A stretch of DNA of 64,000 nt from Blepharisma stoltei ATCC 30299 (Eukaryota > Protista > Ciliophora): positions 930,001 to 994,000 of the forward strand of contig CBFDEM010000036.1 in the NCBI GenBank assembly GCA_965603825.1, in the 5' to 3' direction. Both the position numbers and the translations under genes were made by a program. Shown in pieces: positions 1 through 64,000 of this stretch; the first letter of the stretch is position 1, and every line of letters starts with the position of its first letter. The notes beneath the pieces are model-generated. The model was given only the letters and a program-made list of their open reading frames with translations. It did no database searches and was not told the origin of the DNA.

Positions 1-30
1 TAATTTTAAGAGACTATAGAAAATTCATTT

Positions 31-1943
31 ATGGCGAGTAATTTTATTAATATGAATATAATGCATGATCATTCGCCGCGTACACCAAAAGCTGAGTGGC
101 CTATGTTTGCGCATTATGAAAGAAGAATATCTAACGCTAAAGACATTACAGCTGAAACTCTGTCTTATTTTAATCAGCAAGGTAACAAATCAGTTATGAT
201 TAAATTCATTTTGTCCTTGCCTCCGATAAACGTACACCAGAGATGATAGAGAAATTGTATACATTAACCAAGGATCTACAATTTTTTCAAACAATTAGGG
301 AAGAGCATACAGAAGATATCCACATTTAAGCAGGCTGATATTTATAAATGGCTTAAAGTCTAATAATAATTAGGAAATAAAGCACTGGATTGTTTAAATT
401 TAGATGATAATATTAATAAATAGGATATTCATTACTCGTGCTGTAAATATTTATATTTTGAAAAACACCAAGCTGGTTCTATTATAATCAAACAAGGAGA
501 GCTAGGGTCGAAATTTTACATTATAATTGAAGGTAAAGCAAGCGTGATAAGGGAAAATGGTGACGGAAGCACCACTTTGATTGCAGAAATTGGGGATGGA
601 GAATCCTTTGGAGAAAGATCGCTTTTGCTAGGAACTTTAAGGGCTGCTACAGTTATTGCTACAGATGACTGTGCACTTGGAGTTCTGACAGCTGGGGATT
701 ATAAAAAAATCCTAGAGTCATTTATGGAGGATTATTTTAAATCAAGAAAAACTAAAAAGAGACAAGTTATTTTCCAAGAAGGGGACACAGCTGAAGAAGT
801 ATACTTAATACAAGAAGGGGAATTCAGCTTATTCAAAGCTTTTACTATTTCTATCACATCTTCTAGAGCATTCCCTGAAAATTCTCCACTCAAAACAAAG
901 AATATTTCTAAACAAAGTCCAATTTCAATCCTTTCTAAAGGAACGATGTTTGGTGAAGAAGAAATTACTTCAGGTGGTGAAGCTAGAAGAAATACAACAT
1001 GCATGTGCACATGGATCATGGATTATTGCTTGTTATTAGTAAAGAAAATTTCCAAAAACATATCTTGAAAAATGATGATGCAATTGATTTTATAAAAAAT
1101 CGGACTCAAAAAAAACTGCAAACAAGGCAGAATGTTTTTGATAAAAAAATAAAAATTCAGAAAATGAACTCCGGAATAATATCATTGGATAAGAAAAATG
1201 ATAAAAATATTGAAAGCTTGCCACAGCTAACATCCCCGAAATATGCTTTAATAAAAAAGGCACTATCTCCTAGAATTATGATAAATTCATCAACATTATT
1301 ATTATCACCTCATAAAGAAAGCAATGAAAAAGGATTAATCTATTCAAATAAAAGGCACGAAAGCCTTAGTACAATTATAACTTCTGATGTTTCTGATCAA
1401 TCTATGCCTAAATTAAACCAAAATGAAACTAAATTCAATTTTTCGACAATTTCATCGCAAGTCAAAGAATCCCTTAGTTCCCGAAGACAAAACAGGCAAT
1501 TTTCTAATATTTCTGCTGATATCGGAGATACATCAAAAAATAAAAATTTATATATAGAAGAACTAAACCCCCCATTATTTTCATCATTTTCAAAAGAAAC
1601 TGATGCTAAAAGTCCTAAAAATCTTCATTCTCCAAGCATATCATTTGATAAAAAGTGGTATATGGACAGTCCTGTCGTAAAATTGTCAATACTCGAAGGT
1701 GAGTCTCCAAAGCAAAGAACTTCTCTAGGAGTTTCCCGATATCCATATATAGATTTTTCTGAAAGCCAATCCAGAAAATCCAAAAAAGAAGCCAGTTTGA
1801 TTAATATTCATACCCACCTAATGAAATCCAAAAGTAAAAAGCACCGCAAATTCAACTCATATTATAAAGCCACTAAAGAGAAAATTAATTTGCATTTATT
1901 AAATGAGCAGCTATTTCAAGACTTAAACGTTAAAAAGTTGTAA
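31..1943 (+). pseudogene. Tandem cyclic-nucleotide-binding (CNB) domain protein, disrupted
   Basis: Two CNB domains (IIKQGELGSKFYIIIEG...GESFGERSLL...RAATVIA; VIFQEGDTAEEVYLIQEG...GTMFGEEE...RNTT) plus low-complexity tail. Needs removal of the 317-425 insert and two -1 frameshifts (~224, ~1012); the inter-CNB linker looks unusually short. Confidence 0.7.
317..427. mobile_element. IES-like TA-bounded insertion (109 bp plus one TA)
   Basis: GATAT direct repeat at 315-319 and 424-428, TATCC terminal inverted repeat; excision gives ...EEHTEDIHYSCCKYLYFE in frame. Confidence 0.6.
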
Positions 1944-1967
1944 TTTATGTCATAAATCGAGCTAAAA

Positions 1968-2999
1968 TTAACTTAAAATAATTAATGAAATAAAGCCCAA
2001 TGCTGCAATACCAAAAGCCCCATCAACCTGATTTGGATAATTATTTTCCTCAGCCCAATAAGTTGCTGTATAAATACTTTGCACACATTTATCATTTTCT
2101 TGAACCTGTGGCCACATTTTGATCTGTAATTCATAATACATAAACGCTTGAGCGCTTGATTTATCCCAAGCATCCTGCATACATGTATAAGTCAGTCTTC
2201 TTACAGTGCTACAGGTCTTAATAGCTTTGCTGTTAAACCATTTAGTTAACCATTTCCTATACATTTGGAATTGTGGATCATTAGAAAACAATGGGCAATA
2301 CCCATATCCATTTCCTGAGTTATAGCCACAGGTACAATCCTTTTCAAATTGTTGAGGCTGTCCAAAGAAATCCCATGATTGGCTTAAACATGATGTGGTG
2401 TTTGTGCATTTTGTAGGGATTGGCTGAGAGCTTTTTAAAGGAGAAATGCAGACGTTATTGTAGCAGTGAAGACTTTCACATAGCAAAGAAGTCCCATAAG
2501 TTGAGCAGCTTGCTATTAAATCAGTCCCTTTTCTTCCCAGATAAGTCCTACACGTCCCTTGATCGCAGCCTACGTTGTTTTGGCAGTCATAATCTGTTGA
2601 ACATCCAGTATCACCTGAATTAAGCTGAGGCGAACAATGGTAATTACTGCACCTCAATCCTGGATTACAATCATCATGCATTGTGCAAGGGCTGCCATTG
2701 TCAGCTCCCACACAAATTCCATTTTTGCAAGTCCCATAAGCACAAAGATTAAGGTTATTGCAAGGCTCGCCAGGCCAAGATGTAGCTTTGGCGACTGGGG
2801 CTGGAGTTGTTGTGCATGTAGAATTTCCTGGAGAAGTTATTGGAGGACAATAAGTGCCTTGGGTTGTGCAGGGCTGGAGATAGTAAGTATTATCATCATA
2901 ATAGACACATGTGTCGTGGGTTAAGGGTTTTTGGTTATTATTGCATTCATATGCAGGACATTGAGAAAGAACTAAAGGCAAAAATAAAATCTCCCACAT
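1968..2999 (-). CDS. Cysteine-rich secreted/surface protein, probably GPI-anchored
   Basis: N-terminal signal peptide, repeated C-x-x-x-x-DC-x-x-G-x-x-C modules, hydrophobic C-terminal tail. Confidence 0.8.
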   Translation of the reverse strand: MWEILFLPLVLSQCPAYECNNNQKPLTHDTCVYYDDNTYYLQPCTTQGTYCPPITSPGNSTCTTTPAPVAKATSWPGEPCNNLNLCAYGTCKNGICVGADNGSPCTMHDDCNPGLRCSNYHCSPQLNSGDTGCSTDYDCQNNVGCDQGTCRTYLGRKGTDLIASCSTYGTSLLCESLHCYNNVCISPLKSSQPIPTKCTNTTSCLSQSWDFFGQPQQFEKDCTCGYNSGNGYGYCPLFSNDPQFQMYRKWLTKWFNSKAIKTCSTVRRLTYTCMQDAWDKSSAQAFMYYELQIKMWPQVQENDKCVQSIYTATYWAEENNYPNQVDGAFGIAALGFISLIILS

Positions 3000-3005
3000 T
3001 TTATA

Positions 3006-4154
3006 TTAAAAATCTAATCTAAAAGGCTGGATATTGAGTTGGCTTGCCAAATTCAACTGGGCTTGGCTTGATCTGTATTTATCAAACTGGTCTTCAGGCT
3101 CTTCATAATATTCATTCCCATGCTGAAGTTCCACAAAATTTGGGATTCCTAAAGACGTGCTTCATTTTTCTGTTTTTATAAAAGTCCCACTGCTTCACAA
3201 TAAAACAGCGCCAGGCTGAGTAACTACACATATAAGTGGATGCACATGGGTATTTATTGAGGTACACAAATAAGCGGCCGCGCCTAAAGGAGAATGCATA
3301 TTTTTAGCCATACTTACTCGGGTATCTGAGTCTACAGTGTCAAACATTTTTATTGTATGGGATCCTGTCTCCTGAAGAGTTCCTAGAACAAAGCACGTGT
3401 CCATGTTCTGAATTTTGAAAAAACAGCAGGCGCTTCATCTTTTTCTTTCAATGTAATCTCCAATTTCTTTAACCAGCTCGAATTTATAAGGATATTTCAC
3501 CTCAAATACACGCAAGGCTCGGTCTTTGGAATTAATTAAAATCATATTACAGCGATTTGACCGAAAATCTCGAACTGCAGATTGAAAAATTGATGCGACT
3601 TCTTGTGTGTAAATAAGATGTCCATCAAGAGTTAATACATAAAAAACATTGTTTGGTGACCCGAATATAATAATTTTCTCTTGGTTGAAGCATCCAAACC
3701 ATTCTGAAGCTATCTCATCTTGTTTTAGCGAAAGCTGTGTCCCATCATTCCATGAATACACTACTATATCAGATTTTCCATAAACCAAAACCTTAGAATC
3801 TACGACATCCATCCCGCCAACCTTAAAAGAAAATTGGACTGGGGTTTCTTCTATGCATTGTAGCTGAAACCTAAACAATAAATTAGCATCAGTTAGCACA
3901 TATATAAAATCATACCCTCATTTTAGACTGAGGACTTTTCCTCATGCTTTTTCAGGCTTTACTCGTAAAATGATGCTATGTGTCATAAAACTAAAAATCA
4001 AGACTTCTGCGTTATTGTTGCAGCCAACAGCTAAAAATTCTCCACATGGCGAAAACTCAGCGACTACACAGCTTTCGACTTTTCCAATAATCTCGTGGCA
4101 CTCATAAGGCTTTACATGCTCTCCTTTTGTTAGTCTAATATTAAGCCTTTCCAT
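3006..4154 (-). CDS. RBBP5: RBBP5/Swd1-like WD40 subunit of COMPASS
   Basis: ORFs 3942-4154, 3435-3899 and 3195-3404 are one frame joined by TGA=Trp; FSPCGEFLAVGC, INSKDRALRVF, W...PNFVEL...EYYEEPEDQFD match RBBP5; TAA at 3006-3008. Confidence 0.8.
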
Positions 4155-5012
4155 TTATGGAAAATTAAGCTGGATAATTTGCAAAGATCTTAAAAATTCA
4201 GAATTATAATGAGTGAGAGGATACCTTTAAGTAGTAATTAAATAGCTGAAAGATGTAAATTTTGTAAATGCAGTAATTAAATCATTAGATTCGTCTATAG
4301 TGTCAATCATTTTTATTGTATGATGCCCTTTATCTTGAAGGGTTTCAAGGGTAGGTTTCTATTAAATAAGCATCATGGGCTTCATTTATTTCCTTTTTAA
4401 TGTAAAAAAAATTACAAGGATTTTTTATAATAAAATATACATAAAGAGCAATCACTGATTTCTTTAACCGGCTCCAACTATAAGAATATTTCTCTTAAAT
4501 ACACACAAATCTCAGTCTGTTGAATTAATCAAACTTATATTGGAACAATGCGATAGAATTTCTTACTGTAGATAGAAAGATTGGTGCGCCTTAAGTATAA
4601 AAAAATTCAATACATAAAATATATTATCGGCACTTAAATGTAATAATTTTTTCTTAATTAAAGCACCTAAATTGCCTTATCATTTTAGGGGAGGATGTAT
4701 CTGATGATTCCATGAATACACTGCTTCCTAAAGTGTTCATAGTCTAAAATTCAAGACTTTTGTGTCTTATTGCAGCCTACAGCTTCAACGGCTAATCAGC
4801 TTTATACCTTTCCTGATGCTATTCCTTGGCACTATTAAAGCTAATTAGCTTGATATTAAGCCTTTCCATTTATGGAAGATTAAGCTGGAAATTTTGCAAA
4901 GGTCTTAAACATGTCGAAATTATAATGATTGAGAAGATAATTGCCTTATATAGTAATTAAATGGCTGAAAGATATAAATTTTGTAAAAGTAGGAACTCAA
5001 TCATTGGAGCTT
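3980..5012. repeat. Diverged direct duplication of the RBBP5 / 4961-gene head-to-head junction (~3980-4292 vs ~4700-5012)
   Basis: Shared ttaagcctttccatttatggaa-attaagctgga...tagtaattaaat-gctgaaagat-taaattttgtaaa blocks. Confidence 0.85.
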
Positions 5013-5467
5013 CTTTGAGCAATTTTCATTTGAATAAAAGACTATTGTTGCCAGAATTGCCAATTGAAATGCCAAAGAGGAAACTGTCTTGTCGGAGCGT
5101 GACATTTCCATGCATAAAGCGTGACAAGCAGAAACTTATAATTTCACATGCTAAGTTTCAACAAGAACCATTGTCTCCCGCTTCTCCTGAATCTCCACGG
5201 AAATTAAGTTCAAGTTTGTTTGGTGATAAGCTACCAGCCACAATTAAGAAAGAAGTCAAAGTTTTCAGGATCAAGAAGAGATTTAAAAATATGAACGATT
5301 TTAATAAGAGGATTCCTCAAGATGATCCATTGGAATGCTATTATGAAAATTTGCCTTATATTGGTGACGTTTTACAAGAAAACAGAGCAAAGCATTACTC
5401 GAAAATGTCAAAACTGGTCCTTCCGGTTTACGAAGAATCCAATGAAAGCCTAGAAGTTCTTGCGTAA
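4961..5467 (+). CDS. Hypothetical basic protein
   Basis: 168-aa ATG-TAA ORF after AT-rich leader; no motif recognised. Confidence 0.6.
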   Translation: MAERYKFCKSRNSIIGASLSNFHLNKRLLLPELPIEMPKRKLSCRSVTFPCIKRDKQKLIISHAKFQQEPLSPASPESPRKLSSSLFGDKLPATIKKEVKVFRIKKRFKNMNDFNKRIPQDDPLECYYENLPYIGDVLQENRAKHYSKMSKLVLPVYEESNESLEVLA

Positions 5468-5870
5468 AATGCGAAATTTCTGGGTTTTTGATAAATTTAA
5501 AATAAACGATTGGAGAACAATAAGGGTTGTAATAATGGGGAAAAATAATTATCGTTAGATTCATGCTAAAGTAGATCGGTAAATTTATATTAAATTAATT
5601 TGCCTAATAAAACATGAAGATTTTTATCTGAATAGAATATCAACTAACTGATAATAAATATAAAGAATTTTAGAATTTACAAGTAAATTAAAGGATAATG
5701 ATAAGCCTGACTAAAATTGTGAGAAATAGAAAATTTAAATTATTATGGAGAGTTTTAATATAATGACTATGAAACAGCAATGAGTAAGATAAGGCCAAAA
5801 ATCATATAAATATTCAAGTGCTAACGAAGTATCTTTCAATATAATTTTAGAAAATATAAATTATGATAAA

Positions 5871-6491
5871 TTAGAAAAATCGTTTCTGGGTTCTTTTTCT
5901 TTCCAAGCTTAAAGGTCGAATTAGATCATAAATATTCGTTGATTTTTCAGATGCCAATCTGGATGATTCCTCATCAGAATTCATATTTGGCCTTTGGATA
6001 ACATTTTTTGTAGACTCAGTATTACTGCAAGCACTGTTTTCTGGTGGTTTCACATCTTGATATTTGCAAAAATCTTTTTCTCGATTTTTCCAATTCGGAA
6101 AATTTTTGCTTGGAAATTTTACCTCATATACCTCAATAAGTCCACTATTATCGATTATTCTATCATGATGTCCTTCTTTATCATAGCAGTCTGTAAAAAT
6201 TTGGTTAGAAAAGATTTTTGGAGCTTTTATAACTTCTTTACCTTCGAGATTAATTAAATAAGGCTGAAGTTTTAAAGCACCTAATGATACTGATCGAATA
6301 TGCTGATTTGGCAATGCGGGAAGATGCTTAAATGAGTTTTTCGGGATATACTGTAATTTACGGTTGAAATTAGATTTTTTTTGTTGAATTAAATCAGATA
6401 TTTTCGCTGGTTTTTTGCAAGGGAGTGATTGAAACAAGATGTCTTTAATTGGGATGTCTGAGTAAGCTCTTTTGTGCTCGATTTTTTTCAT
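5871..6491 (-). CDS. Hypothetical protein
   Basis: 206-aa ATG-TAA ORF flanked by AT-rich DNA. Confidence 0.6.
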   Translation of the reverse strand: MKKIEHKRAYSDIPIKDILFQSLPCKKPAKISDLIQQKKSNFNRKLQYIPKNSFKHLPALPNQHIRSVSLGALKLQPYLINLEGKEVIKAPKIFSNQIFTDCYDKEGHHDRIIDNSGLIEVYEVKFPSKNFPNWKNREKDFCKYQDVKPPENSACSNTESTKNVIQRPNMNSDEESSRLASEKSTNIYDLIRPLSLERKRTQKRFF

Positions 6492-7347
6492 TTAAAGTTA
6501 AATTAAAATTATGAATTAAAATAACGCAAATAAAGAAATTTGAGATTGCAAATATATTTTTTATAAAAACTAAAAAAAGGAATTTGCATTGGTGGTTTAT
6601 CTTAGGCTGTTTTTATGGTGTGAATTTTATATAAGAAAATGTGCAAAAGCTATAAGATAAAGAAAATATAATAATAAAGTTAAAATTAGTCATAAATTCA
6701 AGCTAATATTTCCGAATCATGCTAATGGGTTTTAAATTGCCAAGAAAACCTAGACTTTTAAAGCCATATAGATCCATTGAAGAATGCACTCTAAGCTTTT
6801 GAAAGGTGTAATATCAATCTAAAAATTAAGCTTTTTTAGATTTTATAATTTTACATATCTGATTTTATGGGTGCAATTGCTTTAAAACTTACATCGAATT
6901 GATCCCGACATGAAAATTTAGAAGGGCTTTTTCCCTTCGCATATATTTTCAATTTTAACTTTGCCCTTTAATTTCTGCATGCAAATTATTATTTCTATCC
7001 TTTTCTCATCTGCTGATTTCTTTAAAGTATCTTTTTCAATCTTATATAGCTATTATTAATTTAAAGATTTTATTAAAATAATTTTAATCATATATAAAAA
7101 TATTCAGATCCGCGTACTTTTTTAAGCTTTAGAATCTTCGTTTTAAGGTATAATATTGCTAGACACAAAAATGACTATGCATTAAAAGTAATCTTAGAGA
7201 TTTTAGCTATTTTTTAAGCTTTTTATGATTTTTGAAGACAACAATTTGAAAGTTTTAAATATTTATAGCAATAAATAGCTAATAAGGCAATAAGCTTTCT
7301 TTACTAATTAAAAAGAAAACCATTTAATATTTTATTTCGTTTATTAT

Positions 7348-8100
7348 ATGGAAGGGTCCGATATAGAGGATGGAGAAGTCTTAGAGCAAGAAGAGTCAGC
7401 ACAACCCCCAAATCAGCTTATAATGCCAATACAAAATAAGCAAGACAACAGAAAGCAAGAAGTACAGCGAATTAAGCGCCCAAGGCCAGATGAATCAAAA
7501 ATTAAAAAGGTAAAGTGCAAGTATTGAGCTGGAGGGACTTGCCATAAAGGCCAAGACTGCACTTACCTTCACGAAGGAGTTCAATTACTAAAAGATGAGC
7601 TCTGCAAGTATTTTGTTACAGACACATGTGTAAAAGGAGATGATTGTATTTATTCTCACGATACCAAAAAATTTCCTTGCAAATTTTTCCACGGTGTAGG
7701 ATCATGCCATCTAGGTGATAATTGTCGTTTTTCCCATATAAGGCTTACACCTGAAATGATTCCGAAGTTTATTAAAGATAATGAAGCCTTTTTACAGCAA
7801 GTTCAGCAGCAAAGAGGGTATACAAATCTAGGAGAATACTACAACCAATATGCAAGAGAGAAAGCAAGTTTACAGCCTTTATTGCCGCTCCCAGGGAATT
7901 TGTTAGGAATTCCACAATTCCCTCCTACTATAGCTCCACCGATTTGAATTCCTCCAAAACCTCCCAGCCCTGATTTATCGTCTCGACTACATGCAAGTGG
8001 AATTATAAAAAATCGAAATATAACAATCCCAAAAGGTGATTTGTCAAAACTAAGAAAGCCACCAAATTCTCATGTTTACAAAAAGCCTAAATTTAGTTAA
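7348..8100 (+). CDS. Triple CCCH zinc-finger protein (ZC3H4/6/8-like)
   Basis: With TGA=Trp: CKYWAGGTCHKGQDCTYLH, CKYFVTDTCVKGDDCIYSH, CKFFHGVGSCHLGDNCRFSH; ATG 7348, TAA 8098-8100. Confidence 0.85.
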
Positions 8101-8156
8101 TAAATTATACACAATATATTAATAATAATTTTGGATTACTATAAGCATTGCAAGAG

Positions 8157-9260
8157 CTATTTCAATGATTCTTCTTGATAGGTAAAGCCGATGAAGTTAT
8201 TTTGAGTACCTATTAAGGAACTTTTTGTGACAGAGTCAACTGGAGGCTCATTAGTGAATTCTGAGTCAAAATTTCGAGTATCTAAAGGGCTCATAATTTT
8301 TGGCTTAAAAGGAGCAGGCATTCCTTTTTTACTAAGTGCATCCCAGTCAATTCCTTGGAAAAATGGATGCTTTTTAATTTCTTTTACATTCGAAAGTCTA
8401 AGACTTACCTACATATCTTTTACCTCAATTTCAATTAATTTTCTCAATAAATCTGTTACTTGTGCAGAAAACCTGGATTTCATCCTTACAGGCGTATTTA
8501 ATATCATTTTATACAGCTCAACCCTATTTTCTGCATAAAAAGGAGGTTCACCTGCAATCATCTCATATAAAACCACCCCTAAGCTTCAAAAATCCACAGC
8601 TTTATCATACCCTTCATTCTTGAGTACTTCTGGTGCCAGATATTCTGGAGTCCCACAAAAAGTAAAAGCTTTTTTATCAGAATCTGTTACCTTTGAGAGC
8701 CCAAAATCAGTGAGCTTTATATGTCCATCTACATCTAGAAGTATGTTTTCTGGCTTTAAATCTCTATAGATTACTCCTGCATTGTGTAAAGATTCAAAAG
8801 CTAATAAAATTTCTGCGGCATAGAATTTTGCTCTGTCTTCAGAAAATTTACCTTCTTTTCGTAAATGGAAAAATAATTCTCCACCTTTCATATAGTCCAT
8901 TACCATATAAAGCTTATCAGAAGTCTGAAAAGCATATCTCAACTGCACTATGAATGGCGATTTCACCCCTTCCAAAATATATCTCTCAGCCAAAGTATGG
9001 CTGATCTGTTTTTTCTGTTCAATCAGCTGCTTTCTCAACACTTTCATAGCATAATAATTCCCTGTATCTTTTTTTGTCACTAATAAAACTTTTCCAAATG
9101 ACCCTTTCCCTATGACTTTTTCAATTTTGAAGTCATTCGGCGAAAGATGCGAAGAATAAATTTGTGTGGTATTGTTGCTTGAGGTTATGTCTTCTAAAAT
9201 TAAAGGCGTATCTACATCTTCGGGTTCTTTTTTCTTAAGGCAAGACATCACGCATCCCAT
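8157..9260 (-). CDS. AGC-family Ser/Thr kinase (S6K/SGK/Akt-like)
   Basis: GKGSFGKV, YRDLKPEN, DFG, TFCGTPEYLAPE, DFW(TGA)SLG; 15-nt intron 8409-8423; C-terminal hydrophobic motif FIGFTY; MGC acylation start. Confidence 0.9.
8409..8423 (-). other. 15-nt spliceosomal intron
   Basis: GTAAAAGATATGTAG, removes in-frame TAG in the kinase. Confidence 0.85.
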
Positions 9261-9434
9261 TTTTCCCAAAATTTGGTTATTTATCAAAATGTTCGACATA
9301 TAAAATCGCAGGCATTTCTCTTTTAAATTTACGATGATTTTAAAATTAAGAAAAATTAAATAATAAAAAAATATTATTTGTGGGTTGTGAAATTTTTATT
9401 AACTGTTTTGATTATTAAATAATAAACAAATAAA

Positions 9435-10181
9435 ATGATCAAGATATATTTTTTAGCAGTATTACTTGTAAATCCTAATTAGATTGTTGTGGTTTTGCAA
9501 GTGCCTTATTTCTATTTTAAAGGCTATGTGGAGCATTGATCATGATTTTTTAAAATTGCAGTTTCTGCTCTGATTTTGGGTTTTTCTGGGTGTGGGTATT
9601 ATGCAATCAATAAATTGAAGCTTATGTTCATTAGAATTGTATGATTTAAATAGTCAAGTATTTTTCTGTCAATTTTGATGGTATGTCTTATTTTTATTGT
9701 GGCTTTCGGGATTTCTGAGTGCTCGACTAGGCTATGCTCTGAGCTGGATAAAGCTTGCAGTGATGATATTTCGACTAAAATTTCAGACGAAATCCCATGA
9801 TATGCAGGAGGACTGTATATAGCATCAATAATGCTATTAATTTCGATGATTGTAACAGCTATATAGTCTTTTTTCTTGGTCGAACTTATAAAAAAATGAA
9901 TTTATTTAGCAAATGAAGTGCCAGTAGCTAAAGTGCAGACCCCACTAGACGAAAGCCAAAGCATGATTGATTATGAAGAAATACCTAAAACTGAAAGAAA
10001 TGAGGTATGGACAGCAGAGCATAGTGATAAACAACAAATCGCTCCTGGGTATAAAGTTACTAATATAGAAGAAGAAAACAACAGAAATATTGAAGTCCTT
10101 GATTTAGATGTCGAGGTAGCACAGAATAGAAATAGTAAACCAAGGCGCAGGACTATGATAACAATGAAAGATTTCGAATAA
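9435..10181 (+). CDS. Four-TM membrane protein (tetraspanin-like topology)
   Basis: Continuous frame after removing 15-nt introns 9468-9482, 9639-9653 and 9852-9866; four hydrophobic segments, Cys-containing loop, acidic tail. Confidence 0.75.
9468..9482 (+). other. 15-nt intron
   Basis: GTAAATCCTAATTAG, in-frame TAG. Confidence 0.8.
9639..9653 (+). other. 15-nt intron
   Basis: GTATGATTTAAATAG, in-frame TAG. Confidence 0.8.
9852..9866 (+). other. 15-nt intron
   Basis: GTAACAGCTATATAG, in-frame TAG. Confidence 0.8.
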
Positions 10182-10429
10182 TAGTAAATATTAAATAATT
10201 ATAGTTCAATATTTTTATAACTGAAATAAATTGATACTCAATTTCTTATAAAAAATATTAATTTATTATAAAATTTTAAAAATTAACTAGAAAATGACTC
10301 ATTTACATTTAAAAACCTCCACTATTTAATTAAATTAATTTAATTTTACCAGTATTTATAAACTTTTTTTCCCATATATTTTCTTTATTTAATATAAAGA
10401 CTTTTTTATTTCAATTTTTCTTTAAAAAT

Positions 10430-12098
10430 ATGGGAGTGTGTGCACCTAGAGAGCGTGAATTAGTTAAGCCTTTAAAAGGCAAACTTTTACCACAATCTTC
10501 AATAACAAAAACTTCAAGACTTGATAGTAATTTTAAAAAAAGGCATCACAGAGCAATATGATTTTATAAGAGTAATTGGCTATGGACAATTCGGTACTGT
10601 AAGGGAAGCTACCAAAATAGACAGATTAAACACAGAAACGTCAAATCCGAAGCATTATGCTATAAAATCCATCAGTAAAAGCAGGGTTAGAGACCATTTG
10701 GAGCTGCTTCAAAATGAATTGTCCATCCTCCAATTGGTGGATCATCCGAATATAATAAAGCTCTATGAGATTTATGAAGATTCTTTATACATCCATCTGG
10801 TCACTGAATTATGTATTGGAGGTGATTTATATGAATATTTATTGGAAAAAGAAAGCTTAAATGAGCTAGAAGTCGCTAAAATTATGATGAAAATTTTTAC
10901 TGCAGTAAACCATTTGCATACTATGAGAATTTGCCATAGGGATATCAAGCCAGAGAACGTTATGTTTACTGACAAGTCTGAGGACAGAGAGCTGAAGCTG
11001 ATTGACTTTGGACTTTCTTCAAAATATAGAGATGAGCTATTAGAAAGTATTGTAGGGACTCCTTACTATCTCGCTCCTGAAGTTTTAAAAGGATCTTATA
11101 GTAAAGAATGTGACGTTTGGTCTCTAGGTGTGATGATGTACTTGCTGCTGTCAGGAAAGCATCCTTTTAAAGGATCTTCTATGAAAAATCTTTTCCGCCA
11201 TATTTATAACTGTCAATACAACTTTTCAGAGCCGACATGAAGCAAAATATCAAACCAGGCGAAAAATCTTATACAGAGAATGTTTACAAAAAATCCGAAT
11301 AATCGGATAACGATTTCAGAAGCTCTTAGGCATGATTGATTTACCATTGTAAAATCAAATGCAGAGCCAAAAATTAGCTTAGAAATATTTTCATCAATAA
11401 AACGAAATAAAGCTAAAAGCAAGCTATGGCAAGTCGCTATGAAAGTTCTTGTAAGAAATTTATCTTCTGAACAAATTGATGATCTGAAAAATATCTTTTT
11501 TGAAATTGATGAAAGGAAAACTGGGTTTGTGACAGCTCACGACATAGAAGTCTGTATGAATAAAAATGGCTATGAGTTGGCAAGAGAAGAATTTATTGAG
11601 CTAACATCAAAAATAGAAGAAATAGGGCGAGGAAGATTAAATTATACACAGTTTTTAATAGCTGCATTAGATAGAAAAAAGATTTTCGAAGAAGAAATTC
11701 TGTGGGAAGTTTTCAGAGTTTTCGATCATGTAAATCATATATAGGACGGAAATGGATTTATAAATTTGACTGATTTGAAATTTGCATTAGAAAAAGCTGG
11801 GTGCTATATTTCTGACAATGAATATCAAGATATAATAGAAGAATTTCAGCTTAAATACTGCCAAAAATTAGATTATGAAGAATTTAAAAATATTATGGGC
11901 TGTAATCTTTATATAGGCTTTTCAGAAGTCCAAACTGCTGAAAATTCAACATTGCAATCTCCAAATCCAACTACAAGAAGAACAATCAGAAAGCTTTCCA
12001 ATCGAAAATTAACGACACGGAGGGCATCTGTAATTGAAGCTGTAAAACGAGTGAGAAGAGCTACTGATGTGCCAAGAGCTGTCAAAGACAGTATATAA
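10430..12098 (+). CDS. Calcium-dependent protein kinase (CDPK)
   Basis: MGVC start, kinase domain (HRDIKPEN, DFG, GTPYYLAPE), four partly degenerate EF hands; introns 10527-10542 (16 nt), 11730-11744 and probably 11902-11916; two TGA=Trp. Confidence 0.9.
10527..10542 (+). other. 16-nt intron
   Basis: GTAATTTTAAAAAAAG joins the MGVC leader to the kinase frame. Confidence 0.8.
11730..11744 (+). other. 15-nt intron
   Basis: GTAAATCATATATAG; removal restores EF-hand DHDGNGFINLTD. Confidence 0.92.
11902..11916 (+). other. Probable 15-nt intron (stop-free)
   Basis: GTAATCTTTATATAG fits the consensus but is not required for frame. Confidence 0.65.
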
Positions 12099-12231
12099 CA
12101 CTCATCAATGGATATTTCCTTAATTTTTGTTATTTTATATCAAAATAACACTAAAAATCATATTTCTTCATAATCCTTCAGACTTTTATCCTCCTCTTAA
12201 AAATGAAAATTAAATTTATTTGTTTTAATAA

Positions 12232-15200
12232 ATGGCGGACTTTTCAGAAGCAGGCCCACAAGTAATAGAAATTTGTGAAGGAGGGATTTCTCTATACGGC
12301 AAAGACGGCAATCGATACGCAGTTCCAGTTCCCCAGCAGCTAGTCCAAGTTTTTTACATCTCAGACGGATTAATATTGAAATGTAAAGCTGAAAAGAAAT
12401 TCCATCATTCTCAAGTCCTTGGCTCCGCTGCAATTACAGCCCCTTTATATACTTATTTAGTCTTAACCAAGCATCCTTATAGTGATTTATACCCTTTGGC
12501 AGATATCCAAAAAAATTTGTGGGTGTCTACACACATTGATATTGTTTATACAAGTAAAAGGTTCCCATTATTTATTGCTTATGATAGCTCTATAAATAGT
12601 CATGCTATTTATCTGATAAGGGTAAATTTAGAGCTGCTTAATAAAGAAACCATTGATATGGCTTCTTTAGATCCTAATAAAAGAGACGATTTTTTCAGCA
12701 AACATGTAGGAAGTGAGCCTTTACTTGTAGTAGAAAAAATTTATGAAATTTCTGATAGCATGTGTAGGTTTAGTCATATTGATATAGCGGTACCAACTGA
12801 TCCTCAAGAAATGATGATTTATTTACAAAGCCAAGAAAAAATCAGAATTTTAAGGTATAGATTGGAAAATGATAAAGGGTTTCCTTATAACTGCATTGAA
12901 GAAATTTCTGCAATAGAAAACGCTATAGAGTTCAAAACTGTTAAAAGAAGCTGCTTTATTTCTCACAAGCAGCCAATAAATACAGAAACCCCTACTTTAT
13001 CATTCTTTTTAAGCCAAACCCAAGAATTTTCGTCATTTTTATACGTCTACTCAAAATCCCACGAAATTCATATTTATGATGGCCAATACCTCCTCTGCGT
13101 CTTATCTCCTTCAGACATCACCCTTTCCCCATCAGAAAATTCTCTGACCTCCTGCATGACAATCCCAATCGAAATAAACCATTCCCTAATAAAAAAATGC
13201 ATGGGTGTTCTCTATTTAATCCTCCCTCCATCTCTTTACCAAACCATCCAAGCAGATCTCATTCATAGGCTCCTCACAAGCAGGATAAGGACTGAAAATG
13301 ACAATTTTCCAGACAAAGGAAAAGACAAATCTAACGAATGAGCCTTATTTTCATCACTAATTATAAGCTTGCTAAAAGAATCAAAAAATAAAACTGACTC
13401 AAAAAGGCCAAGGCTTGCATATAGCAATGAAGCTGCAGGAGAAAGTGACAGCTTGTGGGATAATTTATTAAGTTCTAGATTTCATTTTGAAAATAAACCA
13501 CATTTTAAGAAAATATTCCCTGAACATTTTTCGGAAACTTTGATAAGAGGGAATGAAGGGATTAGCCTTGAGCTTAAAACATGCCCTAGTACTTTTACAA
13601 GGCATATTTTTACAATTTTAAAAGCGTGGCATTTATTGTATGAAGATATGAAGTTAGATATGTTTGAAAGGTCAGCTATGGTAGATTTAGGTGGCTTGAT
13701 TTATGTGATTTCAAGGCAATTAGGAAAATATGGAACAAATTTAGCTGAATATTATTATAGTGAAATAAAAGATACCAAAGAAATGTATAGAGAAAGTGGG
13801 GAAAACATAGAAAAATACCTAGAAGCAAATGTCGAAATCGAAGATTTCGACCTTCCAAATATTTACTCCTGGCTTAAATCTGTCTTAAATAACCAAAATC
13901 CTCCGCAAATGCCAATTCTCCTAGAGAAAACTCGCAAAATCTGCCGAATTTTTGAATGTCTATCAATATACCACCCGTTAACCTACAATTTCATATCAAG
14001 CACTAAAGAAGACACAAACATGGACTCCGATTTGGCTCTTTCCCAGTCATTCCCTATCTTAACCTACAGCTTAAATCCTTACCAGAAGAAAATAATTTCC
14101 CTTAATTCCTCTTCTCCTTTTGAAAAAATCATTGAAATTTTGGTCAATGAAAATTTTACTGAGCTTAATTTACAAAGTTTACCGCCTGCATTTTCTCTTA
14201 TTATATATGAAATTATTAGAAAAATCCAATTAAATCCGCCAGCTAGCTCAAATACGTGGCCAAAAGAAGCCCTGGAGTTTATACATAGGGTAGATATACA
14301 TTTAAATAATGAGCTGGTTGAAGAAAAACATATAACACTGAAAGGGCAGCCTTTTGAGGAACAATATGAACAGATCCTTAAGCTAGAGCTAGACAAAGAA
14401 GAAGACTTGGGGAGTGGTCTTGTAGAATATATTTTTCCGAATGATTTGAGACTTGAAGAAGCCCAATGCATGCTTGATGTAACAAGAGCTATAAAAATGA
14501 GACTCCCCGACAATGTCGTCTCTGAAGAACAATTTGAAGCTGAAAAGCACAACTTACTCTACAAAATCTGCTTAAAAAGAGCTTCTACCGCTATTGGATA
14601 TGGCGCACTCACTTTAGGGACCTCCAAAGCTTCCCCTACCTCTGCGTCCCAAGTCCCTCAAATTAATTTTTCCGCCTTTTTGCCTCCGAATTTTGACGTA
14701 AAAATGAATATGCCTCAAAATGAGCTAGAAACCCGAGAAAAAGATTTTATGGTTTGGCCGAAATTTCATATAGGTGTAGCAACTGGTCTAAAAATGCTTT
14801 CAGAAAATCCTAAAGATTATGTAAAAAATCGGCAATGGATTACTTATCATAGAGGAGAAGAAGAATCTAATGAGCATGCTGGGTTTATTTTTTCCCTTGG
14901 ACTATTAGGGCAGCTAGAAGCTCTGCATGACCTAGACATTTACCGTTATTTAAGAGCTGAACAAGAATCAATTATTATTGCAATTTATTTAGGAACAGCT
15001 GCCTCTGCATTAGGCTCAATGGACGAAAAAATAATGAGGCTTCTAAGGATTTCTATAGCCTTTTTAATCCCTCCTTTTGTAGATATTGATATAAAACTTA
15101 CACAAGAGGCTGCATCTATGATGGGATTTGGGCTATTATATAAAGAATCAGGAAATCGCCAGGTAACTGAAATGCTGCTGGTACAGCTGGGCAGAAAAGC

Positions 15201-16845
15201 ATTGACTAATAAAGACATTGAAAGAGAAGGGCTATCATTGGCTGCAGGTTTGGCTTTAGGAATCGTAAATTTGGCTTCTGAAGGGAAAACACCTGGTCTT
15301 GAAGATTTGGTAATTGATGAAAGACTTATTAGACTTTTTGAAGGAGGAAGAAGAATGGCGCCTCCTAAAATTTTGCAGACTGGCTATCTTATGAGTGAGT
15401 CTGCTAAATGTAGTGTCGCAAAAGAAGGCGATAATATTGTTACTACGATCACAGCGCCTGGAGCATTGCTGGCATATGCCCTGATACACTTGAAGTCAAA
15501 TAATGCATTAGTTGCAGAAAAAATTGAAATTCCGACAACATTTTATGCACTGGAGTGGGTTAGGCCAGAACACGTTATGATCAAAATTTTAGCTAAAAAT
15601 TTAATTTTATGGGACTCTATACAAGCTACAAAAGACTGAATTTATTCTCAAATTCCGGAAATAATCAGATTTTGCTTTGAAAATGACCTAAAAACAGTCC
15701 AAAATTCGTTCCAAGAGCGAGGAGAAATCGATTTTAACGCTATTTCCAATTCTTATCTTTATATAATTGGAGGTGCCTTGCTTTCTCTTGGCTTTAAATA
15801 TGTGGGAAGTGGAGATACTACGGTTGCAGCCTTGATTTCTGATGAAATTTTGAAAATTAAAGACTTAAAAGCGACAGTTTTAGGAGGACCAGTAGATTTT
15901 ACAGACCAAAATAAGAACTCCGTAGAGAAACATGCGTTATTTACTGTCATTTGTGCAGGAGCTTTAGCATTAGGATTGGTAATGGCTGGGACTGGGGATT
16001 TGTCGACGTTCAAAATCATAAAATTGATTAGAAAACGTGTGGAAGGAGACTATGGGTTTAATATGGCTCATCATATGGCAGTTGGGTTTTTATTTATGGG
16101 AAATTGCCAATATTCGTTTTCTAGCTCAAATTTTGCAATAGCTGCATTACTAGCTTCAATTTATCCAAAATTCCCAGCGACTTCTGCAGATAACAGACAC
16201 CATTTGCAAGCATTTCGACACCTTTATGTACTTGCTTTAGAAAAAAGGCTATTAGTCACCAAAGATGCTGACACAAAAATCCTTGCCCATGTCCCTATAG
16301 AAGTCGAGTATTCTGATATAGGCACAAGGACAGAAAATTCCCCATTTTTATTAAGGCCTTTAAATCTTGTCAAACAGCTAAAAGTTGTAGGGAAAGATTA
16401 TTATAATTACAACTTAGACATCAAAGCAATTCCAAAGCTAGTTTTATATACAAAAAGGCAGATAGCTGCACATGAGCTAGAAAGTGGAGCTTGGAATTGG
16501 CTTAAAAAGCTAGGGACTGCAAGCCCTGAAGAAATAGAAAACTGGATTGGGAGTGCGAGTACTCCAGAGAAGTTTATTGAAACCCAAGAAATTATAATTC
16601 CTCAGTTTTTAGATCAACAAGACAGAATTAAGAAAAACACGATCTTATTCAAACTCCTGCAATTTTGTATCTCCCAAAACAAGCCAGAGCTGATTTCACA
16701 GTTGTTTTCTATATTTTATTCTCAAAACAACGATTTTGAATGTGTCCTTGCATTTTACAAAAAATTAGCAATAGATTACCAAGACTCCTCTTATAGCGCT
16801 CTACAAGAATTCATATCTTCAGCATTATTAAGCCAATCTTTTTAA
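12232..16845 (+). CDS. ANAPC1: Anaphase-promoting complex subunit 1
   Basis: Three ORFs in one frame joined by TGA; PC-repeat motifs WPKFHIGVATGL, HAGFIFSLGLLG, YGFNMAHHMAVGFLFMG, DNRHHLQAFRHLYVLA. Confidence 0.92.
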
Positions 16846-16899
16846 GAATTATTAATAAAAATAATGAAGCTTTGTAGCTAATCCTTTTCATAATAAAAT

Positions 16900-19089
16900 A
16901 TGAGCGCAATAGGGAAATTAGGCAAACAGCCTAAAAAGACAATGGTCATTGAGCCATTTGACGACATTCCTAAAGTCTCAGAAAACTTCGCTGATGATTC
17001 TTGGGTCAAATTAGAAGATGCTTTGAACGCAATAATTACAGCATCTAGAACAAACATTTCTAGAGAAGAACTCTATAGGCTTGTCAATAGCATTTGTGTT
17101 CAGAATCTCAATGAATGGCTTTATGAGAGACTTGTACAGAAGCTTCAAGGCTGAATAAGAGAAGAGATCGTAAGACTTAATGGAATTCAAGGCTCAGACT
17201 TGGATTTCTTAAATCAATTAGATAACAAATGGAGTGATTTTACGTCCCAAGTATCCACTATAAGGCAAATTTTTCTGTATTTAGAAAGAGCTTATATGGT
17301 AAACCAAAAAGTGAATAAAACCATTACAGATCTAGCCTATAACATTTTCAAAGCAAATCTAATAGAAAATCAGCCGGTTTATGCTAGAATGATCAATGGA
17401 GCGTTAAGGATGATATATGAAGAAAGAATGCAAGAAATGGACCATAGGATTCTTCTTAAAAGAATTATTATGATTCTCCAAACTTTAGTTATATACAGAT
17501 TAGATTTTGAACAAAAATATATAGAAGAGACTGATAAATTTTACCAAGACGAAGGCTTAGACAAGATAAACCAGCTCTCTGTGTCTGATTATTTAGCATA
17601 TGTAGAAAAAAGGCTTAAAGACGAATCTGATAGGCTGAACCATTATTTAGATATAAGCACCTCTAAGCCGACAATTCAGAAACTCGAAATCAGACTTATA
17701 AAAGAAAAAGCAGAAATTGTCATTGAAAAAGGACTATTACAGCTTTTTGAAGCTTATAAAGTACCAGATTTACAAAGACTTTATGTCTTGTTTAAGCGTG
17801 TAGAGTGCCACTCATTGATTGAGTCAGGCTTTGAAAAAGTTTTGCTAGGTAAAGGTAATTCTATAGTCCAAAACAATGAAAATAGAGAGTCTGTTATAAA
17901 TGAGCTGCTTGAGCTTCAGTCAAAAGTTGATGTAATACAAAGCCAAGCTTTTGAAAATAATTTGAAAATTAAATACGCTAATAAAAGAGCATGGGAGCAG
18001 TTTATGAACTCAAAGCCTGACATAGCCCAGCTGCTAGCTAAAGATCTAGATGAGCATTTAAATAAAAATTCAAAAATCAAGATGCGTGACGAAGAATTTT
18101 CAGCACATTTTACAAGTATTATAGACTTATTCAGACATGTGACAGCTAAAGACATTTTTGAAGCTTTTTATTGCAAAAAATTAGCGAAAAGGCTTTTACT
18201 AGATTCAAGTAAATCCAACGAAGCTGAAAAATCAGTCATTGCTCTCCTAAAAGCTGAATGCGGATCTACATTTACAGCCCGTATTCACAATATGTACAAA
18301 GATATGGAACTTTCCCACACCCTTATGGAATCCTTCAACCAAACTTATGGAAGCCAAATCGAGAGGACTGGTCTGAGCTTCCACGTTTGGACCTTAACTG
18401 GTTCAGTCTGACCTCAAGTTTCCCAAGTCAAAGCTATTTTACCCCCAGACCTCAAAAGTATCCAAGATCTCTATACAAATTTCTATACCACCAATATCAA
18501 AAAGAAAATTTTAACTTGGCAAACCTCCATGTCCCACTGCAATTTAAAGGCAAAATTCAACTCAGGAATAAAAAACATACAAGTTTCCCTTCATCAAGCC
18601 TTAATTCTTCTGCTATTCAATGACAAAAATGTGTGTACAATGGAGGACATTATGAGAGCTACTGGGCTTCCTGAAGAAGAAATAAAGCGTGAAATAATCC
18701 CAATAGTCTTCAAGCATAAAATTTTATTAAAGAACCCTGCTGGAAAAGATATAAATAAAACCCATCAATTTAGCTTAAACGAGAATTTTTCATCAAAATT
18801 GATGAGAATTAAGGTAAATTCTTTGCAAATTAAAGAGACTGTGCAGGAAACTCATGAAACTATTGAAAAAGTGCTGAATGAGAGACAGTATATAATTGAT
18901 GCAGCTATTGTGAGAATTATGAAGTCGAGGAAAAGATTGACACATACCCAGCTTATTTCGGAAAGTTTGGCACAGCTGCCTTTTACACTGCAGCCTGTTG
19001 ATATAAAGAAGAGGATTGAGAATTTGATTGAAAGGGATTATTTGAGTAGAGATGAAAATGATAGATCAATTTACAATTACGTGAGCTAA
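16900..19089 (+). CDS. CUL4: Cullin (CUL4-like)
   Basis: IRQIFLYLER, KDIFEAFYCKKLAKRLL, LKAECGSTFT, DAAIVRIMKSRK neddylation motif, KKRIENLIERDY; TGA=Trp at 17152 and 18409. Confidence 0.88.
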
Positions 19090-19560
19090 ATAATAATGAG
19101 ATTGTATTAAACCTGAGGAGTAATGATTTTTCTTAATTTTAAATAAATTGAGGTGAATAAGATTTTATATCAGAAATAAAAATAAGAATTGAAAATATAG
19201 TAAATTTAATGCTGAATATGCAAAAATAATTCAATAAAATAGACCTATTTAAATACAAATAATAAATAAAAACTATTTGAATTATTTATTTAAACTATAA
19301 ATAATTAATTATAACCTTCAAATTTCTATCATTCAATTCATAAATATTTTCATAACTTATCATTTCTGATTACAAATTTTATTTAATTAAATTAATATCT
19401 GCTTTTGCAGCTTGATTTCTTCATTTATTTCTTAACTAGCCTTAAACAATCCTATGTCTTTCACATCACTTTCTATTATCATCTCTCTCAATAATATTTT
19501 GAATTCGGCATTTTACTTACCATTCTACCATTTAAAAATGGAATTTATAAATAATAGCCA

Positions 19561-20781
19561 ATGAAGGTTTTAATAGCTGACCTTTTCAGTCAATCAGCCA
19601 TTGAAGAAATCCAGCTCTGTGGCATCGAACTTGTCTATAAACATCAGCTCAATGGAGATTCCTTGGCATCCGAATTATCCCGCTTCGCTCCTGAGATCCT
19701 GGTCGTCAGATCAACCAAAGTTACATCTCAGCATATTAACGCTTCCCCAACTTTGGAATTTATCATTAGAGCAGGCGCCGGAACTGATAATATTGACTGT
19801 CGAGCAGCTAGTGGCAAAGGTATTTATGTCGCAAATTGTCCTGGGAAAAACTCAATAGCGGTCGCAGAACTTGTGCTAGGGTTAATGCTGGCTATTGACC
19901 GCAGAATCCCTGAAGGAGTATCCCTTTTAAAGCAAGGCAAATGAAATAAAGGCATGTTTTCTGAATGTTCTGGGCTAAAAGGAAGAAAATTAGGAATCAT
20001 TGGTCTAGGGGCGATTGGAAAAGAAGTGTCTGTCCGAGCCAAAAGTTTTGGTCTCGAAGTCTATGGGACTGACCCATCTGTAACCCCATCCCAAGCCCAA
20101 TCTCTCGGCATCGAATACTGTCCTTCAGCCTTAGACCTGGCAAGGATCAGTGATATTATAACTTTTCACGTCCCAGCCACCCCAGAAACCCGAGGACTTA
20201 TTAATTCTGCCTTTATTTCCAATTGTAAAGAAAATGTGACGTTAATTAATACATCTAGAGGAGACATTGCAAATGAACAAGAGTTGCTATATGAACTGAA
20301 TCAAAGGCCAGGGCTTTGATATGCTTGTGATGTATACCAGGGTGAGCCAGCAGCTAAAGAGGGGGATTTTATGCATGCCCTGGCTCAGCATCCTAGAGTA
20401 TATGGAACTCATCATATTGGGGCTTCTACAAAACAAGCAGAAAATGCTATCGGGCAAGAAGCACTGAGAATGATCCTTATGTATTATCGTACAAGAAAAG
20501 TAGACCCTAGTAATTTAGTAAACATGCAAGTCAGGCCACTTGCTAATTATTCTGTCATAGTCAGACACTATGGGCAGCATGGAGCGCTTACCACACTTAT
20601 GGAACTTTTAAAAGAAGCGGAGTTCAGAATTCTGGATTTTGAAAATAAAGCGTTCAAAGATGGTGCTTCCTTTAAGGCGATCATAAATATTGACTGCAAT
20701 AATCCGTTGTATTTGGAAGGGATAGTGAAAATTCTTTCTGAACAAGAAGATGTAATTCATTGTAATGTCGTCCATCTTTAA
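19561..20781 (+). CDS. PHGDH: D-3-phosphoglycerate dehydrogenase with C-terminal ACT-like domain
   Basis: VVRSTKV, RAGAGTDNID, NSIAVAEL, GLGAIG, INTSRG, THHIGAST; three ORFs in one frame. Confidence 0.88.
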
Positions 20782-20801
20782 TTAAATTAGATTAATAAGT
20801 A

Positions 20802-21494
20802 ATGAAGCCATATATACAGCTTTATAAAAAGAAACGAAATAGTGATATTCAGCAACTCCCTGACCGATGTGCATCATCAACTATCAAAGCTTTACTTAAT
20901 GAAGGCAGAAATCTTTATAGAAAACACCATAGACTATTTTCTCAAGGCTGCACTGCTCTCTCTACAAACGAAACTCCAGATTTGCCTTCTGAAGATCTCC
21001 AAATCCCTCATCTTCGAGTAGAATTTCCTAAAAAATTCTTAAATAATGAATCAACGCAAATTGATGAATATTTTCATCATGAAGATCCTTATGAAAGTGA
21101 AGACTCAGAATTTACTAATCAGCTTTTAAGAAAATGGGCGAACCCGACAGTTTATAAAGAAGAAAGAAAAAGTCACAATTTTTCTGAAAGACAAACCCCA
21201 GTTTCTCTATTTGATGTAAGCTTTGATAGACCAAGGACTTATAAGTTTCATATGAATAAAACAATTATGCCTAAAAATGTGCTAAGAGGAAAACTATATA
21301 AAGGGAAAATTAAGGAGATAGGAAAAAAAGGAGGAAATTTGAAGAAGATAGACGATTTGAGGGTAAAATCGCCGAAGTTTTTTAAGGATGCTTTGGAGAA
21401 GGTTGATAAGATTTCAAAGCGGCATGAGTCTATGAATCCTTGAACCAGGGTAGCAGGATGAAGACTGAAAAGCAGCTCTGTCTATGTAAATTAG
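20802..21494 (+). CDS. Hypothetical protein
   Basis: ORF extended through two TGA to TAG at 21492-21494. Confidence 0.6.
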
Positions 21495-21690
21495 TAGTCT
21501 TAGCAAATTTAATATTATTTCTAATATTTATATTTTTTCTCATTTCGTTTTGAGTTAAATGTTTATTGACAGAATAGTCAATAACTATAAAATTGAAAAA
21601 TTATTTAAAAATGGTCATTACGAGATAATTATTCTCCGACTTATTATGTATCTTTCTAGCACCGGAAACCTTAAATACCTTTTAATTAAG

Positions 21691-22260
21691 TATTTTTATA
21701 ACCAATTGCTGGATTCCCTCCATTGCAAAATCCTCATCAAATTCTAGAAGCTGTTGTCCTCTTTAACCAAAATGCAAATTTGCGCAACTGCAAAGCTTTA
21801 AAGAAATTTTGCAGTTTTTTACGTCAGCATTATCAGTCAACAATGCAGGAGCTTGAAAATTTGCAGCACCAAGATAATAACCCTTTTCACTCCAGCTCTT
21901 CAAGCTTCTAAAGCTAGTTTAAGAAAATCTCAATGCATTAAGTGCATAATTGCTCAATTTGCTTAGAATCACGGCATGCATGCATATTTTCCATGAGAAT
22001 TGTTTGAGAGCATTGATAGAAAACGGGGCGAGGAGGGCTAAATGCCCTATTTGCAGAAAATCTCTCATAGGCATATTTTGATGCTAAATGGCTGCAAAAA
22101 TTAATATTTTAATTTCTGATAAATATTTGCATTTTATGTATGAAATTTAAGCAGCGCTCTATTTTTTAAAGGATTTTGCAAACGAATACAAAATGATAAG
22201 GCAATATAAAAAAGGACGAATAAATAAATATTAAAAATTGTCCAAAAATTGCAAATGAGT
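21691..22260 (+). pseudogene. 3' relic of the 35490-38150 receptor-RING gene plus its downstream flank
   Basis: Colinear with ~37740-38340 (attctagaagctgttgtcctctttaaccaaaatgcaaatttgcg shared); indels, stops, deletion inside the RING. Confidence 0.85.
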
Positions 22261-24014
22261 ATTATTTAAAAAGAATTTAAAAAAATTATACTTTATTTTG
22301 TTAGGCACTTTTAAATCATTAAGTCTAAAACAAATAATAGAGCCAAGATCTCTAGTACACTGCTTTTTGATTTCATATAGAGTAATAGTGTCCTATAAGG
22401 TTTATTTTATCTTTTTAATGGGGAGGTAGCAGAAATTATTTTATGATATTAGGTTTATAAAGGACTGATATTATCTAATACCTATTAACGCAAGCGAAGT
22501 ATATATAGAACTTCTTTTTAGATTATTCATTTTGATGCATCAATTGCAATCCAAATGTTTGTTATTCTAATTATGGATATATCGCCATTGTGATACTAAG
22601 TGAATACTTTAAAAAATCATGAATTTGCAGTAATATTTTATAAAAGTTAGTTTTATATGGCTTAAATATTGTAAATATGTCTAAAAATTATAGAAGAATT
22701 AATTAAAGTTATAAGATGATATGATAAAGATTATACTTTTGCTTTTTATTACAGCGTTTTGCAAGTTAAGAATCTCATACCCTCCAGAACTATATAAACT
22801 TTATCCTGATAATATCGTCCCTTCTGTTACTGCTAATCTTAGAAGATTTCCAACTTACACTCAAGGTAGTGTCGGATTTTTACCAAACAATACAAATCCA
22901 TGTGACAAAAGCTCATGACCTCAATTTTCTAATTCACAGTTTTTGCTATTATGAATACAACTTGCGATTACTCAACTGTTGTTCAAATTGCCCAAGAAAG
23001 AGGAGCTCAAGGTGTCATTTTTGTGCTGAATTTGACTAATTCAAGATTAAAAAAAGTTTTGATATCTCCAGGCATTCATACCAATATATTTGTTGCAGGT
23101 ATTTCAAATGGGTATATTAATATATGAAGAAAATTCAAGCAGGGTACAATATTGGTTGAATTCGATCACGACTGGATATTTCAGGAAAAACCAAGAATTT
23201 CGATATCACTTACAGGAAATTATAATTATGATAACGAATGATATTTGTATCTATTTCCTATTTATAAAAATGATGTGGATATAGACTTATTCTTTAATTA
23301 TTCATTTTCATGTTCTGATTGTCACCCAAATGACTGTTATTATAATAATAAATACTGCATGATTGATGACATAGATAATGCTAATGGAAGAGATATGATT
23401 GATAGAACACTATTGGAAATGGCTTTGTTTGAATATACACAATTACACTCCCTATATTTAGGCACTTTTGCTATATTTTTACATGAACTAGGAAATTCAT
23501 GCTCTAGCGATTACTCAAAGAATTGCAGTAGTAATGTTTTAAATTGGCTAAAAGTTGACTTAGAAGAAATTCAGAGTAGAATTGACATGTCCTGAGAATC
23601 GTATAAGAATGAAGAATACGTAGATAATTATGAACTCAGGAGGCAATATAACAGATGGATAAATAAACAATATTTTGAACCTATACCAAGCATTACCATA
23701 GGTAATATTACGCTTGGCTTAGATCAAGGATACGGTCTCCAAACATATATATGCAATTATATTAGATATACATCATATGTTTGTGATGATACCTGCAGTA
23801 AGGATTGCGCAATTGACGATTTAAGCGATGGCTATTGTAATAAAAATTGTAAAACAGAATCTTGCTTATATGATATTCAAGACTGTAACAGTTTTTTTGA
23901 TTTTTGTGATGACTTTCACGATGATGTTTGTCGTTATAGCTCTGGTGGCGATGAAGATTTAAGCAAAACTTCTATAATACTAATTGCAGTGTTTAGCTGT
24001 GTTGGATTTTGTTG

Positions 24015-24029
24015 GTAATTTTTATTTAG
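24015..24029 (+). other. 15-nt intron in TM of receptor copy 1
   Basis: GTAATTTTTATTTAG, in-frame TAA. Confidence 0.85.
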
Positions 24030-24129
24030 TTTTGGTTGTTGTTGTTGTTGTTATTACTTTTGCTATTGTATTAAATTCATAAAAGATTACTATCGGGATC
24101 GAGAAAATCAGAGCCCTTCAGAAATCCGA

Positions 24130-24468
24130 GAGTTTCCTCTGCCTCACTTGCCACCCTCACCTCCCTCACCTCCCTTGCCTCCCTCACCTCCCTTGCCTCG
24201 CCCACTTCCCTCACCTTTATTTCGCCTATCTTTACCGATTCGTAGATATTTACCTAGAGTAAATGTTCCAAGCTCTTCTTCTGATAATGATAGTCAAAAT
24301 AGTTCTGAGTTTCCTCTGCCTCACTTGCCACCCCCCTTGCCTCCCTCACCTCCCTTGCCTCGCCCACTTCCCTCACCTTTATCTCGCCTATCTTTACCGA
24401 TTCGTAGATATATACCTGGAGTAAATGTTCCAAGCTCTTCTTCTGATAATGATAGTCAAAATAGTTCT
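24130..24468 (+). repeat. Internal tandem duplication of the Pro/Ser-rich cytoplasmic linker (177 + 162 nt)
   Basis: EFPLPHLPP...LSLPIRRY..VNVPSSSSDNDSQNSS occurs twice. Confidence 0.9.
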
Positions 24469-25406
24469 GAAGATGAAATTGGTTCAGAGAGTAGCAGGCA
24501 ACTTAACAATAGTTCTGAGGTTAGAACTAGTATTCAAAACAGTTCTGAAAATAATTCAGATTATGGGTTTTTTGGAGATGCGACTTGCTCAATTTGCTTT
24601 GATGAAATCACAGAGGAAAATATGAAAATTACAAAATGCAAGCATATTTTTCACAAAAATTGCTTAAAGGTGTGGACAGATACGAAAGGTAGAAATGCGA
24701 AATGTCCTAATTGTAATGAGAAAATTCGTTAGAAGATGCTACTTTTATTAGCTTTAGTTTAAGTTAAGAATATTTTATAATAAGTTGGCAAATTTTTTCC
24801 GTGTTTATCAAGAGCAATTAAGTAGATGATTTTTTTTATTTGTAAAATCCAATTTATGCGCTATTGTATGGAGTGCAATGCAGTTCTATTTTAATGACGT
24901 TTTGCCTATACATTTTCTGAAGCATCGTGCTGTTTTTCTATAAGTTTTATTAAATGCCTTGCTACTAGTTTTAGCGCTTGTATCGGCACTTTAAAAATCA
25001 TTAAGCCTAAATCAAGTAATAGAGCCAAGATCTCTAGTATACTGTTTTTTGACTGCCAGAAAGAGTATATGAATTTAAATAGTCTCCTTCAGAGGGCTAA
25101 TTTTATCTTTTAATGGGTGTGGTAGCAGAATCATTTTATGAAGGAGGTTTATAAAGACTGATATTATCTAATGCTTAATAGCGTAGTCAAAGATAGAACT
25201 TCTTTTTAGATTATTCATATTGATAAAATAATTGCAACCCAAGCACTTGCTATTCTAATTATGGATATATCGCTATTGTGATTCTAAGTGAATACTTAAA
25301 AATCATGAATTCGTAGCAATATCTAATAAAAGTTAGTTTTATATGGCTTAAATATTGTAAATAGGTCTAAAATTTATAGAAGAATTAAATAAAGTTATAA
25401 GATTAT

Positions 25407-27252
25407 ATGATAAAGATTATAATTTTGTTTTTTATTACAGCATTTTGCAAGTTAAGAATCTCATACCCTCCAGAACTATCTAATCTTTATCCTGATAATA
25501 TCGTCCCTTCTGTTACTGCTAATCTTAGAAAATTTCCAATTTACACTCAAGGCAGTGTAGGATTTTTACCAAACGATACAAATCCATGTGACAAAAGCTC
25601 ATGGCCTCAATTTTCTAATTGCACAGTGTTTGCTATTATGAATATAACTTGCGATTACTCAACTGTTGTTGACATTGCCGAAGAAAGAGGAGCCCAAGGT
25701 GTCATTTTTGTACTAAATTTGACTAATTCAAGATTAAAAGAAGTTTTGATATCTACAGGCATTCAGACTACTATATTTGTTGCAGGTATTTCAAATGAGT
25801 ATATTGATATATGAAGAAAATTCAAGCAGGGTACAATATTGGTTGAATTCGATCACGACTGGATATTTCAGGAAAAACCAAGAATTTGATATCACTTACG
25901 GAAAATTATAATTATGATGCAGATTTTATTAAGGAATGATATTTGTATTTATTTCCTATTTATAAAAATGATGTGTATATAGACTTATTTTTTAATTATT
26001 CGTTTTCATGCTCTGATTGTCACCCAAATGACTGTTATTCTAATAATAAATACTGCATGGTTGATAGCATAAATCATGCTAAAGGAAGAGATATGATTGA
26101 TAGAACATTATTGGAAATGGCTTTGTTTGATTATACAAGAGATCACGACCTATACTTAGGCACTTTTGTTATGTTTTTATATGAATTAGGAAATTCTTGC
26201 TCTAACGATTACTCAGAGAATTGCAGTGGAAATGTCTTAAATTGGCTAAAAGTTGACTTAGAAGAAATTCAGAATAGAATTAGCAAATCCTGAATATCGT
26301 ATATGAATGAAGAACACGTAGACAATTATATACTTAAGAGTCAATATAACAAATGGATAAGTAAAAATTATTTTAAGCCTATACCAAGCATTACCATAGG
26401 TAATATTACGCTTGGCTTAGATCAAGGATACGGTCTTCAAACATATATATGCAATTATATTTCATATACATCATATGTCTGTGATGATACCTGTAGTAAG
26501 GATTGCACAATAGACGATTTAAGCGATGGCTATTGTAATAAAAATTGTAAAAAAGATTCTTGCTTGAATGATATTCAAGACTGCAATAGTTTGCATGATT
26601 TTTGTGATGACGCGCACAAACATGTTTGCAGTTATAGTTTTGATGTGATGAAGATTTAAGCAAAACTTCTATAATACTAATTGCAATATTTAGCTGTGTT
26701 GGATTTTGTTTGTGGTAATTTTTATTTAGTTTTGCGCTTAGTTATGTCTTTTATCATTTTTTGTCTAAATACTTAAAAAAGCGCGACCAGGATCAAGAAA
26801 ATCAGAGCCCTTCAGAAATCCGAGGGTTTCCTTTGCCTCTCTCGCCTCCTTCATTTCCCTTGCCTCCCCCATCTCCTTTCCCTTTTTTACAGATTCCTAG
26901 TCCCCCCATCATACATTTTCCAGATCTTATTTCTGATAATGATATTCAAAATAGTTCTGAAGATGAAAGTGGTTCATACAGAAGCAGGCCACTTGACAGT
27001 AGTTCTGAGATCAGAATAAGTTTTCAAATCAGCTCTGAAAATAATTCAGATTATGGGTTTTTTGGAGACGCAACTTGCACAATTTGCTTTGATGCAATCA
27101 CAGAGGAAAATATGAAAATCACAAAATGCAAACATATTTTTCACAAAGATTGCTTAAAGGGGTGGACAAATGCGAAAGGTAGACATGCGAAATGTCCTAA
27201 TTGTAATGAGGAAATTTTACAAGATAATATCGATATGCCAGCTTTCGTTTAA
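25407..27252 (+). pseudogene. PA/VSR-like-LNR-TM-RING-H2 receptor, copy 2 (two frameshifts)
   Basis: 1-nt deletions at ~25887 and ~26645 relative to paralogs; intron 26715-26729; RING intact. Confidence 0.8.
26715..26729 (+). other. 15-nt intron in TM of receptor copy 2
   Basis: GTAATTTTTATTTAG. Confidence 0.85.
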
Positions 27253-27904
27253 GTTAAGAATATTTTATAATAGTTGGCAAATTTTTAAAAAAAAACCTAG
27301 GTATCATAGCATTTTCATAGAGTAGTAATAAGTCTTTGAGTAGACTTTCAAGATCTCCAGAGCACTGCTTTCTAATTATTAAACAGAGTATATAAATTAA
27401 AATAGAGCGCTAATTTTATCTTTTTAAGGGAGAAGACAGCAGAAATTATTTTATGATGCTAGCTTTATAAAGGACTGATACTATCCTATACTTATTAATG
27501 CAAGTGAAGATTCTTTTTTGATTATTCATATTGATGCATTAATTGCAACCCAAATGCTTTTTATTCCTATTATGGATATAAATTAAAATAGTCTCCTATA
27601 GAGGTTTAATTTTATCTTTTTAATGGGGAGATAGCAGAAATTATTTTATGATATTAGGTTTATAAAGGACTGATATTATCTAATACCTATTAACACAAGC
27701 GAAGTATATATAGAACTTCTTTTTAGATTATTCATATTGATGCTTGTTATTCTAATTATGGATATATCATCATTGTGATTCTAAGTGAATACTTTAAAAA
27801 TCATGAATTTGCAGCAATATTTTATAAAAGTTAGTTGTATATGGCTTAAATATTGTAAATATATCTAAAATTTATAGAAGAATTAATTAAAGTTATAAGA
27901 TTAT

Positions 27905-29731
27905 ATGATAGAGATTATACTTTTCTTTTTTATTACAGCCTTTTGCGAGTTAAGAATCTCATACCCTCCAGAACTATATAATCTTTATCCTAACAATATT
28001 GTCCCTTCTGTTACTGCTAATCTCAGAAGATTTCCAACTTACACTCAAGGTAGTGTTGGATTTTTACCAAACGATACAAATCCATGTGTCAGAAGCTCAT
28101 GGCCTCAATTTGCAAATTACACAGTGTTTGCTATTATGGATATAACTTGCCATTACTCAACTGTTGTTCACATTGCCGAAGAAAGAAAAGCTCAAGGTGT
28201 CATTTTTGTGCTGAATTTAACTAGTTCAAGATTAAAAGAAGTTTTGATATCTCCAGGCAGTCAGACCACTATATTTGTTGCAGGTATTTCAAATGAGTAT
28301 ATTGATATGTGAAGAAAATTCGAGCAGGGTGTAATATTGGTTGAACTTGATCGCGACAGGATATATTCGGAAAAACCAAGAATTTCGATATCACTTACGG
28401 GAAGTTTTATTCATGATGCAGATTTTATCAAAGAATGATATTTTTATCTATTTCCTATTTATAAAAGCGATGTGGATATAGACTTATCCTTTAATTATTC
28501 ATTTTCATGCTCTGATTGTAGCCCAAATGACTGTTATTCTAATAATAAATACTGCATGATTGATGACATAAATCATTTTTCAGGAAGAAATATGATTGAT
28601 AGAACACTAATGGAAATCGCTTTGCTTGATTATATAAAAAATCACGATATATTTTTAGGCGCTTTTGCTATATTTTTATATGAACTAGGAAAATCTTGCG
28701 AATATGATTACTCGAAGAAATGCAGTGGAAATGTTTTAAATTGGCTCAAAGTTGACTTAGAAGAAATTCAGAATAGAATTGACAAATCCTGGATATCAAA
28801 TATGAATGAAGTACGCGCAGATAATTATATACTCAGAAGCCAATATAACAAATGGATAAGTAAAAGCTATTTTGAACCTATACCAAGCATTTCCATAGGT
28901 AATATTACGCTTTGCTTAAATCAAGGATACGGTCTCCAAACGTATATATGCAATTATATTTCATATACATCATATGTCTGTGATGATACCTGTAATAAGA
29001 ATTGCACAATTGGCGATTTAAGCGATGGCTATTGTGATCAAAATTGTGAAACAGATTCTTGCTTTAATGATATTCAAGATTGCAATAGTTTGCTTCATTT
29101 TTGTGATGACATTCACAATCGTGTTTGTAAATATATCTCTGATGGCGGTGATGAAGGCTTAGACACAGGCTCTATAATAGCAATTTCAATTTTTAGCAGT
29201 ATTGGATTTTGCTTTTGGTAATTTTTATGTAGTTTAAGTGGTTTTGCTGTCCCTTATCACTACATTTCTAAATACTTAGAAAAGCGCTATTGGGATCGAG
29301 AAAATCGGAACTCTTTAGAAATCCAAGATTTTCCTTTGCCTCCCTCATTTATCTCACCTCCCTCACTCCCTGCCCATCCATTGGGTGATCCTTTACAGAT
29401 TCCTATACATATGCCTAGAATAAATTTGCCAGATTCTTCTTCTGATAATGATAGTCAAAATAGTTCTGAAGATGAAATTGGTTCAGAGAGTAGAAGTCAA
29501 CTTGAGAGTAGTTCTGAGATCAGAATTAGTATTCAAAATAGCTCTGAAAATAAGTCAGATTATGGGTTTTTTGGAGACGCGACTTGCTCAATTTGCTTTG
29601 ATGCAATCACACAGGAAAATATGAAAATCACAAAATGCAAACATATTTTTCACAAAGATTGCTTAAAGGCGTGGACAGATGCGAAAGGTAGAGATGCGAA
29701 ATGTCCTAATTGTAATGAGGAAATTCGTTAG
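27905..29731 (+). CDS. PA/VSR-like-LNR-TM-RING-H2 receptor, copy 3 (intact)
   Basis: Single frame with TGA=Trp and 15-nt intron 29218-29232; signal peptide, LNR CNKNCTIGDLSDGYCDQNCETDSCFNDIQDC, TM, RING-H2. Confidence 0.88.
29218..29232 (+). other. 15-nt intron in TM of receptor copy 3
   Basis: GTAATTTTTATGTAG, in-frame TAA. Confidence 0.88.
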
Positions 29732-30195
29732 AAGATAGTAACTTTTACCTGTTTTAGCTTAAGTTAAGAATATTTTATAATGAGTTGGCAAAAATTTTAC
29801 TTTGCTTATCAAGAGCAATTAAGTAGATAAATTTTTTTTTATTGTAAAATCTAATTTACATAAATTAAAATAGAGCGCTAAGTTTATCTTTTTAAGGGAG
29901 AAGATAGAAGAAATTATTTTATGATGTTAGCTTTATAAAGGACTGATACTATCTAATGCTGATTAACGCAAGCGAAGTAGATATAGAGCTTCTTTTTTGA
30001 TTATTCATATTGATGCATTAATTGCAACCCAAATGCTTTTTATTCCTATTATGGATATATCGTCATTGTGATTCTAATTAAATCTTTAAAAACCATGTAT
30101 TTACAGCAATATCTTTTAAAAGCTAGCTAATATGGTTTAAATATGTGCAAATATCTAAAATTTATAGAACTTTTAATTAAAGTTTATAAAATTAT

Positions 30196-31887
30196 ATGAT
30201 AAAGATTATACTTTTGTTTTTTATTGCGGTCTTTTGCAGGTTAAGAATCTGATACCCTCCAGAACTATATAAGCTTTATCCTAGTAATATTGTACCTTCT
30301 GTTACTGCTAATCTTAGAAAATCTCCAAGACACTCTGAAGGTAATGTAAAATTTTTACCAAATGATATAAATCCATGTGACGAAGACTCATCCCCTGAAT
30401 TTTTTAATGGCACAGTGGTAGCTATTGAGAATATAACTTGTGATTACTCAACTGTTATTAGGATTGCCCAAGAAAAATTAGCTATAGGTGTCATTTTTGT
30501 ACTGAATTTGCCTGATTCAAAATTAAACGAACATTTGATATCCGCAGGCAGTGAAACCTATAAATTTGTTGCAGGTATTTCAAATGAGCATATTGATAAA
30601 TGAAAAGAAATTAAAGAGGGGGAAATATTTATTGAGTTTGATCGCGACTGGATATATACATGGCACAGACCAACAATTTCGATATCACTTACCGGAAATT
30701 ATAACTATGATGCAGATTTTATTAAAGAATGATATTTGTTTCTAATTCCGATTTATGAAGGCGATGTTTATATAGACTTGTTTTTTAATTATTCATTTTC
30801 ATGCTCTGATTGCAGCCCAAATGACTGTTATTCTAATAATAAATACTGTATGATTGATGGCGTAAATCATGCTAAAGGAAGAGATATGATTGATAGAACA
30901 CTATTGGAAATGGCTTTGCTTGATTATACAAAATATCACGACCTATATTTAGGCGTTTTTGCTATGTTTTTATATGAACTAGGAAATTCTTGCTCTAACG
31001 ATTACTCTGAGAATTGCAGTAGAAATGTTTTAAATTGGCTAAAAGTTGACTACGAAGAAATTCAGGGAAGAATTAAAAGTTCCTGAATATCGGATATGAA
31101 TGACCAATACGCAGATAATTCTATACTCAGTAAACAATATGACGGATGGGCAGATAAAAGTTATTTTAAACCTATACCAAGCATTACCATAGGTGATATT
31201 ACGCTTGGCTTAAATCAAGGTTACGGCTTCCAAACATATATATGCAATTATTTTTATTTTTATTATTCATCTTCAACAAATTTATGTGATGATAAATGTA
31301 CTTATACTTGCTTTATATGATATTTAAACAATGGCTATTGTGATGTAGGTTGTAAAACAGATTCTTGCTTTAATGATATTCAAGACTGCAATAGTTTGCA
31401 TGATTTCTGTGATGACGTGCACAATCATGCTTGTAGTTATAGTTATGGTGGCGATGAAGGTTTAAGCAAAAAATCTATAATTCTTATAGCATTTGGATGC
31501 TTTGGATTTTGTTTGCTGTAATTTTTACTCAGCTTTGTTTTTTGTTGTGTCTATTGCAATTATTTTTGTAAATACTTGGCTGCGCGCAAAAGGGAACAAG
31601 AAAATCAGAACCCTTCAAGTTCTGAAGACGAAATTGGTTCAGAGAGGAGCAGGCCACTTGACAATAGTCCTGAGATCAGAATTAGTATTCAAAACGAGTC
31701 TGAAAATAATTCAGATTATGGGTTTTTTGGAGACGCGACTTGCTCAATTTGCTTTAATGCAATCACAGAGGAAAATATGAAAGTCACAAAATGCAAGCAT
31801 ATTTTTCACAAAGATTGCTTAAAGGCATGGACAGATGCGAAAGGTAGAAATGCAAAATGTCCTAATTGTAATGAAGAAATTCATTAG
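30196..31887 (+). CDS. PA/VSR-like-LNR-TM-RING-H2 receptor, copy 4 (intact)
   Basis: ATG 30196, single frame through five TGA, intron 31518-31532; lacks the Pro-rich linker. Confidence 0.88.
31518..31532 (+). other. 15-nt intron in TM of receptor copy 4
   Basis: GTAATTTTTACTCAG, in-frame TAA. Confidence 0.88.
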
Positions 31888-32520
31888 AAGATAGTAACTT
31901 TTACCTGTTTTAGTTTAAGTTTAGAATATTTTAATAAGATATACCCCTCATTATTATAATTTTTTTATTCAGCTGCTTAAAGCTTTACTTTCAGGTAAAG
32001 GTCTGGACATTTGAGAAGTCTGAATGGATTGCTTCTACTTTAGAAAGAATAAAGCTGAGTCATCAATGGAAAAAATAATAGCAACGGATACTATACATTA
32101 GTGCATGGCAGCAGAATAACGAGACAAATTGATTGGTCTTCACTGATAGCCATACTTGCTAGCTCAAAAAAAAGCCTCAGATTTATTTCTTCAAGATTTC
32201 TTACCTAGAATGCTTTTATTTATTTTGAGTTTATACTTTTATCATTAGCTATAATATATAAACTGTATATTTTGGTGAGTTTATGGATTTTTGCTATTTC
32301 TAATGATGAAATAGAGTCTCGCACTTAACAAAGATCAACTTACAGGAATCCCTCCTGGAATTATGTCAGGCAGAAGCACCTTAAGCGTCCCTGTGCTCAG
32401 TAAAAAAAAGCTGCCTCTATTAGTAGTCCAAAAAGGTTCAGAAATGGTGAAGCCAACAATCTCATATGCAAGTGCTTTATCTCAACCAAGAAATTAAATT
32501 CGTAGAAATAAATAATAAAT

Positions 32521-33138
32521 ATGCAGTCAAAACAGATTAGAGTTCACAAAGGCGAGATTGAGAAATCTGAATAACTCATCAGATTTATATGCCTATAAGT
32601 CCTAACTGTGAGTGTCCAGATGATGTAGTTAATTTTAATAATTTTTTAAGGAGATTGCCACACAGATATAAAGTTGCTATTACTGGGAACCATGACTTGC
32701 TCTTTGATGAAGAAAAATTTCCAACCCTTATTCATAATTTTAGCTTGAATCCAAGAGGCTGCCAAAGCTCTGCTAACTAACTGTATTTATTTAGAAGCTA
32801 GCGTAGAAATTTTTGGGTAAAAAATTTGGGGAAGTCCATGGACCCAGAAAAAAGGAGGGCTATTGCTGTAAAATAGAAAAAAAATCTGAAGATACAAAAA
32901 TTTTGACTACCCATTGCCGCCATATACAATTCTTGATGGTTGTGATGATGGTTTTCATGCAGGATGTGAAGAATTGAAGACTGTTGCAGAAAGCATTAAG
33001 CCAAAAGTCAATATTTTTGGACATATTCATGAAGCGTACGGGGTGTATAGCAATGACTTCACAATTCATAAATGAGTCTACCTGTGAATTAAGATATAGA
33101 CCGACAAGCCTCCAATTATTTTTGACTTGCCTAGGTAA
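32521..33138 (+). pseudogene. MPPED-like calcineurin-fold metallophosphoesterase pseudogene
   Basis: LPHRYKVAITGNHD, LLTNCIYLE, G*KIWGSPW, GCEEL...PKVNIFGHIHEAYG spread across frames with stops; N-terminal DxH motif absent. Confidence 0.8.
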
Positions 33139-33517
33139 TCTTAATATTTATAAATGGAACTTTTTAATTATTTTTATTGTGCTTTAATATAGAGAAAGAA
33201 GATTGACGATTTTGGCGAAAAAATTGAAGGACAACGTGATGACATACCAAATTACTCGATGCACAAAGAAAAGAGCTCTGAATTGGGGAAGAACGAAGTT
33301 CCATTTTTTAACTAAATTCAATTTTATTATTAGGGGGCTAGTCTTTTTATAATAAAATGCAGTCTGTTCCAGCATTAGATGCAACTGACGAAAAGAATAA
33401 GCTTAATAAGCTTCTTAGCTTAGCGTCTAATTAAAAAATTATGGTTAAATATAATTAATATAGAATGCTTACAATATCTTTGAAGATGAATTCTGATAGA
33501 AATAAATTTTTATGTAC

Positions 33518-33961
33518 CTAAACATATTCGTCTACGAAGGATATGCTCTCTCCAGAATTAGCCTGATAATGAGCGGCGTCAATAAATGATTGCAACTTAC
33601 GTAACCCATCAAATTTATAATCCACGCCCACTTCTGGGGTATTACGACAAAGATTTTCCAATACCCTTCTGATTCTTGCATCCTCCAATAGCAAAACTTT
33701 CTTTATTTCTCTTAATTCTTCATAAAGCATATATGTTCGTGGGTAAATTTCTCCAGACTCCTTTATAAGTTTATATATGCTTTCTGCAATTGTTTCGATA
33801 TCAGAATCACTCAAACTCTTGATGTGGTAACGTTTATACTTTTCAATTTCTTTCATAACAACTAAATGGCGCCGAAGTTCATAATCATCGTCTTTTTTTA
33901 GATTTATATTGGAATTGGTAGTCCTGCTAAAGATATTTTGAAAAATTCCCCAAAAACTCAT
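33518..33961 (-). CDS. Hypothetical protein
   Basis: 147-aa ATG-TAG ORF with AT-rich leader; no motif recognised. Confidence 0.55.
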   Translation of the reverse strand: MSFWGIFQNIFSRTTNSNINLKKDDDYELRRHLVVMKEIEKYKRYHIKSLSDSDIETIAESIYKLIKESGEIYPRTYMLYEELREIKKVLLLEDARIRRVLENLCRNTPEVGVDYKFDGLRKLQSFIDAAHYQANSGESISFVDEYV

Positions 33962-34029
33962 TTTATTTATTATATTATAAAAATGGAATTTTAATTTCGA
34001 TTGAGATCACTAAAGGCTCTAGCTTTGTG

Positions 34030-34950
34030 ATCAAGTTCTTTCAAACATTTAAATGACTATTGCAGCTACAAGTATTGAACAAATTGCACTGATTATGTCT
34101 TAAATTGGTTGTATATGCACTAAAAAGAAATTAAAAAAATTGTTGACTCATCTTGGCAGGCTGATGACAAATTTGCAGACAATGATTTTCTCAGAAGCCA
34201 AGCAAGTAAACGGAAGGGAAAAAACATACAAGTTGTCCCATCAATCTCAATAAATGGCAGTTTATATCTAAATGGCTTGGTTAGTATTTAAAATTGCTTA
34301 AAGATATTCTCCTATTCATATTGGAGCGAGTATGATCTGTTCTTCAATAGTGATATAGAAAACTGAATCTGTCAACTCAATGTTGAACAGATGGATGCGC
34401 ATACTATTTTTGTGATTGCAACTATAATGGTTTTTGTGATAAATGGATTCATTGCCGTAATGATGATGATTCTGAGTCAGAGGGAAAAGCTTGACAATTG
34501 AGATACCTATTTTTCACTGGCATAAGGTTTATTTAGGTCTATTTGTGTTCTAGCTCTCTGCATTTGATGCATAAAACGACGCTGAAAGTCTAATAATCAA
34601 AATAATCAAGAAATTTAGCAGCCTGAAAATCAAGATAATATGATAATAATGATTGTTGCACAGCAATCTTGGTGACTATCACGTTATTCTTGGAGTATTC
34701 CAGATATAATTGGTAATGGTGAAGAGATAAATCGTTCTGCAGAGCTTCCAACAATTGTGTGTAGAATGGGCATAAGAAGTAGCCGTTTTGAAAATGATAA
34801 AAGCATGGGTTATGATTTCTATGGAGATCCTGTGTAGCACATTTTGGAGATCTAAAAGAAGTTAATTATGATTTCTATGAAATTCTGCTTACAAAATTTG
34901 CCTAATTTTATCTCCAAAATAAAATATTTTCCACAAAAAATTTTGCAGCA
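34030..34950 (+). pseudogene. Old relic of the receptor-RING family (3' half)
   Basis: NCTDYVLNWL...SSW...ADNDFLRSQ...VPSISING aligns to NCSGNVLNWL...KSW...DNYILKSQ...IPSITIG; LNR end DGCAYYFCDC; YDFYGDP and IFHK remnants; in-frame stops. Confidence 0.75.
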
Positions 34951-35489
34951 TGATGCTCTTATGTAGCAAAAGGCTAATATATTTAAAATAATAATCTTTT
35001 AAGCTAATTTTTTAAAGAAAAGATACTAAAATGAATTGATTTAAAGTGTTTTTAAGAAAGGCAATTTTATTTTAATAATAAAAATGAAACATTGAAGACT
35101 TACTATTTCCGTTTTATTTTTTTATTACTACGAATTCTTTGCTGGGAATATAAAATACTTTAAATTGATAAGCAAATTATTGCTTATCATATAAAGAGCT
35201 AAAAACCTAAGTAATTTTTGCATTATGATAACGAAAGTTCCTATTAAAAATTCTTCTTCATTTAGAGTTTTTATACTCAGCTGCCTGAGTTTAAGCCTTT
35301 TGTTTAATATTTTTGTGCAAAATAGAAAGTTCATTATATCCGAGTATCCCTAAATATAAGCATCCTATTTTTACTGTAAATTAGAATTTTTGCTATTGAG
35401 TTTATTTATATGAAGCCATCACGCAAATAAAAAAAAATATAGAATATTTAATAAAGCAGTTATCATAATAATAAATATTAGGAAATCTC

Positions 35490-38150
35490 ATGCTAAAAAT
35501 CCTCAATTTATTATTAGCTATAGCATTTTGTACTTTAAAGCTTTTATCTCCCCCAGAACTAGTTAAGCTTTATCCTAATGGAACTATTCCATCTATTACA
35601 ACAAATTTAGAAAAAATACCCAAAAGCATAATTAATGGGAATGCTGTGTTTTTACCAAGCTCAGGGTGTAATTATACCTATTATCCTTCGAAAATAAATA
35701 TAATTACAAATTCAAGCTGTGGAATTCCTTCGGCTGCAAATGTAACCGGCATTATTATTGTTCTGAATGTAAGCGATTCAGAACTAAATTCCGTTTCTAT
35801 ACCTTGAAAAGGTAATGGCTCTATATTTATTGTAGGGATTTCAAATAAATATATTGATAAATGGAAATATTATTCAAACCAGACCATTAATATTTCCTTC
35901 GAGCCAGATTTAATCTCTATAAAGCCAACTCTTACAATTGCACTTAGTGGAGATTATTGCACTGACAAAGATTTCATTGAAAAATTGTATAAATTTTTAA
36001 TTCCTTTAAAAGTAAGTGAGGTGAATATAGAGCTTCTTTTCAATTATTCTACTTGCCAAGCTTGTAAAGCTGAAGGCTGTGCCGAATATTACTGTCTAAG
36101 AGGTATATATGATGAAAATCAAGAAAAATTAATGATTGATAGAACTCTTTATGAGCAAGCCATGCTTGATTATGTTGTCAAAAATAATGCATATTTTGGA
36201 GATTTTGCTATGTTTTTACACTTTACTATAAGCTACTGCAAATACGACTACACAGACAGCTGCCATAAAAAAATTCTTGAATTGCTGAATATCAATACTA
36301 TTATTATAAAGTCGATTAAAGAAGAAATAAATGGAGACTCAATTATTGCAAGCCAAATACAAAGTTGGGCAAAAAGAAATATCAAAGATAACAATGCGAT
36401 TTATATTGATAATACAGAGGTGTTGGAAATAGACGGTATTAAAGATTATATTTGTAGACGCTTAGGGCCTTCGTCGGATATATGCAGTGGAAGGTGCAGC
36501 AGCCAATGCTATATGATGGAAATAGATGATCATGTTTGTGATTCTCGGTGCAAAACAGATTCCTGTGCGTATGATATCGAGGACTGTAAATTGGAAGAAA
36601 AGACAATTTTAAAATCAGAATCAGGCTCAAGCTCAAATTGAAATATAGCACGAATGCTAGGATCAGGCTCAAATTCAAACCATGGAAAAGACTCAGGCTC
36701 AAATTCAGACCATGGAAAAGACTCAGGCTCAAATTCAAACCATGGAAAAGACTCAGGCTCAAATTCAAACCCTGGAAAAGACTCAGGCTCAAATTCAAAC
36801 CCTGGAAAAGACTCAGGCTCAAATTCAAACCCTGGAAAAGACTCAGGCTCAAATTCAAACCCTGGGAAAGACTCAGGCTCAAATTCAAACCCAGGATCAG
36901 GCTCAAATCCAGGAAAAGACCCAGGCTCAAATTCAAACCCAGGATCAGGCTCAAACCCAGGCTCAAATTCAAACCCAGGACAAAACTCAGGATCAAACCC
37001 AAACCCAGGGCATGGTTCAAGTTCAAACTCAGGAAAAGACTCAAAATCAGACTCAAGTTCTGATTCAGGCAACACTACAACAATCCTTATAGCAATTCTA
37101 GTTCCAGTAGGAGTTTTTGCATGCACTTTGTCAATAATTTATTGCCGTCGATATTATAAAGAAAAAAATATTCACAAAAATACTCAAAATCAGACAGCAG
37201 AGTTAGCCTCAAGTGGATATCACCAGCCTGCACAGTCAATACAAGCACCAAGACCAGCCCAGCAAGAAAACGAGTATTCTGCCAATCATCGACAAGTTTC
37301 AAGGCAAAATCCACAAGTAAATCAGCAGCCTTCTCGTCGTAATTTGATTGTAAGACAAGAGGATAATCAGCCCAGCTCTCGGTCTCGTAACAATAGGAGC
37401 AGACATCAGCCTTCTGGAATTAATAATTATGAGCCAAGAATAGACCAGTCTGTTAGCCTGGAACAAAATTCAAGGCCAAATTCTCAGTGAATAGCCCCTG
37501 TAGCTCCAATACAAAACCCTCAAGAAATCCAACAGGCAATTGCTTTCCATAATCAGTATGTCTGAATGCCTCCAATACAGAATTTGCAAGAAATTCAGCA
37601 GGCTATTGATTTTTATAATCAGTATGCTGGGCTACCTCACATACAAAATTCTCTCGCAATTCAGCAGGCAATTATTTTCTATAATCAATATGCCGGATTA
37701 CCTCCTATACAAAATTTAAGAGAAATTCAGCAGGCTATCTATTTTTATAATCAATTTGCTGGATTCCCTCCATTGCCAAATCCTTATCAAATTCTAGAAG
37801 CTGTTGTCCTCTTTAACCAAAATGCAAATTTGCGACCATTACAAAGCCCTCAAGAAATTTGGCAGTTTTTACGTCAGCTTTATCAGTCAGCAATGCAGGA
37901 ACTTGAAAATTTGCAGCGTCAAGCTAATAACCCTTTTCAGCCATCAGCTCCTCAAGCTTCTGAAGCTAGTTCAAGAAGAAGCTCAGTGCATGAAGTGCAT
38001 AATTGCCCAATTTGTTTAGATGATATTGATCAGAGCGAGATTAAAATTACAGCATGCATGCATATTTTCCATGAAAATTGTTTGAGAGTATGGATAGAAA
38101 ATGGGGCTAGGAGGGCTATGTGCCCTATTTGCAGAGCATCTCTTTCATAG
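35490..38150 (+). CDS. Divergent PA/VSR-like-LNR-(Gly/Ser/Asn stalk)-TM-RING-H2 receptor, copy 5 (intact)
   Basis: Four ORFs in one frame joined by TGA; signal peptide, PPEL.KLYP, MIDRTLYE, LNR, TM ILIAILVPVGVFACTLSIIYC, RING CPICLDD...CMHIFHENC...W...CPICR. Confidence 0.88.
36660..37062 (+). repeat. 30-bp coding minisatellite (GKDSGSNSNP)n
   Basis: Unit GGAAAAGACTCAGGCTCAAATTCAAACCCT, about 7 near-perfect copies followed by degenerate 18/30-nt units. Confidence 0.95.
37503..37898 (+). repeat. 66-bp (22-aa) coding repeat, about 6 copies
   Basis: Units like PPIQNLQEIQQAIDFYNQYAGL upstream of the RING. Confidence 0.85.
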
Positions 38151-39078
38151 ATATTTTAATGCTAAATGCCTGCAAAAATTAATATTGATCTAATTTCTCA
38201 TAAATATTTGTATTTTATGCATGCAATTTAATTTGCGCTCTTTAAAAATTTATTTTTACAGAATTCTAAGAAACTAATATCAGAATGATAAGGTGAATAA
38301 GTAATTATCAAATATTGCCCAAAAGTCGCAAATAATAAGCTTTAGTGAATTTACTAAATGGAAGCATGCTTGGCCAACAAAGTTGGACGAGTCTTATCTC
38401 AATTGGATTTCACACCCTGAAGCTCATATCGAGCTATTAGTAAGGTTTTGCTATATAATTTATAATGCCAAAAGATTAAATTGGTTAATTGCAAGAAAAG
38501 AAGCTTATTCGTGGTGATTGAAAAAAATATATTTTATTAGATGCATAATAAAATGACAAATTTCATCCTGAAGCTTGCTAATTTGTATTAGAGTTTGATT
38601 CTCTTCTTTTATGAATTCAATGCAATTTTTTCATTTATACACGATTTTCTGAAATTCCTTGATATTCTTATCCTTGTGCCATAAAATAATTTGCATATAA
38701 CTTGCATTTAATTGTATAAATTAAATATGTGGAGAATCAATTCGTCCTTTAACTCTTAAGTATCTGGCGCAAGAGGATTCTAGTTAAATGAAATAAAGGT
38801 ATAATCATCCTCAGAGCTATTAAAAAATTCAATTTCTTATATAAATAATTAACTAAATACTATTATTAGTGTTTTTTGAAGCAGGCTATTAACGCAAAAG
38901 CATTTTTCTATTAAAATCATTTTTATCATACCAAAATTTCATGAAAGTAAAATTCAAGTATAATTCCTGAAATAATTTTTAAAAAAATAGTGAAAATGAT
39001 AAAAATAATGCTCAAATCTAATGGCATATTTAATATATAAATTTTACCTTATGATCTCAGCATTTCTTTTGCATTTCT

Positions 39079-40467
39079 TTATGCATTTCTATATTTAATT
39101 AGATACACTGGGACAATTTGGTCTGTAGAAAACAGCACAAGGATGCCTTCTGGAAGTTTCAGATAAGCATGCTGGTTTGGGTTATTTAAATCAGCTGGAT
39201 TTGCAGCTACAGTATTGTTCCCTAAATTGCCTTTAAAAGCTTTACAGCACAAAATAGTGTCTCCAACAACATAAGAAAACGAAAGTTGTGGATCTGTAGC
39301 TGTATAAACTCCATACCCAAAGGCTGTATTTGTCTTAACTGCTACCCCTGGAGTCACCCCACCAATGCCAAACCCGTTTTTTGCAATATTATCATAAGCA
39401 GCAGCACTAGAGCCATGCCATACATAAATATCGTCTTCTCTATCAGCCAATGTCTTTGAAATTTCTTCTTTTTTTGCTTTATACCTCATTTCTACAGCCT
39501 TATTAATGATCATCTTTGCAGACACCATTACTTTGTCACGCGCATTCTGCTCAAATACAAATTTTGCGTTTAAATATTCTCTTTCTAATTTATTTTTTGG
39601 TTTAGAAAAATCAGCTGGGACAGGTAAATCTACAACTTTCGCCTGATCTTCACTGGCTGCCAAGCACGAAATCCCAATATGCGACTCTTCTAAACAGTCA
39701 ATGCAATATTTTTTCCCGCATTCTGTACATTTAATCTCAGCACTAGCTGTCGGTGTTTTTATTCTCGCGTCACAGTTTGGGCACAAATTAAACAAAAATC
39801 CTTCAATTTTTAAATCCTCCCAAATTTTCTTCAATAAATCTTTCTTTTCGAAACAAGCTTGCTCTGCAATTCAACTTGCCATTATCCTCTTGCAGTTTTT
39901 ATTAGGACACTTTAACGAGAATTTCGCCGCTTCAATTGCATTTTGTATGCAAACTTCACAGAAAATATGATTATCAGCACAAACAGAATAAGCCTGACTG
40001 CTTATATTATTGCAAAAATTATTACACTGAGCGTGCGTAGCTCGACTTCATTTATCTGCATTTACTGCATCTTCCCCAACGTAACTAGCTACTTTTTTTT
40101 CTTCTAAGTCTGGGTGATAGAGAATCGAGCCTGGAATTCTATGCCCAGCGCATGCAGGGCATTCATAATATTTTCCCAACCCAGACATCCCAAATTGTCA
40201 AGTTATGAAATTGATTAAGCAATCATTGCAAATTTTATGAGAATTTGCGCAGTGGTAAGGAACATGGTAATTGTTAGGGTTTTCGAGAAAAAATGATGGC
40301 ATGCCTGGAAACATAAAAATGTGGGACGAGCACTGGAACTTTAAAGGGCTTATTTTTACTTGTATTCTGTTACTGATTATATAATCGATTAAAGCGGTTG
40401 CTCATTCCGTGTTTTTGCTGGCCACTGCTTGCTCTAGGGAGTCTGCTGCTTGTTGTCTATGATCCAT
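39079..40467 (-). CDS. RING-RING-IBR zinc-finger protein fused to a PARP-like ADP-ribosyltransferase domain
   Basis: With TGA=Trp from ATG 40467: CANSHKICNDC..CPAC; CADNHIFCEVC..CPNKNC; IBR CPNC..CTECGKKYCIDCLEESHIGISC; ART motifs WHGS, FGYGVYTA, SYV, QIVPVYLIKY. Confidence 0.8.
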
Positions 40468-40494
40468 TATTTATTTATTTATTAGTCTATAAAT

Positions 40495-41598
40495 CTAAAT
40501 TTCTATTAGTTTTGCTTCTTGTATGTGGGTTTGAGGCATAAGTCTTACTTTACAATTGATAAGGTGTGTAATTTGTGTAATCAACTGAGGTAAAACTGCT
40601 TTGTGGATTTGGAATTCTTTGATAATTTCCAATGCAATGCCTTCTGGTGTGTCTTTTTTTAAAAAATAATCAAAACTGATTATTTGAGAATTTTGTAAAT
40701 AATTCGCCAGGCTCATACTAATAGTAACAGATTCTGGCAAAATATTATCCTCGACAGTTACTGGCTCTCTATCAATTTTGGTCTCTGAGTTTAAGAATTC
40801 ACTTCTTAACAACTCTCCAGCCGTTGGACGTGAATCAGCAGGAAGTAAGCACTGCTTGATCAATTCTACAATTTGTGAGTCTTTTATTCGCAACAGTGCA
40901 TTTGGAGCTTTATGGTTTATTACTTTCTGAAAAAGCTCCATCGCATTTTGGCACTCCGAATAAGGGTTTTCTAATGTGCACATCTCGAGTAGGCACATTC
41001 CAAATGAATAAATATCCACCCCAGGGCCATACCTGTCATCATACATTTCAGGCGCCATAAAGCTCGGCGTCCCTTTAAAGCTTCTCTGAGACGTTGACAA
41101 GGCAGTAGACAGTCCTAAATCCCCTATTTTTACAATCCCCGTTGTAGAGTCCAGCAAAATATTTTCACATTTAATATCTCTATGGATAATAGGAGGATTT
41201 TGTGTATGCAAATAATTCAGCCCTTCTAAAATCCCTTTACACCAATTTTTAATAACACGACGTCTTAGTGAATGAATTTTTCTTATGTAAGATTTTAAAG
41301 AACCACCTGTGCATAGATCAGTAATAAAAATGCATTGGCCAGCTGCAACCCAAGCTCCTCGGCATTTTAAGACATTTGGGTGGTCTAACATCTTAATTAA
41401 CGTAATTTCTTCGGTAAGTCTTTTCCTCCTCTTTTCGCTGATTGTATACAAGTTTACAGCATTTCAGGCTACTTCGTTGCCACGCTCAAGATCATAAGCT
41501 TTATATACTTGTTTTTGTGCGCCACTGCCTAATTCTTCTTTATTTCTTATAAATCGACCTTTGGGTGACCTCTCCGCGACAGTGATGTCACAATCCAT
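40495..41598 (-). CDS. WNK: WNK-family protein kinase
   Basis: GSGAQKQVYKAYD...EVAW(TGA)N, PPIIHRDIKCENI, KIGDLGL, GTPSFMAPEMY. Confidence 0.9.
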
Positions 41599-41743
41599 TG
41601 GCAACGAAATAATTAAATATAAATCGTAATTAAAAATTTAATTAGAAATACTGAGAAAATAAGGATTTTTAGTGAAAAAATAGTAGGTTTCATAGGATTA
41701 TGCTCATTTAGGACATTTTGATTGCAGATGTATTTGAATAAAT

Positions 41744-44176
41744 ATGCAAGAAGGAAGTGTAAGACAGGACGCAGAGACATGACTTAGGTACCTTACCTCA
41801 AAAACTGACAAGCAGCTGCTAGATCTTTCAGCTCTAAACAGGCTAACTAATATAATTACCAAAAATCCAGAGTATAAAGAACTTTTTGCAGCATTACTAA
41901 TAGCCGCTCTTGAAACTGAACGTGAAAATCATGCAATTATGGTTTTGCACATAATTAATACCATTGTATATAACTTTCGCTTAATTTCCAAAGACACAGC
42001 CGACGCTGAATTTTTAGGAAAAATTTTAGATCTAGGCCTTGATGTCATGGAAAGGCATTTATCAAGAGACTGAAAAGAATGGGAAAACCAGCTCGGCAAG
42101 ACCCTTTTAGAATGAAAATTAAACTATAAAATAGAAAACAGACTTACCCCAAGCATTTGTAAACTTATGGAACGCAAAGAAAAAGAAGCAGTTAACCTTA
42201 AAGATGTCCATAATACTTTATTAGAAGTAAATGAAGGGTTTTCTGAGTATTTAAAGGTAAATACTACAGAAGCTGTGGCAACGCATATGCTGAGAGTGTG
42301 GGAATTTTCGTTTAGAAATGCTGAGCCGAATAAAGAACCATATAGGCACCAGATTTTGAATTATACGAATGCGGAGGGATGGCAAATACTTATAAATATA
42401 ACTAGGCAATATTTAGTGTCCATGCTGACATCAGAAAATAACAAAAATTTAGTCTTCAGAAACATAGGAAGTGACAAACTTGCCATTTTCCCTCAAGTTT
42501 TCGTAACAATGCACGCAGCTACCTTTATCGAAAGCATCGTCGGGGCTTGTGTCCGTGCCTTAGTAAATCTCTTAAAAACATCAGATACTAGAGCCATTAT
42601 AAAATCTCCTCAATACAAAACCTACATCGTCGAATTAATTTCATTTTTTAAATACACGCTCGAAAATATGCACTCTTTATCTCCTTATTTATCGAAATTC
42701 ATATGTGAAGTCTGCAATATTATTACAGAAATTAAAGGGACTGAGGATTACTGGAATGAATTAAATGGCCTTCTAATTTTAAAGCTATTAGCGCCTTATG
42801 TATCAAACCCGGTGATGGCTGGAATTGTAGAGTACGCTGATTTAAATGCAGTACAGCTACTTACATATACAGCAAAAATCATACAGCACTGCTGGGTCGG
42901 CAAACAAATAGAAAACGGCGATCTCAGTGAGCTAGTCTGGCTTAATGAAGAAATCCCTAAATGGAAAATCGAGCTCCAAAGGTCATTTGAAAGGATGTAT
43001 AGGTCCAGAAAAGGAGAACCCCGGACTATTGCGCTTCCAAAAACCCTTATTTTATATGACTTATCCCAAATTAAATCCAAGCTGAAAGACTTCGAATGGA
43101 CAAAAATCCATTCTCCCCCTAAAAATGTGTTTAAAAAGCCAGAAGTGGTGATTTCTCATACAGAAGGAGATGAAATTGAAGAAAATATAGAAATTGAAGA
43201 AGAAATCAATGTGGAGCCTGTAGGGTCGCCGACTTTTAAAGAGCCAAAGCTACAAGAGCTAAAACCTCCAGACCCTCTGGAAGACTCCACCCCTTCTATG
43301 CAGACAATTCCAGCCTTCCTTGGGTTTCAGGCTTCTCCTAACCCAAAAATTGTGCATACGGCACCACCTGACATTTTTAAAACAAAAAATGTGGAAATTA
43401 TTCGAGAAGAAACCAAGGAAACTGATAAAGTTATTATTGTAAGGGATCCAGAGCTGCAGCAAATAAAGGAAGAGCCAGAAATTGTGATGCAAAATCAGAA
43501 TCTTGCCCAACTGTGGAATATCAGTAAATATACACAAACTAACGAGTTTTCTGTACAAGGCGCTTTTGCACAGACTGAAATTAAACAAGTTTTGCAGAAA
43601 TCGGTACAAACAGAAGGCGAGTATTCACAAAATAAGCCAACTCAGACAGACCTGGATATGGACACCCTTAAAATGATGCAGAAGTTTGAGGTTTCCAAGC
43701 TTGCTTTAAATAAAGAGACATACATTGATCCAAATTTAATAGGAAGAACAGATGATGAGATGTATTTAAAAACACAAGTTGAAAAATTGCAAGCTTATCA
43801 AGCTGAAGAAAGCGAAAGACTGAGAAAAATTAATGATTTTTGGGCTAACCAATTCAAAGAAGTCAAAGACGAAAACATCAGACTCAAACAGAAAATTAAA
43901 GAGCTTGAAGAGATGCCCAGATACAAAACTGATGAAGAGCCTCCACAAGGTTTTGAAACTTATCGAACTTTTTCACATAGGGTGCTAAGAGAAGAGCTGG
44001 TTGAAAAATTTTTAGTGAGGGATGAAAACTTGCTAAAAAAATGCGACCCTTATTACTATTTAGGGATTGATGATGGAGCCAGAACGGTAAGGGACCATAG
44101 AAGTGTAGATTTTGACTCAGAAAGATATAAAAGAAGGGAAGAGGAAAGGTGGAAATCAATACAGACAGAACGTTAA
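41744..44176 (+). CDS. Large helical/coiled-coil protein (possible degenerate RasGAP-like segment)
   Basis: ORF 42167 extends to ATG 41744 through three TGA; LKLLAPYVSNP...LLTYTAKIIQH loosely resembles the RasGAP signature. Confidence 0.65.
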
Positions 44177-44250
44177 AGAATTTAAAGTAAAATGAAATTT
44201 AATCCTTTATAGAAAATTTTCTATTTATTAATCTTTTTAAGTATTTTTAG

Positions 44251-45138
44251 TTATTGATGGTAAAAATCCAAGCGGAAGCCGAGCTTATAGTCATGGAAAC
44301 GGTTCGCAGCGACTTCTTTGGTATCGATTTCAGACCCCACTGTAAATGTCATAGCTTTATTCAGCTGTCTTGACATTGCTAGCCCTAGCTTTCCATCAGT
44401 GTTTAATTTTCCTTTCAATAAAGTATTTTCATCATACTTATAATCCCCTCCGAACTCTATACTAGTTTCTCCTCCTGCCAGCTTGGTCGTCACTTTTGAG
44501 CCAAAATGAGCTAAAGGACTCAATTTCTGATAATAAGACAACTCAACATTTCCCAGGGCAAGCTCGTCTGCATTAGTCCCAACGTGTTTTAGAACCACTT
44601 TTGAGTGTTTTCTGAAGAACCACAAGGCGAAGTTATACCCAGACAGTTTCTGTGAAGTAAGGTCGAATTTTCCATCAAGACCGACTCCGTATTGAGGTTT
44701 TCCAATAGTCAAATTTCCTTTTAGCTGAAGCGGGTTTTCTACAAAGGTTAATTTTGCTTTGGCAGAAGGATGAGAATACTCAAGAGTTGCGCTTGGTTCT
44801 GCGTTTTGGACACCTTTTACTTGGGAAACCTTCCATTCTGCTTTAAGTTTGGTGTTTTCTATGATAGATTTAGGAGACATTTCGAAAATAAAGTGAGTTA
44901 AACCGTCAGTGCGGAGTTTTGACTTTAAGGATAAACTGTTGTTACGCATTTGGAGCCAACTGGATGCAAGGATAGGGACCAGGGTGTTAGGGTGTTTGGC
45001 AGCGGCTCTGGTGTGGAAAACGAAGTCGCTTTGGGAAAGGTTGATGTTTAGGAGTGCAAAGCTGCCGTAACAGTAGTGTTTTTTGAGTAAATCTTCTTGT
45101 TTCTTAGTCAATCCGCTGTAGTTCTCAAGCTTCACCAT
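44251..45138 (-). CDS. VDAC: Mitochondrial porin (VDAC/Tom40 superfamily)
   Basis: 295 aa, alternating beta pattern, DLLKKHY N-terminal helix, KGKLNTDGKLGL, YKLGFRLDF end. Confidence 0.8.
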   Translation of the reverse strand: MVKLENYSGLTKKQEDLLKKHYCYGSFALLNINLSQSDFVFHTRAAAKHPNTLVPILASSWLQMRNNSLSLKSKLRTDGLTHFIFEMSPKSIIENTKLKAEWKVSQVKGVQNAEPSATLEYSHPSAKAKLTFVENPLQLKGNLTIGKPQYGVGLDGKFDLTSQKLSGYNFALWFFRKHSKVVLKHVGTNADELALGNVELSYYQKLSPLAHFGSKVTTKLAGGETSIEFGGDYKYDENTLLKGKLNTDGKLGLAMSRQLNKAMTFTVGSEIDTKEVAANRFHDYKLGFRLDFYHQ

Positions 45139-45477
45139 TATTTTTTATTATTAAATTATGTGATAAGTTGTGAGAAGATGGGGATTTCTATTATATCAGA
45201 TCAGGTTAGAGCCCAATTAATGGATTTATATTAAAATATTTTTTTAAGCAGGGAAAGTGTTTTTAAATTATTTTTCAATGATTTATTAGTTATTTGGCTT
45301 AGTTTTGATAAATTTGATTAATTGGGATAGCTTTTTGGAAATTAAAAAAATAGCATAAAAGTTATAAGTAATAAAAAGCCTAATATATTCATAATTCATA
45401 AGAAAATAAAACTGCCTGCTGTTTTGCACTCACTGAAACTAGAATAGTAAAAATCCAAAATAATTAAAATTTCTTAA

Positions 45478-45839
45478 ATGGAGCTCCCAAGGGTTACAAA
45501 GAAGATGCAAAACATGATAAAACCACTGGTAAAATTTACATAGGGCTTGCTCTTTGGATTTTTACGAAATGGCGTAACTGTACAAATTTGGCTTTTTGAG
45601 AACACAGATCTTTGCATTGAAGGAAAAATAATTGGCTTCGACGAGTACATGAATTTATATCACTTTTCCATAATTATTTCCAAAAATTATTATCTCTCAC
45701 CCTTTTTTTACCAGTTTTAATCCGTTTCAATATAGTCTTAGACGATGCAGTTGAGGTTTTAGTGAAAAGAAACGCCAGAAGACCTATAGGAAGAATAATG
45801 CTTAAAGACGACAACTTAGCCCTCGTTAGAAATACGTAA
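45478..45839 (+). CDS. SNRPE: Small nuclear ribonucleoprotein E (SmE), interrupted by an IES-like insert
   Basis: Absent from the ORF track. VQIWLFENTDLCIEGKIIGFDEYMNL|VLDDAVEV...GRIMLKDDNLAL; 15-nt intron 45529-45543; 77-bp insert at 45656. Confidence 0.88.
45529..45543 (+). other. 15-nt intron in SmE
   Basis: GTAAAATTTACATAG, in-frame TAG. Confidence 0.88.
45656..45734. mobile_element. IES-like TA-bounded insertion (77 bp plus one TA)
   Basis: TA at 45656-57 and 45733-34, TATAT terminal inverted repeat, no GT donor; excision restores AAT TTA GTC TTA GAC GAT (NLVLDD). Confidence 0.8.
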
Positions 45840-45899
45840 GTTTTAATATAGCGGCCATTAATATCAAGTCTGCAATAATTTATATGTTAACAAGACCTA

Positions 45900-46790
45900 T
45901 TACGCTATACTTCTAAACTCTTTTACGCTTCTTACGTCATGCGTCTCCTCTGGCTTTATGTACTTTTCTGAAATTGGCTTAATTTCACACCCTAAAAGAA
46001 GCGAAAAATAAGCATTTTGGCTTTCCGTGAAACCTTGCCAGAATATTTGGGAGCAGGATTCGCTGTATTCAGGACTCATTTGGACGCCAAGTCGGCATTT
46101 TCTGGCTGAATCCATAAAGCTTCTGAGTCTTGGGAATGGAATTGTAGTAATTTCTATTTCTTCTAGTGGAGAAAACAGCTGGATTTTGGCTCTTGGGATC
46201 TTTATAGGATGTCCAGCAGTCCCAGTCTGATTTTTTTCGAAATCAAAATTCCTCACCTCAATGCCAGCTTTAGTGATTTTTATTGCAAAAAAATCATAGC
46301 TGCCAGGGAAAAGTCTCATCATTTTTTCGTCCCAAAAACTGATATTATGCCCTATCCAGCCTTGGTAGATCGTTATTTCTGGCCCACCCATTCTGCAGCA
46401 GTCATGGATTTTATCTGTCGTTGGGCATCCGTAGCTTGCGGAGACCCCTGTATTGTAATCAATTACAACATCTATAAATTCTTCTTGTCTCATGGCAAAC
46501 TGTAGGTTAATGATGCTAGTTTTATGGGAATCTGTGATCAGCATAAGATTTTTTGAATAAATCGCGAAAATACGGTTGGCGCCATTATAGTCATTGAAAA
46601 AGGATGACTCAAAAGTGCATATTAAAGCTGATGATTGGTCTTGGCTTTCTGCGAATAAGTCCAAGCGCTTTGGGCGGACGATAAATGTGATGATTTCAGA
46701 AAGGCTTGCCAAGTGTTTAATTCCTCGAAGTAGCATTGCAACTTTGTCAGGCTCGCTTACTTTCCATGTTGGATTTTCGCTTCTCCACAT
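45900..46790 (-). CDS. Rad9-like 9-1-1 checkpoint clamp subunit
   Basis: 296 aa; LLRGIKHLASLSEII...LDLFAESQDQSSALICTFESSFFNDY resembles the Rad9 N-terminus. Confidence 0.6.
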   Translation of the reverse strand: MWRSENPTWKVSEPDKVAMLLRGIKHLASLSEIITFIVRPKRLDLFAESQDQSSALICTFESSFFNDYNGANRIFAIYSKNLMLITDSHKTSIINLQFAMRQEEFIDVVIDYNTGVSASYGCPTTDKIHDCCRMGGPEITIYQGWIGHNISFWDEKMMRLFPGSYDFFAIKITKAGIEVRNFDFEKNQTGTAGHPIKIPRAKIQLFSPLEEIEITTIPFPRLRSFMDSARKCRLGVQMSPEYSESCSQIFWQGFTESQNAYFSLLLGCEIKPISEKYIKPEETHDVRSVKEFRSIA

Positions 46791-46951
46791 AATTATAAAC
46801 TATCATAAAAGATCGGAATATTTTAATATTTTAAGAAGCAAATTTTCTTATGGCACACCCAATGCCCAATGCTAATTTTATGGCAAATTAGCACAAAAAT
46901 ATTAATTTATCAAAATAATTAGCCTGAATATTTATAGGTTCTGAAGTTAAG

Positions 46952-47926
46952 TTAATCAGAAAAGGTTGTTTTTAGTATTTCTTTGACAGCTTTTAAAGTC
47001 TGTTCTTTTTCAATTTGAAAATTGACTTCGACCAGATCCATTGACGAAAACCTTTCCCCACATTTCTTGATTTCATCAACCACTACTGAGTAGTCTTCTA
47101 TAAACAGTCCATTTGGAGCCAAAGTGCCAGTACCTGGAACAAAAGTAGGGTCAAATCCATCCACATCTAAGCTAAGATGGATATTTCTGTTATTTTCAGG
47201 ATCAACATATGCTAATGAGTCTTTTATTACTTGTTGTATCCCATAGTTCCTTACCTGGCTTGCAGTAAAATATTTGAGTCCTATAGAGTTCATCAGTTTT
47301 TCTTCTTCGCCATCCAGGTCTCTGATTCCAATTTGTACACATCGCTGGATTGGAAGAAAATTTGACATCCAAGAAAAGGGATTTTTCTTAAATAGACCAA
47401 AAACGTGGGCGAGTGGCATTCCATGATAATTTCCTGAAGGTGAAATATCTGGGGTATTGCAATCACCATGTGCATCTATTCATATAACTGAAAGATTGCC
47501 TTTTTGGAGTTTGAGGGAAGCAGAAATAGTGGCGCTCGCAACCGAATGGTCTCCACCTATTGATAATAAGAAATCAGTTGAAGAGATATTCTTCAAGATT
47601 GACTTATATTGGTGTTCCATATAGTAGTTTAATTCTCCAAGATTCTTAATTTTCGGCGGGCGCTCTTCTTGGAGTAGTGTATTTTCAGGTGATTCTATGC
47701 TTGGTGAATTTAAAGCTAATTTTTGTTTTCATTCTTCTATCAGAACTTGCTGATCAAGAATCCCAATCCAATCAGCTTCATATTGAGGGTGAAACAGATT
47801 CGAAATTTGGCTGTCAAGCAAAATCTGCGGGGTTCACTCAACTCCTTTCTTTGGTTGGCCGATTGATACGGCTAAGCCCAAAATTTTCACTTTCCTCCAA
47901 AATCCCTTAGCAATTCTACTTGTCAT
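46952..47926 (-). CDS. Arginase
   Basis: GQPKKGVE, GGDHS, VIW(TGA)IDAHGD, SGNYHGMP, IGIRDLD, SLDVDGFDP, PGTGT, DLVEVN. Confidence 0.92.
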
Positions 47927-48464
47927 TAAATGTACTTATGGCGTGATTAGCCTTTATTATCATTGAAATTTTTAATTTTTAATTACTGGACATGAAGTCT
48001 GTTATTGAATAGAGATTTTAGAAGAATGCTTTTTCAATGAAACTAACAAAGCTTGTGGTGTTAATTTTATGGTAGATGCAAAGCATGCAACGAAGAAAGT
48101 TTAAATCGTGATCTTTGCTTAATTTTATGCTGATTTAAACGTAAAAATAACATATCAGCAACGTTTTGGTTAAACACAAATGTTTAGCTATTTATTATGT
48201 ATTTACAACATTTAAAAAATTTAATTTTATAATTTATTATAAAATTAGCATAGAGTCTGCTTTATCATAGCACCTAAGCGCTCTAATCTTTGTCTGCCAG
48301 ATACTAAAATCAATAAACAAAAATTAATATCTAGCATTCACAATAAATATCATTAAAATCCTAAAATTTAATATAATAATTTTTCTAATATAATTTTAAA
48401 TTACTTAATAATATATATATGAAATAATTCAATTTTCAGGATTTGAAATAATTAATTATTAAGA

Positions 48465-49103
48465 CTAACACTCCCTATGAGGTCTTGTCTCCAAATAATT
48501 TTTGAAACATTGACAATTATTCATCATTCTATTGTGCCATTGCATAAGCTTTGGTGCATTAGTACTAACCATAGTTCCACATTGCTCTATCTTACCAGGT
48601 TTTAGACAAGTATCCCACAGCATCTGGAAAACGCAGAAATCAGCCAAAGTTACGTTATTCCCCACAAAGAAGCCAGTCCCATTGTTATTTCTTTCTAGTC
48701 TTGTTTCGATTTTTCTGAGCCAAGTCGGCATTTTTTCCATGCAACATCGTCTCATGCCTTCTATGTCTCTTTCTTCGTACATTTTCATATACATTTTGTT
48801 GATATTGCAGCAATATTCACAGATGGAATCGACCATGTACATTTCCATTGGGGTGTTAGGGAGGTAGCCGAACTTGTGGGCGATGTATTTTGAGATGGCG
48901 AATGGTTCAACTAGTCTGTTATTATCAATTTCCATGACTGGAAGAGTCTCAAATTCAGAAAAGCCAGTGGTTTTGAGGTGGGTCCATTCTTGTTCAGTAA
49001 TGCGGTGGTCGTTGAAATTGGTGTTGTGATATTTGAACATCATACGAATTGGTTCAGCTGTGCCCATCATATCGAAATAGTGGAGAGTTGGTTGCTGTTG
49101 CAT
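48465..49103 (-). CDS. Glutathione S-transferase (sigma-like), Met/Cys-rich
   Basis: TLHYF...AEPIRMMF, LPVMEID, FFVGNNVTLADF, YLETRP. Confidence 0.85.
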   Translation of the reverse strand: MQQQPTLHYFDMMGTAEPIRMMFKYHNTNFNDHRITEQEWTHLKTTGFSEFETLPVMEIDNNRLVEPFAISKYIAHKFGYLPNTPMEMYMVDSICEYCCNINKMYMKMYEERDIEGMRRCCMEKMPTWLRKIETRLERNNNGTGFFVGNNVTLADFCVFQMLWDTCLKPGKIEQCGTMVSTNAPKLMQWHNRMMNNCQCFKNYLETRPHREC

Positions 49104-49610
49104 CTTATTTATTATAAGGAGTTATTTTTTGTGTCTAATCAGAACGTTTTTCATAGATAAATGGTGGGTTATTATTTCATGATTTAATAAAAACGGATTT
49201 GTAGGAGTTTTAAGTTTTTATTATAATAGTAATTATTTTTTAAATAAATCAAATTATTAATATTTGCATTTTAAAGCTTTTCGGCAAAACTTTTTATTTA
49301 TTATAAAATCTATCATTGTATCATATAATAACAATAGCTATTAATTTTTTTATTGTAATGGAATTCCAATTATGTTCTCAGCTAAAAAAATCATCCAAAT
49401 TTATTTTAAGTTATAAAATTTATGCTAATACAAAAATAATTAAAATTTTTCTATTTTCACCCAAAACAGAGCAATATGCCATTACCAAAAAATAAACATA
49501 TATAAGTCTCCATCTGAAATATGCATGCTAATTATAATTTTTTCTTGTCAAAATTTTCATAATGTCATATCTCATAATACCTATTTTTCTAGAAGCTAAT
49601 CTATTTTATA

Positions 49611-50225
49611 ATGGAACAAAACCATATACTAGGAAATTCAAATTCGGAATCCCCGAATTTCCAAGGCTCAGCAGAGACCATCTCAATACCCCAAAATAAT
49701 CACAATTTAACTAAAAATTGCAGCTTAGCAGAGCTGCCATATCAAAACCACCAAGAAATAGTTCACCTCTCTGAACAGCAGCAAAATATCAATTATCAAG
49801 GAGCACATAACAACAAATGCGACATCGGAGAACTTAAAAAGAATCCAGAACTGTATCGTAAAATGCTAAACGAAGTAATAAAACTTGAAAACGAAAAAAT
49901 AAGGCCCACATCTTATCTGCTTCGCTTCCGTATGCATTATAAGACTTTATTTGAAGAAAAACTTGTGGTTGTAGGGGGTGAAGAATTTTTGGGTGATTGG
50001 GACCCGAATAAAGGACTTGAATTAGAATGAAGGGCTGGGGATTATTGGGAGATTTCTATACTAATTGGAGAAGGCGAACTTCCGGAATTCGAATATAAAT
50101 ATGTTTGCCTCAAAAGAAACCACGCTTTGTGGGAAAACGGGCCAAATAGAATTTTTAAAATCAGAGATGGGGTAAAGAAAGGCTCAACTTTATTTTTCAA
50201 TAAAGAAGACTGTTGACAAAAATAA
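49611..50225 (+). CDS. CBM20 starch/glycogen-binding domain protein
   Basis: VVVGGEEFLGDWDPNKGLELEW(TGA)RAGDYW...FEYKYV...WENGPNR; TAA 50223-25. Confidence 0.85.
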
Positions 50226-50479
50226 ATTATTTAAAATGGACGCAAAGTACATATAAATTATCTATCAGAATTAATATTTAACATTAAAAAATTCACTAAT
50301 TTAATAATAATAATTTTATTATAGAGAATAATATCAAACCTTGAATTGTAAATATATATAATAAAAATTGCTATTTTAGACTATTAAAAATTATTTTTAG
50401 CATATAATAATGAGTTTTAGAAATTATTTTTAATATCTTACTATTATATAATTAATTTAATTGTACCAAATAAATTTAA

Positions 50480-53400
50480 TTACTTTGCCTCAGATAAATT
50501 TCCTAATAAAGATATCGTATCTATTGCCTGCATTGACGCATTATCTACATTTACCAAAGTTTCTGCAATTTTCGATTTAAATGCCTGCAGCCCAAGTATT
50601 TCTTCTTCAATTGTATTTTTTGTAATTAATCTATATACATTAACTACATTTTTTTGGCCAATTCTATGAGCTCTGTCCATAGCTTGCAGATCTTTCACTG
50701 GGTTCCAATCGTGATCAATAAAAATCACAACATCAGCTGACTGTAAATTTAGGCCTAGTCCGCCTGTTTCTGTAGTAAGGAGCATCAATCGAAATTTTGG
50801 GTTTTGGTTGAACTCGTTTACAATGTCAGCTCGCTTTTGCAGTGGGGTTTTCCCGTCTAGTCTTTTATAAGCAGTTAATGGAAATTCCTTAGCCAGAAGC
50901 TCGTTTTCAACAAGATCAAGCATTTTTTTCATTTGAGAAAAAATTAATGCTTTGTGGCCGCTACCTGATTCTTCAGGGATTTCGCAGTCAATTAAAAGCT
51001 CTTTAAGAGCTGTTAGTTTTGGAGATTCTTTATAGGAAGGGTTTGCAGAGCTGTCTTTTAGGATAGGATGATTACAAATTTTCCTTATGTCTATAATTTC
51101 TTTCAAAGGGTCATTTTTCATACTTTTTTCATCTTTTATTTTTGATAATAAAAATGCCTGTAAAGTTGTCAAATTGACATAATAATCCTGTATTATTTTC
51201 TCAGGGAGGTCTTGCAGCACATCTTTTTTCAGCCTTCTCAGTATAAAAGGTAGTACTTTTTTATGCAAAAGATTTAGTTTTTTAAGCGCTGCGTGCTCAT
51301 CTCTGAACTGGATTTGTTTTTCTGATTTTTTTGGCTTTAAATATTTTTCATAATTATTGGAAAATTCTGCAGAAGTCCCTAAAAATCCTGGCATTAAAAA
51401 GTTAAAAAAAGGCCAAAGCTCTAGGATTTTGTTCTGGAGAGGGGTTCCTGTAAGGATTAATCTGTGCTTGCCTTTTAGCTGCAGAATAGCTTTATATGTT
51501 TGGGTATTTGGGTTACTAATTAAATGGCCTTCATCCAAAATGATATATAAAAATTCAATTTCTTTAAGGGTTTCTATGTGTTTTTTTAAAGAGTTGTAGG
51601 AAATCACTAATAATCCTTGGGAGAATTTTTTATTATTTTCAAATTCATCAGCATCCAAAATGTTTTTATCAAAATATCTATGGACTTCTTCTTTCCAATG
51701 GCCTGTCACAGATGTTGGGCACACAACAAGCGATATAGCATCTTGGTAGTCTAAATGAGCTTCTGCAACTGCACAGAGGGTTTGTATAGTTTTTCCAAGA
51801 CCCATTTCATCACAAAGCATCCCACATAGCCCAAAAATATTTAAAAATCTTAACCATGCAATTCCTTCTTTTTGGTACTCTCTCAGTGAAATTCCATTAA
51901 CTTTTACTCTTTGTTCATAAGTAGGCAGTTCATAACTACCTTTTAGCTGCCCTAAGAAATGAAGCCCTTCTTCCCTATACCTTTGTAAGCCCTCACAAAT
52001 TTCATTTATAGGGGAATCTAATAACACCAAATTTAAAATTTCTCCAAAAATCCTAGTTATTGCATGGCCTAGGCTGGAATTCAAATTTTTAAGCAGAGGC
52101 AGCACAAAGCATGCTGAATATGGGATTAATTTATGTGAGTATTTTGGGGACAGTAATTCTTGCAGCACCAAAAGAAGATTTTCTTTCAGCTGATTATCCT
52201 CTGCATCCCTTAAAAAATGGGTAATAAACATTATAAGACACTCTTCGATTTGAATTGCTATATTTACAATAATCACATTGGTTTCCTCTATATCAACTGC
52301 TTGAAGGATTTGAGAAAATAATTGGATAAATAATGGAAATAGTGACTGATGAATATAAACGGTCAAAATCTTTAAATTTTGTAAGGAATTCAATATAGGC
52401 TGCTCTACCAGAGCTTTATAGAATTGAAATCTGTTGACTATAGCTTCTTTATGAATTATTTGTAATTCTTTTATAAGGGGAAGTGAGTCTATTTTCATTA
52501 AATTTTGGACAAATTTTTCGTTGCAGGTTCTACCAATTGCGGCTAAGGTGATTCTTGCGGCGGTTTTGGCGATTTTATATCTTAAAAAAGGGACTGATTC
52601 ATTAGTAAAGCCAGTCACAATGACTTGCAAAATTGGGGTAATTTTATCAGGTAAAGGGATTTTTTCTTTAATTGCTAACTTTGCTACTCTATAGCAAGAT
52701 AGCACACGAAGCCTTAAAAATCCTAATTTTCCATCAGATGACTCTGGAAATGTCGTAATTACGTTAAGTAAATCATTATAATCATTTGCATTCTCACTTG
52801 ATAAAACATGAAAAATGTTCTCAATAGAAGTAAAATTCGCACCTACCCTCCCCAGCGTAAAATTTTCATTTCTCCTCACATATTTTATTGCTTTGCAAAT
52901 ATTTCATATCCCGCGAAATTGTTTTGCTTCTAAATAAGGTATTGTATTAATATCATCTGTACTTTCAGAATCAACAAAGCTATAGACTTCTTTTGGGGAT
53001 TCACCAGGCTGCCCATAAATCAGCATAAAAGAGTAATCCTCAAATCTTCGATTTTTTAAAAAATTAACCCAATTATTCCAAAATTTTATAATAAATTGGC
53101 TAATTCCGTATTGTTGTGATATAGAATCGGCTAATTCGAAACATTTTTGGATTATTTGTTTGTTGTTTTCTAAAATAATCCCTTGAGTAATAATTCGAAA
53201 TAAAGACTCATGATCAATTTGCTGCGTTTTTATAATTCCTAAAAATGCAGAATATGTGGAATACCTTACCGCTTGTAATTTATGAAAAAACAAATGATAT
53301 AGTTTTTCCATATCGCAAGATATCCTGCACCCTAAATTTAATAATTTATCAACAACCTGAATCGCGTATTTTAAGCTTGCTGACAAGTCGTCAGACTCAA

Positions 53401-54208
53401 TAATAATATTGCACAAAATATCTACAAGCTCTTGATCTTGGTCTAAAGGATATTTTGTCAAATAATGGCAAGCTTCTAGTACAATATCTTCTGATTGTGC
53501 CAAGCTGAATATTTTTTACCAATTTTTTATATTTTTATAAGCTTTTTGTGTGTAAATCTTGGATTTTCTTAGACATATTAAAGGTCCTTGAGGCTCTGTT
53601 ACTTCTATTAACTGTGATAAAAAGTTCTCAAGGGCTTCTTCTCGGACTGCTGATTTGGAAATTGATATAATGTCGCTTGCTAAATCTCTTAAAGGATATT
53701 CAGGCAAATCTTCAGCATAATCAGCGACTTGGTCTTTTCCGATGATGACTAAACACCTACATATAGCATCTTCTAAACATTCTTTGCATAGAAAATGTGA
53801 ATTTACAAGTTCTTTCATAGCAATACAAGCTCCATGTTTCTCATCTCAGCTCCCAATCAGCATTTTTTCTCTAGATTTTTCAAGTAATTTTTGAAATCCG
53901 TTTAATTCTAAATTTCTTTTTTTCGAAGGATCTGGCTCCTCATACGATAAATTGAGGTTTTCTAATTTAAACGAGCTGGCAGAAGTAATACAAAGGCACT
54001 GGATTTTTTGCAATATTTGGGATAGTGCCAATCCAGCTGCTATCCTCACATCCCAATTAACATGATAAAATAAATTTGAGACTTCTTCGCAGACGAGATC
54101 AGAGTCATCTTTTGAGAGCTCCCCAAGCTGAAAAGAAGCGATTTGGGACAATTCGAAAGATTTATTGCTGGTAATGCAGTCAATTAGCTTTTTTACTCTG
54201 CCTTCCAT
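50480..54208 (-). CDS. BTAF1: Mot1/BTAF1 SNF2-family ATPase
   Basis: N-terminal WDVRIAAGLAL and DQVADY HEAT motifs; LREYQKEG, LCDEMGLGKT, LDEGH, DHDWNPVKDLQAMDRAHRIGQ; intron 53505-53519; TGA=Trp. Confidence 0.9.
53505..53519 (-). other. 15-nt intron in Mot1
   Basis: GTAAAAAATATTCAG, in-frame TAA. Confidence 0.85.
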
Positions 54209-54288
54209 TATGATTATGAGGAGACTTTAGAAATTTTACTATAAATTTAATATTTTGATAATAAAAACTAATAAATATTGTTGATTAA

Positions 54289-55860
54289 TTACCTAACTAA
54301 TAAAACCTCATGAGTATTGTCGTTAGGGTTCATTTTTTCCCTATACACAAGGCAATCTGTATGAGACCTTTTGAACCTTCTCTCATGTTCTTCTCCTAAG
54401 TTAGCCAGCCTCAGTACTTTTAGATATTTTAGATTAGAAATCCCATCTGCAACATGCGCATAAATTTCGTCTAAAAAGTCTATATTAGAAAATTGTGCTT
54501 GAAAAAGGCTGTTGCAGCTTAGAAAAGAATCTGCTATTTCATTTAGCCCATTCTTAATGTTGTTTCCTCCTAAATGCAAGTATTCTAGATTAGCCATTTT
54601 GAGTAAAGCATCAGAGATATCGAAATATCCTTCCGCTATGCTATTAAAGCTAAGGTCCAAATAAACCATTTTCTGTGGCTTAACAATGTTTTTCACAATA
54701 TATCCCACGTTATTTTTTATTTCATTATGAGAAAGATACAAATGTGTCAAATTTCTGAAGTTCGGCATAATTTCTGAAAAAATAATAGCTCTATCTTCAT
54801 TAATATTGCACGACCCAAGGTTTAAAATTTCAAGGTTAACCAACTTCCCCATTCCATTCACAATTTGTTGAAAATTATGGGACAAATCTGTATTTTCTAA
54901 ATTCAGGTGTTTTAGATTTGGCAAGACTTTTAATGATCCCAAAATTCAGCTTCCATAAGCTTGAATGTGTGGGTACTGTTTCATATTAATTTGCGTTATT
55001 TCTGAATTTAGCTTTAAAACGCTCTCAAAAACGGTGTCTTCATGTTTTTGTTCTTCTTCGTTTTCGTTTTTAAAAAAAATTTTTAAAGTTTCTGGGTTGG
55101 TGTCTTTTCGTTTTTTTCCTTCGGGGTCGTCTTGGTCGATATCTTTTAAAAATTCTTCCATTGATAAGTACTCGTGAATTTTTCCATGGCTATTTAGATA
55201 TAAACACTCTAGAAGAACATTTTGAAAAGGCCCTTCTTCTAGCTTCATTTCGTCGAGAAAACCTCGAATTTTTTCTATTGGCGCTTTAAAGCCTGACAAT
55301 AATTCTTGGGATTTTTTCAGTTCCCGTTGTTCAATATTTTGGAATTTTTCGTCCCATAATGAGGAAATTTCAAAAATTTTGTATTTATAAATTTCTTCAT
55401 TAAATTCAAACTTATATAAATCCTCTATAAAAGAGGAATATGCAGCTGGGTCTTTAATCATTTTTAAATATATATCATCTAGGACGAATAACCCAATATT
55501 TTCATCATTTTCCGAAATATTTCTCACGCGTTGCTTAAAATCTAAAATATCCTTTAAATGGCAACTAAATCTTCTCCGCAGTGCATCAAGAGAAAGCTCA
55601 GCCTCAAAAACAATTCTTTGAGCATAGTTTATAAGCCGAATGCCTTCTTCCTTTACTTTTTTCATGTCACTTTCAATTTTCCTTATTGCTTCTTGTAAAG
55701 AATCCTCTAGCTTCTTTAAATTAGACTGATCAGCATAATTCAAGTCAGAATTCATAACATGTCCTTTGGCATTACAATCTAATGAGTGACTTTCACAAAT
55801 ATATCGGCACTCGCGACATTTCCTTAATGTCAGCCTTTGACAGCTTTTGCATTTATTCAT
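54289..55860 (-). CDS. Zn-knuckle/coiled-coil protein with RNI-like leucine-rich repeats
   Basis: Two ORFs joined by TGA at 54946; LxxLxLxxNxI repeats about 28 aa apart. Confidence 0.8.
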
Positions 55861-55909
55861 TATTATAATTAATGGAATTCTACAAATATTTTATAAAAAT
55901 ATATAGCTA

Positions 55910-57079
55910 TTAGATTCCTGCGAATAACTGAGTGAAGTACCAAGCTCCTTTTTGATTCTGATACACACCAATCCCCATATAATTAAAATGCCCCAGCAAA
56001 TTTTTCCTGTGCCCTGGAGAGTTGATCCACCCGTCTACTGCAACTTTGGCAGGATCTCCCATCCCATGGCTCATGGCTACATTTTCAGCGCCACTTCTGA
56101 CATAAGGTATAGGAAATTGTCTAAATCTAGCATTAAATCCGTCATGGCCAAATGCAACTCTTCCATCTCCCATATTGGTAGAATGGACTTTTCCGATTTC
56201 CATTAATCCTTCATCCCATACAAGCTCACAGAGTCCTTGGCTTTTTCTGAATTCATTAGATAATTGGAAGGCTCTGATTGCAATATTTCTAGGATTATCA
56301 AAACTTGATAAAGAATCATAATGGGGCTGTGGGGAATTATGATAAGGCGCAGAGGGGGCTTGTCTATTTAAATCAGCAAGTGTCATTACTCTTGCTGGCC
56401 TTTCATGAAAATAAGCCCCTTTTTTCTGCCTCCTGTACTCTTGCAGCTGCAAGGTTGTGTCATTTGGCATATTCAAATTCCTGTTAGGTCTCACATATGT
56501 AAATGGCTGCTTTGCTCTGTCTTCATGAATTTTTGCTAAAAATTCATTTCTATTCTGACTGACAGGCGGCTGAGGTGGGGCAGGATTTATCCTTGAAATA
56601 ATGCCTAATGCATATTTTATATATTCCTCATTGTATTCCTGCATCAATAAGACTTCTTCTCCATCTATTTCTTTCCGAAACCCAAGAATTTCAAGCAAAA
56701 CTACCCCAGTTTCATATTGCCCTAGTGAGCTGTGGAATTTTGGGTTGTTGAGCCTAATTCTTTTATATTTGTCATTATTTGGGTCGCGTTTTATATTTTC
56801 TAATATAGTTTTGATGACAGAAATGGCTTGATTATAAGAAGTTCCACAGTCAGACCTTAGGATTTCGGTAAGGATATCTTGAATAGTTTCATGATAATCC
56901 ATTGATGCCTCAGCCGGGGCTTGAGAAATGTGCTCCTCTTGAATAACTTTATTTACCGCTAAATTCGCACAGGCTTGTTGTTTTTCTTCAAGTGTCGGAT
57001 ACATGAAATTAATATCATTTATCTCCGAAGCTGTAAGTGTAGGAAAAGCTTTCGCAAGGATTTGTATATGATCAGCCAT
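55910..57079 (-). CDS. PUB domain + CAP/SCP domain protein
   Basis: PUB: ILENIKRDPNNDKYKRIRLNNPKF...LLEILGF; CAP: NEFRKSQGL, HSTNM, HDG, AENVA, WINSPGHRKNLL, YFTQLF. Confidence 0.85.
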   Translation of the reverse strand: MADHIQILAKAFPTLTASEINDINFMYPTLEEKQQACANLAVNKVIQEEHISQAPAEASMDYHETIQDILTEILRSDCGTSYNQAISVIKTILENIKRDPNNDKYKRIRLNNPKFHSSLGQYETGVVLLEILGFRKEIDGEEVLLMQEYNEEYIKYALGIISRINPAPPQPPVSQNRNEFLAKIHEDRAKQPFTYVRPNRNLNMPNDTTLQLQEYRRQKKGAYFHERPARVMTLADLNRQAPSAPYHNSPQPHYDSLSSFDNPRNIAIRAFQLSNEFRKSQGLCELVWDEGLMEIGKVHSTNMGDGRVAFGHDGFNARFRQFPIPYVRSGAENVAMSHGMGDPAKVAVDGWINSPGHRKNLLGHFNYMGIGVYQNQKGAWYFTQLFAGI

Positions 57080-57104
57080 AAATTATTTACAATAACTTAA
57101 CAAT

Positions 57105-58427
57105 TTAATCTATTTCAATAGTCCCAGCTACGACCTTATTTTCCGTTTTTCTTTTTTCTACCCTCTGATACGTCTTTTTCTCATTGATTTCTTTAATATT
57201 CCCGCTTTTTGATGCACAAAGTACATAGCTTCCGTCCCTTTTGAACTCTACAGAGTTCGCTCCAAATATCTTCGCCTCCATCAGAATTTTTTCAAAATAT
57301 TCGTCCCTAACCACTTTATTGCACCTTTCATGACAAATTGGGCAATTTCACCTGTTTTTTATCTGCTGAGTCTGGTACATTATATAAGCTTCAAGCCCAA
57401 AACAGTTTAAATGGGTGCAATGGGCCCCTCGGACAGGGTCGTCAAGGACTTTTAAAGATAGTGGGCATTTAAAAGTGACTGTAATTGTGTCTATATCGAC
57501 TTCACTTTCTGTGAACTTTTGCTTGACAAATGCAATTCCTTCTTCTTCACTTTTTATTTTAATAGAACTGTATATTTTTTCTCTGACTTCTGGGAGGCTT
57601 AAGGTTTTTACGAGAAAAATACCAGATACGTAGTATTGATAGTCGTTGTATTTTAGGACTGATAAAGAATTTTCTCCACCTACCAGCAGTTCTGTAATGT
57701 CTAATGGGACATCTTGCCGCTCCTGCATTTTGTGAGGCTCTAAAATAGTTCTGTCATTTAAAATTACAGCCCCAGAGGACGGCCAGATGTTGTTGTACCC
57801 AATCCCATCAATTTTCATACAAAATAAAAAAACCCTGACAGTCCCTTGACCACTTTCTAATTTTCGCAAATGGTCGGAAGTAAAGGAAAATTTTCTCTGC
57901 ATCTTTTTATTGGTAATTTGTGGGTCTTCTCTAGGTAAAGAAAAAGGCATGACTAATGCATCGAGTATTTGTTGGCTGAGGTCTAAGGCTGCCATTTGAC
58001 AGAAAATGCATTCATAATTGAGCATTGTGACGTTTCTGCCCATGCAGCCCCAATGCTGATAAGTCCCACAGGTTTCACATTGTTTTAAAGGATAAGAGCC
58101 TGATAAGCAGACACAGCGGATATTTTTTCCTTTTCTTTCTAAGCTGTCGGCTAGGGTAGGGTTTGTCATGACACTTGTATCGACTGTTTCTGGCCTTGAA
58201 GAAGAAACTAAGGTCTTTATGGGGTCTTCATCACCAAATAGTCTTTCTAGCATACTCACTTTAAGTTTTTGATAGGCACGCTCACGGCCTTCTTCGGTAC
58301 TGAGGTATAAGAGGAGGGTGGATTTTACTTGTTCACTGTTTCCTGATGTCCTGATTTTTAGGTCTCTGCAAATTTCTCGGATTTTGCTAGTTTTTAGCAT
58401 GTCGAGCTGGAGAGCATTGACACTCAT
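57105..58427 (-). CDS. SIZ/PIAS SUMO E3 ligase (SAP-PHD-PINIT-SP-RING)
   Basis: SAP-like start, IRCVC...CETCGTYQHWGC...CIFC, PLDIT, KCPLS...PVRGAHCTHLNCF...W(TGA)NCPIC. Confidence 0.88.
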
Positions 58428-58495
58428 GGAAATAAATTTTTAAGCCCCTAGAATTTTTGATGAAAAATTTTTGTTAAATAAAAATTTTGTTCAAA

Positions 58496-59290
58496 ATGGA
58501 CAAAAAATCAGGAAAAAAAGAGCAAGGAAAAGTCTATTGTGATATTTGCAGAAAAAGCATCCCACAGTGGCTTATGCCGAAGCATCAGTATTGCCAGCAG
58601 CATTTACGAGCTAAAGCAGCAAGAATGTTTTATCAAGCTAAATCTAAAGAAAATCCTTACAAAAAATTCAAAGACGACCCAGATGCCTTTTTTTCTAATA
58701 AAATGCCAATGGCACCAGAAGAGCTTGGCCCAGCACTATTTAATCCTCACGACGCACTTATAACAAAATCCAAAACTAAAGGCATTTGGGCCCTAATTGA
58801 AGACGAAACAACAGGCACAACCTATTTTAAAAACAAACTCAGCGGGAAAATGCAGAGAAATCGTCCAGTTGGCTTGCTAGACGAAGATTTTGATAGAGAA
58901 GTTATACAAAGTCTTCAAGAAAATAACCCTCAAAGCCAATTCAATTATCAAGAATATGAAGAAGAGGACGAAGACGAACAAGCCAAGCCAGGCGAATGAA
59001 AAGAAGTCACAGGCAGCAGCTGGTTTGGAGAAGATAAAGAAGAAAGTGAAGAAGAGAAATTTGAAGGAATTTATGAGAAAGATGAAATTATTGTAGAAGA
59101 TGAGGAAAGTGAAGAAGAAGAAGAAGGAGAAAATAAAAGAGAAATTATGCTAAATACAGTGGAAAAATTGAAAGACAAAGCAAAAGAAAGCAGCGATGAA
59201 GAGCTTGTGGAAAAGCCGGTGTATAGTCAGAGTGTTAAAAGTTGCAAAGAGTTCGCTAAAAGGAATAAAAAATCAAAATTACAGTTGTAA
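58496..59290 (+). CDS. U1-type zinc finger + WW protein (WBP4/FBP21-like)
   Basis: YCDICRK...H.....H, W...DETTGTTYFKN...RP, PGEW(TGA)KEV, acidic tail; TAA 59288-90. Confidence 0.7.
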
Positions 59291-59349
59291 TTTTATGGAT
59301 TTATGATTGAAAAATTATTATAAATTTTGATTTAAATTACAGCTAGTTT

Positions 59350-60057
59350 TTAATTGAAAAATTTTGATTGCTTCGATATATAATTTGCATGATATCCTAA
59401 AGAATGGGATTTTTTTGAAGCTTTTACATACTCTATGTAAGGCTCATTATTCAAAAGCTGCATAAATTTTTCTTTTCTCTCAGGAAACGAATTTTTATAT
59501 TTCTCTATGACCTCATGATCGCTTATTTGCTTACTTGTTTTGGTTCGAAATGGCTCAGGGCTCATTATGCTTTTCTTTTTATGCATTGGTTTATATTTCA
59601 CAGATAGCCTTGCTAATTTCTTTTCTTTTTGATTATTAATTAAATCTGTGCGTTCTTTTACAACATACCCATTTAATAAATTTGACCCTTGCTTAGATAT
59701 CGGAAATTTAAAAGTGTTCAAAAATGTATTTGACCTGTCAGAGACTTCTATAGTAAAAATAGTCGGAGAAATTGTGCAGCTTGAGCTTGGCTTTATAAGG
59801 CTATTTTTATATGAGCATAGTTTGGTAGGACTTTCATAAAAAGAGCTTTTATGAGAAATTGGCAATGAGCTAAAAGGGCTTTTAGGACAGCTTATTGTGG
59901 ATGGGGTAGAGTTCAAGGTAAAATCATGCAAAGGCTCATTTAATTTGAGAGGAAGAGGCTTAAGGTTTTTATATGGTAGGCTTGCTCTATTAGAAATCAT
60001 TGGCTGTGAATAGATAATTCGAGTGTGTGGCAAATCTTTAAAGGAAGCTGATGACAT
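59350..60057 (-). CDS. Hypothetical Ser/Lys-rich protein
   Basis: 235-aa ATG-TAA ORF. Confidence 0.6.
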   Translation of the reverse strand: MSSASFKDLPHTRIIYSQPMISNRASLPYKNLKPLPLKLNEPLHDFTLNSTPSTISCPKSPFSSLPISHKSSFYESPTKLCSYKNSLIKPSSSCTISPTIFTIEVSDRSNTFLNTFKFPISKQGSNLLNGYVVKERTDLINNQKEKKLARLSVKYKPMHKKKSIMSPEPFRTKTSKQISDHEVIEKYKNSFPERKEKFMQLLNNEPYIEYVKASKKSHSLGYHANYISKQSKFFN

Positions 60058-60245
60058 ATTTTATTATTTTTGATAATAACACAGAATTATCATCGAAAGC
60101 ACAAATTTAAATTGAATATATTAATTTTACCATAAAATTAATTTTAATATTAAGGATTTTTATATTAACCTTTAACTAATTAGGCGCAATATGAAATTAA
60201 TATGGAAATCTTAGGAAACCAGGGGATTTTATTTTCTTATAATAA

Positions 60246-63200
60246 ATGGAACACCCTGAGCTCGAAGACGACTTAATGGAAAAGGTCGAAAAAGCTATAG
60301 GTCCTGCCCAAAAACTAGCAGCTTTAAAATCCCTAGCAGACTTATATGGCAAAGAAGGCTACAAAGAGCGGCAATTGCAATACATTTTAATGTGTCTAGA
60401 AATTAGCAACGGTGATGACAATCTTTGGAGAGAGTTAGGCGAAGCCGCTTTACATCTAGAAAGACTCCCATTAGCAATTTATTCTTATAAAGCCTGTGTG
60501 AAGCTTAAAAATGCCCCAGAAAACATATATGGCCTAGCCCTTGCCAAAGCATTATCTTATGACTATGTAAATTCCCTGGCGATTTTAAATTTTTTAATAG
60601 AGACTCAAAACTTTGAACCCGCCCAAGATCTGAAAAAATTTGTTATGTCAAAAATAAAAAATGAAGAAGCTGCAGAAAGCCCTATAAAAATTGCATGGCC
60701 AGCGCTGAAACAGGAAGAGCCATATAAAAGTATAGTGAAAAAGGTATCAAATCTGTATTCACTGATTACAACTGCAAGAATTCTAGTTGACCAAGGAAAA
60801 TGGGATTCTAAAGTAAAATTCGAACTCTCTACAAGTGCTGCAGAAAAAGCTATTACAGCCAAGCCTGCTCCTGTTGTAATAAATCCTTGCTGAGACTTCT
60901 GTGAGCAGGTAAAAAAGATTGTGCTTGATAATACAAATGAAACATTTTTAGCTGTAGTTTGGGATAAGACTTTCCAACTATCTGTCATCAGTACCAAAAT
61001 TACAGCTATGCTAGAAGAAGAAATTAAGCCTTTTTTCAGTTCCCCAATGCTGCTCCGGCACATCTGCCGAGATCTCTTTCCTTTGCTTCTAAAAAACAAC
61101 CCAAGACCGTCTACATTGCTTTCAAACGAAATTGGCCCTGAAATCTTGCACATTTATTTCCAATGCGAAGCTTGGACTGATTTATCTGACGAATTGTTAA
61201 CTTTATTAGAGCTATCTAATGAAGAAAATATTCCTGCAGATTTCAGAATCTCGCTAAGGACAAAATTAATTATGAATCTGCCTGAGTCTGATAATAAAGA
61301 AATAAAAGCAAGAACTTTTGCAGCATTGGCACTCTCTCATTTTAAGTCACGGGAAAAATTTGAAAAAAATCGAGAAGATTTAATTCAAGAATTAATGCAT
61401 GCTGAACATTTGGCAGAAAAAGCTATAAATGAGCTCCAAGGGGCGACGATTTATATGTGGTGAACTGATACTCTTTTGAATGAGAGTACTCTTAATAAGC
61501 TGAGAAATGATGTAAAAGTGGATTATGCGCTGCTGGATTTTGATAAACTAGCAAAAGTTACACAAAAGAGTGTGGAGCCGATTTTAAGGATGCTTGACAC
61601 ATGGAGCAAAGTGCTGCTTGTGCATTCAGCGAATGATGATCCATCGTTTTATTGGAAAAAAATGAAAATCCAATTAAAAATTTTAACAAAATTTTCATTA
61701 AATGACACAGAAAAAAACCAGCTCTGCACAATTTTAACCAGATATGTATCTGTTCTCCTATTCAACGCAGAAGAAGGAGTTTCCTTAAAAAAAGATTACG
61801 ATTTTCCATTACTAATGGAAACCCTAACCAAACAGCTATCCCCGTTTAATGTCTTAGAAAAATCTCAAGTCTGCAAACTGTCTATCTCCCTATTAACTCT
61901 CATGAGGTACGTCCCTAAGCTCTATAACTACCTCCCTTTTTTCCTAAAAAGAGTCTTCAAAGTTATAAAGCCTTCAATCATCCCTGAAATTTTCGACGTT
62001 TTTCATAAAAATTTAAAACTTTTTGAAAATGATCTCGAAAAAGATTTTCATCAAAAATTGTGCCAGCATTTTGAAAAAGTCTGCTTTGACCAAGAAAAAG
62101 AAAAATTGTTAAAAATTATTTATAGATGGAATTATGGACTAGGAGATAAAGTATGCAAATGCGGGAAAAAAATATCGACAAATATACTGGCCTTGCCGAA
62201 CTCTCCTGAAAAGCTTTTAAGATTTTTAAAGACTTCAGAAGAAAAATATGAGGATTATTCATATCAATCCCCTGAGATATATAAAAATAAAAAATGCTAT
62301 ACTCTACTAGAAGTGCTTAACCAGAAAGAAGAGACTTTATTTATTGATTGCCCAAAGCATAATAATTTTTTGCATATGGTCAACAGTGAAGAAATACCAA
62401 TATTAATGGACTGTTGTAATAAAGAAAAAAGAGAAATTGCTTCAGAAGCATTTAAAAGAATGGCTTGCTATAATTATGAGTCATCTAAAAAAAACGAGCT
62501 GAAAAAGAGAATGGATTTTTTAAAAGAAGCCAGAAAATTTATCATAAAAGCAATAGAGCTTTGTCCAGGAAATTCCGAGTATTGGCTGATATTAGGCCAA
62601 ATCTCGTTTTGGAAATGAATTTGGGGATTTTTTGATATTTTTTATAGCAGTGATAAATATTTCGCAAAATTTGAAGATGGGGTAGAAGCGGTGCATGCTT
62701 ACAATATAGCAATAAAATTGGAAAATAAAAATAAACAGTACATTTATGAAGCAAAATCAGTTTTATGTTACTTTTTAAGCTCAATAGACAAAGAATATTT
62801 TTTCGAAGCACTAAAATCAGTTGACGAAGCTTATGGTTTATATAAAATCCATTCAAATATTATATGTGTAATATACGGACTTATGCTGACCAAATCTAAA
62901 AACCCAGAATCTACCCATATTTTAATAGGGCTTTCCCCTTATAGTGAAATTGCTAATTATAAAATGAACCCTACACAAGAAAACCTAGCTTTTGTTAACC
63001 TTCAAGATGATCATTATTGCAAATATTTATACCATAAAAACAGCAATTCTTTATATACTTTACTTATTGAAAACAATTTTATAGGCTCATATGAAGCCAA
63101 AAGTGAATTTGAGATTTTTATGGAAAGGCCGTTTTTTATGTGAAATTTAATTTCAAAAGCTGGGATTCAGTGTGTGAAACAGGTAAAAACGGAAGGGAAA

Positions 63201-63407
63201 GAAAAAATAATAGAAATTATTGAAAATGTTTTAGCGATTAAGAAAGGAAGAAGAAATAAAGCTTTATCAAAAATTTTTATGGCGTGCTTAGAGGAATTAA
63301 TTGTTCAAGGATATAATCAAGATGCGCAAAAATACCTGGAAAAAATTTCAATGCTGACTCCTCAAGAAAAGAAAGAAATCAAGGTGAAACTTGGAGCTGA
63401 TATATAA
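60246..63407 (+). CDS. TPR protein, Cabin1/Hir3-like
   Basis: Five ORFs in one frame joined by TGA; ALKSLADL...DNLWRELGEAALHLERLPLAIYSY resembles the Cabin1 N-terminal TPRs. Confidence 0.7.
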
Positions 63408-64000
63408 GATTAGTTTATCTAAAAGTAATATTCAGCATAGTATTAATTATTTATGTAATTACTACTTTAATTTATCACAGGCTTATAAATATTAATTTAA
63501 TTTTTTTATATCCTTATTTCATTATAATGAATGCACAATCCATATAGTTTTATTTTAATAGATATCAATTTGATAGAATTTTGATATTGATCATTTTTTG
63601 GCAAAAATTGTCCTAACTTTTAATCAAAATCTCTTTAATTTTGAGTTTCAGTTATCTTTTATATCCTACCATTTATTCAATATTTCTTTTACAGTAAGAT
63701 TAGAATACCTTAAAAATTTTCTTCTATTTAAAGAATATTTAATGCTCAAATCATCAAATTTCAAATAAATTTCTCCATAAAACTGTTCTTTCATATCCAC
63801 TTACTAAATATTCATTTAAATTTACTCTTTTTAAATTTTTTCTTTCTCTTATATGAAAATCAATACCGGTTTCAAAACAATTTCTCTATTATATAATTTA
63901 ATTCCCAATTCATTAGAAAAATCAGTAAAGCGAAGAAATAAGCTTAATTGAATTTTTCGAATAAATTAAGCTTTAGTCGCTAAAAATGCGAAAAACGTAT

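Follow-up and report, generated by a model that had tools for sequence, protein, structure and literature searches.

The window analyzed here, a stretch of 64 kb from the genome of the ciliate Blepharisma stoltei, carries a tandem cluster of genes on its + strand for putative membrane receptors that end in a RING-H2 domain. In this organism UGA is read as Trp and introns are 15 nt long. The cluster comprises three intact copies, two frameshifted copies, two larger relics, and five short spacer relics, with 9 of its 12 pieces broken or relic (Table 1). An earlier sequence-only reading had listed seven of these units (intact copies at 27905, 30196, and 35490; frameshifted copies at 22721 and 25407; relics at 21691 and 34030), and all seven were found at those places, while as a complete set the list had overlooked the spacer relics. 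Its proposal of translation with UGA as Trp plus splicing also worked, as copies 3 and 4 are open once the 15-nt intron is spliced out, and the birth-and-death tandem evolution that it described is borne out.

Table 1. Units of the receptor-ligase cluster, in positions of the 64-kb window
Unit	Position	Strand	Features
Relic	21691..22256	+	duplicate of copy 6 3' end (Gln-rich repeat end and RING) plus downstream DNA; stops, frameshifted
Spacer relic 1	22400..22600	+	start of VSR thioredoxin-like domain, from a further family member; frameshifted
Copy 1	22721..24732	+	1-nt deficit ~22934; intron 24015-24029; RING 24586-24714
Spacer relic 2	25090..25290	+	by sequence comparison
Copy 2	25407..27252	+	1-nt deficits ~25887 and ~26645; intron 26715-26729; RING 27076-27204
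Spacer relics 3 and 4, in tandem	27400..27790	+	by sequence comparison
Copy 3	27905..29731	+	intact, 603 aa; intron 29218-29232 splits TM; RING 29585-29713
Copy 3 ectodomain	PA ~27950-28369; VSR thioredoxin-like ~28370-28981; LNR 28991-29083	+	
Spacer relic 5	29870..30070	+	by sequence comparison
Copy 4	30196..31887	+	intact, 558 aa; intron 31518-31532; no Pro-rich linker; RING 31741-31869
Relic copy	34010..34840	+	later half of thioredoxin-like domain to pre-RING motif; stops, frameshifts
Copy 6	35490..38150	+	intact, intronless, 886 aa, identical to database protein P0003; RING 38004-38132

Copies 1–4 each hold one GT..AG intron within the TM segment, which is Cys-rich and weakly hydrophobic in all four. 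Copy 1 has its Pro-rich linker in duplicate, and database protein P0001 corresponds to the middle piece of copy 2. Copy 6 runs from a degenerate PA through the thioredoxin-like domain, one LNR, a stalk of Ser/Gly/Asn decapeptide repeats, TM, and Gln-rich 22-aa repeats to the RING. The first relic shares 79% nucleotide identity with the copy 6 region at 37740-38333 (tblastn E 2e-38), the first spacer relic matches residues 171-237 of copy 4 (tblastn E 6e-7), and the relic copy ahead of copy 6 matches P0016 (tblastn E 7e-10). Joined models of the frameshifted copies, with an X at each frameshift, were used in local analyses only, and external searches of the window used stop-free pieces or database proteins rather than spliced or read-through models.

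The family architecture, as read from sequence, is a predicted signal peptide (assigned from hydropathy alone), a VSR-type PA domain, a VSR thioredoxin-like domain, LNR, TM, and RING-H2. The C-terminal elements agree with the sequence-only reading. The RING-H2 of the window copies scores 42.7–44.3 bits against a Pfam cut-off of 27.3, and its C3H2C3 pattern, CxIC isoleucine, Trp, and Pro are conserved in all copies, so that the zinc/E2-binding motif is intact; the residue following the last RING Cys in copies 1–4 is Asn rather than Arg, a change that can reduce RING activation. In RMR1, the equivalent of the CxIC isoleucine (I234) is required for E2 binding (PMC12552968). The single LNR of the window copies falls under the Pfam PF00066 cut-off (best 15.3 versus 21.2 bits); its six-Cys plus DxxDC pattern is present in all five copies (1–4 and 6), an LNR profile derived from the genome picks up three of them (copies 1, 3, and 6, at E 4e-6 to 8e-4) and misses copies 2 and 4, and the LNRs of P0002 and P0004 exceed the Pfam cut-off.

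For the ectodomain, window pieces alone give no Pfam match to VSR_TRX (PF25011); the domain is matched at E<=0.1 in seven of eight aligned family members, with P0004, P0006, and P0018 above the Pfam cut-off. A profile of fusion members only matched VSR1 at E 4.7e-16 and the VSR1 PA domain at 0.004, and a fold model built without VSRs in the alignment matched the VSR1 central domain with Z 17.4 and rmsd 3.2 over 197 residues. Profile and model together firmly indicate homology to VSR, as had been claimed for the PA and central domain. The fold also resembles DsbA/GILT, but a redox enzyme was rejected, VSR1 being clearly the top match. The PA domain is above cut-off in P0004 and C57a and degenerate yet alignable in the window copies, and that of copy 6 was modelled poorly without VSR sequences (pLDDT below 50). 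A PDB search with the sequence profile matched the VSR1 PA and no RNF-type PA, while a fold search of the PA gave weak matches to both types.

VSRs are already known in alveolates (PMC5264500). The fusions share with VSR1/BP-80 (PF02225 plus PF25011), including EGF-less alveolate VSRs, a homologous PA and thioredoxin-like central domain and the same type I topology, but in them LNR(s) separate the central domain from the TM, and they end in a long RING-H2 tail (112–336 aa, RING at the end, no tyrosine motif) where VSRs have a tyrosine-motif tail of ~30 aa (27–46 aa, with the motif in 10/10 plain VSRs of this genome). The window copies also differ from VSRs in lacking the RGxCxF cargo loop (Arg and Gly are missing in 5/5 window copies and in 3/3 copies of a second cluster, C57), and their acidic PDPD calcium loop is lost or altered. 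The cargo loop is kept in six of ten plain VSRs and in the fusion L023. Domain searches found EGF repeats neither in the fusions nor in the ten plain VSRs of the genome, and LNR-TM-RING stands alone as a cassette, so the earlier notion of an LNR replacing EGF has to be given up. This cassette is represented by L062, a B. stoltei gene of 212 aa (LNR2-TM-RING) that lacks the TM intron and an obvious signal peptide; nearly its whole length aligns with the last 200 aa of the L023 fusion at 35% identity, and it has neither PA nor a thioredoxin-like domain. Such minimal genes may be the source of the fusion cassette or, conversely, fusions that have lost their ectodomain. At least five further closest RINGs sit just downstream of same-strand LNR matches, and LNRs are abundant in the genome (at least 150 matches, in several unrelated architectures). 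The six-cysteine LNR with DxxDC is common to the fusions and the LNR proteins (Notch NRR, PAPP-A, GlcNAc-1-phosphotransferase); C57 members match LNRs of Notch2 NRR and PAPP-A, and the family profile matches GNPTAB LNRs. Unlike Notch, the fusions have one to four LNRs and no EGF, NOD, or ankyrin (a Pfam search of the fusion proteins returned no EGF or ankyrin matches).

Judged by sequence comparison, the fusion family is shared with other heterotrich-like ciliates and is not local to the window. In the same genome, C57 carries three family copies with four LNRs each and a further contig, C50, carries one without LNR; another ciliate with UGA=Trp has syntenic orthologs, and one ortholog lies on a contig of a standard-code ciliate. 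The LNR-bearing relatives have one intron position in common: copies 1–4, C57, L026, and L023 all carry a 15-nt intron of phase 2 within the TM segment. In the tree all 12 RING-bearing members fall on one side of a 100/100 branch, opposite 11 plain VSRs. The fusions returned by word-index protein searches and a metagenome scan all came from Blepharisma-like sources or the L023/L024 organism, with none among the matches in Stentor, Paramecium, and Tetrahymena; these searches missed even known members, so absence elsewhere is not established. Atlas searches, which cover clusters of 50 or more, returned PA+VSR_TRX(+EGF) clusters only, with no RING or LNR. The combination of a VSR ectodomain with LNR-TM-RING-H2 seems to be undescribed in the literature.

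The sequence-only reading had called these proteins VSR/RMR hybrids. PA-TM-RING ligases (plant RMR; animal RNF13, RNF167, GRAIL, RNF43, and ZNRF3) do have in common with the fusions a lumenal PA, one TM, and a cytosolic C3H2C3 RING with the E2-contact isoleucine, and by analogy the logic of tying lumenal recognition to ubiquitination is likely the same. However, the PA of the fusions is VSR-type by sequence, a thioredoxin-like domain and LNR stand before the TM, and the PA matches in the genome were plain VSRs or a fusion in 11/11 cases, with no RMR/RNF13-type gene among them. The hybrid reading is not supported and RMR was rejected as donor; since no RMR-type gene was found in this genome, the PA-TM-RING design was more likely reached by convergence than by descent.

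Among copies 1–4, synonymous divergence is near 0.2, and the informative sites conflict (24/16/10). That the ectodomain diverges more than the RING was correct as far as these two domains go (identity 75% versus 86%; variable columns 42% versus 24%, Fisher p=0.014). Variation is higher still, however, in the columns of the TM (66%) and the linker (54%). In a diversifying recognition system, copies 1–4 would be under positive selection to recognize a variety of ligands, whether from prey, symbionts, parasites, or mating, with recognition coupled to ubiquitination. Standard site models favor such a system (ectodomain M1a versus M2a p=3e-5, ~6% of sites at w~7, from four sequences of which two are broken), as do the loss of the cargo loop, the independent tandem expansions in the window and C57, and the low identity of the C57 ortholog pair (33–36%) compared with its flanking TBC (72%) and aspartic-protease (69%) genes. 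Yet the p-value falls to 0.16–0.29 when double-nucleotide changes are allowed, TM plus cytosol gives an equal signal, and non-coding spacers too show an excess of adjacent differences (47 seen versus ~29 expected, from non-independent pairs); there is no hypervariable patch (p=0.28), ectodomain dN/dS is 0.65–0.86, and other neighbor genes between the same two species are likewise only 40–48% identical. Recombination among copies 1–4 was not significant in a runs test (p=0.39). As a system of this kind the cluster is thus improbable, and the claim was not upheld. A bolder version, in which a VSR became an expanding surface or phagosomal receptor-ligase repertoire whose ligand sites are paralog-specific and positively selected, recognizing foreign or partner ligands and using ubiquitination for signaling or membrane-protein clearance, we regard as a similarly long shot.

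Another reading, that the window copies are mostly decaying duplicates without a function of their own and only the C57 and C50 orthologs matter, draws on the preponderance of broken pieces, a whole-gene dN/dS of 0.63–0.80, the reduction from four LNRs to one, and the decayed PA motifs. We find it doubtful: none of the 18 structural cysteines of the ectodomain varies, ~46% of its sites are under constraint (w~0.06–0.12, the rest being near neutral), the RING has a dN of only 0.06, and three copies (3, 4, and 6) are still open despite the synonymous divergence among copies 1–4. The single-nucleotide deficits of copies 1 and 2, three in all, could be assembly artefacts, leaving five intact genes, given that single bases are lost and that both copies, read across the breaks, contain no in-frame stops and keep every cysteine; this is rather improbable for a PacBio HiFi assembly of a nearly homozygous strain (PMC9942806), with genuine relics surrounding both copies and a -1 frame that excising a 15- or 16-nt intron does not restore. 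It is also unlikely that the fusions act as RMR-type cargo receptors, still sorting soluble hydrolases or granule cargo while the RING ubiquitinates only the receptor for post-Golgi passage. RMR indeed requires its E3 activity for its own post-Golgi trafficking (PMC12552968), the L023 fusion retains the cargo loop, the domain holding the second cargo site of VSR1 (10.1101/2024.12.07.627339) is the best-kept part of the fusions, and an aspartic protease gene adjoins the C57 cluster; but the loop Arg, essential in VSR1 (PMC8740768), is absent from all B. stoltei fusions, the calcium loop is changed, and ten plain VSRs are available for cargo sorting.

The reading that we prefer, with a probability of roughly 0.6, is that heterotrich ciliates possess a family of type I membrane E3 ligases, in which VSR PA and thioredoxin-like domains were joined to an LNR-TM-RING-H2 cassette and which would send clients or themselves to lysosomes, with the window array under relaxed constraint. 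This array is most likely a recent, species-level amplification. The protein would reside in the secretory/endolysosomal system or at the surface, where its ectodomain may bind a lumenal client, presumably not via the classical Arg cargo loop, since the window copies lack it. The LNR may serve as a calcium-stabilized spacer, and the RING would recruit an E2 and ubiquitinate the client or the receptor itself, after which ESCRT sorting would run one way, to lysosomes or food vacuoles, instead of the recycling served by the VSR tyrosine-motif tail. Such action would resemble that of RMR, RNF13, or ZNRF3, with the design arrived at separately. The stop carried by the TM intron is unlikely to be a special decoy switch, because a GTAA start in phase 2 automatically gives TAA, and the L023 intron is of the same kind.

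According to these analyses, receptor-ligases with a PA ectodomain, TM, and RING-H2 appear to have arisen independently here, with a VSR and an LNR-TM-RING cassette as the building blocks. An immune-like system is not shown by the present data; if the repertoire reading were true, heterotrich ciliates would have a protist counterpart of ZNRF3/RNF43 control and perhaps a system of innate recognition founded on a wider LNR-TM-RING family. The graded series from plain VSR through the L023 fusion with an intact cargo loop and the four-LNR fusions to the degenerate one-LNR copies makes it possible to test whether a cargo receptor that recycles has turned into a one-way ubiquitin-dependent receptor, and the cluster points to an unstudied family of ciliate LNR-TM-RING ligases.

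The domain architecture encoded in the C36 cluster (VSR-type PA, VSR thioredoxin-like central domain, LNR, TM and RING-H2) is real and apparently undescribed, no published description of a VSR-LNR-TM-RING protein having been found in a literature search conducted largely outside subscription journals. RING-H2 scored above the Pfam cut-off in all copies scanned, window ectodomain pieces scanned alone gave no PA or VSR match, and direct comparison of copy 6 with a plain VSR gave E 0.002. The VSR homology of the window copies is transitive, yet firm: a copy 3 piece matches the database fusion proteins P0002, P0004 and P0006 (E 2e-32, 1.5e-12 and 1.8e-6), of which P0004 and P0006 pass VSR_TRX and P0004 also passes the PA and LNR cut-offs. 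A profile built from fusion members only matched VSR1 at E 4.7e-16. The copy 6 model with VSRs included in the alignment matched VSR1 along its length (E 1e-10; Atlas TM 0.67), and the model with VSRs left out matched the VSR1 central domain (Z 17.4, rmsd 3.2 over 197 residues), its PA part being low-confidence. The ectodomains carry 4–10 N-glycosylation sequons, and the single LNR of the window copies (six cysteines and DxxDC) corresponds to repeat 1 of the four LNRs present in each of three fusions on contig C57.

The window covers C36:930001-994000, in an assembly that comprises 41.46 Mb in 64 contigs. The HiFi-based macronuclear genome of B. stoltei has introns of 15–16 nt and UGA=Trp (PMC9942806), and this code lengthens the long ORFs of the window. 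Joined spliced gene models were used in local computation alone, and external searches were run without them. The genome encodes ten plain VSRs (PA, central domain, TM and a short tail with a tyrosine motif; no EGF) and, on C50, one fusion without an LNR. In the latter (L022:2877-4145) the signal peptide and PA part are unrecognisable, while its syntenic ortholog at locus L025 (P0006) is complete; the gene is possibly truncated in this strain. Near the C57 cluster (L015:1622-5759) lie four tandem ~235-aa multi-TM genes, SWEET/MtN3 sugar transporter-like by eye. The UGA=Trp organism of SRR24908292 has one ortholog each of the C57 and C50 genes with conserved synteny, and an environmental standard-code contig (L023/L024) encodes a protein with PA, central domain, two LNRs, TM and RING after removal of a 15-nt intron; from code and intron size, we guess at a heterotrich source such as Fabrea salina (cf. 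PMC9004412).

A phase 2 intron within the TM segment recurs in copies 1–4, the C57 genes, locus L026 and L023, a distribution that points to a single origin for the LNR-bearing fusions that carry it. A tree built on the PA and central domain (23 rows, none omitted; midpoint root only) placed 12 of 12 RING-bearing proteins on the same side of a 100/100 branch. The five C36 copies formed one group (100/98) among Blepharisma LNR-bearing fusions, so the array is a locally expanded, derived branch within an older family. The taxonomic range seen is a minimum, since searches beyond Blepharisma were insensitive.

All 11 PA matches in the genome lie in plain VSRs or a fusion, and therefore no RMR donor is visible among them. 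LNRs are plentiful, with at least 150 Pfam matches (150 scored among 485 candidates). They are spread over C30, C8, C36, C39, C28, C53 and other contigs, in long multi-LNR surface proteins at 7–8 kb spacing, minimal LNR-TM-RING genes and LNR multi-TM proteins. A 212-aa LNR2-TM-RING gene (L062) aligns nearly end to end with residues 361–559 of the L023 fusion (35% identity), and several RINGs nearest the family RING lie 250–450 bp 3' of same-strand LNR matches (C53, C31, C36, C44, C20), and C51 has a tandem group. The simplest reading is that a VSR ectodomain captured an LNR-TM-RING cassette; the reverse direction, in which a fusion lost its ectodomain to yield the minimal genes, is a conceivable alternative.

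Features of the C36 cluster and adjoining genes
Feature	Position	Strand	Description
Relic	21691		duplicate of copy 6 3' end, 79% identity
Copy 1	22721	+	one base missing near 22934
Copy 2	25407	+	single bases missing near 25887 and near 26645
Copy 3	27905	+	603-aa ORF, open once one 15-nt intron within TM segment removed
Copy 4	30196	+	558-aa ORF, open once one 15-nt intron within TM segment removed
Relic	~34010		stops present
Copy 6	35490	+	886-aa ORF, open without intron removal
Copy 6 stalk	36640-37060		10-aa Ser/Gly/Asn repeats, on the outer side of the membrane; not in other copies
Copy 6 repeats	37500-37800		22-aa Gln-rich repeats, inner membrane side; not in other copies
Spacer relics (five)	22400-22600, 25090-25290, 27400-27790, 29870-30070		frameshifted starts of central domain
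Metallophosphoesterase, calcineurin-like	32500-33140	+	broken, within cluster; reading frame differs between GNHD and GHIHE motifs
IBR + PARP catalytic domain fusion	39082-40470	-	adjoining cluster; each domain above Pfam cut-off

The birth-and-death cluster proposed by the sequence-only reading is borne out, with three open copies, two frameshifted copies and two relics; its seven units were all found, but it had overlooked the five spacer fragments, which bring the cluster to twelve pieces (3 of 12 intact). Because every spacer before copies 1–4 carries at least one such fragment, the repeat unit is "relic + gene". The expected promoter regions of these copies are made up in part of decayed coding sequence from a further family member. 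Over the 280 bp upstream, copies 1 and 3 are just 3.9% apart (remaining pairs 11–19%), and coding regions group otherwise, which suggests gene conversion or unequal crossing-over.

Amino-acid identity among copies 1–4 was 86% in the RING and 75% in the ectodomain, with lower values for the linker (65%) and TM segment (55%). By the counting method, dN/dS was 0.86 (0.67–1.11) for the ectodomain and 0.38 (0.16–1.02) for the RING, and maximum-likelihood values were 0.65 and 0.50. A w~7 class was favoured by ectodomain site models on these four sequences (p=3e-5), but support dropped to p=0.29 (0.16 away from gaps) once double-nucleotide changes were allowed; the pattern was likewise present in the TM and cytosolic part, and non-coding spacers also show an excess of adjacent differences. 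No hypervariable patch stands out in copies 1–4. On four sequences, positive selection is no more than possible. The diversifying recognition system proposed earlier is not established, and we regard it as improbable. That the C36 copies are redundant and decaying is slightly less doubtful. About 46% of ectodomain sites are constrained, including all 18 structural cysteines, and these alignments would fairly be summed up as conservation of the RING and fold scaffold alongside relaxed constraint in the rest.

VSR1 cargo binding requires Arg95 of the RGxCxF loop (PMC8740768). This loop is kept in six plain VSRs and L023 but missing in all B. stoltei fusions, in which the PDPD calcium loop is also altered. 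The family RING keeps every zinc ligand and an isoleucine equivalent to RMR1 I234 (PMC12552968). An RMR-like cargo receptor is unlikely in our estimation, on a par with redundancy. We favour, at a probability of roughly 0.6, a putative membrane E3 whose VSR-derived module would bind a lumenal or surface client and whose RING would ubiquitinate that client or the receptor itself, leading to ESCRT sorting. These four readings overlap partly. Plain VSRs end in a short tyrosine-motif tail whereas the fusions bear a RING, and ubiquitin-driven ESCRT sorting would take the place of the VSR recycling tail in what is a VSR-derived variant of receptor-type RING ligases.
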